From: Octopus vulgaris
Taxonomy: Eukaryota
Length of the DNA: 64,000 nucleotides
Direction: 5' to 3'
NCBI GenBank assembly: GCA_951406725.2
Contig: OX597833.1
Span: 65,348,001-65,412,000 of the forward strand
How positions within the stretch are numbered: position 1 is the first letter of the stretch; every line of letters starts with the position of its first letter. The notes below the pieces were generated by a model that was not told the origin of the DNA, ran no database searches, and saw nothing but the letters and a program-made list of their open reading frames with translations. Of the stretch, positions 1-64,000 are shown piece after piece. The position numbers were made by a program, and so were the translations under genes.

Positions 1-37
1 TTACACATATACACATATCTATGTATATATCTATACC

Positions 38-92
<55 letters not shown>

Positions 93-558
93 CTACGTGT
101 GTGTGCATGTGTGCGTATGTGTGTTTGTGTTCAAAATTTAATACATACATACACACAAATATATACATATGGATATTTTATAGAGGAAAAGCCAACTTAC
201 AGAAAACGGATTTAGTTTTTTTGTAATTAGATAAAGTTTATACATTTAGCTAGTGTGAAGAATTTTGTTAGGATTCCTACATCTTTGGTTTCTTTCTATA
301 AACCATAGATTTAACCATTCACAGAAATAGAAACATTTTCTAAAGAACTGATGAATTGGAATGAGATTGGAAATAAATTTTATTTGAGATACCAGAAAAA
401 AAATAATTTAACATGACAAAGAGAAGGGCGTATAAAAATATATGAATTTATGTATTTATAAATAAATATATAATCATATATATATATATTTATTTATATA
501 TATATATTTATATATTCATATATTTATTTATATTTATAGATTTATATATATTTATTTA

Positions 559-596
<38 letters not shown>

Positions 597-669
597 AATT
601 TATTTTTACAATATTTTCATACACAGATATAGATATAAATTTACATACATACATACATGCAGTATATAT

Positions 670-720
<51 letters not shown>

Positions 721-876
721 GTATGTGTGTGTATATATATACATATATATATAAATAAATACCTTTAATGGTTAAATTTATCCTACATTAGTTATATATA
801 TATATATATACACAGACTTATATATACATATATAAACATATATATATATGATGCATATATATGTGTATATATATAC

Positions 877-922
<46 letters not shown>

Positions 923-1183
923 TTATATATATATGTAAATGCTTATTACCTTTATATATATACATATATATGTATATATATATATGTATATGCTAGTGTA
1001 TGCTTGTGCTTATCCGTGTGTGCGCGTTTGTGTGTGTCTATGTACGCGCGGTCATACAAATAAATGCTGACTACAAGTAATTTGATTCCAGAGATCAAAA
1101 AATTAGGTATACGTTGATAAAAAGTATAGATTTATATACACATAAAAATACACACAAATACCCGCTCAAACACACACACACAC

Positions 1184-1236
<53 letters not shown>

Positions 1237-1631
1237 AATAACTATGGATGCACACAAACATACAGTACCTACGTTGAGACATATATATACACGCACGAAT
1301 GCATAGGCAAACACACACACACGCATATATATATATATAATATATATATACATATATAAATATTTATATGATTGTATGTATATATGTATCTGTACATGCA
1401 TGTATGTTTATGTATTAGCGAAATTATGTATCAATGTGTGAACGTGCGCGTGTGAGTCTTTACCTCTGTGTGTGTGAGTGTGTATGTGTGTGGTTCTCTA
1501 AATGAGAGCAAAAACAACTTAGAATAAATTCAGATAAAATCATATCTGTAAAACCAGTGCGATTTGCATCATACTGTTGCGTCAAACACACATGCGCACT
1601 CACACAATCACTCACAAAAAAACAATACATG

Positions 1632-1677
<46 letters not shown>

Positions 1678-1705
1678 TCATATATATTTATACATGTAAA
1701 TATCA

Positions 1706-1736
<31 letters not shown>

Positions 1737-1752
1737 CATATATATCTATATG

Positions 1753-1798
<46 letters not shown>

Positions 1799-1847
1799 TC
1801 TATCTATCTATGTACATTATATATACATACGTATATTTATATACATA

Positions 1848-1904
<57 letters not shown>

Positions 1905-2141
1905 TCATATATATACATATATGTGTGTGTGTGTGTCTGTGTGTGTCTGTGTGTGTATTTGTTAACATATTTATACATTTATAGATATGAATATATACAC
2001 ACACATATACACATATATACACATTGATATACATAAATTAATACGTATATGTATATATATATTTATATTTATATATATATATATACATATACATGTGTGT
2101 GTATGCATGTAAACATATATGTATATAGGCATGTACATATG

Positions 2142-2189
<48 letters not shown>

Positions 2190-2789
2190 CATATGTAGGT
2201 ATGTATGTGTGTGTGTAATCTCATATTGTCTCTTCCTATTTTTGACCAGAGCAATTATAGTCGTGTCAATCGTAAAGAAATTATCTCTAAATAAATCCTA
2301 ACCAATTATTTCTACATTTAAAGAAAAATCAAAATTCATAAAATACAAAAGAAGCTCTGAAAGCAAACCCAATAAACACACAGAACCCCAAAAAACACAA
2401 ATGCAAGAACAACAACAACGATAGCAACAACAATAATAATAATAACAATAATGATAATAATAATAATAATAATAATAATAATATTAATAACTACGACAGT
2501 GACAACAACAAGAATATTGATAATAGTAATCAGCCTTGTGTACATAAATAGATGAATAATAATCCGCTATTTAAAAAGAAACTGAATTAATGTCCAATAT
2601 ATTTCCAATAAGCTGTATATACATACATACATATATACACATATATATATATACACACACATATATATATACACACATATATATATACATACACACACAC
2701 ACACTCACACACACATATATATGCGTATAAATGTATATTTGTTGGCAATGATATTACTACATACGCAAAGAAATTTGTGGGTATGTTGA

Positions 2790-2881
<92 letters not shown>

Positions 2882-3093
2882 AGGTTCACGTGGTAATCAT
2901 TAAAATATTTTTACTAGACCCGCTGACTCAATTACTCATTCGCTCACACACGTGTATATATATATATATGTGTGTGTGTTTGTGTGTGTGTGTATGTATA
3001 CATTAAGATTCATAAATAGACAGACTGACCGACAGATAGATAGATAAAGTGAGAGAGAGAGAGAAAGAGATCAAAACATGTTTGTGTAGATTG

Positions 3094-3125
<32 letters not shown>
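1..3125. repeat. Compound microsatellite tract: (TA)n, (TG)n, (TAA)n, (GATT)n
   Basis: Directly visible and representative of many similar tracts across the window. It explains the [12 protein letters not shown] ORFs. Confidence 0.95.
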
Positions 3126-3622
3126 GTGATGAATAGAATTATAAGTCACTATGAAAGTGGAACCACTCAATAACAAGAAAGATAGACGGCATGAGAGGCA
3201 TTGATTATTGGGGTCGATTTATGAAATATAATCTCTAGTCTCTCGAACGCCTCCGGGGGCGCTACATCATTTGTGTGATGTGGAAAATATTCCATCAACA
3301 GTGCAGAAATGATGTTGGCATCAGTTTTAAGATCCATCCAAGACTCGGCCATCGTGCTATCCACCAACCTCAACCTGTCCATCTCTCTTTAATACGTCAA
3401 AACGGAAACGGGTCCCATAAAATACAGAAATTCACTGGACAATTTTCTTTAATAAAATCCCGGACCAAGCTCCTACATCCGGATATGTCTCCAACAATTA
3501 TAACTCTTTGCTTGAGAGGGCCATGGTGCCCCATATATGATTGAACTATTTCACTAGGTGGTGCTAGGAAGTTAGACATGGCCTGGGACCATACTGGACG
3601 AAAGTCATCAAACTATTAAAGA
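3125..3622 (+). mobile_element. CR1-group LINE, decayed 3' fragment (ORF2 C-terminus and 3' UTR)
   Basis: Translates to DYWGRFMKYNL*SLERLRGRYIICVMWKIF...KIHPRLG...KIPDQAPTSGY..NSL, matching the YWERL..L.SLERRRERY / IPD.P..GY..NSL C-terminus of CR1-group ORF2. Contains a stop and a deletion. Confidence 0.8.
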
Positions 3623-3645
3623 TACACACACACACACACACATTA

Positions 3646-3702
<57 letters not shown>

Positions 3703-4124
3703 GCATACATACATAATACTTACATGCATACATATATTCATGTATATATGTTGTATCGTAGACTTGTTAGAATTATGAATATTGTACTGTACCTGAGTAT
3801 GTTGCGACCGGAAGTGCTTCAAAAATGAGCATCCTGTCTGTTTGTCCATTTAATCAATCGTTTAGTGCACTAATATATGTATGTATACGAATGTATGTAT
3901 GTATGCACGTATGTGTGTATGTTTGCATATATGTAAATATGCATGTCTGTATGTATATATGTATGTATATGTGTATGTTTGTATATATGTAAGTATCCAT
4001 ACATCTATGTATGTATGCATATATGCATGAGTGTATGTATGTACGTATGTGTGTATGTATGTATGCATGTATGCATGTATATATGTATGCATGTATGTAT
4101 GTATGTCTGTGTGTTTTTATTTAT

Positions 4125-4192
4125 TCTTATTTTTATTTTATTTTTTCTAGTTTCAGCTCACGAGCCGTGGCCATGCTGGGGCACCGCCATTT
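4125..4192 (-). mobile_element. About 65-bp retroposon 3' tip (GGCGGTGCCCCAGCATGGCCAC..GCTCGTGAGCTGAAACTAG plus A-rich tail)
   Basis: Near-identical to the insert at 27164-27230 and related to the SINE-B 3' end. Confidence 0.75.
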
Positions 4193-4787
4193 GGTGTAGC
4201 TACATGATTTTACAATTGCCTTTTGTTGCATGAGAGAGTATGTATGTATGCATATATGTATGATTGTATGTATGTATGTACGTATGTATGTATGTATGCA
4301 TGTATGTATGCATTTATGTATGTATATATGTACGTATGTATATGCAATCAGAGCTGACGTGATCATCGCCAAACATCAAACTGTAATACCAGATATTTTA
4401 TCTCTTCATAATCCTCACATACCTTTTACTGATGTATATTTTGCTATTCCTATCCGAAACGAATATACAACAAGAAACATACCATTTCTAGTCAAATCGA
4501 ATTTTTATTACCATATTTTTATATCACGTGCATGTCACTTATATTCATGTGTCTTCTCATTTACACGCAGAAACTGGAAATGAGAATCGCTGCTTAAATA
4601 GCCGTAATATGCAAATTAGAGGGAAATGCTTCATTTAAAAGTAATATACTGGTGTGTACTTCGTAAATATATTTATGAGCAATAAATACTAAATTGCGTA
4701 TACAGATCGATGGTTAGATAGTTAGATAGATACAAATATACACACACACATATATCTATATGTATATGTATGTACATATATATATGT

Positions 4788-4829
<42 letters not shown>

Positions 4830-4920
4830 ATATATATATGTATCAATATATGTACATATGTATATATATATATGTATGTACGTGTCTACATATGTATGTA
4901 TGTATGTATCTATATATGTA

Positions 4921-4971
<51 letters not shown>

Positions 4972-5161
4972 ATATATGTATATATGTATATATATGTATG
5001 TATGTATCTATATATTTATATATGTATATATATGTATGTATGTATGTATGTATGCATGTATGTATTTATCTATATATGTATATATGTATATATATAATGT
5101 ATATATGTATGTATCTATATATGTATATATGTATATATATATATATGTAAATATATATGTA

Positions 5162-5220
<59 letters not shown>

Positions 5221-5907
5221 GAATAGATATATATGTGCCTGTGTGTGTGCGTGTATTTATGCATATTGTAAATTTTATGACATCTTCTAAAATAGAAACA
5301 TAGACATTACGCAAATAATTCCGACATGTATAACGAAGCGAAATTTTCGAAGCATTAAAATCGGGTGCATAACTTATTGTATGTAAATCTTATTGGAATA
5401 TTTTATTTGATAATATAATACGTCGTAAAACTTAGGTTAGTAGAATATGGTTTCAGTTTGTATATTTTCGAACATGTATTAGATTAGCAGCTAAACCCGG
5501 TTTCACCCGTTCTGTTTGGATGATGTGGCTGTGATCGTTTCCAATTAGGCACGTATGAATGAAAATTAAGTTCAGACCTGTACATGGTAGCCAGACCTGG
5601 TAGAAATAGCAGGCTAATCTCCCTCAAAACACCCTACTGTCTTAATCCGACAATTCTGATAATTATGTAGTTTGAATGAGAAACTGTAACTAAAGATTAA
5701 GATTATTAACGCCACAATGAGGTGAAAGAAGAAAGTGAAAGTTCTGCACCGCCAAACATTTTGGGGCTTCATCCATTACATATATTTTTGTATGAGGATG
5801 TCAAATTTTGGGGGGTTTATCAATATACTCATTTTTACTCGTTTCAGCGATGCAGATGTGGTCAGTCTGGAGCACCAGCGTGGTCTTGCTGGTTTCCTCA
5901 GTCTGAG

Positions 5908-6122
5908 GTGTTTCACATCACCACTCCTGTACGTGCCTTTGTCCCAGCTGTTGGCCCATTTGTTGTATAAGGGAGTTTGATTCCTCTGCCCTGGTCTGTA
6001 CCTCGTGTCGGGTTTTTGATCCATCCGATTTTGTGGAAAGGAGGATAAGTGTTTCACATACGCCACTCCTATACGTGCCTTTGTCGCAGCTGTTGGCCCA
6101 TTTTGTGTATAAGGGAGTTTGA
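5908..6122. repeat. Direct repeat of about 73 bp (5908-5980 and 6049-6122)
   Basis: gtgtttcacat..ccactcct.tacgtgcctttgtc.cagctgttggcccattt..tgtataagggagtttga occurs twice. Confidence 0.85.
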
Positions 6123-6193
6123 CCCTTTTCCATTTCTATTTTGAACACAAAATACTGCATGGCAACGCGGGAACATCTCCTAGAAGCAACCAA

Positions 6194-6404
6194 GGCGGTG
6201 AGCTGACTGAATCGTTAGCATGATGGACAAAGTGCTTGGCGACATCTCGTCTCTCTTCACAGTCTGTGTTCATATTACGCCGAGGTCGACCCTGTATTTC
6301 ATCTTTTCGGGGTCGATGTAATAAGAACCAGTCGAACCCTGGGGTTGCTGTAATCGACTTACCCCAACCCCGAATTGCTGGCCCTGTGCCAAAATTTGAA
6401 ACCA
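6194..6404 (+). mobile_element. SINE-A (tRNA-derived head, GGTCGACTTTGCCTTTCATCCTTTCGGGGTCGA core), diverged copy
   Basis: Aligns with more than 15 copies in the window. The core resembles the Meta/MESC SINE domain as I recall it (not checked). Confidence 0.85.
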
Positions 6405-6737
6405 ATATATCATAGAAGTGGCTCCCAAAGCGAACTGCGAATATTGTTTTCCTATCAGTTTTAACCGCATTTAGGTCCCTAATCCCAAACAATATAACAA
6501 CCTCTATGTTTAGAAATAGCCACAGAATCTCACCTAAAACATTGCAATGTGTGGTGATTGAATCCCTTTCTCTGAAAATATATAATTCATATTCCTCATA
6601 CGCTTATTCTATGAAGGGCTCAACCGGGGCTGATAAAACAACAACGAGGTATACTCCTCATACATAGCGTTTTGTCCCGAGGAATATAACATATTTCAAA
6701 ATGTACGCATTGCTGTGTGGTAAGGATCATGGGAAAA

Positions 6738-7086
6738 AACTTGTGAGTAGATTTGGTAGATAGAAACTGAAGGAAGCATGTCGTGTGTGTGTGTGTATAT
6801 GTGTGCCTGTGTCTGTATCTGTGTGTGTCTGTGTATGTGTGTATATCTATATGTGTGTGTATCCGTGTGTGTATCTGCGTTTCTTCTCCACCACTCCTCG
6901 ACAACCGGCGTTGGTGTGCTTACATCTCCGTAATTTAACGGCTCGACAAAAAATACCGTTGGAATAAGAACCGGGCTTTAAAAAAAATAAATAAATAAGT
7001 ACCGGGATCTATTCGATCGACTGAAAATTTCTTCCAGTCGGTGTTCCAGCTTGGCCGTAATCTCATGACTGAAAGAAATAAAAGAG
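6738..7086 (+). mobile_element. SINE-B, 5'-truncated and diverged
   Basis: cttgtgagtagatttggtaga...internal (TG)n...gacaaccggcgttggtgtg...tgactgaaa matches the full copies at 15337 and 37444. Confidence 0.8.
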
Positions 7087-7689
7087 AAACGATATCACTG
7101 ATTCGTTCTTTCTCTTCTAAATCTATGGCGTTCTCTGGTTAGTTTTTAACATTTTTAAATATGTAAAACCACCAAAAAAAAAAAAAAATCAATATCTCTG
7201 TCTGAGGCGCACAACCTGGAAAGATTTAGCAATATCAAATTCCACTCCCACGAGAAATACTATTATTCAACAATTGAGAAGAGATTATAAAATAAATTAT
7301 TGAAACGCTGCATACATTAGTTATAATCGGATTTATTGTATTTCTAAATTTCAAAGCCAGGAGAACAAATGTTCTTTGAATCTTATCACTGCATAGAATT
7401 GGTATCTGTTCTACTCTTTATATCCCAGAGAGAATCGATATCAAAGATTAGTTTATCAAATGTCAATCGGTATATTTACATAGTTTAATGGATCGTCTGA
7501 GCAGAGTGTGTTGGCAGATTCAAAAGAGCTTCGTATAAAAATATCATTTATATATTTTCATCGGCTATATATATGAGTTCGAATTCAAGAAGCGTAGATT
7601 TTAGGCTTCTTCTTTTATTTTTTGCGTGTCTGAAGCACTGTTTCTTACAAATGATTGTATTCGATTTCTTTTTCTTAACTTACAAAGCA

Positions 7690-7856
7690 AAGCGACGAGA
7701 GGCCAAATATGTTACCACGCTGGACAAAACGGTTAAAGATATTTCGTCCGTTTTTACGTTCAAAATCTCCTGACGTCAACATTGCCTTTCATCTTTTCGG
7801 GGTCGATAAAATATGTATCATTCGATCACTGGGGTCGATATGATTGACTACCCCTA
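7690..7856 (+). mobile_element. SINE-A, diverged
   Basis: Core ttgcctttcatcttttcggggtcgataaaa...cactggggtcgat. Confidence 0.8.
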
Positions 7857-8017
7857 CTATGGAAACAACTCTATTGTAAAGACTACGAAATATTTTTGGG
7901 TCGCTGAAACACCAGAATCTGCGGTTTTCGTCCCTTTATAGATGAATTGTCTTAAAAAAATTTTTTTTTTTTGAGGCGAAACAAAATCGCTCAGAATTTA
8001 ACTGCATAAATAAATAA

Positions 8018-8051
<34 letters not shown>

Positions 8052-8056
8052 TTACT

Positions 8057-8104
<48 letters not shown>

Positions 8105-8108
<4 letters not shown>

Positions 8109-8402
8109 CGACTGGTTTATACAGAGTTTCTGCCTACCAAATCCATTCAGAGGACATTGATCGGCCCGAAATTTATAGTAGAAGATACCAGCACAAGGTA
8201 CCGCCTAGTGGAATTGAACCCAAAATCTACTTGTTACAAATGATGCTTATCAGCCTTCCGTCCGTTATTATCTTCTGAGTTCAAACTCCACCGAGGTCGA
8301 CTTTGCCTTTCATCATTTAAGGTTGGGAGATCGATAAAACATGTACCAATTGAGCACTGGCATTGATATAATCGCTGGCTTTGTGCTAAAATTTGAAACC
8401 AA
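8105..8402. mobile_element. SINE-B fragment (-, about 8105-8240) abutting a SINE-A fragment (+, about 8245-8402)
   Basis: Homology to in-window copies of both families. Confidence 0.7.
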
Positions 8403-8803
8403 TCTTACTTCTCTCTCTGTCTCTTTGTAATTTTAATATTTCGGGTAGTATTTGTGCATATTCAGGAACGATACGTGTTGGATAAAACAAAACAATTCCG
8501 GTTTGCTGTCTTGCTTGGTAGACTGTGCCTATGGATAAGATAAATAGCGTAAGGGTAACTTCCTTCTCTCTTACCCTATCTCTATATATCTATATCTCTC
8601 TATATATCTATATATCTATATCTCTCTATATATCTATATATCTATATATCTCTATATATCTATATCTATATATATCTATATCTAATATATCTAATAATAC
8701 CATATATGCCTATGAAGATTTACAAACGTACTTTCCCCAATGAAACTCGGTTTTTCCTCAAACCTTTTATAATATGATACAAGTCTTTGGTGTAGCAATT
8801 GTA

Positions 8804-8898
8804 CGCGGCTGAAGAAGGCTTTTGATCTATCTGTTATATCGATTATGCATTGATGTAATAATAAGTTGTTCTATAAAGCCCGAAACATATGTACCACA
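8804..8898 (+). ncRNA. Minimal type I hammerhead-ribozyme motif (Penelope-like), long loop II
   Basis: CTGAAGA (8809-8815), stem II GGCTTT/AAAGCC, GAAA (8882-8885), palindromic CATATG, GTA cleavage triplet, imperfect stem I cgcgg/ccaca. Confidence 0.6.
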
Positions 8899-9639
8899 CC
8901 ATCCTTTGCGTCCTGTTTTTCATTTATTTCATTTGATACATATATATCTATATCTATAGTGTGTAGTCCTCTGACATTCGCCTAAAAGCTGCTAGTCCAG
9001 AAAGACTTGGGATAAAAATGTAAAACGCAAAAATGACCAAAGCGAAAATATTTGCATCCTGTCTTCGAATTCCTACAGTTTCTAATCAAATATCTTAACC
9101 ACGAAGACAAGGAATAGCTTAGTAAACGAATTAAAATTTATTATTGATTAGTCGCGAATATTATTATTGAATAACGCCAATGGCAATGTTATCGCGCAGC
9201 TTTTTCTTTTTTCTTTCGTTCTCAAATATTTAATCCTACTTTCGCCAAATGTTTCCTGTAATGTCTTCTGCAAATTTTACCATTTTTTCCTTTCTTTCTT
9301 TGAATAGATCTGATGCAAGAATGATTTGTTGCTTTTAACATTTCCTGAAAGCTATTTTGTCTTGAATGATTTTTTAAAAGGTCAAGATCTGTAGAATCTC
9401 AAAGAACATCACTACGATTCGGCCACCGCTAAAAAGAAAAGAAAAGCGGAAGAAAAGCAAAAAAAATCCAAAGAAAAATTTTATATCAAAGTCAACAATA
9501 ATTCCACTCAGTCTTGGAGAAAATATGTTTTGGTCATTTTGATAATGAAACAAAATGAACGCCATGATTACAGGAGTTGTTGGCGCTTAATGTCCATCTG
9601 CGTAGATTATGTTTGCGTTTATGAAGTGGTGTGTTTATG

Positions 9640-10046
9640 CGTTGATGATGATGAGGAGGAGGAGGAGGAGAAGGAGGAGGAGGAGGAGGATTGCAGCGAC
9701 ATTGTTTATGAGGCGGTGGTGGGGACGGGAAAAAGAACGTGGCCACGGCGACGGTAATGATGATTATGGTAATGTGGAAAACGAAGGCAAGAACAGCGAT
9801 GACGTTGATGATGATGAGGAGGAGGAGTAGGACGTGGAGGAGGGATATTATCGTGATGATGATGACTATGCTGATGATGTTGATGATGCCAGTGATGATG
9901 GTGGTGGTGGTGGTGGTGGTGGTGGTGGTGGTGGTGGTGGTGGTGGTGTCGATGATTATGATGACGATTATGATGATGACGATGATAATGATGACGATGA
10001 TGATGATGATGATGATGATGACGATGATGATGATGATGATGATGAT
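9640..10046. repeat. Compound trinucleotide repeats (GAG)n, (GAT)n, (GGT)n
   Basis: Directly visible. Confidence 0.9.
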
Positions 10047-10386
10047 ATATATATATATACATATATAAATCCAGAAATGCAGGAGCGGAGTAGCTGAAAT
10101 ATGAGCTGCATATGTTTCGTACCGAGTGGAATCTCCCTCTAACTTTCACTCTATTCCCCTATTTGTCTATGTCTTTCCCTTCTCCGTTCTGAGAACGTCT
10201 ACCATTTGCAACGAGGTAAATAACTATTTAGCTCAACTAAGGTGCACAGAAACAGCTGTAAACTCACTCTTATCCTCACCTGGTTTAATTAAATACATAA
10301 TGGCTTTTTAGCACAACAGATCCACTTGTATTTGTTTTTCCCCCATTTTCTTATCGTCTCTATATATACATATATTGATATATATT

Positions 10387-10432
<46 letters not shown>

Positions 10433-10696
10433 GGGAGTAAATCCAAACTTACAGGGAAAAATTAGGTTTAAGATTAAATCTAATTTTATAGTATAAATAT
10501 ATATATATATATTAAAATATATTAAATTAGTGATAAAACCACTATTAGGCAAATCAAACAGTGAAAATCATAAACCAATAAATAGAAATAAAAGTAATTA
10601 ATAAAAAATATATAAAATATAAAATTCAAAATTTAAAATATTTAAATTGAAGTTAAAATTTATTTAAATTAATAATTTATACTTATAATTTTTTAA

Positions 10697-10727
<31 letters not shown>

Positions 10728-10730
10728 TAT

Positions 10731-10804
<74 letters not shown>

Positions 10805-11404
10805 TTGTGTATGTATATATATATATATATATACTGCGTTTATAAATATATGGTGCTTCTGTGGCCTAGACTGTCCATATATTAATTTATTTTGTCTTGT
10901 CTATTCAATTATGCAACTATATCGTTGTATCTATATCTGTAATATATGATTGTGTACATATAAGATACAACCGCGCGCACGTCTGTCCCCGTGTGTTCAT
11001 TTATCTACGTTTTAGCGGATCAACAATATTTACACTTCTCCAATATATTGAGAAAATGTCCACTTGTTCATAAACGTATATCTAGATTCAAGACAATTAC
11101 ATATTCAGACACAAGTGTGTCTGTATGTGTACGCATATGTATATGTGTTTGTGTATGCATGTGTATATACGCTCATGTACATACACATATATACAGGTTT
11201 GTATGCATATATATATATATATATACATATACCGGAGTAAGCACATAAATCTGAAACAAGTTGGAGGAAAAGAGTACTCAAATACCAGAGGAAGAGGAAT
11301 GTGCTTTATTTAAAAGCGGATTTTGTTATATTTCTGCTGCTTTTGAATAAAGTGTATATTCATATATATTGGTAGCCAGACAGAGACAGAGAGAGTGGAG
11401 GAAA

Positions 11405-11438
11405 ACAGATAGACAAATAGATGGACAGACAGACAGGC

Positions 11439-11486
<48 letters not shown>

Positions 11487-11563
11487 GTACGGACGGACGG
11501 ACGGACGGACGGACGGACGGACGGACGGACGGATGGATGGATGGATGGATGGATGGATGGATG

Positions 11564-11614
<51 letters not shown>

Positions 11615-11679
11615 GGGAAGATAGATAGATAGACAGAGAGATATATATAGATACACAGACACACAGACAGACGGATAGG

Positions 11680-11752
<73 letters not shown>
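11405..11752. repeat. Compound tetranucleotide array (GACA)n-(GACG)n-(GATG)n-(GATA)n
   Basis: Directly visible, with single-base stepwise motif changes. Confidence 0.95.
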
Positions 11753-11754
<2 letters not shown>

Positions 11755-12475
11755 CAGGTGGATTGATGGATTGGTTCCCATTTCGACAACATATATGGAG
11801 TAACGAAAGAATACTGTAAATAGGATACTTGTATCCTTTTTTATATAGAATTCTATATAAATATATATTCACACCTACGTATATTAAATAGCTGTATAAA
11901 ATGTATATGTATACCGACACACACATTGTGCAACGGTAAATTCGTCACGTGATTAATAGCAAAACAACAATACATTAAGGGACATTATCGATGGTAAAGT
12001 AACTATTCCAAGCGAATTACGTAACACAATTCGGCTTATAATAACGCCTCTATTCAATTTATTTCTACACTGCAGACCTATGAAAGAATATTATTTCTCC
12101 ATGGCATAATATATTTCTCTCATAACAACCATGAAATAATATTTTATGAGATATTCGGCTTGTTATCATTATTTGCTTGGAAAAAGCAGGAAAAAAATTG
12201 CTTCAAAATGGAGTAGCAGAAACTATTAATATGGCGATCTTATTGCCTGTATTGTTGATTTCGTTGCGTTTCTGTTTATTTTTTTAATCTCAGTGCTGCT
12301 TGGGATTGTGGAGTCCTATTTATGTTTAATATTCCATCCATGGCTATCTCCTCATAGTTTCAAACATAAAGTCACTAGGACTACATTATGTTCCGATGGA
12401 AACGTTGGTTTATGTTGTTTGTTTTTTGTTTCTTTTTTATTATGTATTTATTGTTGCGAATGGTAGTTTGGGGTG

Positions 12476-12715
12476 TCATGGCGATTTCGACGTAAAATCC
12501 GGCAGATGCCGATAGGAAGATAATATTTCCCTAACTGAATCGATGCCTTTGTTGTGGCTGCTGTTATTTTTTCTTTTATTAATCTTGCAGATGTTCTTGC
12601 TACTGCAGTTGTTGTCGTTGTTGTTGTTGTTGCTGCTGCTGCTGCTGCTGGTGCCCTGGTTGTTGTTGTTGTTTTTGTTGTTGTTGAACCACCTGTCAGA
12701 GCTGATCTGGCATAC
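12476..12715 (-). other. Candidate minus-strand (terminal?) exon
   Basis: Acceptor-like gtgtttatttggttgcag|G at 12716/12715. Two frames stay open for about 80 codons (N/S-rich VCQISSDRWFNNN...HLPDFTSKSP*). No homology recognised. Confidence 0.2.
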
Positions 12716-12905
12716 CTGCAACCAAATAAACACGCTCACACATACACACACATATTTATTTAGGTAGGTAAGTCGATAGATAGATAGATAGAGAGAGAGA
12801 GAAAGACTGAGAGAGAGAGACAGACAGACAGATAGAGAGACAATCAGACAGACGGACAGATAGAGAGAGAGAGAGAGAGAGAGGCAGACAGACAGACAGA
12901 CAGGT

Positions 12906-13022
<117 letters not shown>

Positions 13023-13699
13023 TATAGGTAGTGAGTATGTGTCTGTATATGTAAGTATATAATGGGGTCACAAGGGCGCGCGATTAAAGCGTTGTAGTCA
13101 CAATTGCCTGATCTTAGCATCGATTCCTGGGTCAGGCGGTGTTTTGTGTTCTTGAGCAAAACAATTTACTTTGCGTTTCTATGCGACATTTTCTACACAA
13201 AGTGTGGCAAACCATGCTACTAGCATCATATCACATCGCATCATATGTATGAATATATAAACACACGCAGTCTGGTTAGCCGGAAACTTTTGCGCATCAG
13301 AGAAAAGGCCTGGGGGTATTTAGTGATGGTTGTTTACATTCTGAATTCAAAGTCTTTCAAAGTCACCTTAGCATGTTGCCCCTCCTGGGCCATAATATAG
13401 TCCTGTAATGCTTCTAAGAGATGTGAATGAAATTATATACAATAGGAGAAAGCGTATTCAGAAAGGATGTGCGCGTGGGTGTGTATGTTCTACCCTTTTT
13501 TTTAAGTTCATGGCTTCCTGCAAGGATAGTGGCGCTTTCTAACAAAGATATCCATCTCAATTGTTAGAATGTAGATAACAAAAACAATATCAGTTGTTGA
13601 ATTACTGAAATATCATAATAAATTATTAATGTGCCGCTTACAGATTTATAATGATATCTGGTTGATTTCTTCTTTTGAAACAAGAGCACCAAGAATTCT

Positions 13700-13950
13700 T
13701 TTCTACTCTTTCCTACTCTAGGCACAAGGCCCAACATTTTGGAGGAGGATGATAGTCGATTAGGGTGACACCAGTACGCAACTGGTACTTAATTTATCAA
13801 CTCTGAAAGCTGATGACATCGATCTCAATGCTTAACTGGTACATAGTTTATTGACCCCGAAAGGATGAAAGACAAAATCAGTGCCCGGCGGAATCTGAAC
13901 TCAAAACTCAGAATTTTACCCAGGGTGCAAACGATTTTATCATTACACCA
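13700..13950 (-). mobile_element. SINE-A fragments
   Basis: ggcacaaggccc..aaattt, actggtacttaatttatc, gaccccgaaaggatgaaag. Confidence 0.75.
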
Positions 13951-14359
13951 TCTTCAGTTACAAGATTATATTATACGACATTCAAGAGCTGTCTACACTG
14001 ACCTCCAGCCTCTACCTTATTCGCCTCCAAGGCAGATCCTGTCAATATCCTTGTTTCTATGCAAGTTTATGCGCGAGCGTATGTATATAACCGGCGCCCA
14101 GTCAATCCTTCTCCATTTCAAATCTTCCTCGCGGTTGTGTTATAAATTAGTGTTTTAACAAAGTATCCAAAATGGATACATTTCCTCGCTTGATTTTAAA
14201 ATATGCGGAATATTGAAAATAAGAAACGAAATGTCATCAACTAAAAGAACTATTGAAAGTATTTATACAAAAAAGAATCCTTATTTTGGTAAAATTTCAT
14301 TTCTGTTTTCTGCAGTTTCGTATCTATTTTTAATTTTGCTTTAGACATTAAAGTTATTG

Positions 14360-14611
14360 GAAATTTTTGCTATAAACATTTTTGCCGAAGGAAATTCGCC
14401 GTAAGATATTTCCTTCTAACTAGCCTCATCGTGTTTAACATTGAATAATCATTTGCATATTTAATGCTTTTATAAAAACTTTTATCATTCTTTTCTTTGT
14501 TTAAAAAAAAAATACTGATATAATGCTCTTTATAATTGTCATACGGTGAATTTGCCTTACGGCAAATTTTGCTATACGGCGAAATTTCTTACGGTTAATT
14601 TGCCGGACACG
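14360..14611. mobile_element. Remnant of a DNA transposon or foldback with inverted arrays of 15-16 bp subterminal repeats
   Basis: Four TACGGYNAATTT units at 14542-14602 end in CCGGACACG. Inverted units (aaattcgccgtaag) lie at about 14379-14410. Confidence 0.55.
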
Positions 14612-15336
14612 ACACTTTATAACAATGGCAGGAGGACGTAAAATGTCAGGTATAACAACTTCCATTATTTTACACAACTATTGACGTGCTGCTTGTGAAG
14701 TTAGGCAGCCGATAACAGCATTTGCATTTAACTCGTCTTTTATCGTCTGCTTTTAGTCGCCATTTTTGTTTGGACCGCTGTACACATTTGTGCATTCTTT
14801 GATAAGATCTTTACCAAGAATAGTAAAGCCGAGAGAATCTTAACTCATCGTGTTGATGGTTATAGAGCAAATACCTCCATATTAATAAATAGGGAGAAAC
14901 AATAATTAATATTTATATTTATATATTTAACGATTTATCAAGAACATAAATATATCACAACTAAAAGCCTAAATTTAAGGCAAGAGAAATAAAACACAAG
15001 AAAATCTTAGCAAATATTAAAATTTCGGATTGTGAGCAACTTGTTTCAGAAATTAATTAGTTATTCCCAATTTTCTATCAGATCTCTAATACATGTGTTG
15101 ATGTCCATATTTCTCCCTTGATAGTTTTTCACAATTTCTGAAATGTTTGGATCAGTTGCGATTAATATATGCTACCAAGCGGAATTTAATCCCTTTCTAT
15201 ATGCGTTCATCTTTAATTGTTTTTAATTCTCCTGAAATATAGGAAATACAACCCGTCCTTTAGTTATGTTATATATAAGAGAAATCCAGCAGAGGTTCGA
15301 TTTCTATGCATGACTTCAGAAATATTTGTAAACATA

Positions 15337-15494
15337 GGCGCAGGTGTGGCTGTGTGGTAAGATGCTTGCTTTCCTACCACATGTTTCCGGTTTCTGTCCC
15401 ACTGCGTGCCACTATGTTCTGTCTGCTACTCTAGCCTCGGACCGACCAAAGCCTTGTGAGTGGATTTGGTAGACGAAAACTGAAACAAGCCCGT

Positions 15495-15539
<45 letters not shown>

Positions 15540-15700
15540 CACTGCACATTCGCTTGACAACCGATGTTGGTGTGTTTACGTCCCCGTAACTTAGCGGTTC
15601 GGCAAAAGTCACCGATGCAATAAGTCCTGGGTTGGATTTGTTCGACTAAAGCCGGTGCTCCAACATGGTTGCAGTCAAATGACTACAAGAACTAAAAGTA
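15337..15700 (+). mobile_element. SINE-B, full length (tRNA-like head, internal TA/TG microsatellite)
   Basis: Head ggcgcaggtgtggctgtgtggtaag has A-box-like and B-box-like motifs. Matches 24135, 37444 and 42937. Confidence 0.9.
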
Positions 15701-16039
15701 ATATATACAGATATATGTACACACATATTTAAGTTTGTTTTGTATGTGATATTATATATATGATATGATATGATATTATATATGATAAATAATAACATTA
15801 CATTCAAGGATTAGTCAATACCCATTCGTAGAGTACAACTGTATTAATTTTTACACGGAATAGACTGATAGTGATTTCGAAGTTTCAGCTTCGAAGCCGT
15901 CATCAGATTGTACGCTAATAGTTAGTAAGTGGACACTTCGAAGTTACCGTTAAACCTGTTATACTTAATGTATCTGCGTGTGTATGCTTGTGCGTCGCGC
16001 ACGGACGCGTGTATATATATATTTGTGCGTGTATAAGTA

Positions 16040-16439
16040 TACAGATGATGTAGACCTCCGTGTTGAGTCTGTGGCCATGTGGGACGATGAATGGAGGCAT
16101 AATGTCGCCATCACTAGTGTTCACTCCAAACACCATGATGTTAACATGATGTTTGATTTTCATCACCCTCGGAACATGTCCTTAGATTGCACTGTCCTCA
16201 GATTCATACCCAAACTCTCTGAAATGTTAGTATTGGAGCTTCCGACGCGAATACCAAGCACTTTACAGCATGTCGTTTCCAAATGTCTTGCAGAATGATT
16301 TGTTTCATGGTACTATTTTTCTCATAGAGGGGACACAACTGATGCTGCTATTGTGTGTAGTCGACAAAATCAAAAACAAGCAATGCCCATACGCGAAATT
16401 GAAAACATAAAATGGTGACCATTTACCCATCGCACGCTG
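16040..16439 (-). mobile_element. Tc1/mariner-superfamily (DD37D/maT-like) transposon, internally deleted
   Basis: Minus strand gives N-terminal MKQIILQDIWKRHAV..ISESLGMNLRTVQ joined to PRVMKIKHHVNIMVFGVNTSDGDIMPPFIVPHGHRLNTEVYI. TIR-like end CAGCGTGCGATGGGTAAATGGTCACC. Confidence 0.8.
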
Positions 16440-16454
16440 CGAGTGTGTGTATGA

Positions 16455-16557
<103 letters not shown>

Positions 16558-16579
16558 ATGTATGTATATATATATACGA

Positions 16580-16780
16580 CGCCATGATAGATCTTTAGCC
16601 ACTACATATTTTTTTTTCTTTTCTTGTTTCTCTCCTTGTTTTTTCTGTGTTCCTTTCTGTAGAAGTGCGTAGGCTCGAAACGTAAAAGACTTTTTCTATT
16701 CCTGAGCGTTATACTAATACATCTGTTTATTTTCTACACCACCTGTCTTCGTCTTTTGTTGTTTTTTTTTCGTATACTCT
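16580..16780 (+). mobile_element. Repeat family E (Penelope-like terminal fragment with hammerhead-like core)
   Basis: Four copies in the window. ctttCTGTAGAagtgcgtaggctcGAAAcgTAaaag at 16653-16688. Confidence 0.7.
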
Positions 16781-16787
16781 CTCTCTT

Positions 16788-16842
<55 letters not shown>

Positions 16843-16865
16843 ATATATAGATATATATATATATA

Positions 16866-17162
16866 CCAGCAGTATCGCCCGGCGTTGCTCAGGTTTGTAA
16901 GGGAAATAACTATATAAGCATTTTAGAGAGTTACTTCCCTTATATAATAGCAAAAAAATGCATTAAAAATGGGAAAAAAATAATGGTAATTTTTTTTAAA
17001 TCGTAGACTCATCATAGACGCGCGCTAATACCCAGAAGGGCTTGATATGAATCACAACTATAAGATACCCGGTTTTGGTTAAACTGCACCGCAAAATGTG
17101 GGAGTAGTTAGGAATCTAAATCGTAGGAGACAGACACACAACTTCACTTTTATATATAAAAA
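16866..17162 (-). mobile_element. Non-autonomous Helitron, short (about 300 bp) variant
   Basis: 3' CTGG (CTRR) end with subterminal hairpin. Homologous to the 35976 copy but lacks the GC-rich middle. Confidence 0.85.
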
Positions 17163-17984
17163 TATACAGCGAGTGTTCGTATCTTCCGGTTACCAAAGTT
17201 TAATTCCTATCGTTCGTTCCCTCACTGAATCTAAAGAGACTTCCTCAGTGTGTTACACGGTTTGAATCCCACGCAGAAACACGTGTTTCCAAAGTCACAC
17301 TGTCTAACCACTCAACCACAGAACTAAGTATTCCGAAAACTACTACTAGACCAGGTGAATGGTTGCGAACTGAATAAATACACTTTTATCGAGAGATGAA
17401 ACGAAGTCTTTATGTTCATAATCTGTTTGAGTTGACGCTGTCAAGAGATTTAATTTGATTAATAGAATATTATCAAAGACATTTATGTAAAGAGATCTGA
17501 ACAGGAAGTCATAAACCCGACAATAAGCTAGTCTCATATCACACATAAATGTTACAGTGAAGTACCTTCAACGTGGTTATCTAATGTGTTAGAAATAGCA
17601 GCCAGATATCTGTATTATCACATTGCTTTATTGTCTTTCCGTTTAGTTCTGTGCAGTGAATATAGGTAGGCTGTCTTTGAATGGGTTCGAAAGATTCCAT
17701 GTACGATTTTCTTTGAGGAGCGGGGACTGTCCCTGCTCTCACTTGTTCTACATTTTGGGGCAAAGGGACTTTTTTAAGTGCTGCCCTATGACTCTTCTCG
17801 TGGTGAAATTTACCCAATTACACAAGGTAGATAAAAAAAAAAAAGAGGTAGCTCGGGTGTTTAAATTTCGCATGATGTGGGCGAAATTATTAGTTTTTCA
17901 ATATTTACTTTCTCGTGGTTTTATATTTCATTCAATTTATTAAAACACAAATAAAAAAATTGTGATTTATAATACATTCAATTT

Positions 17985-18172
17985 TCGGCACAAGGCCAGA
18001 AATGTGAGGTAATAAGTAAGTCCTGGCTTCAACTGGGGCTTATTTCATCGACCCCGAAAGGATTACAGGCAATATCGACCTCGTGGGAATTTGAACTCAG
18101 AACCTAAAGAGGAACGAAATGCCTCTAAACATTCTGCCCGGTGTGCTAACGGGTCTACCTGCTCGCCGCCTT
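17985..18172 (-). mobile_element. SINE-A
   Basis: Head-to-tail homology with other copies. Confidence 0.85.
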
Positions 18173-18189
18173 ATCCTTGATCTGTATTC

Positions 18190-18572
18190 TTTTCTACGCC
18201 AAGCACAAGGCCCGAAATTTTGGAGGAGGGTGTCAGTCGATTAGATCAACCCCACTACGCAACTGGTACTTAATTTATCGACTCCGAAAGGACAAAAGGT
18301 AAAGTCGACCTGGGCAGAATTTGAACTGAGAACGTAGTGACAGACGAAATACCTATTTCATTACTGCCACAAGGGGCTAATCACAGAGGGGACAAGCAAG
18401 GACAGACAAAGGGATTACATCGACCCCAGTGCGTAACTGGTACTTATTTAATCGACCCCGAAAGGATAAAAGGCAAACTCGACCTCGGCGGAATTTGAAC
18501 TCAGAACGTAACGGCAGACGAAATACCGCTAATCATTTCGCCCAGCTAAAGTTTCTGCCAGCTTGCTGCTTT
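18190..18572 (-). mobile_element. SINE-A dimer (tail-1 unit plus tail-2 unit, single head)
   Basis: Junction gaaata|ggtatttcgtctg at 18354/18353. Flanked by the imperfect direct repeat cttatcc.tgatct.tatt. Confidence 0.85.
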
Positions 18573-18706
18573 CTTATCCATGATCTATATTAAAGCTCTT
18601 GGGATTTGATGCAAAACTAAGCTAAGGGAGCAGATGTGTTTATACCCAGCCCCCCAAAAAAACAAAGACATATAAATTCCTTTTTATTATTTATTCGAAT
18701 TTTGAA

Positions 18707-19125
18707 GGCGGTGAGTGGGTAAAATTTGTTGTATTTCGACCATCGCCACGTTCTGAGTGCAAATTCCGCCGAGGTCAACATTGCCTTCCATCTTTTCAGG
18801 GTCGGTAATTTAAGTACCAGTGAAACACTGGGGTTGATGTAATCGACTTGCCCCCTCCCCAAAATCTCAGACCTTGTGCCATTAGAAGAAATGATTATTT
18901 ATTCGAATTCTGAAGGTGGTGAGTTGGAAGAATATTTAGCGCCCCGGGAGAAAGGGTTAGCGGTATTTCGCCCGTCGCCACGCTCTGAGTTCAAATTCCG
19001 CCGAGGTCGATCTTGCGTTTCATCATTACGGGTTCAATAAAATAAGTACCAGTTACATATTGGGGTCGGTGTAATTGACTTAATCCCCTCCCCCCGAACT
19101 CCCTTTGTGACAAAAATTTGAAATC
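18707..19125 (+). mobile_element. Two tandem full SINE-A copies
   Basis: Heads at about 18707 and 18915. The motif attattt(t)attcgaatt.tgaa occurs three times (before, between and after). Confidence 0.85.
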
Positions 19126-19264
19126 ATTATTTATTCGAATTATGAAATCCAGCAACCAGAATCGTAGCGCTCCAGACATGCATGTATAGGCACACACACA
19201 CACACACCCTGATCCACACACATGCGCAGAAGCAAAGAAAAGCGAACGCGGTGTAAATAACGGA

Positions 19265-19398
19265 CAGAGTCAAGACTATTGAAAAGGTTGCAAGACGCAA
19301 CGAACATTTTAGGAAAATAAAAAATAAGAAATAAGTGGAAATTTTACCGGTGAATTATAAGGCACAAAAAGAAAAGGACTCTCCCCAGACACAACAGT
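19265..19398. repeat. Repeat family F (unclassified)
   Basis: Homologous to 33355-33467 and, inverted, to 61790-61925. Confidence 0.75.
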
Positions 19399-19435
19399 AT
19401 ATATATGTGTGTGTATGTGTGTCTGTGTGTGTGAG

Positions 19436-19466
<31 letters not shown>

Positions 19467-19467
19467 T

Positions 19468-19500
<33 letters not shown>

Positions 19501-20239
19501 GTATGTATATGAATATATGTATATACTAATATACTATGGGCTTCTTTCAGTTTCTGTGAACCAGTTCCACACACGAAGCAATGGTCAGCGGCACAGCTAT
19601 AGCAGAAGACACTTGCCTAATTTGCGGCGCTTCTCAACCACAAAGCCACACCTTGCAAATCAAAATACACTGCAAAATTTTATCAGACACATAACCTCTT
19701 TGTCAATTCTCCTGCTTATCATAGAAAATATTACAGTCACATAACAACATGGGAAAGCCATGGTCTGAACTTAGCTATGCAAACGTTCTTTACACAGCGT
19801 ACCTTCCAAAAGCGCCCGAATTTCTTTTGAAGTTGTTTTATCTTACGTTAATATTTTATTTTGTATACTCACTTTTTGGTAATGTCACCGTAAAATGCTT
19901 TGGAATTTGATTCAAATTATTATTATCATTTCCCTTTTCAATATTTTCCTGGTCGTTTTTGCTGCGCTATAAATTTCCACCTCCATATTATCCCTTCATT
20001 GAGCAGTGATGTCTTTCGGGATCGAAATAATGTTTGTGAGTTACGTTTGTCTTGTTTTATTACACAGCTATTTTTGTTTTGTTTTGTTTTGTTTTTGTTC
20101 TTTCTGTCTGCTGTTACATCAACATTCGTGTGTTTGTTGTACAGAATACATTCGCTTTATGTGTCGTGTCATTTTACCAGATGCAGTCTGTGTTTACTAA
20201 GTTTTGTGTCAATTATGCGGGTATCAAACATCACGTGAG

Positions 20240-20350
20240 TGAAGGCGTATAGCCTAGCGGAGAGGGTATTCGGCTCAGCTCCACGAGGTAGTGTCTTCGA
20301 TTCTTGGCAGCGCGTTGAGTCATTGAGTAAGACAATTTATTTTCGCGTTA
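20240..20350 (+). mobile_element. tRNA-derived SINE head (family D)
   Basis: ggcgtatagcctagcgg...ttcgattc...ttgagtaagacaatttatttt matches 32158-32291 and about 13075-13175. Confidence 0.65.
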
Positions 20351-20351
20351 A

Positions 20352-21268
20352 TGCGGCAAGCTGGCAGAATCGTCAGCACGCCGGGAGAAATGCTTAGCGG
20401 TATTTCGTCTGCCGTTACGTTCTGAATTCAAATTCTGTCACGGTCGACTTTGCCTTTCATCCTTTCGTGGTCGATTAAATAAGTACCAGTTCCGACTTAA
20501 TCCGTTTGTCTGTCCTTGTTTGTCCTCTCTGTGTTTAGCCCCTTGTGGGTAATAAAGAAATAGGTATTTCGTCTACCGTTACGTTCTGAGTTCAGATTCT
20601 GCCGAGTCGACTTTGCCTTTCATCCTTTCGGGGCCGATTACGCACTGGGGTCGATATAATCGACTTAATCCGTGTGTATGTCCTTGTTTGTCCTCTCTGT
20701 GTTTAGCCCCTTGTGGGTAGTAACGAAATACGTATTTCGTCTGCCGTTACGTTCTAATTTCAAATTCCGCCGAGGCCGACTTTGCCTTTCATTCTTTCGG
20801 GGTCCATAAATACGTACCTGTTACACACTGGGGTCGATATAATCGACTTAATCCATTTGTCCTTGTTTGTCCCCTCTATGTTTAAGCCCCTTGTGGGTAG
20901 TAAAGAAATAGGTATTTAGTCTGCTGTTACGTTCTGAGTTCAAATTCCGCCGAAGTCGACATTTGCCTTTCATCCTTTCGGGGTCGATTAAATAAGTACC
21001 AGTTACGCAATGAGGTCGATATAATCGACTTAATCCGTGTGTCTGTCCTTGTTTGTCTTCTCTGTGTTTAGCCCCTTGTGGGTAGCAAAAAATAGGTATT
21101 TCATCTGCCTTTACGTTCTAAGATCAAATTCTGCTCAGGTCGACTTTGCCTTTTGTCCTTTCGGGGTCGATGAATTTAGTACCACTTACGTACTGGGGTT
21201 GATCTAATCGACTGCCCCCCCACCCCACCCCCAAAAATGTCAGGCTTTGTGCCTAAAGTAGAAAACAT
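20352..21268 (+). mobile_element. SINE-A pentamer: one head plus five 165-185 bp units
   Basis: Units start at GGTATTT near 20399, 20563, 20731, 20911 and 21095. The first four end in tail-1 and the last in tail-2. Confidence 0.9.
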
Positions 21269-21368
21269 CATTTTCTAATTTTTTAAATCCATTTGAATAG
21301 TTAAGTCTCACAAAATCTTACATTTCTCCGACTCCAGCACTCCTTCGACTCTATCATATTATTATTAT

Positions 21369-21406
<38 letters not shown>

Positions 21407-21424
21407 CTATTATTACTATTACGT

Positions 21425-21628
21425 TGGTGAGCTGGCAGAATCCGGTGAACACCGGGCGAAATGCTTAGCGGTACTTCGCCTGTCGCTCGTTCTAAGATCA
21501 AATTCTGCCGACGTGGATTTTGTCTTTCATCTTTGGTGTCGATAAATTAAGTACCAGTGAAACACTGGGGTCCATTTAATCGACTTATCTCCTCCACCAA
21601 AATCCCTTGTGGCAAAATTTTAAAACAT
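21425..21628 (+). mobile_element. SINE-A
   Basis: Head ggtgagctggcagaatc, core and tail-2, embedded in (TAG)/(TAT) repeats. Confidence 0.85.
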
Positions 21629-21698
21629 CATTATTATAATCATCATCGTTATTATTATTATTATTATCATTATTATTATTATTATTATTATAATTATT

Positions 21699-21736
<38 letters not shown>

Positions 21737-22127
21737 AATTATTACTATAATAATAATAACAATTATTATTATTTTTTTATTATGTTTGTTCTCTTTTTTT
21801 TTCTTTTCTTCTTCGTTACTGTTGTTCGTTCTAGAATTAATGTTGTGTTCAATATTAGATTATACCAATCAGACTACCAGATCGCTGATAAAACAAATAT
21901 CATACCAATGTCTGCTTGATTGGGGAATTTATGTAATTCACATTTAATTAAAACTGAAAGCAATTCCACCAAAAATCAATACAGACTGGTTTCCTTTTGT
22001 TTTTGTCTCTGACGATAAATGACAGCAACACAGTCGAATGTTCTCAGCTTCTCTTCTTAATCTCTTGTTTCCCATTTTCGTCTCTAGATCAACGAAAACA
22101 TTATCGTTAAGTGTACATACGTTTAGT

Positions 22128-22345
22128 CGTTTATCGTTTGCTTCTATCAGTCATTAGACTGCGGCCATGCTGGGGCGGCATCGTCTTGAAGAATTTTAGT
22201 CGAAAGAAATCGACTCTGGTAATTATTTTGTCTTTAAGCTTGATATATTTACTCTGATGCAATTTTGCCAGACCTCTAAGTTACTGGGAGGTAACACACA
22301 CACACACACGTATGTATATATGTATGTATGAATGTATGTATAGAC

Positions 22346-22425
<80 letters not shown>

Positions 22426-22485
22426 GATAGATAGATAGATAGATAGATAGTCAGATAGATAGACAGATAGACAGATAGAAAGATG

Positions 22486-22542
<57 letters not shown>

Positions 22543-22835
22543 GTAGGGTAGGTAGGTAGGTAGGTAGGTAGGTAGGTATTTAGGTAGGTAGGTAGGTAGG
22601 TAGGTAGGTAGGTAGGTAGGTAGGTAGGTAGGTAGGTAGGTAGGTAGGTAGGTAGGTAGGTAGGTAGGTAGGTAGGTAGGTAGGTAAATATACACACACA
22701 TATAGGATTCTTTCAGTGTCCGTCTAACATACCCAGTCACAAGGATTTGGTCGGCCACAATATACAGCAGAAGACACTGATGCAAGTTGCCACGCAGTGG
22801 CGCTTAACCCCCAAACATGTGGCAACCATGAAGCA
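22128..22835 (-). mobile_element. SINE-B, diverged, with internal microsatellite expanded to about 400 bp
   Basis: 5' part (about 22702-22835) and 3' part (about 22128-22295) are separated by (GATA)n(GGTA)n. Confidence 0.75.
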
Positions 22836-22888
22836 AGTGATATATAAATATAAATATATGTATATATATATTTGTATATATATATATT

Positions 22889-22944
<56 letters not shown>

Positions 22945-23359
22945 CAGATATCTAGAAAACGAATAATAGAAAACAAGTGATTTGAGACGGAGTCTTGTAA
23001 CGGGCCAGTAAGTCTGCAAGAAACCGCAGTCAAATCTGCAACCAAAGATCAAGCCTGTACCTTGTCGATCAGCATAGTCGCCATAGAAGGCAAATCTACT
23101 TCATTTCACACGACTTTGATTTCAGAATGAAAGGAAATGTGAAAATACTTAGGTTACTAAACTGATGAATACATAAAACTTTATTCTATTAAACACATGA
23201 AGAGGATCATGGTCAGCTAACCAACCACTTTCCCGATAGCGTCTGTGCAATCTAGGTTTCATTTTGGCTTTAATGAACAGAATGCATTCCTACTTTCTCG
23301 TAATTGATAGATGGTAAAATTATATAGGGTTATGCAGATCTAGATACACAAGGTGTGAG

Positions 23360-23640
23360 CCTTATGTAGGCCTGTTGTTTAGTGTTTGGGGATATTCGGT
23401 TCCTGATCGTAAGGCAGTGAGTTGGATTCTCCAGTTCGTTCAGCTGGAAAAAAATGAGTTGTACCTGTATTTCAAATGGCGAGTTTTTTCACATTCTTTG
23501 TCACACTTACGTACTGTTCCTGAGAACTACGTTGAGGATATGCTTGCCTATGGAGTGGTCCGTCACTTGCCAGTTAGTTTCACGAGCGGGCTATTCTGTT
23601 TATCGGATCTACTGGAACATTTGTAGCCATAACATAGGGA
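23360..23640 (+). mobile_element. SINE-C, diverged
   Basis: gtacctgtatttcaaa...gagaactacgttgagg...tttcacgagcgggct aligns with 59557-59943. Confidence 0.75.
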
Positions 23641-23735
23641 GTGGCAGCTTATTTAGGTTTGAACCTTCGAAGTGAAGACAAGACACCGAAGATCACAGAA
23701 ATCCGCCACTAATAGTTGTAGTTTAACAACAATAT

Positions 23736-24085
23736 GTATAGAATAAAAAGCTTTGAATAGTATAACAATGCACTATAATGGACTATATACCTATATATAA
23801 CAGGGATATAGTCCAAACAATGGGCCATATACCTGTTCTAATTTAGTCATCCATAGTCTGATGATATTTCGGAATAAAATTCCTTCTTCAGATATTCTTT
23901 GATGGAGTCGTTACTATAATCGGTTTTCCAACGGCTTTACTTTTACTCCATCTAAGAATAGCTGAAGCAGGAATTTTATTTCGAAATATTATCAGACTAT
24001 GGCTGACTAAATTAGAACAGGTGTATAACCCATTGTCTGTATTATAGTGCATTGTTGTACCATTCAAGATTTTTTTATTCTTTAC
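23736..24085. mobile_element. Foldback/MITE-like element with imperfect arms of about 140 bp
   Basis: acaatggg..atatacctgttctaatttagtca.ccatagtctgat..tatttcg.aataaaattcct.cttcag.tattctt.gatggagt has its reverse complement at about 23945-24085. Confidence 0.85.
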
Positions 24086-24134
24086 AAACAATATACAATG
24101 CTTCAAGCGAACTACAATACTCTCCTAACAATAT

Positions 24135-24536
24135 ACTCTTTACTCTCTTTTTTACTTGTTTCAGTCATTTGACTGTGGCCATGTTGGAGCACCGCCTTTA
24201 GTCGAGCAAATCGAACCCAGACCTTATTCTTTTGGTATCTTTTTGCCGAACTACTAAGTGATGGGGAGGTAAACACACCGGTTGTCAAGCGATGTTGGGG
24301 AGACAAACACCGACACACAAACATATACACACACATACATATATATATATACACACATATATTTACATATATACGACGGGCTTCTTTCAGTTTCCGTCTA
24401 CCAAATCCACTCACAAGGCTTTGGTCAGCTCGAGACTATAGTAGAAGACACTTGCCCAAGGTGCCACGCAGTGGGACTCAACCGGGAACCATGTGGTTGG
24501 GAAGCAAGCTTCTTACCACACAGCCACTCCTGCGCC
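24135..24536 (-). mobile_element. SINE-B, full length
   Basis: Reverse complement of the family consensus, well preserved. Confidence 0.9.
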
Positions 24537-25141
24537 TATATATATCATTGGAGAGAATTCCTCGAGCTATCCGTCCTTCCTTCGCCAAGTTCCTCAGCAC
24601 ACAGTAGACATGCTGTAGAGGAGTTCAAACTCACCCGCATCTCTCCAATATAGCGGCTTAAACAAAGGAAATATTGGGGTATTGCATTTCAGGTACACAG
24701 AGACCTGATGATGGAATATGATTTGAAGTGTTTCAGCAACAACAACAACAGTACTTCGTTACCTTCAAACATTTCTTCGAAACCGAAAGTCTTTGATAGG
24801 AATCTAACGTTTATCCGCCTGTAATTGGAATGGATGCGGCAAATACATCCAATAGTTTACAAAATATTACGTTATAACAGGAATTTTTGCATTTAATTAA
24901 AAATTAAATTCGAAAATAAAATGAGAAACTCTCTTACAAGAACGCTAAACTTGAAGAACATGAATACAGAAAATCTAGCAACCACATATGCCAACATATA
25001 TATACATATATATATATAAATATGTAAATGTGTATATATATATTATTATATATGCATATATATATATGTATGTATATATATATACATACATACAAATACA
25101 CACGTAAATATGTATGTGTGTATTCGCCTATCTCTATATGC

Positions 25142-25207
<66 letters not shown>

Positions 25208-25987
25208 ATACAATTATTTCTGTGCATGTTTCTATGTATGTATATATATTACTATATTTTTCTTAATTTTCCTCTTAAAGCCGATTCTAATGAGCTCAGT
25301 TACTGCCAACTTTCTGAACAAGATTGTATCTACATTCTTAATTATTTTCTAATCTAACATCTCACCCAGTTTAATATCCGCAGTTGTGCAGGTTAGTCAA
25401 AACTATGAAAATAATTCTATTTCATACTTTTTATTTATTTATGTATTCATTTTATTTTACGTTTCGTTTTTTTCTCTTTTTCCTTGTTTTTATATTTCCC
25501 CGGTTTCCTTGCAAGTATGGTTCGCCATGTTGTTGGTTGGATTCTCAATAAATCATTAATTTTTAGATAAGATTCTTCTTTTACAGCCGTGACAAGGTTT
25601 CATCACACATCGTGGCAATTTTTTTTTTGTTTTTGTTAGTTTCCTTATAAATTCCTTCCATGGATTTTTATTATATTTTATTTCATTTCAGATTATTTTC
25701 AAATTCATTTTACTTTATTTTCTAATTTCAAACCGAATCTTATTGGTATAAATTAAATATATCGCTGTGAAATTCTTGCTCTGCGTTTTACGCATTGGCA
25801 TCGAAACGTAAATACATTTTGGCAATTCCTCTCAGCATTATTGGCTTATTACATAATAATTTACATATTCTTAATTATTTTCAGTTTTTCTTTATTTTGC
25901 AGGTTTCACTCATTGGACTGCGACCATGCTGGAGCACGTCTCTCAGGGCATTAATTGGATCATATTGAACTTGGTATTTTGTCCGGC

Positions 25988-26416
25988 AAGGCGGCGAGCT
26001 GGCAGAAACGTTAGCACGCTGGGCGAAATTCTTAGCAGTATTTCGTCTGCCGCGACGTTCTGAGTTCAAATTCCGCCAAGGTCGACTTTGCCTTTCATCC
26101 TTTCGGGGTCGATAAATTAAGTACCAGTTACGCACTGGCGTCGATGTAATCGACTTAAAAAAGTATTTCCGTCTGTCTGTCCTTGTTTGTCCTCTCTGTG
26201 TTTAGCCCTGTCTTGTGGGTAGTAAAGAAATAGGTATTTCGTCTGCCGTAACGTTCTGAGTTCAAATTCCGCCGAGGTCGACTTTGCCTTTCATCCTTTC
26301 GGGGTCGATATTTTAAGTACCAGTTACGCACTGGGGTCGATCTAATCGACTTAATCCGTTTATATGTCCTTGTTTGTCCTCTCTGTGTTTAGCCCCTTGT
26401 GGGTAGTAAAGAAATA
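25988..26416 (+). mobile_element. SINE-A dimer (two tail-1 units) with 15-bp TSD
   Basis: TSD ggtattttgtccggc (25973-25987) / ggtattttgtctggc (26417-26431). Internal junction aaagaaata|ggtatttcgtctg at 26232/26233. Confidence 0.9.
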
Positions 26417-26914
26417 GGTATTTTGTCTGGCTCCGATGTCTTTCCCTGTGCACGTAAGATAAATAATACAAAACGTTTATTCGGCGTCAACGGGTGATAA
26501 TATTTTCGCATACGGATATCTCTCGAATTTCCATTACAATATAACAATTTTCACCCCCTGCTAATATGAGCTCGTGCTTATACGGAACAGCATACACACA
26601 TCCAAACACTAATACGTGTACTGATCTGGTGAGCGTAAAACTCGCAGATATATCCAAATAACTGAATGTAATAAACAGCATTACCTCTGAGGAGAAAAGA
26701 GTTGTAATTGCTGTCCAGGTTGTAAGAAAACAATTATCGAGAACTCAATAAGGTTTGAAAATCAATCAAAATTTGTCCATCATTTTTCTTCAAACTACGT
26801 AGAAACAGTTAAAATTTGTTGCCTGAATTTATTCCTCTGCGTAGATTTAAATACATTATATCATACCCTGACCATACGTGGACAGAGATCCGCGTTAAAA
26901 GCCAGCTTATAATA

Positions 26915-27097
26915 CTTTCTACTACACACAGGCTGAAATTTTGGGAGAGGGGAACAGTCGATTGCATCGATCCCAGTGCATCACTGGTACTTAATTTATC
27001 GACCCTGAAAAGATAAAAGGTAAAGTCGACCTCAGCGGAATTTGAACTCAGAACGTAAAGACAGACGAAATACCGCTAAGAATTTTGCTCTGCGTAC
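26915..27097 (-). mobile_element. SINE-A, 5'-clipped
   Basis: Core and tail-2 on the minus strand. Confidence 0.85.
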
Positions 27098-27425
27098 TAA
27101 AAACAGAAACAATTCCTATCATAGTAGGCGCATTAGGTATGATAAAAAAATATTCAGACAAATGGCGGTGCCCCAGCATGGCCACAGCTCGTGAGCTGAA
27201 ACTAGATAAAATAAAAAAATAAATAAAAATACATAACAAATACACCAGAACTAACAAGTATATATAACATACAGAAAATTGCACTACTAGGCACTGCACA
27301 CATCCTACGTAAAACACTTTCAATATAGTAAAGATAAGGGCATCACAACAAACCACAGCACTTGCTCAAGGCATACAGAGCTGCGTTTGGTTGTGCAGTG
27401 AAAGCACGCTATAAAAATAAAACTA

Positions 27426-27430
<5 letters not shown>
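27097..27430 (+). mobile_element. R4/Dong-clade non-LTR retrotransposon 3' fragment ending in (TAA)n, interrupted by a 65-bp insert (27164-27230)
   Basis: Removing the insert gives KTETIPIIVGALGMIKKYSDKYITNTPELTSIYNIQKIALLGTAHILRKTLSI*, the P..IGALG...IQK.ALLGTA.ILRK C-terminus of R4/Dong elements. Dong elements are known to target (TAA)n. Confidence 0.85.
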
Positions 27431-27523
<93 letters not shown>

Positions 27524-28077
27524 CAACAACAATAATAATAATAATAATAATGAGTTTCTCTGCCCTAGGAGTCGGGAAGACACTCGGCAAGAAATGGAAG
27601 CAAATTTGAAAGAAGAAAAAAAAAGATAATAATAATAATAATAATAATAATTGATGCGCTAGGAAGTAACAATACACAATTACCAACATGGCTCGACTCA
27701 AAAAGAATAGTATAAATATATAGATAGAACACCTACAAAAAACATCTTTGCTTGGAATTGCAAGTCTGCTGTCCGAAAGGTTCTTCAACCATGATCAGTA
27801 AACAAGTGTCACTTTGGTCTGCTGGCTGTGGACAGCTGACATTTTCCATCATAACCAACAAAATAAACTGAGAGTTTTCATCAAATAAAAATAATTGGTC
27901 ACGGTTGGAACGCATTTCACCATATATATATTTACTCGATGGAGTTCTTATCTGTCGTAAAGCCATGATAACAAATAGGTGGAACAAATGTAATGAGAGA
28001 ATGGTGGAAGCGAATTCGACTGAATTCTTATTGCGAAATTTTATTGATTTTTACCATTTACATATTCTGGAATATAT

Positions 28078-28443
28078 ATATAGTGGTAGTATACTGTCAA
28101 CGCAACGTGACAGTCCCCTAAAGGGAATCACACCACCGCTATTTAGCCCTAGGAAGCATCGACGCCTCCTGTCGGCTTTGACACATTTCATGTGTCCTTA
28201 TATTTGCAAAGGGGAGCTAGCAGGACTTAATACCCCGGACTGATGACGGGCAAGACCCAGAAACATGTCTCCAGGTGCTAATCCTAGCTGGCGGGGGTGC
28301 TTGCTTCCCCTTTGCAAATATAAGGACATAGGAAATGTGTCAAAGCCGACAGGAAGCGTCGATGCTTCCTAGGGCTAAATAGCGGTGGTGTAATTCCCTT
28401 TACGGGACTGTCACGTTGTGTTGAGAGTATACAACCACTCTAT
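28078..28443. mobile_element. Foldback element with arms of about 160-170 bp and a hammerhead core at the apex
   Basis: Arms 28078-28239 and 28270-28443 are reverse complements with scattered mismatches and one indel. Confidence 0.9.
28233..28276 (+). ncRNA. Minimal type I hammerhead ribozyme
   Basis: cccgga CTGATGA (28240-46) cGGGcaagaCCCa GAAA (28260-63) CATG TC tccagg. GTC triplet at 28267-69, palindromic ACATGT stem III. Confidence 0.75.
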
Positions 28444-29003
28444 CGCTCCACCACCGCTCATGTCTCTCTGAGACATTTAGAAATTCAATATTTCTAATTT
28501 TAGAATATATATATTTTTGAACAAAATGTTCGGTATTACAGAAACGACAGACTTTGTAATGTTTAAAATTATCGAATTTCTTGACTTTGCCTAAGATAAG
28601 AATGAACATTATTCTGTCGATGCATTTAAAGTTCTATTCTATATAAAATCCAATTCTATGTTCCACTGGTCATTTGTCTACAATCAATACCGGATTACCG
28701 ATCAGTCTTTGAAGATAGGATCGATACGGATACATGTGCGCTATGTCAGGAAAGAAGCTTTAGGCATAATATTTTATTCTTTCAAACACCGCCGTGAGTT
28801 CTTTACATGAGCGTCGGACTCCATCGACTGGGTAACATACTTTGCTTCCAAATTCGATTCAATATTTAATTCTCTCATACTTGAAATAGAATGAACGAAG
28901 TTATTTGTGCGTCTCTTCAGGATATAATGTCTTTAACGCATAAAGGGGAACGTTGTGTTTCTAAAGCACACTTCAAGCAGATGTTTATATGCATATATAT
29001 ATA

Positions 29004-29093
<90 letters not shown>

Positions 29094-29331
29094 CACACAA
29101 ATGCATGTGCCGATGTACGTATCTGTGTACACATGTGAATGTCCATTGCAGTCTCAACAGCTCTTAGTGCTATATATATATGTATCGGCATATCTATGCC
29201 TATGTACCGATGTGTGTGTATTGTGTGCATACCTAGATTGATCAGTACATATTTCTGTACTCCGTGAACTTTCCGCGTTCGGTGAAATCCATATATACTG
29301 ACATACGTGTGTGTAAGTATGTCTATGCAGG

Positions 29332-29408
<77 letters not shown>

Positions 29409-29436
29409 TATATACATATATACATATATATATATA

Positions 29437-29484
<48 letters not shown>

Positions 29485-29487
29485 TAC

Positions 29488-29550
<63 letters not shown>

Positions 29551-30489
29551 AACATATATATATATAAACATATATATATATATACATATATATATATATG
29601 TGTGTGTGTGTGTGTTTATGTATAAATATATATATATATATAGTTATGTGTGTAATGTACATATACATGCATATCTACATAAACACACACATGCACATTC
29701 ACACGCACAGAAGCACACACATCTATCGATATATGAATCTATATATTTACGTGCATGTACTTATTTCTCTATGTATGTGTGTACGTATATACGTATTTAT
29801 CTATGCTTGTATGAATTTATCTATGTATGTATATGTGTATGTATGTATGTGTGAGCGTATGTATGTAGTACTTATATTCTAATACAGCGTGTTCGTAAAT
29901 CCAAATGCACTTTTATAATCAACGTATATTTCTATGGCTCTTTGAACAATCGAAATTACGCACAGATAGGAACGTGGGTGAATTACAGCCAACCTTCCAT
30001 GTTGGATAAAGAAGAATCGATTCTCAATGTTTCATAAGTTCCTTCTTTTATGTCTCTGTTTTCTATACTGTGATATGTTTCATAAAAAAAAATGTATTTC
30101 ATAGTTAATACTGGCTATGATTGCTTGACCTGCTAAATATAACAGCCATAATGTGCAACTCTATCTCAAATGAGTCTTATCATTCTTGACAATGGAGGGA
30201 AATATAATATACTAGGTCCGAAATCTACATACATGCAGAGGGCTGCATAATAATGTCTGACATATATACCTATGACCCTTAAGGTTCTACACGCTCAAGA
30301 TTGTCACAGGAATTGCACAGTATTGTGCTGTTTTCTTTGCCCACCCCACCATAACCATCCACAAAGATATTTCTTTACATACACAGACATTTTAGTTACA
30401 CTGATTCCAATACAAACTTTCACCAGTAACAATCTAAGGACAACATGAGCTACAATAACAAAAACAACAACAAATATTATTACTACTAG

Positions 30490-30648
30490 GGGGAAGGTTT
30501 ACAAAAATAAACAAAAGACGAAGGCAGGTTTACGGAAATAAAGAAAATACGAAGGCCGGTGGAGTACAAACAAACAATTGTATTAGTATGGCGCTCAGGA
30601 ATAGAAATAAAACAAGTCTTTTACGTTTCGAGCCTACGCTCTTCTACA
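30490..30648 (-). mobile_element. Repeat family E, truncated inside the hammerhead-like core
   Basis: aagtcttttacgtttcgagcctacgctcttctac, followed by a 20-bp tandem duplication at 30644-30683. Confidence 0.7.
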
Positions 30649-31296
30649 CGTTAGAATATTCTACTACACGTTAGAATATTCTACCATCATCCATGCCCGA
30701 TGCCTGCACAAGTAGTCGTCCGTTTTGGTTCGTGTTTATAACCAGTATGACTTTAGGAGACGACATTCGCTTTTGCTGAGTTAGTATACATTAATTGTTA
30801 ACCATTTACAGAACTATTAGAACGAGAGACATTTATATTATAAACTTTCTGTCACTGGTATTGACGAGTTTTACGCTTGACTAAAGAACATTCAATATAT
30901 GCAATCAATATTCACATCGCATTAAAATCGATCCTCTCTCTAAACAGTAGGTGTTTCAGTCAGTAAGAAGTCACATTTGAACGACTTCTTGCTTAACGTT
31001 CCAAAATTCGCTTAGCCTTATCGTTTAATGTATCTTAAAACGAGCTTAAATTCATTATTATTATAAACGTTTATGCTTTTAAGTTGGAATATTATTTCTC
31101 CCGGAAACCGTTGCTAAGACACCCGGGTTAAAGAGTTAATAACCAGAAACATTAATATGCTACGCATAGTTTCGCTAAATTTCCGGTGTATTAGTATTTG
31201 CAATAATTACAAATAGTTATTCGTTAGGCAGGATACACTGAGGTAATTAGACAAATATATTCATTTATATTGAATTGTATACGCTATTATATAATG

Positions 31297-31344
<48 letters not shown>

Positions 31345-31362
31345 TAGGAATGAGAACCAAAG

Positions 31363-31395
<33 letters not shown>

Positions 31396-31462
31396 TAGAT
31401 AGATATACATATATACATATATATATATATGTATGTATCTATATATATGTATGTATGTATAA

Positions 31463-31508
<46 letters not shown>

Positions 31509-31531
31509 GGATAAGATCGTTAATTTAAATA

Positions 31532-31640
31532 TCGATCTTATCAAGTGGCCATCATGGGTATAAGAACCTTCAAAGGTAATAATTGTTATTAAAATTATAA
31601 TTTAGGGCATCTAAGAGATACCGCCGCGCTGGAAATAGTA
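31532..31640 (+). repeat. Repeat family G (unclassified)
   Basis: cgatcttatcaagtggcca.catgg...gagatacc.cc..gctg.aaatag also occurs at 48781-48890. Confidence 0.7.
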
Positions 31641-31685
31641 ATCAAAATCTGAGCTCGCTATTATTTCAGTAGAGGAATATATGTA

Positions 31686-31854
31686 ACAATTATTCGGTTG
31701 CTATAATAAAACTACGAGTTTGGGATATCGGGGAGGAAATCTGCTTCGGCATCTCGTCAGTTATTAAGACAAACAATAATGCATGAGATTCCGGAGCAGA
31801 ATTCTGCCCCGACATCTGAAAGTCGGAGTTTTATTATGCCAACCGAATAATTGT
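31686..31854. mobile_element. Foldback/MITE-like element with diverged arms of about 78 bp
   Basis: acaattattcggttg.tataataaaact.cga...gat.tcgggg..gaa.tctgct.cgg.atctc and its reverse complement. Confidence 0.8.
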
Positions 31855-31889
31855 CAAATATTATATTAAATATATATATATATATATCT

Positions 31890-32291
31890 GAGAACCCCTT
31901 CGGTCATGACTGACCATGGGATTGTGCCTAGGAAGTTACCCCCCACTAGGCACAAGTCCGGGCAAGGTTGTTTATGGAAGACCATCAGTCACGCATGCAT
32001 ACCGGCCTCCCCTCTCCACGCCACCAATGTTATCCAAGGCAAAGGGGCTGATACAGCTTGGCACCTGTGACATACCAACTCATTTCTACAGTTGAGTGAA
32101 CTGAGCGCATGGCTCAGCTGAGGACATGGCTCAGCTGAGGACATGGCTCAGCTGAGGGCATGGCTCAGTGATTAGAGCGTCGAGATAACGATCGTGATAC
32201 TCTGAGTTTGAATCTCGGACCGGGCAGCGTGTTGTGTTCTTGAGCAAGACACTTTATTTGACGTTGCTCCGGTTCACTCAGCTGTAGAAAT
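31890..32291. mobile_element. SINE family D copy with inverted 5' half
   Basis: 3' half on minus (31890-32103), tRNA-like head on plus (32105-32291). The halves overlap in gttcactca.ctgtagaaat. Confidence 0.7.
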
Positions 32292-32300
32292 ACATATATA

Positions 32301-32439
<139 letters not shown>

Positions 32440-33258
32440 TAGATATATGATACATATGTATATATATATATGTATACATTTGTATATGGATATGTATATA
32501 TTTATATATTTGTGTGCTAGGTGTATCAGCAGTTATGTATCTATATGCTTGCTTGTGCACGTGCGCACTGCACACCTGCGTGCACGAATACACGCATCGG
32601 AGGCCCATATGACAAACACACATGTAGCATACCATGCACATTCACACGCACATGTAGAGCTAAAAATAAAAACACTTTTTTTTTCTTATTGTTTCCTTCC
32701 CTGTTTACACGAATCATCTCGAAAAATAAAATAAAATAAAATAAGGGAAAAATAAGGTAAAAATACACGAATAAACCCAAGATGCATAAATACAAACAAT
32801 AAAATTAAAATGGTGAAATTTTCTTGCGTAAGAACAGAAATATAGCGAGAGAAAGAATGACGACATTTTGGCTAGAAAAACGAAAACAACAATTTCGGTA
32901 TTAGATATAGGAGCATTTCAGTTAAACACCATAAATAAGCGTAAAGTTAATTAGATAAATGATATTTTATCTCGTTAATTAACTGACAATACATGACTTG
33001 TATTAAATAACAACACGCGTTATGTAACGGCATTACAAACAGGTGACAAAAATCACGTTTTATTCGATATCTACGACTAGATCGGAGAAGAATTAAGTTC
33101 AACGTACCTTGCTGTTTTCTTGTAATATTTATTTTTTTATGTTTCTTCATTGCATTCGTATAAGAATAATACTGGTTTCTTTTTGTATTCGTCAAAATTC
33201 ACGAGTTACTCGAACCATTGAACTATTTAACACTGACTAAGCCTCTGTCCGAAACCTT

Positions 33259-33300
<42 letters not shown>

Positions 33301-33305
<5 letters not shown>

Positions 33306-33465
33306 CGTTTGGGGATTTGGTTTGCAAGTTTCTTTATTTGAGTTCGTGTTTTGAAAACGCAACGAAAATTGTAGAAAAATAAAGAAGCAAATTAGTGGAA
33401 ATTTTACCAGTGAGTGTATTAAATTATAAGGCACTAAAAGAGAATGACTCTCTCCATACACAACA

Positions 33466-33467
<2 letters not shown>
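33301..33467. repeat. Repeat family F with internal inversion
   Basis: First block is collinear with 61728-61780 and second block is inverted relative to 61790-61910. Confidence 0.7.
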
Positions 33468-33535
<68 letters not shown>

Positions 33536-34639
33536 CTGTATGTATATGTTTATGTATATGTATGTATATATATATATATATATATACATACAAAAATATA
33601 TATCTCTTTATACATGTATTCAGTTTGTATGTATGTATGTATGTATATAATATATATATCATTTATAGATATGCATATATGTATATAATTGTATGACGCG
33701 TTCGTGTGTTTGTGTGTAAACACGCGCATATGTCTAGTCAAGCACGGTAATGTGTGTATATACACATTCATGTGTCTGGATGTGTCTGTGCGTGTGTGTA
33801 GTCACGAACGAAATTGTTCTCTTTTTCATTCATACTCTTCATAAATACAATTATATTTCTGTTAATTGTACTAATTTGGAGCGTTCACTGCTGGATTTCA
33901 TTACGAATATTAAATATTTCGCAAACGAAACAGACGAAAATTCCTATTGTGTGATATTTAATATCATTACTGCACATGTTAATTTAAAACACGTACATAT
34001 GCACACTCACACTCTCTTTCACAGAGAAACAGTTCGGAATATTTTTACTCTTTCACATGATCTCTGCAATTATATAAACGTTGCAGGTGACCTAACATGA
34101 TTAGTGTAAAACATTGTAGTGTTACTAAGAAAAGCGTAGATTTTTTTCATGTGACTAAAGGCCTAGATTTGTAAATACACAATTCAGCGTTCGTTTCTTC
34201 CTACTCAATGGCATATCAGACAAAGGAATTTTCTAATAAAATTTAGGATCCCAGTCATCACTAGTCTTTCCATAGTTCAGCATAATCATCAGTGTGTGCC
34301 ACGTCTGCTGATAATCGCAGTATTACTCTAACGGAACTGGTTGACCCTTGCCCTTGATCTGTTTTGGGATTCTCTGCCCAGCATCTTGTGCACCTTACCG
34401 TGGACAAGGTTGACAGTTCATCCACCAAGGTTTCACATCTGCTATGTCCCCCCCCCCCCCCCATGCGGGTAACCAGAGCCTCGTTTGCCAGTTTGGGTTC
34501 AAACATCAACCTGCAGGCCTTGCGTGACTCTGACAGATTGCCGGAGGCGATCTTCCTGTCCATGGCCAGAGCAGGAAAAAGTCTCTTTCGTGGGACGGTA
34601 TAACTGAATGAGGCAATCCCAGATTGTTGCCACCACCAC

Positions 34640-34967
34640 ATGAAATACGTCGAGGGAGCACCCAACAGTAGAATGGTTATATGAGAATGTACCAACTCTC
34701 TCATCAACCACCTAAGAGTGAAGGTTGAGGTTTGCTGGCCACTGCTTGAGATGTAAAGAAGAACTACTGAGTAGTGTGTTGCTATGGACACCAAATCTTG
34801 GTACCACAGAAGCTGCAAGACCACTGAAGCCGTATATACAACAGCTAGCAGAATATGTTGGATGGCACGTGGAAGACCTAAAAACACTAATGGAAGATCG
34901 GGATGGATGGAGAGAGGTAGTCAAGCTGGCCCAGGCAATCAGCTTGACTGGAGGATGCTTCCTTTAA
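34640..34967 (+). mobile_element. RTE-clade (RTE-X-like) LINE 3' fragment
   Basis: EHPTVEWLYENVPTLSS..RLRFAGHCLRCKEELLSSVLLWTP..RPLKPYIQQL..MEDRDGWR, with in-frame stops. Confidence 0.85.
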
Positions 34968-35422
34968 AAAGAAAGAAGGATCCCAGGTTATTATTTACGA
35001 TCTACGTCTGCAAAATGTAAAGATATTTAATGAAATACTGAAATGCTAGTAAGTCACGATTTAAAAGTAATGGCTTACGTTTGAAGGGGGAAAACTTCGC
35101 CAGTGTTATAAAAGCTCTCAGATTATATTGCATGGAACGCATGGAACATTAGATGTTGCAGGGCTAACTGCTCTGAAAGTGTATATTAGGGGAGTTGGGT
35201 GCCAAAACGACAGACGGGCGGTATGCTGAAAATGAAGAAACATCTATGTAAAAATAGCAGCCTTTCTTTGGTACTTTAGAAGAAATGCTTAAAAGCGGAA
35301 AAGAAATAATGGATCACTTGTTTCAATGTTGAAAATCATTCATTAGTATTTCTGTTATGAGAAGTGATATAACACCAAACATCACAATCATCATCATCAT
35401 CAATATCGTGATTATCACTCTC

Positions 35423-35462
<40 letters not shown>

Positions 35463-35817
35463 AACAGGTTGCTTGACCGCATACCGAAAAAGTAGAAATA
35501 GCAGTCAAGAATGCTTATTTCTATTTTCCACAAGTGGGGCTCCACACACGACAAACCCTGCAATTCACATATGCAAAACAGAAGGAATAGATATCGAAAA
35601 CGAAGTCTGCTGGTTATCTGTGAACATCATGTTTCTGGATTATAAACATATTGAATATATATTTCATATATATTGCATATATATTTCACATCCGTCTTCA
35701 GCACAGCATATGTGAATTGCAGGGTGTGTCGTGTGTGGAGCCCCACTTGTGGAAAATAGAAATAAGCATTCTTGACTGCTATTTCTACTTTTTCGGTATG
35801 CGGTCAAGCAACCAGTT
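35463..35817. mobile_element. Foldback element with near-identical arms of about 112 bp
   Basis: Arms 35463-35574 and 35706-35817 differ at only about 2 positions. Confidence 0.92.
35618..35706 (-). ncRNA. Type I hammerhead-ribozyme motif in the foldback spacer
   Basis: Minus strand reads CTGTG CTGAAGA cGGAT..(AT-rich loop)..ATCCa GAAA CATGATG TT CACAG. Perfect 5-bp stem I, GTT triplet. Confidence 0.7.
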
Positions 35818-35975
35818 GCCTGTCCCTTTTTCTTATATACAATATATATACTGAACTTTACAGAAGTTCCTACCGTTAATCGGCTATATTTACATACCGA
35901 ATTCTACCAGTAAATAATTGTGGTCTTTTTTTAAAAACCATTATAAAAATTATTTACTCTTATTATTATATTATA

Positions 35976-36485
35976 TCTATATATATAAAACTCTAGTTGT
36001 GTGAGTGTCTGTCCCCTTCGATTTAGATGCCTAACTCCTCCCACATTTTGCGGTGCAGTTTAACCAAATTCGGGTATCTTATAGTCGTGATTCATATCGA
36101 GCCCGTCTGAGTATTAGCGCGCGTCAACGATGAGTCTACGATTTTAAAAATAATTTAACATCATTTTTTATTCCATTTTAATGCATAATTTTTCGTGTGT
36201 CGATGGCGGCGGAGTTGGCGTCCACGCTCACAGCTGCACCTGTTTGCTTCTCCCCCATCCCTCCCTCGTGAAGCTGTGGGGAAGAGAGTGTAAGGAAATC
36301 AACGTCGTAATGCGTTGTCAAGGAGACCAGCGTTCTTTTAGAACAACGACTTCATGGCTTGAAGACACCAAAACAGAAATGGCTAAGAAAGCCCGAATTG
36401 GCATCTATAAGGGAAGTAACTCTCTAAAAATGCTTATATAGTTATTTCCCTTATAAACCCGAGCAACGCCGGGCGATACTGCTAG
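35976..36485 (+). mobile_element. Non-autonomous Helitron (510 bp)
   Basis: A|TCTATATATATAAAA 5' end, CCCGAGCAACGCCGGG hairpin, CTAG|T 3' end, no TSD. Confidence 0.92.
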
Positions 36486-36495
36486 TATATATATA

Positions 36496-37002
36496 TCTAT
36501 ATATATATAAAACTGTAGTTGTGTGAGTGTATGATCCCTTCGATTTAGATTTCTAACTCCTCCCACATTTTGCGGTGCAGTTTAACCAAATTCGGGTATC
36601 TTATAGTCGTGATTCATATCGAACCCGTCTGACTATTAGCGCGCGTTAACGATGAGTCTACGATTTTAAAAATAATTTAACATCATTTTTTATTCCATTT
36701 TAATGCATAAAATGCATCGTGTGTCGATGGCGGCGGAGTTGGCGTCCACGCTCAAAGCTGCACCTGTTTGCTTCTCCCCCTTCCCTCCCTCGTGAAGCTG
36801 TGGGGAAGGGAGTGTAAAGAAATCAACGTCGTAATGCATTGTGAAGGAAACCAGCGTTCTTTTAGAACAACGACTTCATGGCTTGAAGACACCAAAACAA
36901 AAATGGCTAAGAAAGCCCGAATTTATAAGGGAAGTAACTCTCTAAAAATGCTTATATAGTTATTTCCCTTACAAACCCGATCAACGCCGGGCGATACTGC
37001 TA

Positions 37003-37003
<1 letters not shown>
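36496..37003 (+). mobile_element. Non-autonomous Helitron, second tandem copy
   Basis: Same termini, separated from the first copy by 10 bp of (TA)n. Confidence 0.92.
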
Positions 37004-37063
<60 letters not shown>

Positions 37064-37119
37064 TATATATATGTTGAATATATGTATATGAATATATATA
37101 TATATATATATATAGTTGA

Positions 37120-37159
<40 letters not shown>

Positions 37160-37207
37160 ATATATATATATATATTCAACTATATATATATACATGTACA
37201 TACATTC

Positions 37208-37265
<58 letters not shown>

Positions 37266-37443
37266 GATTTCCGGCGACGGGAATTGTACTCACCCCGGGA
37301 ATTGGGCTCATGTGAGCTGATCCCCTCTGACCACTAAGACACACACCTTTACAAGTAGATATATGGATATTTACGTATATGTATGCACGTGTATATGTGT
37401 GTGTGTTGGTGTGTATATAGATAACTAAATAGACAGACAGACA

Positions 37444-38006
<563 letters not shown>

Positions 38007-38472
38007 GGAAGAAAGTAGACACAGAATGACAGATTGAAAGATAGATAGCTAAATAGTGTTTGTCATATAAAATTTTAGATAAACATACTGTATATGATTA
38101 GTTGCGACGTTTTATAAATGTTGGTTTTTGAGGTAGTCAAAACTGAGCGACTCTTTAAGTAAGGGAGGTAAATGTTACTGGATAGCGTTGGCTATTGCGT
38201 GTGAAAAAAATCTATATTTGTTCAACGTATAATATAACCTTCAATCGGATATCTTGGTGGTTGTAACTTAATATCATACAATCTTGTAGATAATAATATA
38301 TAGACGTATGGAAGCTTCAAATATCAGAGGCTGAATAATAAAGAGGTGGAGAATAAAAAAAAAGTGGCCTAGAATTATGTTTATATATATATATGTGTTT
38401 GTGTGTGTGTGTGGAAATGTACTGGCTTACGTACGTGTATGTCTGTATATTTGAATGCGTATGCATATGTGA

Positions 38473-38524
<52 letters not shown>

Positions 38525-38594
38525 ATGGGTTTGTGAGTGTGTGTGTTTGTGTGTATGAATACATGCTAGACCGAGTTTAATTGTAGTTATGGTG

Positions 38595-38965
38595 GAAGCC
38601 AGTGCCGTCTGAGTGGGACGTAAAAGGCACCATGCGAGCGTTGGGACTCATGGAGGCAGTACCAAGTGAGCAAGACACTTGGCGACGTATTGTGCTTGTG
38701 TTGACCTGTCAAATCAAGTGTGGCCGTAGGCGTCGTCGATGCCGGTGTCAGGTCAATAGCAGCCGTGCCGGTGGCACGTAAAAAGCCCCCACTACAGGAA
38801 GGGCATCCAACTGTAAAAACCTTGACAAATTAGGCTGGAAACTGGTACAGCAGCCAACACCCACCCATCCACCCGAGCTTACCAGTTTACAGTCAAACCT
38901 TCTGACCAATTCCAGCATGGAAAGCGGAAGTTAAACGACGACGATGATGATAATGATGATGATGG
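38595..38965 (+). mobile_element. SINE-like retroposon with RTE-type tail and (GAT)n end
   Basis: ggcacgtaaaaagc, aggaagggcatcc, ccagcatggaaagcggaagttaaacgacgacgatgatg. Classification is from recalled RTE-type tails. Confidence 0.6.
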
Positions 38966-39027
38966 TAATGATGATATAATGATAAGAAGAACGGAGATTT
39001 TCCACACCTAAACAGTTATCCTTATCT

Positions 39028-39113
39028 GGGCCTACGCGCGTTTCAACTGCATCGACTGCACACCGTTACGTTTGAAGCCCGGTGTCATTCTTAGAACAGT
39101 TTCATTAGGGTCC
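39028..39113 (-). ncRNA. Hammerhead-ribozyme relic (one core substitution)
   Basis: Minus strand reads ggacc CTAATGA AACTG...CAGTT GAAA CGCGCG TA ggccc. Confidence 0.6.
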
Positions 39114-39272
39114 TAACATACTAACGTTTCGAAGTGAAACTGGAGGAACCAGCAAGGTGAATGAATAGAGTATTTCTAAGTGGAATGGCTATGACTGTAG
39201 GCAGTTGCAGTAGTATTGACCTAGTGTTCACCTTGTGTTGTAGATTGAAGAAGAGACACGGTAACCGGCAGG

Positions 39273-39345
<73 letters not shown>

Positions 39346-39395
39346 ATATACTAAATATATATATATATATCTATATATATATATCATATATATAG

Positions 39396-40850
<1,455 letters not shown>

Positions 40851-41056
40851 TATACATCTGAAAGTCTTTGTGAAAATTTACTTAACACAGTTTTCAAGTA
40901 TAAAATGGATTTTTAAAAGAAAATATTTTTTGTGAAGAAAGCTATAAAATCTTTTATCAGGATGTCACAAAACTTTTTTGGAATAAGTGTTTCTCTTAGT
41001 GTATGAGCACTTTCGACCAACCTTTTCAAACACACGAGCTATTATTTAATATATAC

Positions 41057-41113
<57 letters not shown>

Positions 41114-41531
41114 GTGTCTGTATATAAGATTTTTATATATAAATATATGCAAAATAATAAGAATGCTAGACGCAATATAAATGAAACAGGAAGACTTCAA
41201 TTGTCACTAATAGAGATAGAGGGTGCATAGTAGCCACCACTTTGCTAGAAATAGGAGTCAAAGACCCTTATAGCCACAAGCATAGACCAATTGTATGTTC
41301 TGATAAGGGAGTTAACCACTCCATATACATATATATGCACACTAATTTTTATATAACTATACACACACACACACATATATTTATATATAGTAGTAACAGA
41401 AAAGAGGAATTTCGTTTATCCCCACGTGGTTAGTTGTAACGTATATAAGAAATTAAAAGAGGAACATACGCACACATAGTTTTAATATAATTTTTAATAT
41501 ATCGACCGGTTTCGCTATCGCTTTTCATGAC

Positions 41532-41603
<72 letters not shown>

Positions 41604-41715
41604 TGTTGTGTCTTGGGTGAGTTGTTACGGCAATACTAAAAGCACAAGTACTGCTTTACTATAACTTCTCAAGGCTTACATCGGGTCTCATTTTTATGAG
41701 GTTCAAATTTGACCT

Positions 41716-41748
<33 letters not shown>

Positions 41749-42003
41749 TGCATTTCAAGGATGAGATCACGAATAGCGACGAAAGGACGTTGACAATGAT
41801 ACAAGCGATTGATTGTCTAACCAACACATTAAACAAACGATCGATTAGTCTGTTGAAGTGATATGCAACCATTGTGTGTATGTGTGTGTGCCTGTGTATG
41901 TGTATCTGTGTGTGTCTGTGCGTGTGTTTTAAATATTGGTGTCGTAACCCTCCCAAGAGACGAAAAGATATGTTCCAACACATGGAAACGAAGTAAAAGA
42001 ACG

Positions 42004-42038
<35 letters not shown>

Positions 42039-42057
42039 TAAAGAGATAGATATATAG

Positions 42058-42106
<49 letters not shown>

Positions 42107-42124
42107 CGCATATAAACATATAAA

Positions 42125-42175
<51 letters not shown>

Positions 42176-42231
42176 CTATATCTATCTGTGTGTATAAATA
42201 TATATATATATAATCACACACATATATATAC

Positions 42232-42306
<75 letters not shown>

Positions 42307-42936
42307 CACATATGAGCTTACGTACATGTGCACGTGTAAGCCTTTGTGTATCTGAATGTGTACATATACAGCAATAACTAACATACAAAGATATACCTGA
42401 CGCCTCAACCAAAATCTTATTAGAAATGTTCAGCGTTTGAAGCCATCTTTAAGACGACGAGAGCGAAAATGGGGGAAGTGAATAATGGAATCAAAAACTG
42501 AGATTTCTGTGACATCAATGGAATTACTAGCAGATGTATTACTTAGAATTTTTTACAGGAAAGTACTTTACCAAATAGTTTCACCTACTTCGTAAAATTT
42601 ACATTAAGCTATACTTGTTTACGTTTATTTTTTTGAATATTTAGATGTCGTTATTTAGTCTGTTTAATCTTCATTGTGACTTTCTGTTCGGCTGTCTTAA
42701 AAGCTCTCGCTCTCCTACTCTCTCTCTCTCTCTCTCAGTCTTCCTCTCTCTCTCGCTCTCTGTTCCTCTTATGTACGCTGTGCTCTTTCGTGTGTATATG
42801 TATATGGGTATGTATATGTCTATATATATATATATATATATACATACATATATATGCATGTATGTACACTACATATATATATGCATGTATGTACACTACA
42901 TATATATATGTATATATATATAAATATATATATATA

Positions 42937-43315
42937 GGCGTAGGAGTGGCTCAGGGGTAAGTAGCTTGCTTACAAACCACATGGTTCCGGGTTCAGTCCC
43001 ACTGCGTGGCATCTTTGGCGAGTGTCTTCTACTAGAGCCTCGAGCCAACCGAAACCTTGTGAGTGGATTTGGTAGACGGAAACTGAAAGAAGCCCGTCGT
43101 ATATATGTATATATATACATGTAGGTGTGTGTATGTGTTTCTGCGTCTGTGTTTGACCCCCCAACATGACTTGACAATCGATGCTGGTGTGTTTACGTCC
43201 CCGTAACTTAGCAGTTCGGCAAAAGAGGCTGATAGAATAAGTCCTGGGGTCATTTTCTCGATTAAAGCTGGTGCTCCAACATGGCTACAGTCAACTGACT
43301 GAAAAATGTAAAAGA
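42937..43315 (+). mobile_element. SINE-B, full length
   Basis: Family homology. Confidence 0.9.
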
Positions 43316-44672
43316 ATATATATTTTTTTCTTCTTTATTATTCATAACAAAGGAATATTTAAATTCTACTCTGATTCCTTCGCTGATAAATTTCCTTCAA
43401 AATAGCACATGTCTTCTATCCTAAAGTTACACTCAGTTTCCTGGATATTATTGCAATTGACTTTCTGAGAAATAACCATTACGTTTTTTTTTTTTTATGA
43501 TTTTAACAAGTATCACTGACGGTGATGTTATTTTCGTTAAACACTTTGCCAGAAATACAACTAGTTTTGAAGTGATTAATAATTGGATCTCTTAAATTTC
43601 CACCTGTATTTTATTTCACATTTTTCTTTAAGGGTCATCTTATCTTATTACTACCTGTTGTTTTATGCGATTTTAAAGTTAGCTGAAAGGCATGTGAAAC
43701 CAAATGGTTATCTTCTTCTCCTTGTTGCTATTTCTGCAAGAACTTCATCTTTACATTTAGGTTTTGTATTCTTTGTTTTTTTTGGTATTCACCTAGCAGG
43801 TATACAATGTGTTTCCTTACCTGAAGATATATGAGATATACTTGTAGTTATTTTGGAAAAGATACACATACAACCGCATACGTACATATACATATATGTG
43901 TCTGTGTGGATAAGAGAGTGAGAGTGTATATATGTATATATATATATATATATATCGGTACACATGTACTCACACAAACGCTCACGTATATGTATACAGA
44001 GAGGGCAGAAACAGGAGACAGAGAGATAGCTGGCCGGTAAGCAAAGAAAAACTACATGGAAACAGATAGGAAATCAAATAGATGAATATATAGACTGGTA
44101 AAAAGTAAAATAGGGACAAATACATAGATATACTTGCATATCGTATAAATGCGTGTGTGTGTGAGTATGTGTGAGTGTGTACGTGCATGTATCTACACAT
44201 TGTACATATATACATACACATATTTAAATACGTACAATATATATTCTATATATATATATGTATGTATGTATGTATATATATATGTGTGTGTATATATATA
44301 TATTATATGTATATATATATATATATACCGAGTAAACACATATGTGAACAAGGTAAAAGAGTACTAAATACCAGTGGTAGAGTATATATTATTTTAAGTA
44401 TATATATATATATATAACTCTATATTTTCTGTATTAGAGGTATAAGGGCATTATTACACATAAATGCCTCACACTAAGAGGGACAAAGTCATTACTACCA
44501 AAATTATACTAATATGTATATATATATAATTTATATATATATAATATAAATTAATATGTTCAAAAGAAAAAATTATTTTCGAATTTTTTCTCTTATGAGG
44601 TTTTTCACGCTATCTACCTGATAATTTCTTGTTAAGATTCCTTATTAAGAAGTTATCCTTAATTGTTAAATA

Positions 44673-44772
<100 letters not shown>

Positions 44773-44869
44773 CTTGGAAGTGGATTACACAAATATCACG
44801 TTACAATTTTACAATTCAACATGGGTGTCCAAAAGATGTGTATTCTTTCGCTTGAACCCACATCGTGGG

Positions 44870-45607
44870 GACGATCAATAGGGATTGTGTATCACAGAAA
44901 AGGGAAAACAGATTAGGTTTGTCCGTGTTTCCAAAACCCTACGAAAAGACCACGGGAACCTTGAGCAATAGTGTCATGCGAAAAGAAAACACAGTACAGT
45001 AAGTGGCTCCCTTTTATTCCTTCCTTTGTTTTTTGGGGGGTTTTTTTTGGGGTTTCTTTTGTTTTTTCTTTCATAGGATTATGCTCAAGCTGGGTCCGTC
45101 ATTCAAACGTGCCATCCTTGCTACATTCACCCATCTTTTTTTTTAAACATTCTCAAGACAAATCTTCCCTCTCTGCTCTCATCTTCTTCTTCAAGTGATA
45201 CTTGAAGAATTTGAGAGAATGACCAGAGAGGAAAGTGTTTGTCTCTAATCCTTTCAGGCGCGTCCTCCATACACATTCTTTCACCATAACCACAAGTACG
45301 AGGAAAATGGCCTTTCCTTCCCGTTTGAAGGAAGGAGGCGCGATAATATTCATGATAGACTCGGTTGATAAATCGACTCGGTCCACACGCGATAGCAGTT
45401 GTTCGACATGGGCCCAAAGGTCGGAAATGGCTAGACAATGTACGAGTGCGTGTTGGACGGTTTCATCGCTCTGACCGCATCCCAGACAGGTCGGCCCCGT
45501 GTTTCTCGAGGCATGCCTGTAGAGCTTCTCCCGAACGGGTAGCGCTTCTCGATAGCACTGCCAGGCCAAGGATCTCTGCAAGTTGTCCATAGGCCCAAGC
45601 CCGAAAG
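44870..45607 (-). mobile_element. L1/Tx1-clade LINE 3' fragment (zf-RVT/CCHC domain plus 3' UTR)
   Basis: SLAWQCYREALPVREKL...TCLGCGQSDETVQHALVHC..SDLW, then KECVWRTR. The 5' truncation abuts (GATA)n. Confidence 0.9.
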
Positions 45608-45638
45608 CTAGAATAATTAGATAGATAGATTGGTAGAC

Positions 45639-45738
<100 letters not shown>

Positions 45739-46219
45739 TATATTTCTACGTTCCAATCTGCTGCTACTTTTAATTCTTGTTCGTTTATATAAGCATTTAA
45801 TTCATTATTCTTCTCTTCTTCCTTCTACGTAGTTACTATATCTTCTCCTCCTCCTCCCCCTCCTCTTGCTGTCACCCAATTTTTCTTTTCCTCATCTTTT
45901 TCATCTAATTCCTTCCCCATTTCACACAGCCATTACGCCCCCACACAACCTCAGTTTCTCGTTTTTCGATACGGACAGAAATCAATAGCATTCATCAACA
46001 AGCTTTATTGTAAGCCAAAACAACTCAGACCAGCTTTGAGGAAGCCCGCGCATAAGCCTATTATACAGGACTGCCGACATTTCAAGATGGTGTATTCGCT
46101 GGTGAAACAGTGTAAATATTTCATTGTTATATGGCAAAAATGTAAAGTGCTTGCTGAGCTGTTGATGATGTGCATTGCATGAATTTAAGTGATTGTTTGA
46201 GTAAAAGACACACTCAGAA

Positions 46220-46256
<37 letters not shown>

Positions 46257-46756
46257 TATATATATATATATACATAAAGATAGAGAGAGAGATAGAAAGG
46301 GATGTATTGGAATTAACATGTGGATGATAGCCTGGTATACTGATAAACATATATACGTGTTTGTGGAAATGTATGAATATATACAGATATATATATATAT
46401 ATATATATTTGTATGCGTGTGTGTATTTATACATATAATATATATATGTATATACATACATGTATATGTATATATAATACATATATATAATATATATACA
46501 TATACATGTATATATAAGATATACATATATACATATGTATGCATGTATACATGGAAATGCATGTATACATGTTTGTGTATATGTGTGATTTTGTGCGTAT
46601 GTATATATAATAGAAATATATATGCTTATATATATATATATATATTTATGCGTGTGTGTGAGTGTGTGTGTGCGCGCACATGTGCTTGTGTATATGTGAC
46701 CGCCCATTAGTGCATTTATATAATGAGTACCACTAACTACAAAAAGACAAACCGGC

Positions 46757-46823
<67 letters not shown>

Positions 46824-46846
46824 TGGATAGATAGATAGATAGATAG

Positions 46847-47044
<198 letters not shown>

Positions 47045-47057
47045 GGATGGATGGATG

Positions 47058-47138
<81 letters not shown>

Positions 47139-47889
47139 GACAAGAATTGATCGATAATGTGGGTTAGTTTGTAAGTACAATAAATCTGATTTACTATTTC
47201 TCGCGAAAGAGTCTAACATAATATCGCAGTCGGTCACGAGTGATTAAATGGAAAGTCACAAATGCTTTATGTTCTTTATGTTTCGTACTGTGATCACGAA
47301 AATATACATAGGTTGTGCTTTTAAGGGAATGATATTAAGGTAAAACCGAAATCAATTTTAAACAGCCAAGAGTGATTTGGTGTATATCTAAACAGAAACG
47401 TCAAAGACCGCTTCCGACAACATGAATTTACGTTCAATCCCGCTGCGTAGCACAACCGGCAGACAACCTCTGATATAGTCCCGGGCTTATCAAAGCCTTG
47501 AGAGTAAATTTGATACAGGAATCATGAAAGAAAAGCATCTTGTATGTATGTATGTATGTATGTATGTATGTATGTATGTATGTATGTATGTATGTATGTA
47601 TTTATGTATGTATGTAGGTATGTATGTAAGTATGTATGTATGTATGTATGTATGTATGTATGTATGTATGTATGTATGTATGTATGTATAGTCGTCACTT
47701 AAGTTACTGAGGGTGCTAGAAATAAGTGTCAACAGGACTCTTAGCCATGTGAGAGCACTTTTTACGACTGACAAGGGAGACAATCTCCCCAAGAAATTGC
47801 TGATCTTCTAACGAAATTTAAAACAAATATTATTGCGTATGACTTTTACTTGTATGTCTCTCTTTCTTCACCTTTTCGTCTTTCTCATC

Positions 47890-47927
<38 letters not shown>

Positions 47928-47928
47928 A

Positions 47929-48139
47929 CGGGAAGCTTACGAAAATAAACAAAAGACGAAGGCAAGTGGAGTACAAACAAACAAACAAATGTATTAGTTT
48001 AGCGCTCAGGAATAGAAATAGAACAAGTCTTTTTCGTTTCGAGCCTACGCTCTTCAACAGAAACATACACAGAAAAGAAACATGGAGAGAAACAAGGAGA
48101 GAAAAAAATGCGTGCAGGAGCTAACGATTTAACATGGCG
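47929..48139 (-). mobile_element. Repeat family E
   Basis: Minus strand reads tttCTGTTGAagagcgtaggctcGAAAcgaaaaagac. Confidence 0.7.
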
Positions 48140-48780
48140 GAGTGGATAAGATCCGGGCCACATGTTTTGTGGCGAGCGGAAATTCGGGAGTGGTTAATAT
48201 CCAATTGAGGTGTTTAACACAGGCTACTCTTCAAGCTAAGGTTATCTTCATTAGATTAAAGTGTATATTGTCGCAATGTGGTACATGGTAACACATGGAA
48301 GATTCGATCAGAATGTGTAGAGAGCGAGCATAGTGGGAGTGAATGATATAAATGTGGAGAGAAATTAGGATTAAAAGAAAGGGAAAGAAAACAGAAACAT
48401 AAAGGAGCGAGAAGAAAGAGGAATTTTAATGCAGTTATTCGACGGGTAGTATTCAATAGGGCTATTTTTGCCGAATCACAGAAATAAGCAAAGGGAGTGG
48501 TATTTGAAAAACGGATACTATGGAGGGCAGAGAGTGAGGAAATATTTTTTGGGAGAAAGCAAGATAGATTGGGAAAGGCTCGTGGCGTATATATTGCCCA
48601 CGAGGACGGGACACCTGTCCCTTACAGGATTACCTAGTTTTGCCTGTTGGGTGGATGTTTGACCCAAGAACGCAACGCATCGCCCGGTCCAGGAATCGAA
48701 ACCACACTCTTACGACCATAAGTCCTAAAAGGTAACCCCTAAGACACATACATACAAAAACACACACACACATAAAATGA

Positions 48781-49013
48781 CGATCTTATCAAGTGGCCAG
48801 CATGGAAAAAATAACCTCCAAACGTAACAATTATGAAAATTATAAATTAAAGGTATCTACGAGATACCACCATGCTGAAAATAGCAGCCATGATTCGACT
48901 CTAAAACCACCTTAAGTGTTCATATAGCAACATATATGCTATATGAACACTTAAGGTGGTTTTAGAGTCGAATCATGGCTGCTATTTTCAGCATGGTGGT
49001 ATCTCGTAGATAC
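48781..49013. repeat. Family G copy ending in a perfect 77-bp-arm palindrome (48853-48929 / 48937-49013)
   Basis: Arms read as exact reverse complements, with a 7-nt loop. Confidence 0.9.
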
Positions 49014-49026
49014 ACTAATTCATAAT

Positions 49027-49065
<39 letters not shown>

Positions 49066-49694
49066 AAAATTTAATTTTTTGGCGATTTAATAAGAGTTTG
49101 ACTGTTATTTCAAGCAGGTTGACGTCCCTAGTCTGTCCTTTGATTAATTTTAATATATATATATATATATATATATACAAAGAGAGAGAGAGAGGGAGAG
49201 AGAGAGAGAAGGAGAGAGAGAAGGAGAGAGAGAGAGAGACAGACAGAAAGACAGACAGAAAGACGGGCTGACAGACAGACAGACAAATAGACAGAGTTAC
49301 ATGCATACGTATGTGTGTGTATCTATGTATTCACAGTGGGAACCACCTGTTATGCTTGCATGTATTTGTGTGGTTTGGGGCGGAGTTGGGGGGGGTCGGG
49401 GGTGGGTGGGTGCGAATAAATATGCAAGTAAATGAGCAGAACATTTATCTTAATCTCTTGTAATATTGAAACCGATAACGGTCGTACCTCGATTTAGTAA
49501 AGTCTGAATTGATAATTAAGTTGAAATTACCAAGGACATCTTCTACAATGCGCACTGACCCATGAGAAATAGTATGCACAATGACAGATATGAATATACA
49601 CACATACATGTGAATGTGTTTATATATATACACACACACACATATATATATATGTATTTATATATACTCATATATATATGTATGTATATGTATA

Positions 49695-49762
<68 letters not shown>

Positions 49763-49774
49763 CTGTAATGTGTT

Positions 49775-49810
<36 letters not shown>

Positions 49811-49858
49811 CATATCTGTGAATGTGTTATATATATATATACATATATATATGTGTGT

Positions 49859-49890
<32 letters not shown>

Positions 49891-49999
49891 GTATGTATAT
49901 GTACACTTTATATATATATATACATATATATATGTGTGTATACATACATACATATATATATATATATGTATATATATATGTATACATCTACACACACAG

Positions 50000-50104
<105 letters not shown>

Positions 50105-50243
50105 CAATTATGTGAGTGTTTGTTCACAAACACATACATATACATATATGTATACAGAAATAAATTTGTACGTATAACGCCTACTCCCAGATATATATAT
50201 ATATATACACACACACACAAGCACACACACACATATATGCATA

Positions 50244-50276
<33 letters not shown>

Positions 50277-50953
50277 GTGTGTATACATATAAGTATTTAT
50301 ATAAATATATTTATATACATACACACGCTTATGTACATATAAACATACACGCACATACATGCATTAACACACGCACACATGCAGACATACATACATACTT
50401 ACATACACACATACATACATACATACATACATACACACACATATATATACATACACACACATGCACAGATACGCACATACACACACATACACGCAGACAT
50501 AGTAATAAGGTGGTACAAGAGCGGTGGGGGGGGATGCTTGAGCGCTTCGACATTGGTGCTGTGCTATTAACATTTGGCTCTGCAAATATTGATCAATTAA
50601 TGAATATAAATGAGTGTAGTTTGTCAACATCATTGGCCATTGTCTCTTGAGATCGAACATGTCCGTAATGTATTCGTGTGGAGCCTGCCGAAGGAATCTC
50701 TCCAATGCTAGCTAAACGCCACGCCGTGTGTGCGCGTGTGTTTGCATGTGTATGTTTGCGTTCATTTATGTAAGTTTAAATATGGGTGCGTGTATGTGTG
50801 CGTGCGTGTGTACATCTAAATTTATGCATGCATGCATATATATATATATATATATTCGTGTATATATATACTAATATACGAATATATTTATATAGAGAGA
50901 CGAACAAATAGACTGATAGATACATAAACAGACAGACAGATACATAGACAGAA

Positions 50954-51586
<633 letters not shown>

Positions 51587-51606
51587 AGATAGATAAATAG
51601 ATAGAC

Positions 51607-51699
<93 letters not shown>

Positions 51700-52255
51700 T
51701 GGTATATTATTGTACAGTTATACATATATGTGTGTGTATGTATGTGTGTGTAGATACATAGATAAAGGGCGAAGTTTGGAAGAGACTTTTAAGTTGTAGC
51801 CTGCTAGCCATTATAACTAACTTTTTCATCAGGTATGTTTAGATTTTTTTTTCTATTATCCACTTTCTCTTTCCACCCCCTCTCAATTCCTTTCTCCCCT
51901 CTATCAGTAAAGGATTTCAGTTGAAACTTCAGATTCGATTCTGTTTCTTTCTTATGCAAAGTGATTTTCATCGTACACTTCTTTGATTGTTAGTTTCTCG
52001 CTCTATATTTCTACGCTTTTCTTAAGGCACGTAATTTCATGTCTGACTCCGCATAGTCATTTTGATTCAGGTTCACTCTTTGCTTTAAACTTTGCTTCTT
52101 TTGTTTATGTGACTTTTAGCTACTATTTTAGGTCAAAACATACGCAGGCATACATTTATACATACGCTTATAGATAGATATATACATACATACAAATTCA
52201 AATATGTTTACGTATATGCGCGTATATCTATGCATATATACACATACATACATAT

Positions 52256-52337
<82 letters not shown>

Positions 52338-53166
52338 GAATCAACGTAAACACAAACTATTATCTGTATGAATGGGTGTATACAGGAGTATGTGTTTGTA
52401 TATAGGTACGTCTCTGTTATGTCTGTTCTCATAGATAAACGATAACCTGTGTCAAACACTCTGAATAGTCGGGTATATTTTTTCCAATAATATTTATAAT
52501 AGCATTAATTTTCCTTTACATACAATCTCAGATTATAAATGTTTATTTATAATCTGAAGGTATCGGGTTTTCAAGTGCGAAAAAATCAATATATAATTTT
52601 AAAGTGTTTATTAATAATAATGCAAATATATTTTCTATTGAAATCTTCCGCAGTTTATAAGAGATTGTAATTCCAGCGAGTTAATAGCATGTGGATCTGG
52701 TAATAGTTTTTATTGTTAATATATAGCAGTAAGTCGCCTCTTATTGAAGAGATCTTTAATCAAATTCTTTCTATCTACTTTCATTCTTTGTGAATATTCC
52801 AGATTTTTGTGCTTTCTCCTTTCCTTCTTTGAGATCTGAAGCTATTATTTAAACGAGTTTTATTTAAACGGATTCTTGGTTGCTATATCCAGCAGGTGAA
52901 GTTTCCACTCATACGCTCCCTCGTTCGTTTCCAACGAGCAACTAAAATATTAAGTGAACACGAATAGGTAGGTACATGGATTGGTGATTAGTATATTGGA
53001 CTCATAATCGTAGAATCGTGGTTTCGAATTCTGGACCCGGCAAAACAAATCATTTCCAGTGGCTACAGTTCACGTGGATGACAGACATGAGTAATTCTCC
53101 GAGGGGGCATTTTCGCCAGAGAATTCGGATAACAGGTTCTGTCAGTCGATATGTCTCTGGAAGGTG

Positions 53167-53712
53167 GGCGGCGAGCTGGCAGAATCATTAACACGCCGGG
53201 CGAAATGCCTAGCGGTATTTCGTTTGTCTTTATGTTCTGAGTTAAAATTCCGCCGAGGTCAACTTTGCCTTTCATCCTTTCGGGATCTATAAATTAAGTA
53301 CCAGTTGCATACTGGGCCAATCTAATCGACTGGCCTCCTCCACAAAAATTTCAGGCCTTGTGCCTAGAGTACAAAAGAATATTTTATTTGGAACTTTACA
53401 TTCTGAGTAAAAATTCTGATGAGGTGGACATTGCTTTTCATCCTTTCAGGGTCGAAAAATTAAGTACCAGTTGCATACTGGAGTCAATCTAATCGACTAG
53501 CTTCCTACCCCAAAATTTCAGGCCCAGTGCCTAGAATACAAAAGAATATTTTATTTGGAACTTTACGTTCTGACTTCAAATTCTGCCAAGGTCAACTTTG
53601 CCTTTCAACATATCGGGGTCGAAAAATTAAGTACCAGTTGCGTATTGGGATCGGTGTAATCGACTGGCTCCCTTCCCAAAACATTTGGGCCTTGTGCCTA
53701 GAGTAGAAAAGG
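53167..53712 (+). mobile_element. SINE-A trimer of tail-2 units
   Basis: One head. Units are joined by aaaagaatattttatttggaac|tttac. Confidence 0.85.
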
Positions 53713-53979
53713 ACATGACTCTTAAAAAGAGCTTCATCCTTCTTTCTTTTTCATATATATTATATACATAGAGAAAGCCTTGAAGATTTGGAATTAATGA
53801 GTGCATCATTTTTAGTTTACTTGATATGCAACAAACAACAGCTCGGAGGGTTTTCCTTCAAAACAATCCGGTTCGTATTTGAAAACAGAGAAAAGAGTAG
53901 AAGCACTTCGGATACTGCAGGCCCAGATAAGTGGTATTATAATTCCTTGGTGAGGATGGAGTACCATTTTTAAAATATC

Positions 53980-54345
53980 TGTCTGCTTCCAATTCACATG
54001 GTCGTGGGTTCAGTCCCACTGTGTAGCATCTCGGACAAGTATCTTCTCTTAGAGCCTCGGGTCAACGAAAACTTGTGAGTGGATTTGATGAACAGAAACT
54101 GAAAGAAACTGCCGTGGTGTAGGTGTGTGGGTGTGGTGGCGGGTGTCTTTCCGTCTGTGTCTGCACACTACCACCGCTTGACAATCGGTGTTCGTGTGTT
54201 TACATCCCCGATACTAATTGGTTCGGCAAGGATAGGTACCAAAATTTAAAAAGAAATACGCCCTGAAGCCGATTCATTCTACTAATATTCTGCTAGTCGT
54301 TGCCCCAGCATGACTACATTCTAAAGAATGAAACAAGTAAACGAT
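53980..54345 (+). mobile_element. SINE-B, diverged
   Basis: Family homology. Confidence 0.8.
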
Positions 54346-54469
54346 AAAGACAAAAGAGATCAATGAGAAATGCTCAAACATTAACAGCAACAACAAGAAC
54401 AATCCAAATTCGTTGTGAATGTACACAACAGCGGCTCTAATCGTGCACTTGTTGAGTTGCCTTGTCATG

Positions 54470-54633
54470 GTAAATTTCAAGCTGCCAGACGAGATGGTGA
54501 AGATGCCGACGACCGCTTTGTTCAAAGCCTCCCTGGACCTCAAGTGGCCTGAACTCTTTACATGAACACCACCCTGTACTTAACTCCATGTCCCCCTACA
54601 TGGCCTTGCTATTTGCTTTTGAGCCAAATTAAT

Positions 54634-54666
<33 letters not shown>
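54470..54666 (+). mobile_element. CR1 LINE 3' tip with (CTAA)n tail
   Basis: KLPDEMVKMPTTALFKASLDLKWPELFT* matches the N.LP..VV......FK..LD..W terminus of CR1 ORF2. Confidence 0.75.
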
Positions 54667-54844
54667 TTCTTAGAAAATATATCAGTGACGGTTTTTTTTA
54701 TGTATATGTAAACTAATAGGTTTCTATATAGCAACCTCTCCAACAAAAAATTGAACGTTATCACCGCCATCTTTGTCATCATCATCATTTCCTTTCTCTC
54801 TTCCATGCTGACATGTCTTTCGACTATTCAACAGCTTTGAGCAT

Positions 54845-55122
54845 ATCTGGTTCGAGGTTACCGTGATCTTTTCCGTAGGCTTTTCTTTACATGGATGAAC
54901 CCTATCTGATTCCCCCTTTACACTTTACATCATGATATTTCTGTGGTACACGATACCTATTGATCGTTTTTTTTATTTTCTTTCCTTTTTTTTTCTTTCT
55001 CTTTTACGATCCCTTTTGAGCGGAAACCTTCCCCACATTTTTTCTTTTCTCCCCATATAGAAAAGATCTACTTTGTAATCTGCCCCGTCTGTGTGCAGCC
55101 CTGTGAGGCTAATAAAGAAACA
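54845..55122 (+). mobile_element. Tx1-like LINE 3' UTR, diverged, followed by degenerate (TCTA)n
   Basis: gtgcagccctgtgaggctaataaagaaacatatctatcta. Confidence 0.8.
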
Positions 55123-55317
55123 TATCTATCTATATCTCTCTATTTATCTATCTATCTATCTGTCTGTCTATCTATTTATCTATCTATCTATATGTTATTA
55201 TATATAAGTATAAATTTAAAATTTAATAAGGGTAGAAATTGATATTAATCAATTAAAACCAGTGGCCTAGCATATTAAAAAAATCCGAAGATTAAAATAT
55301 TTGTATGTATATATAAG

Positions 55318-55375
<58 letters not shown>

Positions 55376-55625
55376 TTCAGTAAAATTTAGATTCAGTTGA
55401 ATATGGTACTAAAGTTAAGGGCACCAGAATTAAGTATGGTATTATCCATATAACTCAGAATGGGGTGATTATTATCAAAGTAAGCAACAAAGATATCCAG
55501 ATGTAATTGATGTAATATTTGCATTGTTCAATTAAATAGAGTCGCATGAAACGATCGTACTGCATTCCCTCTGGATATCCTTGTTGCTTATTTTGATGTC
55601 TATATATATTAGATATATATTCACA

Positions 55626-55724
<99 letters not shown>

Positions 55725-55965
55725 ATATAATGGACATCCGTTTAACGGCGCCATTTGTTCAGTATAATTATGGAAGTATCACGTTACTAAAGAACTTTAA
55801 TGATTAATGGACCGATATGGTTCCAAAGTATACAATGAAAGATTTATAAGACTTATACCTATAAAAAATAATGTAGAAAAAAATTTGATGCGAAAAAAAT
55901 TACCATGAACGTAGTCTTGGACTGAACATAAAATATTTGAAACTTTAAAGAAAAAGATTACTTAT

Positions 55966-56116
<151 letters not shown>

Positions 56117-56304
56117 GATATGTGTGTGTGTGTGTGTGTGTGTGTATTTATGTATACACATATCTGTATATGTATATATATATATCTACATATACATTAT
56201 ATATATACATACATGCATGTATATATATATACATATAGAGAGAGAGTGAGAGAGAGACAAACAGATAGATAGAAAGATAGACAGACAGATACACAGACAG
56301 ATAC

Positions 56305-56371
<67 letters not shown>

Positions 56372-56598
56372 CATACATACATACATACATACATACATAC
56401 ATACATACATACATAGTTAGATAGATATGTATGCATATGCATATATATTTTTGAGACTGTTTTCTGTTTGTCTCTCTTTCTCCGTGTATGTATGTGTGTG
56501 TGCATGTATGTGTGTGTATATACACACAGACGCACATTTTGATAGATAAATAACAAGATTTAACACAAGTCATATGCGTGCGTTTACAAATATATATG

Positions 56599-56638
<40 letters not shown>

Positions 56639-56690
56639 CATACAAAAATATGTTTATGGATATATATGTATATATACCATACATATTGCG

Positions 56691-56822
<132 letters not shown>

Positions 56823-56901
56823 TGTATGTATAAGTAGCATGTATGTTAGTCACACGCACACACATGCACACAAACAAGCACATGTATATATATATATATA
56901 C

Positions 56902-56945
<44 letters not shown>

Positions 56946-58107
56946 CCCTCCATTCCTGTATCAATTATTCCAACATACATAAAATATGATAGAGTGAACT
57001 TAACAAAACATAAAACCATAATTATCCTTCATAAATAGCAATTTTCATTTAGTGTTTCATCTTTTTTTCCTTCGCTTCCTTTATCCGCGTTCTTTTCATT
57101 AACGCCATAACACTTCCATAAAATGGCTTAATTATGCTGCTTCAATAAAAAGGATCTTATGGAAATCATTTGCATAACTATTGCATCTGTAGCATTTAGA
57201 AAGAAATCGGCTGTGATGCTTATTCTTAATTTCACGTATTGAAATATTATTAGCATATAACCTCTGGATGCAATCCATATACTTGTAGGTTTGTGTTGGT
57301 GGTGATGGTGAGATATTGTTGTTGTTGTTGTTGTTGTCGTTGTTGTTGCTGTTGTTGTTGTTGCTGTTCCTCTTGCCGTTGTTATTGCTATTTGATTTGA
57401 ATTTTTCTCCAAGATATGTGCGTTGATTAATGAGTCTTATATCCAAAAGTATTCCGATAATTGTTACCACAGATCGGATAATATCGTATTTAATTAAGCA
57501 AAGCATGAATACGCTCAAAGCCTGTAACACACACACACACACATACATACACACACAAACACATACACACATACTTATATGTAGAGGTTGATAGATACAG
57601 ATGTAGTTAGATAGATACATAGATAGATACAGATATATACAAAGATAGCTAGATATACCATTAACGAGCTATAGATATAAATATGTCATATATTAAAGTA
57701 TATGTGTGTCTGTGTGTCTCTGTGTGTTCAATCACTATTCTTTTAGTTTATATATGCACTCGATAATACATGCATATGTATATATAATTAGTAGCTATAT
57801 GCACATATAAATAGTATATTTATATAATATATATTCAGATATTCATATATGCATTATTTACGCTACCATTCGATATCTCTAATATGCGCATATATCCATA
57901 AACATAAAACTATTATACAGCGGCTACCCCCACCCATGCCATACCTAAAAGTATAGCAGTATGTTTATACATTCCATAAAATGAATATATATATATGTGC
58001 ATGTGTATATAAATATACGTATATATTTATATGTATGTTTGTGTCTATATATATGCATATACATATATATTTATGTGTTCATGTGTGTGTGTGTGTGTGT
58101 CTGTGTG

Positions 58108-58168
<61 letters not shown>

Positions 58169-58191
58169 GTGTATATATATATATGTATGTT

Positions 58192-58257
<66 letters not shown>

Positions 58258-58344
58258 TAAAGTCGTGTGTATGCATGTATTATGTATGTATAGCAATGTG
58301 TGTTTCTATTTGAGCTTTATGTAAAAATGCATTTAATATAATAG

Positions 58345-58549
58345 TCTCAGACATGGCCGTCTGATAGGAAGTTTGTTTCTCAACCACAGTGTATGGGGTT
58401 CAGTCCCATGGCGTGGCGCCTCAGTTTCACCAAATCTACGTGTGTGGATTTAGTTGAAGGAAACTGTAGCCCGTCGTATACATATATTCGTGTGCGTGTG
58501 GTGTGCGTGTGTTATTCTATTTGTGTGTTTGTGTGGTGAGTGTGTATGT

Positions 58550-58607
<58 letters not shown>

Positions 58608-58835
58608 CGTCTGTGCGTGTGTCTTCGTGCCTGTATTTTTCCACAAACTCCGCTTGACAACCGGTGCTGATACGGTTGCGTCCCTGCAGAATAGCAATTC
58701 AGGAAAATCTATCGATGGACCAAGACTTAGTCTTGAAAAGAGAAAGTGCTGGATTCGATTCATTAGAGTAAAAAATTGTTTAAGGCGTTGCCCCAGCATG
58801 GTCGTAGTGTAGTGGCTGAAACAAGTAAAAGATAA
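58345..58835 (+). mobile_element. SINE-B, diverged, with long internal (TG)n
   Basis: Family homology. Confidence 0.75.
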
Positions 58836-58855
58836 ATGATTAAACTAAAGAATTA

Positions 58856-59368
58856 TCTATATATATAAAACTGTAGCTGTGTGAGTGCCTGTCCCCTTCG
58901 ATTTAGATTCCTAACTACTCCCACATTTTGCGGTGCAGTTTAACCAAATTCGGGTATCTTATAGTCGTCATTCATATCGAGCGCGTCTGGCTATTAGCGC
59001 GCGTCTACGATGAGTCGACGATTTTAAAAATAATTTAACATCATTTTTTATTCCATTTTAATGCATAATTTTTCGTGTGTCGATGGCGGCGGAGTTGGCG
59101 TCCATGGTCACACCTGCACCTGTTTGCTTCTCCCCCTTCTTCCCTCCCTCGTGAAGCTGTGGGGAAGGGAGTGTAAGGAAATCAACGTCGTAAAGCGTTG
59201 TCAAGGAGACCAGCGTTCTTTTAGAACAACGACTTCATGGCTTGAAGACACCAAAACAGAAATGGCTAAGAAAGCCCGAATTGGCATCTATAAGGGAAGT
59301 AACTCTCTAAAAATGCTTATATAGTTATTTCCCTTACAAACCCGAGCAACGCCGGGCGATACTGCTAG
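58856..59368 (+). mobile_element. Non-autonomous Helitron
   Basis: A|TC...hairpin...CTAG|T, highly similar to the 35976 copy. Confidence 0.92.
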
Positions 59369-59556
59369 TTCAATATATTTTAATAATTTTATTACTTTTA
59401 ATCTTTAACCCTTTGACGCCGGTATTACTTGAAGCATGCGAGACACTGCTCCGTTTTTGGGGGTTTTTTTATCTAATGAGGCCACACAAACACAGACATG
59501 GCCCATCTCTCCATTGGTCTCCTATTTAGCAAGAGACCCTTGGAATAGTCCTAGGA

Positions 59557-59943
59557 TGACGTGGAGGCGCAATGGCCTAGTGGTTAGAGCAGCGGACTCG
59601 CGGTCGTAGGATCGCGGTTTCGATTCCCAGACCGGGCGTTGTTAGTGTTTATTGAGCGAAAACACGTAAAGCTCCACGAGGCTCCGGCAGGGGATGGTGG
59701 CGACCCCTGCTGTACCCTTTCACCACAACTTTCTCTCACTCTTACTTCCTGTTTCTGTTGTACCTGTATTTCAAGGGGCCGGCCTTGTAACTCTCTGTGT
59801 CACGCAGAATATCCCCGAGAACTACGTTAAGGGTGCACGTGTCTGTGGAGTGCTCAGTCACTTACACGTTAATTTCACGAGCAGGCTGTTCCGTTGACCG
59901 GATCAACCGGAACCCTCGTCGTCGTAACCGACGGAGTGCTTCC
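59557..59943 (+). mobile_element. SINE-C, full-length young copy with 12-bp TSD
   Basis: tRNA-like head (tggcctagtgg A-box, tttcgattccc B-box). Perfect TSD atagtcctagga at 59545-59556 and 59944-59955. Confidence 0.92.
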
Positions 59944-60734
59944 ATAGTCCTAGGAAGAGGAATAAACTAAGCACACTTTTGAAGCTTCCTCTTTGTCTCT
60001 CTCTCTTTCTCATTCTCTCCCCTGTGTAATTACCTGTTCATATATCTTGAAACACACGAATCTTGGACACTGTGATCCCTCTTTTGCGAAACCCCTTTAG
60101 TCGATTTTCTTTTTGCTTACCACCACCATGTTTCTTCAATTCCTCATAATCTTTATTATTGCGTTTGTTTTTGTTGTTTGTGTTGTTAATGTGTGAATGG
60201 CTAATAAAGCTATACTTTGACGTGACTGTAATTCGAACACGAGACCGTAGGTTTTGATATCTCATTTCAATTATTTAAAATGAATTGAAACAAGAAACGA
60301 CGAAATTGAGTTAGGTAAAGGGAAGTAACAAGTCACAATAAAATGAGTGAACGAGAGAGTGATAGGAAGAGAGACATAAAAGATTAGAGAAATGGAAACA
60401 AGACCACAGTGAGGGGAAATGAAGGGGTCGTAGAATTAGAATTGTGGATATAGAGAGGATGCAAACTCGATGAAAGAGATTGATTGTATTGTGCACTAAG
60501 AGAGAGGCTGAGAGAGAGAGAGAGAGAGGAAAAGAGAGGGTGAAAACTAGAAAACTTTCGGTGAGAAGGGTGAGGGAAAAGGAGAGCTAAATTACTAGAT
60601 TTCAGCATTGAGGTAGCATCCAATAAGTTCCGCTTGTTACACACAGAAGTAGATACAGGCGTACGCAATTCTTCTCATACAAGACACAAGTGTGTGTATG
60701 GGAATATACATTTATATATATATGTATGTATTCA

Positions 60735-60831
<97 letters not shown>

Positions 60832-61231
60832 GGAGAACACATGTATGTGCTAACTAGGTACTCATTAATCTCAGGAAGAATTAATTAGGGAAACATCACC
60901 AGCCAATGTAGCAAAGCAGTATCGTAAAATAAAGAATCGTGAAACTGACACGCAGAAAGCCAAGCTTGCGGTATATTAATAATTCTTTGAAACGTCTAAA
61001 TATCCGATCATTTACGTTCGCTTGTAGATTATTATTAAAGTACAGCAACACAGGCAGAATTGACATTATCCAAATATTGGTGTATATAATTATATGGGGC
61101 TAATTAATTCGCTCTGCGATTAATTAATTTCTATGCATGTCTCCAAGAAATTAATATGTTTACGTACAAATATTGTTCACAGGCATACACATGCTTGCAA
61201 ACACCCATACTTATATAAATATATATATATG

Positions 61232-61322
<91 letters not shown>

Positions 61323-61339
61323 CATAATTCTTCTTTACA

Positions 61340-61530
61340 CTGTTACTTGTTTCCGTCATTAGTTTGTGGTCACGCTGGAGCACCGCTTTATATGGTTAGT
61401 CGAACAAATTGTCTTAGAACGAAGTTTATGGTTGGTAGTTATTATATCGGTAAGTTACGGGATATGTAAACAAACGGACACCGCTTGTCAAATATTGGGA
61501 CAACGATCGTAAAAACAACGACTCACACAT
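61340..61530 (-). mobile_element. SINE-B 3' fragment
   Basis: gctggagcaccgc...taagttacgggatatgtaaacaaac...ttgtcaa. Confidence 0.7.
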
Positions 61531-61538
61531 ACACATAC

Positions 61539-61595
<57 letters not shown>

Positions 61596-61727
61596 TATAG
61601 ATATATATATATATGAAAATATGGATGTGTTTCATATATATTTATATATATATGTGTGTGTGTGTGTGTGTTTGTTATTCGAAAATATACACACACTTAG
61701 ATGCATAAATATGTATATATATATATA

Positions 61728-61925
61728 ATTCGCTTTGGGATTTGGTTTGCAAGATTCTTTATGTTTCTTCCTGTGTTGAAGCATATTTTGTTGTGTCTGG
61801 GGAGAGTCATTTTCTTTTTGTGCTTTATAATTTAACATACTCACCGGTAAAATTTCCACTTATTCCTTATTTTTATTTTCCTAAAATTTTCTTTGCATGT
61901 TGCAAACTTTTCAATAGTCTTGACA
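61728..61925. repeat. Repeat family F, most complete copy
   Basis: Homologous to the 19265 and 33301 copies, flanked by (TA)n. Confidence 0.75.
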
Positions 61926-61928
61926 CAA

Positions 61929-62006
<78 letters not shown>

Positions 62007-62012
62007 TATATA

Positions 62013-62188
62013 TAATTGCAGTCGTAGAAGGTGTTTATAAGCCATTGAAGAAACACACAAAATCCGTTGGATCACTTTACGGTCTCAAAGCGATGAAAAT
62101 ATTTTGACAAATTAAATTTAAATGTTGAAGTGAATCCAACGGTTTTTGTGTGTTTCTGAAATGGCTTATAAACACCTTCCACGCTGCA

Positions 62189-62192
<4 letters not shown>
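62013..62192. mobile_element. MITE with TIRs of about 65 bp in (TA)n
   Basis: aattgcag.cgt.gaaggtgtttataagccatt..agaaacacacaaaa.ccgttggat and its reverse complement. TA flanks suggest a Tc1/mariner derivative. Confidence 0.85.
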
Positions 62193-62226
<34 letters not shown>

Positions 62227-62229
<3 letters not shown>

Positions 62230-62864
62230 GCAGTATCGCCCGGCGTTGCTCGGGTTTGTAAGGGAAATAACTATATAAGCATTTTTAGAGAGTTATAGCC
62301 AAAAAATAGCAAAAAATGCATTAAAAATGGAAAAAATATGATGGTAAATTTTTTTGAAAAATCGTTGACTCATCGTAGACATTTTTAGAGAGTTACTTCC
62401 GTTATATAATAGCGAAAAAATGCATTAAAATGGAAAAAAAACGATGGTAATTTTTTTTTTAAATCGTAGACTCATGTAGACGCTTTCTTAGCCATTTCTG
62501 TTTTGGTGTCTTCAAGCCATGAAGTCGTTGTTCTAAAAGAACGCTGGTCTCCTTGACAACGCATTACGACGTTGATTTCCTTACACTCCCTTCCCCACAG
62601 GTGCAGGTGTGAGCGTGGACGCCAACTCCGCCGCCATCGACACACGAAAAATTATGCATTAAAATGGAATAAAAAATAATGTTAAATTATTTTTAAAATC
62701 GTAGACTCATCGTAGACGCGCGCTAATACTCAGACGGGCTCGATATGAATGACGACTATAAGCTACCCGAATTTGGTTAAACTGCACCGCAAAATGTGGG
62801 AGTAGTTAGGAATCTAAATCGAAGGGGACAGACACTCACACAACTACAGTTTTATATATATAGA
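62227..62864 (-). mobile_element. Non-autonomous Helitron, chimeric with internal duplications
   Basis: 5' TC at 62864, 3' hairpin, CTAG mutated to CTAT. The block gtctacgatgagtc.acgatt...aatgcat occurs three times. Confidence 0.88.
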
Positions 62865-62874
62865 TATACATAGC

Positions 62875-63318
62875 GCAGTAGTGGTGAGATGTGACAGCAA
62901 AGAAAAGCATACATTCACTCTCTGCATGCAATTAGACTCGGAAAGTTCGTGAGGAACCTATTGACCCAATTTGCTGACTTTTCCGATAGCACACAGGTCT
63001 CAATGAATGGTTGAATGACCAAATCCAAGCTTCTCTGCTAGTTCCTCAACAGTTACGATGAGAATTTATTCCACCAGGGTTTTCAGGATGTCCTTATCGA
63101 GTTCTACAGATCTTTCAGGATGAGGCTCGTCTTCTAGGCTGTTCCAATATAGCTTTGAAAAAAATAGCTGTTAAAATCGAAATGCACTCTTCAAAACTTG
63201 CACTATGAATAAGGACAAGATAAAATTACTACCTGCTTTTATAGCATTGTTAATATAAGTAGTTTATCCCATTCCCCTCTGACTTTTAGTTCAAGCTGTT
63301 GAAAAAACCGCATTATTA
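62875..63318 (-). mobile_element. Second mariner family, deleted relic
   Basis: SLEDEPHPERSVELDKDILKTLVE*..TVEELAEKLGFGHSTIH*DLCAIGKVSKLGQ*VPHELSE (WVPHEL motif). TIR-like ataatgcggttttt. Confidence 0.88.
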
Positions 63319-63674
63319 TATATATATATATACATACATACATACATATACACACACACTCTCTCTCTCACACACATGCACACATTTATATTCTGTTATT
63401 CTTTTATATGTTTCAGCCTTGAGGTTGTGGCCATGCTGGATCATGTGTGTGTGTGTGTGTCTATCTGTCTGTCTGTCTGTATGTATATATGTATATGTAT
63501 GTGTGTGAACAATAATATTTTCAACAGATGTGTTGCAAATGTATCTGATTGTTCTCAAGCTTCAATACTATGTGTGTGTGTATGTGTGTGTGTATGTATG
63601 TATGTATATGTATGTATGTATATGTATGTATGTATGTATGTGTGTATGTATGTATGTGTGTGTGTATGTATGTA

Positions 63675-63707
<33 letters not shown>

Positions 63708-64000
63708 ATGTATGTATGTATGTATGTATGTATGTATGTATGTATGAGTGTATGTTTACTTTATTACTAACACAAGCCACTACGGTTATTTTATGTAAAG
63801 TCTTCCTCAAATCACTATCTCTGGCTATTTACTCTCTTCCAAGAACATTTTCACTCACACTTGTGTTAGCTTCCCATACATTTTACTCATGTATCTATCA
63901 GCGCGATAGAGAGAAACAAATATTACATCTAGTTTCACTTTATTCGTTGCCCACTGTGTGTGTGCGTTTGCGTGTGGTGTAAACCAGACTAAGAAAAGCA

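Follow-up and report, generated by a model that had tools for sequence, protein, structure and literature searches.

A hammerhead-bearing hairpin in Octopus vulgaris built from two head-to-head retrozyme copies, and an L1-group LINE that adjoins such units

What kind of element carries a self-cleaving RNA motif at the tip of a long hairpin? A 64,000-nt stretch of Octopus vulgaris contig OX597833.1 (the window) had been read, from its letters, as holding such an element at 28078-28443, with arms of about 160 bp and a type I hammerhead ribozyme at the apex. This original prediction took it for a foldback non-autonomous retroelement or a self-processing dsRNA precursor, of an architecture not yet described.

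The long dsRNA-like hairpin is evident: the plus strand of the window folds into a rod of -269.9 kcal/mol (z -23.7), equalled in 0 of 100 shuffles. Its anatomy is another matter. The true inverted duplication covers 138 nt at 93% identity, with 90 nt separating the ungapped arms. Arms of 160 bp (147 of 160 aligned letters) can be drawn only with a 13-nt bulge, because helix I of the monomer itself, and not the duplication, supplies the inner ~22 bp. The element also continues 54 nt past its predicted end and spans 28078-28497. It is bounded by an 18-nt direct repeat (28064-28081 and 28497-28514, 89% identity), in which the left flank has a 12-nt exact, low-complexity core (row L018). The features of the locus are as follows.

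28064..28081, plus strand: left flank resembling a target-site duplication, 89% identical to 28497-28514 and overlapping the first arm bases
28078..28216, minus strand: inverted, 5'-truncated, tail-less monomer copy (monomer 163-301), 138 nt at 93% to the right arm
28215..28497, plus strand: sense monomer copy (monomer 73-355), 84.5% identical to the L063 reference monomer
28216..28239, plus strand: 5' strand of hammerhead helix I, native to the monomer by its sequence; in other copies, the stretch of LINE insertion
28240..28269, plus strand: core of the type I hammerhead with helix II and the palindromic helix III; cleavage predicted after 28269 (sequence and family parse)
28270..28288, plus strand: 3' strand of hammerhead helix I (sequence and family parse)
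28293..28310, plus strand: GC-rich mini-hairpin, read from sequence; the inverted piece ends within its mirror image
28444..28497, plus strand: 54-nt 'tail' separating the short 3' end from the long one, in one arm only (from the bimodal 3' ends)
28497..28514, plus strand: right flank resembling a target-site duplication, 18-nt direct repeat at 89%

The hairpin is therefore made of two pieces of a ~355-nt hammerhead monomer, one inverted and tail-less, the other in sense orientation and tailed, arranged head-to-head and overlapping by 2-3 nt. The sense copy lacks the upstream spacer, which holds an ATCAGTG motif and a TA run. Hairpin and type I core are both real, yet they are not one designed unit, and the position of the core at the apex is incidental.

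Consistent with the predicted ribozyme, the window element contains CTGATGA (28240-28246), a GGG/CCC helix II, GAAA (28260-28263), the palindrome ACATGT (28263-28268) and GTC, with the cut expected after 28269. These are the features of a type I hammerhead: CUGAnGA, GAAA, a NUH triplet and three helices, of which helix I is open. An Rfam scan, which the prediction had proposed as a check, gave no hammerhead match at either of two thresholds. Helix III consists of two pairs around a 2-nt loop and so can form only between two copies, as predicted; pairing of this kind is described in the available text of PMC4209133. The ribozyme fold of the window copy lies 4 kcal/mol above the minimum. In the model, activity of this copy is disfavoured by a C-A at helix I pair 4 (a position paired in 61 of 67 parsed hammerheads), by pairing probabilities of only 7-8% for the three inner helix I pairs and by loss of the upstream spacer.

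The family presents a clearer picture. We parsed 67 unique motifs from four families, having required that 4 or more of 5 helix I pairs form. In helices I and II one standard pair replaces another (GC/CG, AT/GC, CG/TA), helix III is palindromic in 61 of the 67 motifs, with three different palindromes, and the cleavage triplet is GTC in 66. Helix II starts with a C-A mismatch in 34. Among copies not chosen on the core, mismatches number 4/360 in the core and 153/3694 in non-diagnostic arm columns, so the core is better conserved than the arms, as the prediction had asked of it. With compensatory helix variation and a conserved core, the ribozyme is real at the family level and, by this sequence pattern, appears to be under selection in source lineages.

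We searched the 2.8-Gb genome and recovered 224 exact matches to a core pattern and 628 to an arm pattern, with 0 for either reversed control. The monomer measures 354-355 nt and occurs as three tandem copies in L063/L116, where the middle core is degenerate. Tandem monomers of 150-400 nt, each with a type I hammerhead, are the organization of non-LTR retrozymes. We looked for a reverse transcriptase (RT) or endonuclease frame at the monomer loci, and none was present. Family sequence also appears in contigs from three probable RNA runs, although such contigs carry no start, end or circle information. These observations support classifying the unit, by its sequence, as a non-autonomous hammerhead retrozyme tied to Penelope-like elements.

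Metazoan non-LTR retrozymes have been described by Cervera and de la Pena 2020 (PMC7229834) and in a preprint by Li, Clavereau and Pollet 2026 (10.64898/2026.07.22.740005). Like them, the octopus family has a non-coding ~355-nt monomer, a type I hammerhead with a short palindromic helix III, both monomers and tandem arrays, and a Penelope link. The class includes RNA circles; for the octopus family such circles are a prediction. The available text of PMC7229834 makes no mention of octopus or cephalopods. Three more hammerhead retrozyme families share the layout: B (L131:328-562), C (L133:402-641) and D (L138:468-667). The core variant of family B is TTGATAA, which is also present in an autonomous Penelope element.

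We next consider how often, and in what form, the head-to-head arrangement occurs. A first set of 30 loci had been chosen for resemblance to the foldback, so an unbiased rate comes only from a sample chosen on the arm alone, namely the first 30 of the 628 arm-pattern matches. In this sample an inverted piece is present at 14 of 30 loci, and all 14 combine one long end (monomer ~353-355) with one short end (~292-302). The core is missing from 6 of the 12 arm-sampled foldbacks whose inverted piece extends beyond the tail; the original prediction had named loss of the core in other copies as an outcome that would refute it. Over all loci, 3' ends are bimodal (monomer ~292-302 and ~346-355) and 5' ends scattered, with 38 of those tallied at monomer positions 140-179. 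Clustering of junctions at the cleavage site (monomer ~127) was considered and rejected, the 120-129 bin holding 1 start.

Among simple head-to-head pairs, 28 of 30 have one long and one short end, and their junctions vary, many lying in self-complementary hairpins; exceptions amount to 2/30 simple pairs and 5/36 in a wider list. Flanking repeats scoring at least 10 accompany 21 of the 30 pairs, against 1 control, and 11 of those 21 are not low-complexity (12-17 nt). The arms are not nested in 8 of the 28 long-plus-short pairs, where the tail-less arm outreaches the tailed one on the 5' side by 15 nt or more. Both arms bear a core in some pairs (L098, L106). Arms within one insertion differ from each other at 5.6 of ~89 sites, compared with 9.6 to other copies, and share rare alleles (24 in 36 pairs, versus 0.04 per random pair). 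At L065 the same layout extends over 7.4 kb, LINE bodies included, and again combines a long end with a short one. Divergence between arms reflects point mutation of the ordinary kind, including CpG decay. A check for A-to-I editing, suggested with the prediction, found no A-to-G excess as an ADAR signature in inherited copies (1.43%, versus 1.50% T-to-C). A MITE or foldback DNA element, which would have fixed terminal inverted repeats and an interior common to its copies, does not fit the asymmetric ends and variable junctions.

This architecture has precedent. A 5'-truncated copy in inverted orientation together with a single terminal tail, the combination seen in 28 of our 30 pairs, is the layout published for Penelope elements in the available text of Craig 2021 (PMC8557442) and Arkhipova 2013 (PMC3846280), contrary to the view that it was undescribed. 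The octopus insertions share with Penelope insertions, as portrayed in the accessible parts of these papers and of Frangieh 2024 (PMC11167929), the head-to-head inverted piece, the one-end tail and target duplication, along with AT or microsatellite targets and two start sites. They differ in lacking an RT-GIY-YIG frame in cis and in their 54-nt tail, compared with a published 30-40 nt for Penelope. The hairpin is, in this respect, ordinary for Penelope-type insertions.

A search for GIY-YIG proteins gave 6136 candidates, of which 150 matches were scored, many of them in 781-aa frames. One locus (L158) combines RT and GIY-YIG domains with a minimal hammerhead near its 3' end. A 38-nt tail is present in L158 and L161 and absent from L153, L155 and L172. 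A young autonomous Penelope-like family (L158:1-2830; L153; L155; L161) has a 781-aa RT plus GIY-YIG frame in many copies. As to a partner for the retrozyme, 0 of 30 GIY-YIG loci (of the 6136 candidates) had an end sequence in common with the unit; these loci held only chance-level similarity to the unit ends and one neighbouring family B insertion. Between retrozyme units, the bodies that we found are LINE frames and not the RT plus GIY-YIG frame that lies between the pLTRs of an autonomous Penelope-like element.

LINE sequence precedes several retrozyme copies, and lies 10-25 nt before the core in four retrozyme families. This LINE encodes an ORF1 with a CCHC knuckle and an ORF2 with AP endonuclease, RT and zf-RVT domains, and the closest solved structure to ORF2 is L1 ORF2p, a domain set that makes this LINE a candidate member of the Tx1 clade. 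Among the 120 protein matches listed, the only named relative is from Argonauta hians (56%) and none is a named Tx1 reference; an Atlas search returned RVT_1 as its only name.

We sampled both ends of the LINE, seeding from a copy found beside a hammerhead. For 3' ends, 30 of 43 matches to the 3' part of one LINE were taken, and the query and 5 unreadable ends were excluded. Of the 24 readable 3' ends, 19 adjoin a hammerhead unit and 5 do not (L094 was read by eye). Of these 19, 12 meet a complete motif (family A, B, C or D), 2 a remnant of helix I and 5 a piece of helix I with a further LINE copy behind it. For 5' ends, 30 of 41 matches to the 5' region were taken, 4 of them 5'-truncated. What precedes the 26 intact 5' ends is, in 11 cases, the upstream half of a retrozyme and, in the other 15, a LINE end together with a helix I piece; 8 of these 15 are near-identical and 3 lie in one array (L246 and L255 were read by eye). 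Both fractions, 19/24 and 26/26, exceed the 20% of flanks given for Tx1 target preference in the available text of PMC4494074. At three loci (L061, L062, L138) the LINE insertion has target duplications of ~14-20 nt.

These counts overstate independent insertions, since L065 is a LINE-plus-unit pair with a short and a long end, indicating that composites are copied as units; distinct junctions suggest at least about eight independent LINE insertion events. In a tree of 500 nt and 20 rows (L096 was dropped as too short), one supported clade (100/97) mixes copies at targets A, B and C, these targets recur outside it, and the D and U2 copies pair (96/99). Separately, we observed ORF1-only LINE derivatives (L061:3860-5500, L062:3810-5670, L066:1740-2470) with a CCHC knuckle and no RT, located at the same helix I site and carried with a hammerhead unit.

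The U2 copies belong to a relative of this LINE at the start of a U2 snRNA gene, where two tandem, nearly intact copies (L127:3100-8720, L128:4330-4540) are associated with a ~20-nt duplication and lie at -7..+14 around +1. An uninterrupted U2 is found 2.5 kb downstream of the LINE-bearing one. No LINE match was found at 12 U1 and 12 U6 loci, and a 3' fragment of a more distant L1-group LINE in the window (44780-45600, minus strand) has no hammerhead after it; targeting is thus not general to all snRNA genes or to all relatives. The window also contains a ~520-nt repeat at 35974-37027, 58854-59378 and 62482-62872 (86-95% identity; tandem, dispersed and inverted copies) and, at ~39700-40780 on the minus strand, broken mariner-type transposase frames labelled by eye from their translation.

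In the available text of Kojima 2015 (PMC4494074), Tx1 inserts into Tx1D, Tx1-Mar into Mariner-N4_AMi and Keno into U2; Tx1 families there target other transposons, microsatellites and U2, and a 'satellite' target is also given. The octopus LINE resembles these, by sequence, in its two ORFs, AP endonuclease and RT, target duplication, and insertion into repeats and U2. It differs in its target, the helix I strand of hammerhead retrozymes from four unlike families, and in the position of its U2 insertion. LINE insertions into retrozyme units are not reported in the accessible portions of PMC7229834 or the preprint 10.64898/2026.07.22.740005. No LINE targeting retrozymes was found in literature screened by title and abstract opening, a scope outside Repbase and most subscription papers, so prior annotation is possible.

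We identified one further feature common to the two kinds of target. At a distance of 57-59 nt, ATCAGTG precedes U1 (12 array copies), U2 and three of the four U5 genes that we inspected; it is absent from the U6 upstream regions examined, so a U6-type promoter element is not supported. Of 89 hammerheads examined, most of them 5'-truncated or junctional, 29 have the motif within 120 nt, and in 26 of those 29 the core follows ATCAGTG, or a variant differing by one letter, at 83-89 nt. One retrozyme subfamily matches the U1 element at 13/14 letters, a score reached by 0 of 3000 shuffles. Together, the spacing in the U1, U2 and U5 genes and that before the core predict a transcription start 25-30 nt before the core, where helix I begins and no more than ~15 nt from the LINE junctions. 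ATCAGTG is also half of a palindrome, so a role as an RNA hairpin is possible. A parallel exists in newt satellite 2, a hammerhead tandem repeat with an internal snRNA-type promoter (Coats 1994, as cited in the available text of PMC2220036); for the octopus repeat such a promoter is suggested only by the motif shared with U1, U2 and U5. A tandem variant U6 array (L185-L188, ~1.1-1.4-kb spacing) has an upstream TATA run and octamer and no ATCAGTG.

The observed monomer, tandem arrays, two fixed 3' ends, variable junctions and target duplications are best explained, with a probability of roughly 0.8, by a single insertion of two head-to-head, differently truncated ~355-nt retrozyme copies, likely written by Penelope machinery with priming on both strands. 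A Penelope RT/GIY-YIG protein would make its two nicks, one per strand, ~12-15 nt apart at an AT-rich site. One target 3' end would prime at the long start site and the other 54 nt upstream; both cDNAs would halt at variable points and join by microhomology, which could put the core at the apex or off-centre, duplicate it or omit it. In vitro, according to the available text of PMC11167929, a Penelope protein acts on both strands, which it cuts and then extends from two start sites; ribozyme cleavage is dispensable for the reaction. The ribozyme would instead work in source arrays, cutting dimers into monomers, and these arrays are probably transcribed from the snRNA-type promoter, starting ~25-30 nt before the core. 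The window copy, which lacks that promoter, is likely dead. The LINE would insert site-specifically before the core, and LINE-plus-retrozyme RNA could then be carried by the same two-ended mechanism.

The mirror arm might instead have arisen within the same family by self-priming, or snap-back, of one cDNA or of antisense RNA. Snap-back has been proposed for Penelope palindromes (PMC3846280, in the text available), many junctions lie within self-complementary hairpins, and the window copy, taken by itself, fits, its short arm being a subset of its long arm. The non-nested arms of 8/28 pairs favour priming from both strands over snap-back, and the pairs with a core on each arm and the different LINE portions borne by the two arms of L065 are also difficult to reconcile with it; we regard snap-back as unlikely. 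We give still less credence to mobilization of the hammerhead unit by the L1-group LINE, with the unit as the LINE 3' end. It would account for LINE 3' ends that pass directly into hammerhead units, for composites that move together (L029, L065) and for the failure to find a Penelope partner among the 30 GIY-YIG loci. However, the LINE has duplicated retrozyme or U2 sequence on both sides, as expected of an insertion; closely related LINE ends precede four different units and U2; and the units lack poly(A) and stop at two fixed sites.

Of the two readings in the original prediction, the first survives in part, in that the family is non-autonomous and linked to Penelope-like elements, while a fixed ribozyme apex is contradicted by the differing junctions. 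A foldback element of that kind, or a precursor of host-used dsRNA or siRNA cut at its own tip, is the least probable account we considered. A read-through transcript would indeed fold as a very stable rod, and the window copy has an intact core. Against this, junctions are variable, the core is absent from half of the unbiased foldbacks, the arms have diverged by ordinary mutation, the window copy lacks the promoter motif and helix III cannot close in a monomer; self-processing of a dsRNA precursor is not supported.

Under the two-strand Penelope reading, the shared promoter motif raises a broader scenario that we put forward tentatively, judging it rather less probable than not. In this system of three layers of parasites, retrozymes would have captured a host U1/U2/U5 promoter element, and the LINE would home to starts marked by it through a tether to the snRNA transcription complex, not through target sequence, hence its sites at U2 +1 and before hammerheads. 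The LINE would borrow a promoter and a self-cleaving 3' end, and Penelope machinery would carry the composite.

With its long and short ends and non-nested arms, the family supports, cleanly and at the genomic level, priming on two strands from two start sites, a part of the Penelope cycle that is not yet settled. Hammerhead retrozymes, if a LINE targets them, would be a kind of target new to site-specific LINEs, and the motif shared with U2 allows a direct test of whether the targeting follows sequence, the ribozyme core or a transcription-factor tether.

Follow-up and report, generated by a model that had tools for sequence, protein, structure and literature searches.

The foldback at positions 35463 to 35817 of the window, a 64,000-nucleotide stretch of the Octopus vulgaris genome, is likely to be the dead insertion product of an endonuclease-bearing Penelope-like element (PLE): two 5'-truncated copies of the 3' end of such an element that would sit head to head within a (TA)n tract. 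What we observe are the arms, a hammerhead motif, TA tracts on both sides, unequal outer ends and a junction at the base with which helix I begins. The assignment to PLEs rests on this architecture together with the type of ribozyme, and the polarity that we give to the copies is read from one ribozyme at one locus. The arrangement is most likely an ordinary one, the tail-end scar of a PLE rather than the mark of a new class of elements that combine inverted repeats with a hammerhead. A new class had been suggested in the original prediction, but the arrangement has already been published (PMC8557442, PMC3846280 and PMC4209133, in the parts of these papers drawn on here).

Arms, junction and outer ends

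The whole foldback measures 355 bases. Its arms, which had been described as near-identical over about 112 bp, agree at 110 of 112 positions (two substitutions, 98.2% identity) and enclose a spacer of 131 nt (Table 1). The left arm has an internal hairpin at about 35486-35528. A young age, proposed earlier from the high arm identity, is plausible with arms that are 98% identical. If the arms date an insertion as a pair of LTRs does, the 35463 foldback (2/112) would be young, the neighbouring 28078 element (93%) older and the palindrome at 23735 (82%) older still. Neither arm has a second copy elsewhere in the 64-kb window, nor is there a direct repeat of the element in it.

Table 1. Positions of the features discussed in the text; the last four lines refer to comparison contigs, all others to the window.
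Feature	Position	Strand	Remarks
Left arm	35463-35574	minus	112 nt; putative 3' terminal part of the long, hammerhead-bearing copy
Right arm	35706-35817	plus	putative short inverted copy, truncated before the ribozyme
Single-copy 48 nt	35575-35622	minus	downstream of the predicted cut; begins with the helix I 3' strand
Type I hammerhead motif	35618-35706	minus	read from the sequence
Head-to-head junction	35700-35712		palindromic hexamer CATATG + C at the arm end
(TA)n tract, (TA)17	35426-35460		abuts the left end; likely insertion target
One-sided extension	35818-35833	plus	about 14 nt + CT, then TA-rich tract; possible short PLE tail
Sister foldback, other family	28078-28443	plus	arms 28078-28222 / 28298-28443, 93%
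Older palindrome	23735-24086		about 82%; outward-pointing hammerhead remnants in both arms
Foldback	31679-31861		adjoins TA tract; no half-descriptor match; CTGACGA in one arm
Foldback	48832-49033		adjoins TA tract; near-perfect inner stem; no half-descriptor match
PLE-type hammerhead	8805-8900	plus	core 8809; 6-bp helix II base, about 50-nt loop; palindromic helix III
Degenerate PLE-type hammerhead remnant	15906	minus	outside foldbacks
Degenerate PLE-type hammerhead remnant	24705	plus	possible 7-bp helix I, without clear helix III; outside foldbacks
Broken mariner transposase	39708-40777	minus	HTH_48, E 6.7e-13
RT zinc-finger remnant	45156-45737	minus	zf-RVT, E 3.3e-7
Complete head-to-head PLE-type unit	L042:395-768	hammerhead-sense	two hammerheads, 28-31-nt tail, 11-13-bp TSD; AT-rich metagenome contig
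Complete head-to-head PLE-type unit	L071:2704-3097	hammerhead-sense	as above
Complete head-to-head PLE-type unit	L091:59-399	hammerhead-sense	as above
Complete head-to-head PLE-type unit	L058:729-1058	hammerhead-sense	as above

The C that follows CATATG at the junction is both the last base of the arm and the first base of helix I, so that the single-copy part starts exactly at the 5' edge of the ribozyme. The short copy ends 48 nt before the predicted cut site, which lies 160 nt from the outer end of the arm here, against 174 nt in the 28078 element. With the arms kept in register, the inner end of the single-copy segment shows partial complementarity to the ribozyme core (5 of 6 positions pair), a weak signal that 960 of 20,000 shuffles also reach. 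We also weighed whether the left junction has a second, degenerate ribozyme on the plus strand, and rejected this, as several core positions differ and no alignment extends beyond 10 nt.

Partial complementarity of this kind could set off a fold-back at the junction at any time, and the arms are 98% identical although loop II had time to expand. Both points would suit a later inverted duplication, through repair or replication, of an older single PLE remnant, which would make the foldback younger than the insertion. We regard this as very improbable, because on either side the duplicated arm stops at the same TA boundary and includes no flanking host DNA, and because comparison loci described below repeat this shape within single TSDs.

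The outer ends are unequal, the right arm running about 14 nt further before the TA-rich tract is reached, and both can be read as AG...CT within TA. A TSD is unreadable in the TA tract at this foldback. The long near-perfect arms with TA on both sides, and this reading of the ends, would also suit a DNA transposon of the MITE type whose terminal inverted repeats measure 112 bp, with TA (or AT) duplicated at the target and a PLE hammerhead captured in its middle, and the window holds another foldback without a ribozyme (48832-49033). The inequality of the outer ends, an arm that stops exactly at helix I and hammerhead half-cores in three of five foldbacks that have no terminal sequence in common make this an improbable explanation.

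The hammerhead motif and its predicted folding

All the parts of a minus-strand hammerhead that had been claimed for the spacer (stem I, core, GGAT/ATCC, GAAA and the GTT triplet) can be read directly. Helix I pairs CTGTG (35706-35702) with CACAG (35622-35618) over 5 bp on the minus strand, and the core CTGAAGA at 35701-35695 is followed by a C at 35694. This C opposes an A (35636) beside the 4-bp base of helix II, GGAT/ATCC, which is capped by a long AT-rich stem-loop; loop II has about 49 nt and takes much of its length from 3.5 copies of an 11-bp tandem repeat. GAAA lies at 35635-35632 and its last A is also the first A of helix III, ACA-TGA-TGT, with 3 bp and a 3-nt loop. Then comes the GUU triplet, with the predicted cut at 35623|35622. 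The conserved type I core (CUGANGA, GAAA, NUH) and the three helices in type I order are present, while the paired 10.1-11.1 position directly between A9 and G12 is absent, the C·A preceding the first G-C pair.

The motif is well beyond chance. A full type I descriptor, written like the half descriptor below after the motif had been seen, finds three sites in the window, where 200 dinucleotide shuffles yield 0.055 on average, and a stricter version (helix I of at least 5 bp, helix II of at least 4) finds only the site at 35618-35706 and none in 200 shuffles. The PLE-type half descriptor matches 14 of 20,000 shuffles of the 35463 spacer; in the whole window it matches eight sites, compared with a shuffle mean of 0.40 and a maximum of 3 in 300 shuffles. 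Rfam hammerhead models gave no match at E<=10 in focused scans of the 35463 and 28078 elements (23 and 3 matches, none of them a hammerhead). The whole-window Rfam scan was swamped by miRNA matches to AT microsatellites, as seen in the best 150 of its 381 matches. The missing Rfam match is what would favour a chance motif or an assembly chimera, an explanation that we find extremely improbable in view of the shuffle controls, the two differences between the arms and the differing flanks. At least half of the words of 35200-35965 are held by 4 of 24 listed sequencing runs (three studies), which also speaks against a chimera, although one of these runs may be the assembly source and the junction itself is not proven in this way. 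Runs guessed to be RNA hold a fraction of 0.00-0.21 of the same words, which is no evidence on expression.

In the predicted fold of the full hairpin, helix II is stable (0.88-1.0), helix III is marginal (0.35-0.53) and helix I is lost (0.00), and enforcing the ribozyme fold costs a predicted 6.5 kcal/mol. A predicted 0.91 for helix I is confined to transcripts whose start lies just upstream of the junction and whose end lies no more than about 10 nt past helix I; with longer 5' arm sequence in the transcript its predicted probability is at most 0.11. Since helix I is lost in the predicted full-hairpin fold, the ribozyme is probably silent in place, a passenger predicted to be misfolded in a whole-hairpin transcript.

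These predictions bear on two readings in which the ribozyme would be at work. The foldback could belong to a self-contained non-autonomous hairpin family, whose whole arm-ribozyme-arm unit would be transcribed, cut in the loop and reinserted whole by a PLE enzyme in trans, making it a fold-back counterpart of retrozymes. The core is intact, the triplet is GUU and the 3-bp helix III is possibly workable as a monomer; in addition the arms are very young, two cases of one ribozyme in a loop lie within 8 kb, and PLE ends have been described as sufficient for mobilisation in trans (PMC3846280, in the part drawn on here). We nevertheless hold such a family to be quite unlikely, given the loss of helix I and the folding cost predicted for the full hairpin, the lack of a second copy in the window, a loop II that holds a minisatellite expansion, and comparison loci that vary in junction position rather than forming fixed units. 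One could also imagine a self-propagating 'fold-back retrozyme', a fixed RNA of arm, ribozyme and arm in which the hammerhead would cut only co-transcriptionally, before the anti-core segment and the second arm are added, and would be locked off in the finished hairpin, which a PLE enzyme would copy whole and which would release long dsRNA for editing or small-RNA pathways. We hold this, too, to be quite unlikely. If true, it would give a ribozyme-bearing non-coding element a new route of spread and would be a source of long dsRNA.

Related structures in the window and in metagenome contigs

In the sister foldback at 28078 the hammerhead core lies at 28240; helix III is palindromic, and helix I is long and imperfect. 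This extended helix I takes in the innermost 8 nt of the left arm, 7 of which match the opposite arm, which amounts to microhomology at the junction. The 28078 element has the core, the C·A and GAAACATG in common with the 35463 element, and the arms share nothing: local alignment gives only AT-rich matches with scores of 25 and 22. Two points of the original prediction, that the arms of the two foldbacks are unrelated and that both ribozymes have the same C-A opposition at the base of helix II, are borne out here. The two elements are the same kind of product despite their unrelated arms. The older palindrome at 23735-24086, which has one core at 23891 on the minus strand and a degenerate partner near 23960 on the plus strand, is the symmetric form of the same insertion type.

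A hammerhead half-core is carried by three of the five non-microsatellite foldbacks of the window, and three of the eight half-core sites fall within 2.3% of its length. To this extent the suspected enrichment of hammerheads in foldbacks holds within the window, with two of the three sites being those that prompted the test. The PLE-type hammerhead at 8805-8900 lies downstream of a TA-rich microsatellite and outside the long foldbacks. Sites 26687 and 53416 were rejected as PLE hammerheads; they lie in or beside copies of a dispersed SINE-like repeat and are therefore uncounted. Apart from the arms within each element and a single AT-rich match, no homology links the downstream tails of the window hammerheads.

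For comparison, a scan with a gapped core pattern returned 103 loci, 4 viral and 99 from metagenomes. Of these, 62 are GC-rich, with flanking inverted-repeat scores that never exceed 27; they were treated as chance and left out of the foldback count. Four GC-rich viral loci were discarded, three of them identical around the motif and all without helix I support or a foldback. The 41 AT-rich loci reduce to 30 distinct ones, which look like animal host DNA, probably that of insects. The comparison loci were classed by foldback and hammerhead. No RT was recognised by eye in open frames of at least 90 aa in the 30 AT-rich loci.

A foldback is present in 17 of the 30 distinct loci; the other 13 lack one by the criterion used, a few of them having short flanks. 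Most of the foldback loci (12/17) have a second, inverted hammerhead and the remainder (5/17) have one hammerhead only. Because foldbacks with one and with two hammerheads both occur, the lone spacer hammerhead of the octopus element can be placed at the extreme of a graded series governed by the point at which the shorter copy stopped. An 11-13-bp TSD behind a 28-31-nt one-sided tail, a signature published for PLEs, is found in 4 of the 17 (Table 1).

Three origins are conceivable for the C·A opposition: it may be a genuine variant of this family, it may reflect an A added to the standard PLE motif, or it may have come from a C-G pair through CpG decay. Of the 12 partner hammerheads in the comparison loci only 2 keep the A that precedes GAAA, so that in those loci the A would mostly be decay picked by the pattern, and it gives no support for the C·A as a conserved trait. 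A different AT-rich hammerhead at L069:1790-1815, on the minus strand, also has a C..A opposition, with a 3-bp helix II and no foldback. We take it to resemble a bivalve repeat.

Likeness to published elements and setting in the window

By analogy, the 35463 element would work like the inverted terminal insertion unit of endonuclease-bearing PLEs, and we think it likely that it does. The sections of PMC8557442 drawn on here describe PLE insertions with an adjacent inverted 5'-truncated copy, a one-sided tail of 30-40 nt and microsatellite targets that hide the TSD, and those of PMC3846280 describe head-to-head PLE inversions with junction palindromes, for which self-priming was proposed. The octopus foldback resembles these units in its putative head-to-head inverted copy, which gives flanking inverted repeats, in its junction palindrome and unequal outer ends, in its AT-rich or (TA)n target and in a hammerhead near the 3' end. 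It differs in having no ORF and no direct pLTR, in that only one copy reaches the ribozyme, and in an extension of about 14 nt versus 30-40. Integration in the manner of inverted Penelope pseudo-LTRs, as the original prediction had it, is supported by architecture, TA target and ribozyme type, but the parent element was not found in the window. The proposed search for a GIY-YIG/RT Penelope parent came back empty, with no Pfam match to a PLE-type RT or to GIY-YIG among 142 open frames of the window.

Under the PLE reading, the RT-endonuclease of the parent would nick AT-rich DNA, here the TA tract, and, with the RNA still uncleaved, would begin reverse transcription some 160-175 nt downstream of the cut site. 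The copy would pass through the uncut ribozyme and stop at the 5' edge of helix I. The inverted copy of the last 112 nt could then be a product of fold-back or self-priming at the junction, or the same 3' end could have been copied a second time over a shorter length, and the ribozyme would be single and central in the loop because only the longer copy reached it. Comparable behaviour is described in the part of PMC11167929 drawn on here, where the RT of an anole PLE in vitro initiates internally, downstream of the ribozyme, at AT-rich nicks and with RNA that is uncleaved, and where ribozyme cleavage is not required. A long copy that starts at the first base of helix I bears on the role of the PLE hammerhead during copying.

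The closest anatomy is that of Hydra-clade PLE hammerheads. We keep the assignment to that clade tentative and lean slightly against it. A (TA)n target and a canonical-type hammerhead with a short helix III are Hydra-clade traits that the element has; they are not exclusive to the clade. In File S2 of PMC8557442, as far as it was drawn on, all 25 Hydra-clade families have a short helix III (3-4 bp, 1-3-nt loop), helix II starts on an unpaired T·T or T·C opposition in 15 of the 25 by our own count, and the hammerhead of PLE-X1_cBra has a C..A opposition. The shared C-A opposition is therefore not unique to the two octopus ribozymes. The same paper reports that nearly all Hydra families target (TA)n, with one in an octopus, and gives as protein traits of the clade the RWK, DKT and CxCX5C motifs and no CCHH. 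The element agrees with these hammerheads, and with PLE-X1_cBra, in the opposition at the base of helix II, in a 3-bp helix III with a small loop and in the (TA)n target. The distance from ribozyme to element end is about 30-350 nt in the Hydra-clade table, by our own arithmetic, and about 155 nt here. Loop II has 3-10 nt in the Hydra-clade rows, in contrast to about 49 nt with a tandem repeat in the octopus element, and the helix sequences of Hydra-1_Obim differ from those of the 35463 hammerhead.

PLE hammerhead pairs on opposite strands, 100-700 bp apart, are described in the part of PMC4209133 drawn on here, along with a consensus extra base after CUGANGA and low activity in vitro. The published hammerheads of this type are like the octopus motif in having CUGANGA-H followed by a G-C pair, a short helix I, and scattered singles as well as opposite-strand pairs. 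AGAAA occurs in one of the 56 rows of the published Fig. S3, probably that of a Cotesia bracovirus PLE, the row order taken from the PDF text being uncertain. The 35463 hammerhead differs from this type in its 4-bp helix II base with a long loop and in the non-palindromic 3-nt loop of helix III; the 28078 element is a better fit to the palindromic-helix-III type. The C·A variant may already be covered by work of 2017 on small PLE hammerhead variants. As a natural variant with a 3-bp helix III, it offers a cheap test of monomer cleavage by mismatch-type PLE hammerheads.

Animal non-LTR retrozymes, as described in the parts of PMC7229834 and bioRxiv 10.64898/2026.07.22.740005 drawn on here, are likewise non-coding and low in GC, with a type I hammerhead and a probable dependence on PLEs. 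Their units, each with one ribozyme, are repeated in direct tandem and yield circles, whereas the element is an inverted pair with one ribozyme. We rejected a non-LTR retrozyme for this reason, there being no direct tandem units. PMC8969392, in the part drawn on, is in line with the PLE and retrozyme literature cited here.

Several searches for closer relatives were negative. The PLE consensus file of PMC8557442 contains none of six 11-13-mers taken from the foldbacks and hammerheads of the window, and the 3' ends of Naiad_Obim and Naiad_Ovul are unlike the element by eye. In both translated hammerhead-sense tails no PLE N-terminus is recognisable by eye. We found no description of these particular families in the literature searched, which excluded subscription papers and Repbase, and no paper on a palindromic Penelope of vertebrates. 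On the ordinary reading, the foldback adds an undescribed PLE 3'-end family, and it cautions that a MITE-like hairpin in a genome of this sort may be the scar of a retroelement.

The window itself is AT-rich (GC 0.22-0.41 per 2 kb) and full of microsatellites and dispersed repeats. Of the 143 open frames that passed our filter the Pfam scan covered 142, one being left out, and the only clear matches among the 142 are the mariner and RT zinc-finger remnants of Table 1. The plus-strand frame at 34720-34965 has no Pfam match; it presumably resembles the C-terminus of an RTE-type LINE. A young repeat of about 500 bp, with copies 85-98% alike, occurs at 35972-37003, 58854-59378, 62218-62870 and 16868-17168, and stands in tandem right beside the 35463 foldback. 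We take its start to resemble the 5' ends of non-autonomous Helitrons. The SINE-like repeat, of about 160-200 bp, is present in many copies, often in tandem clusters, at 6191-8374, 13704-13907, 18030-21603, 25987-27100 and 53167-53711.
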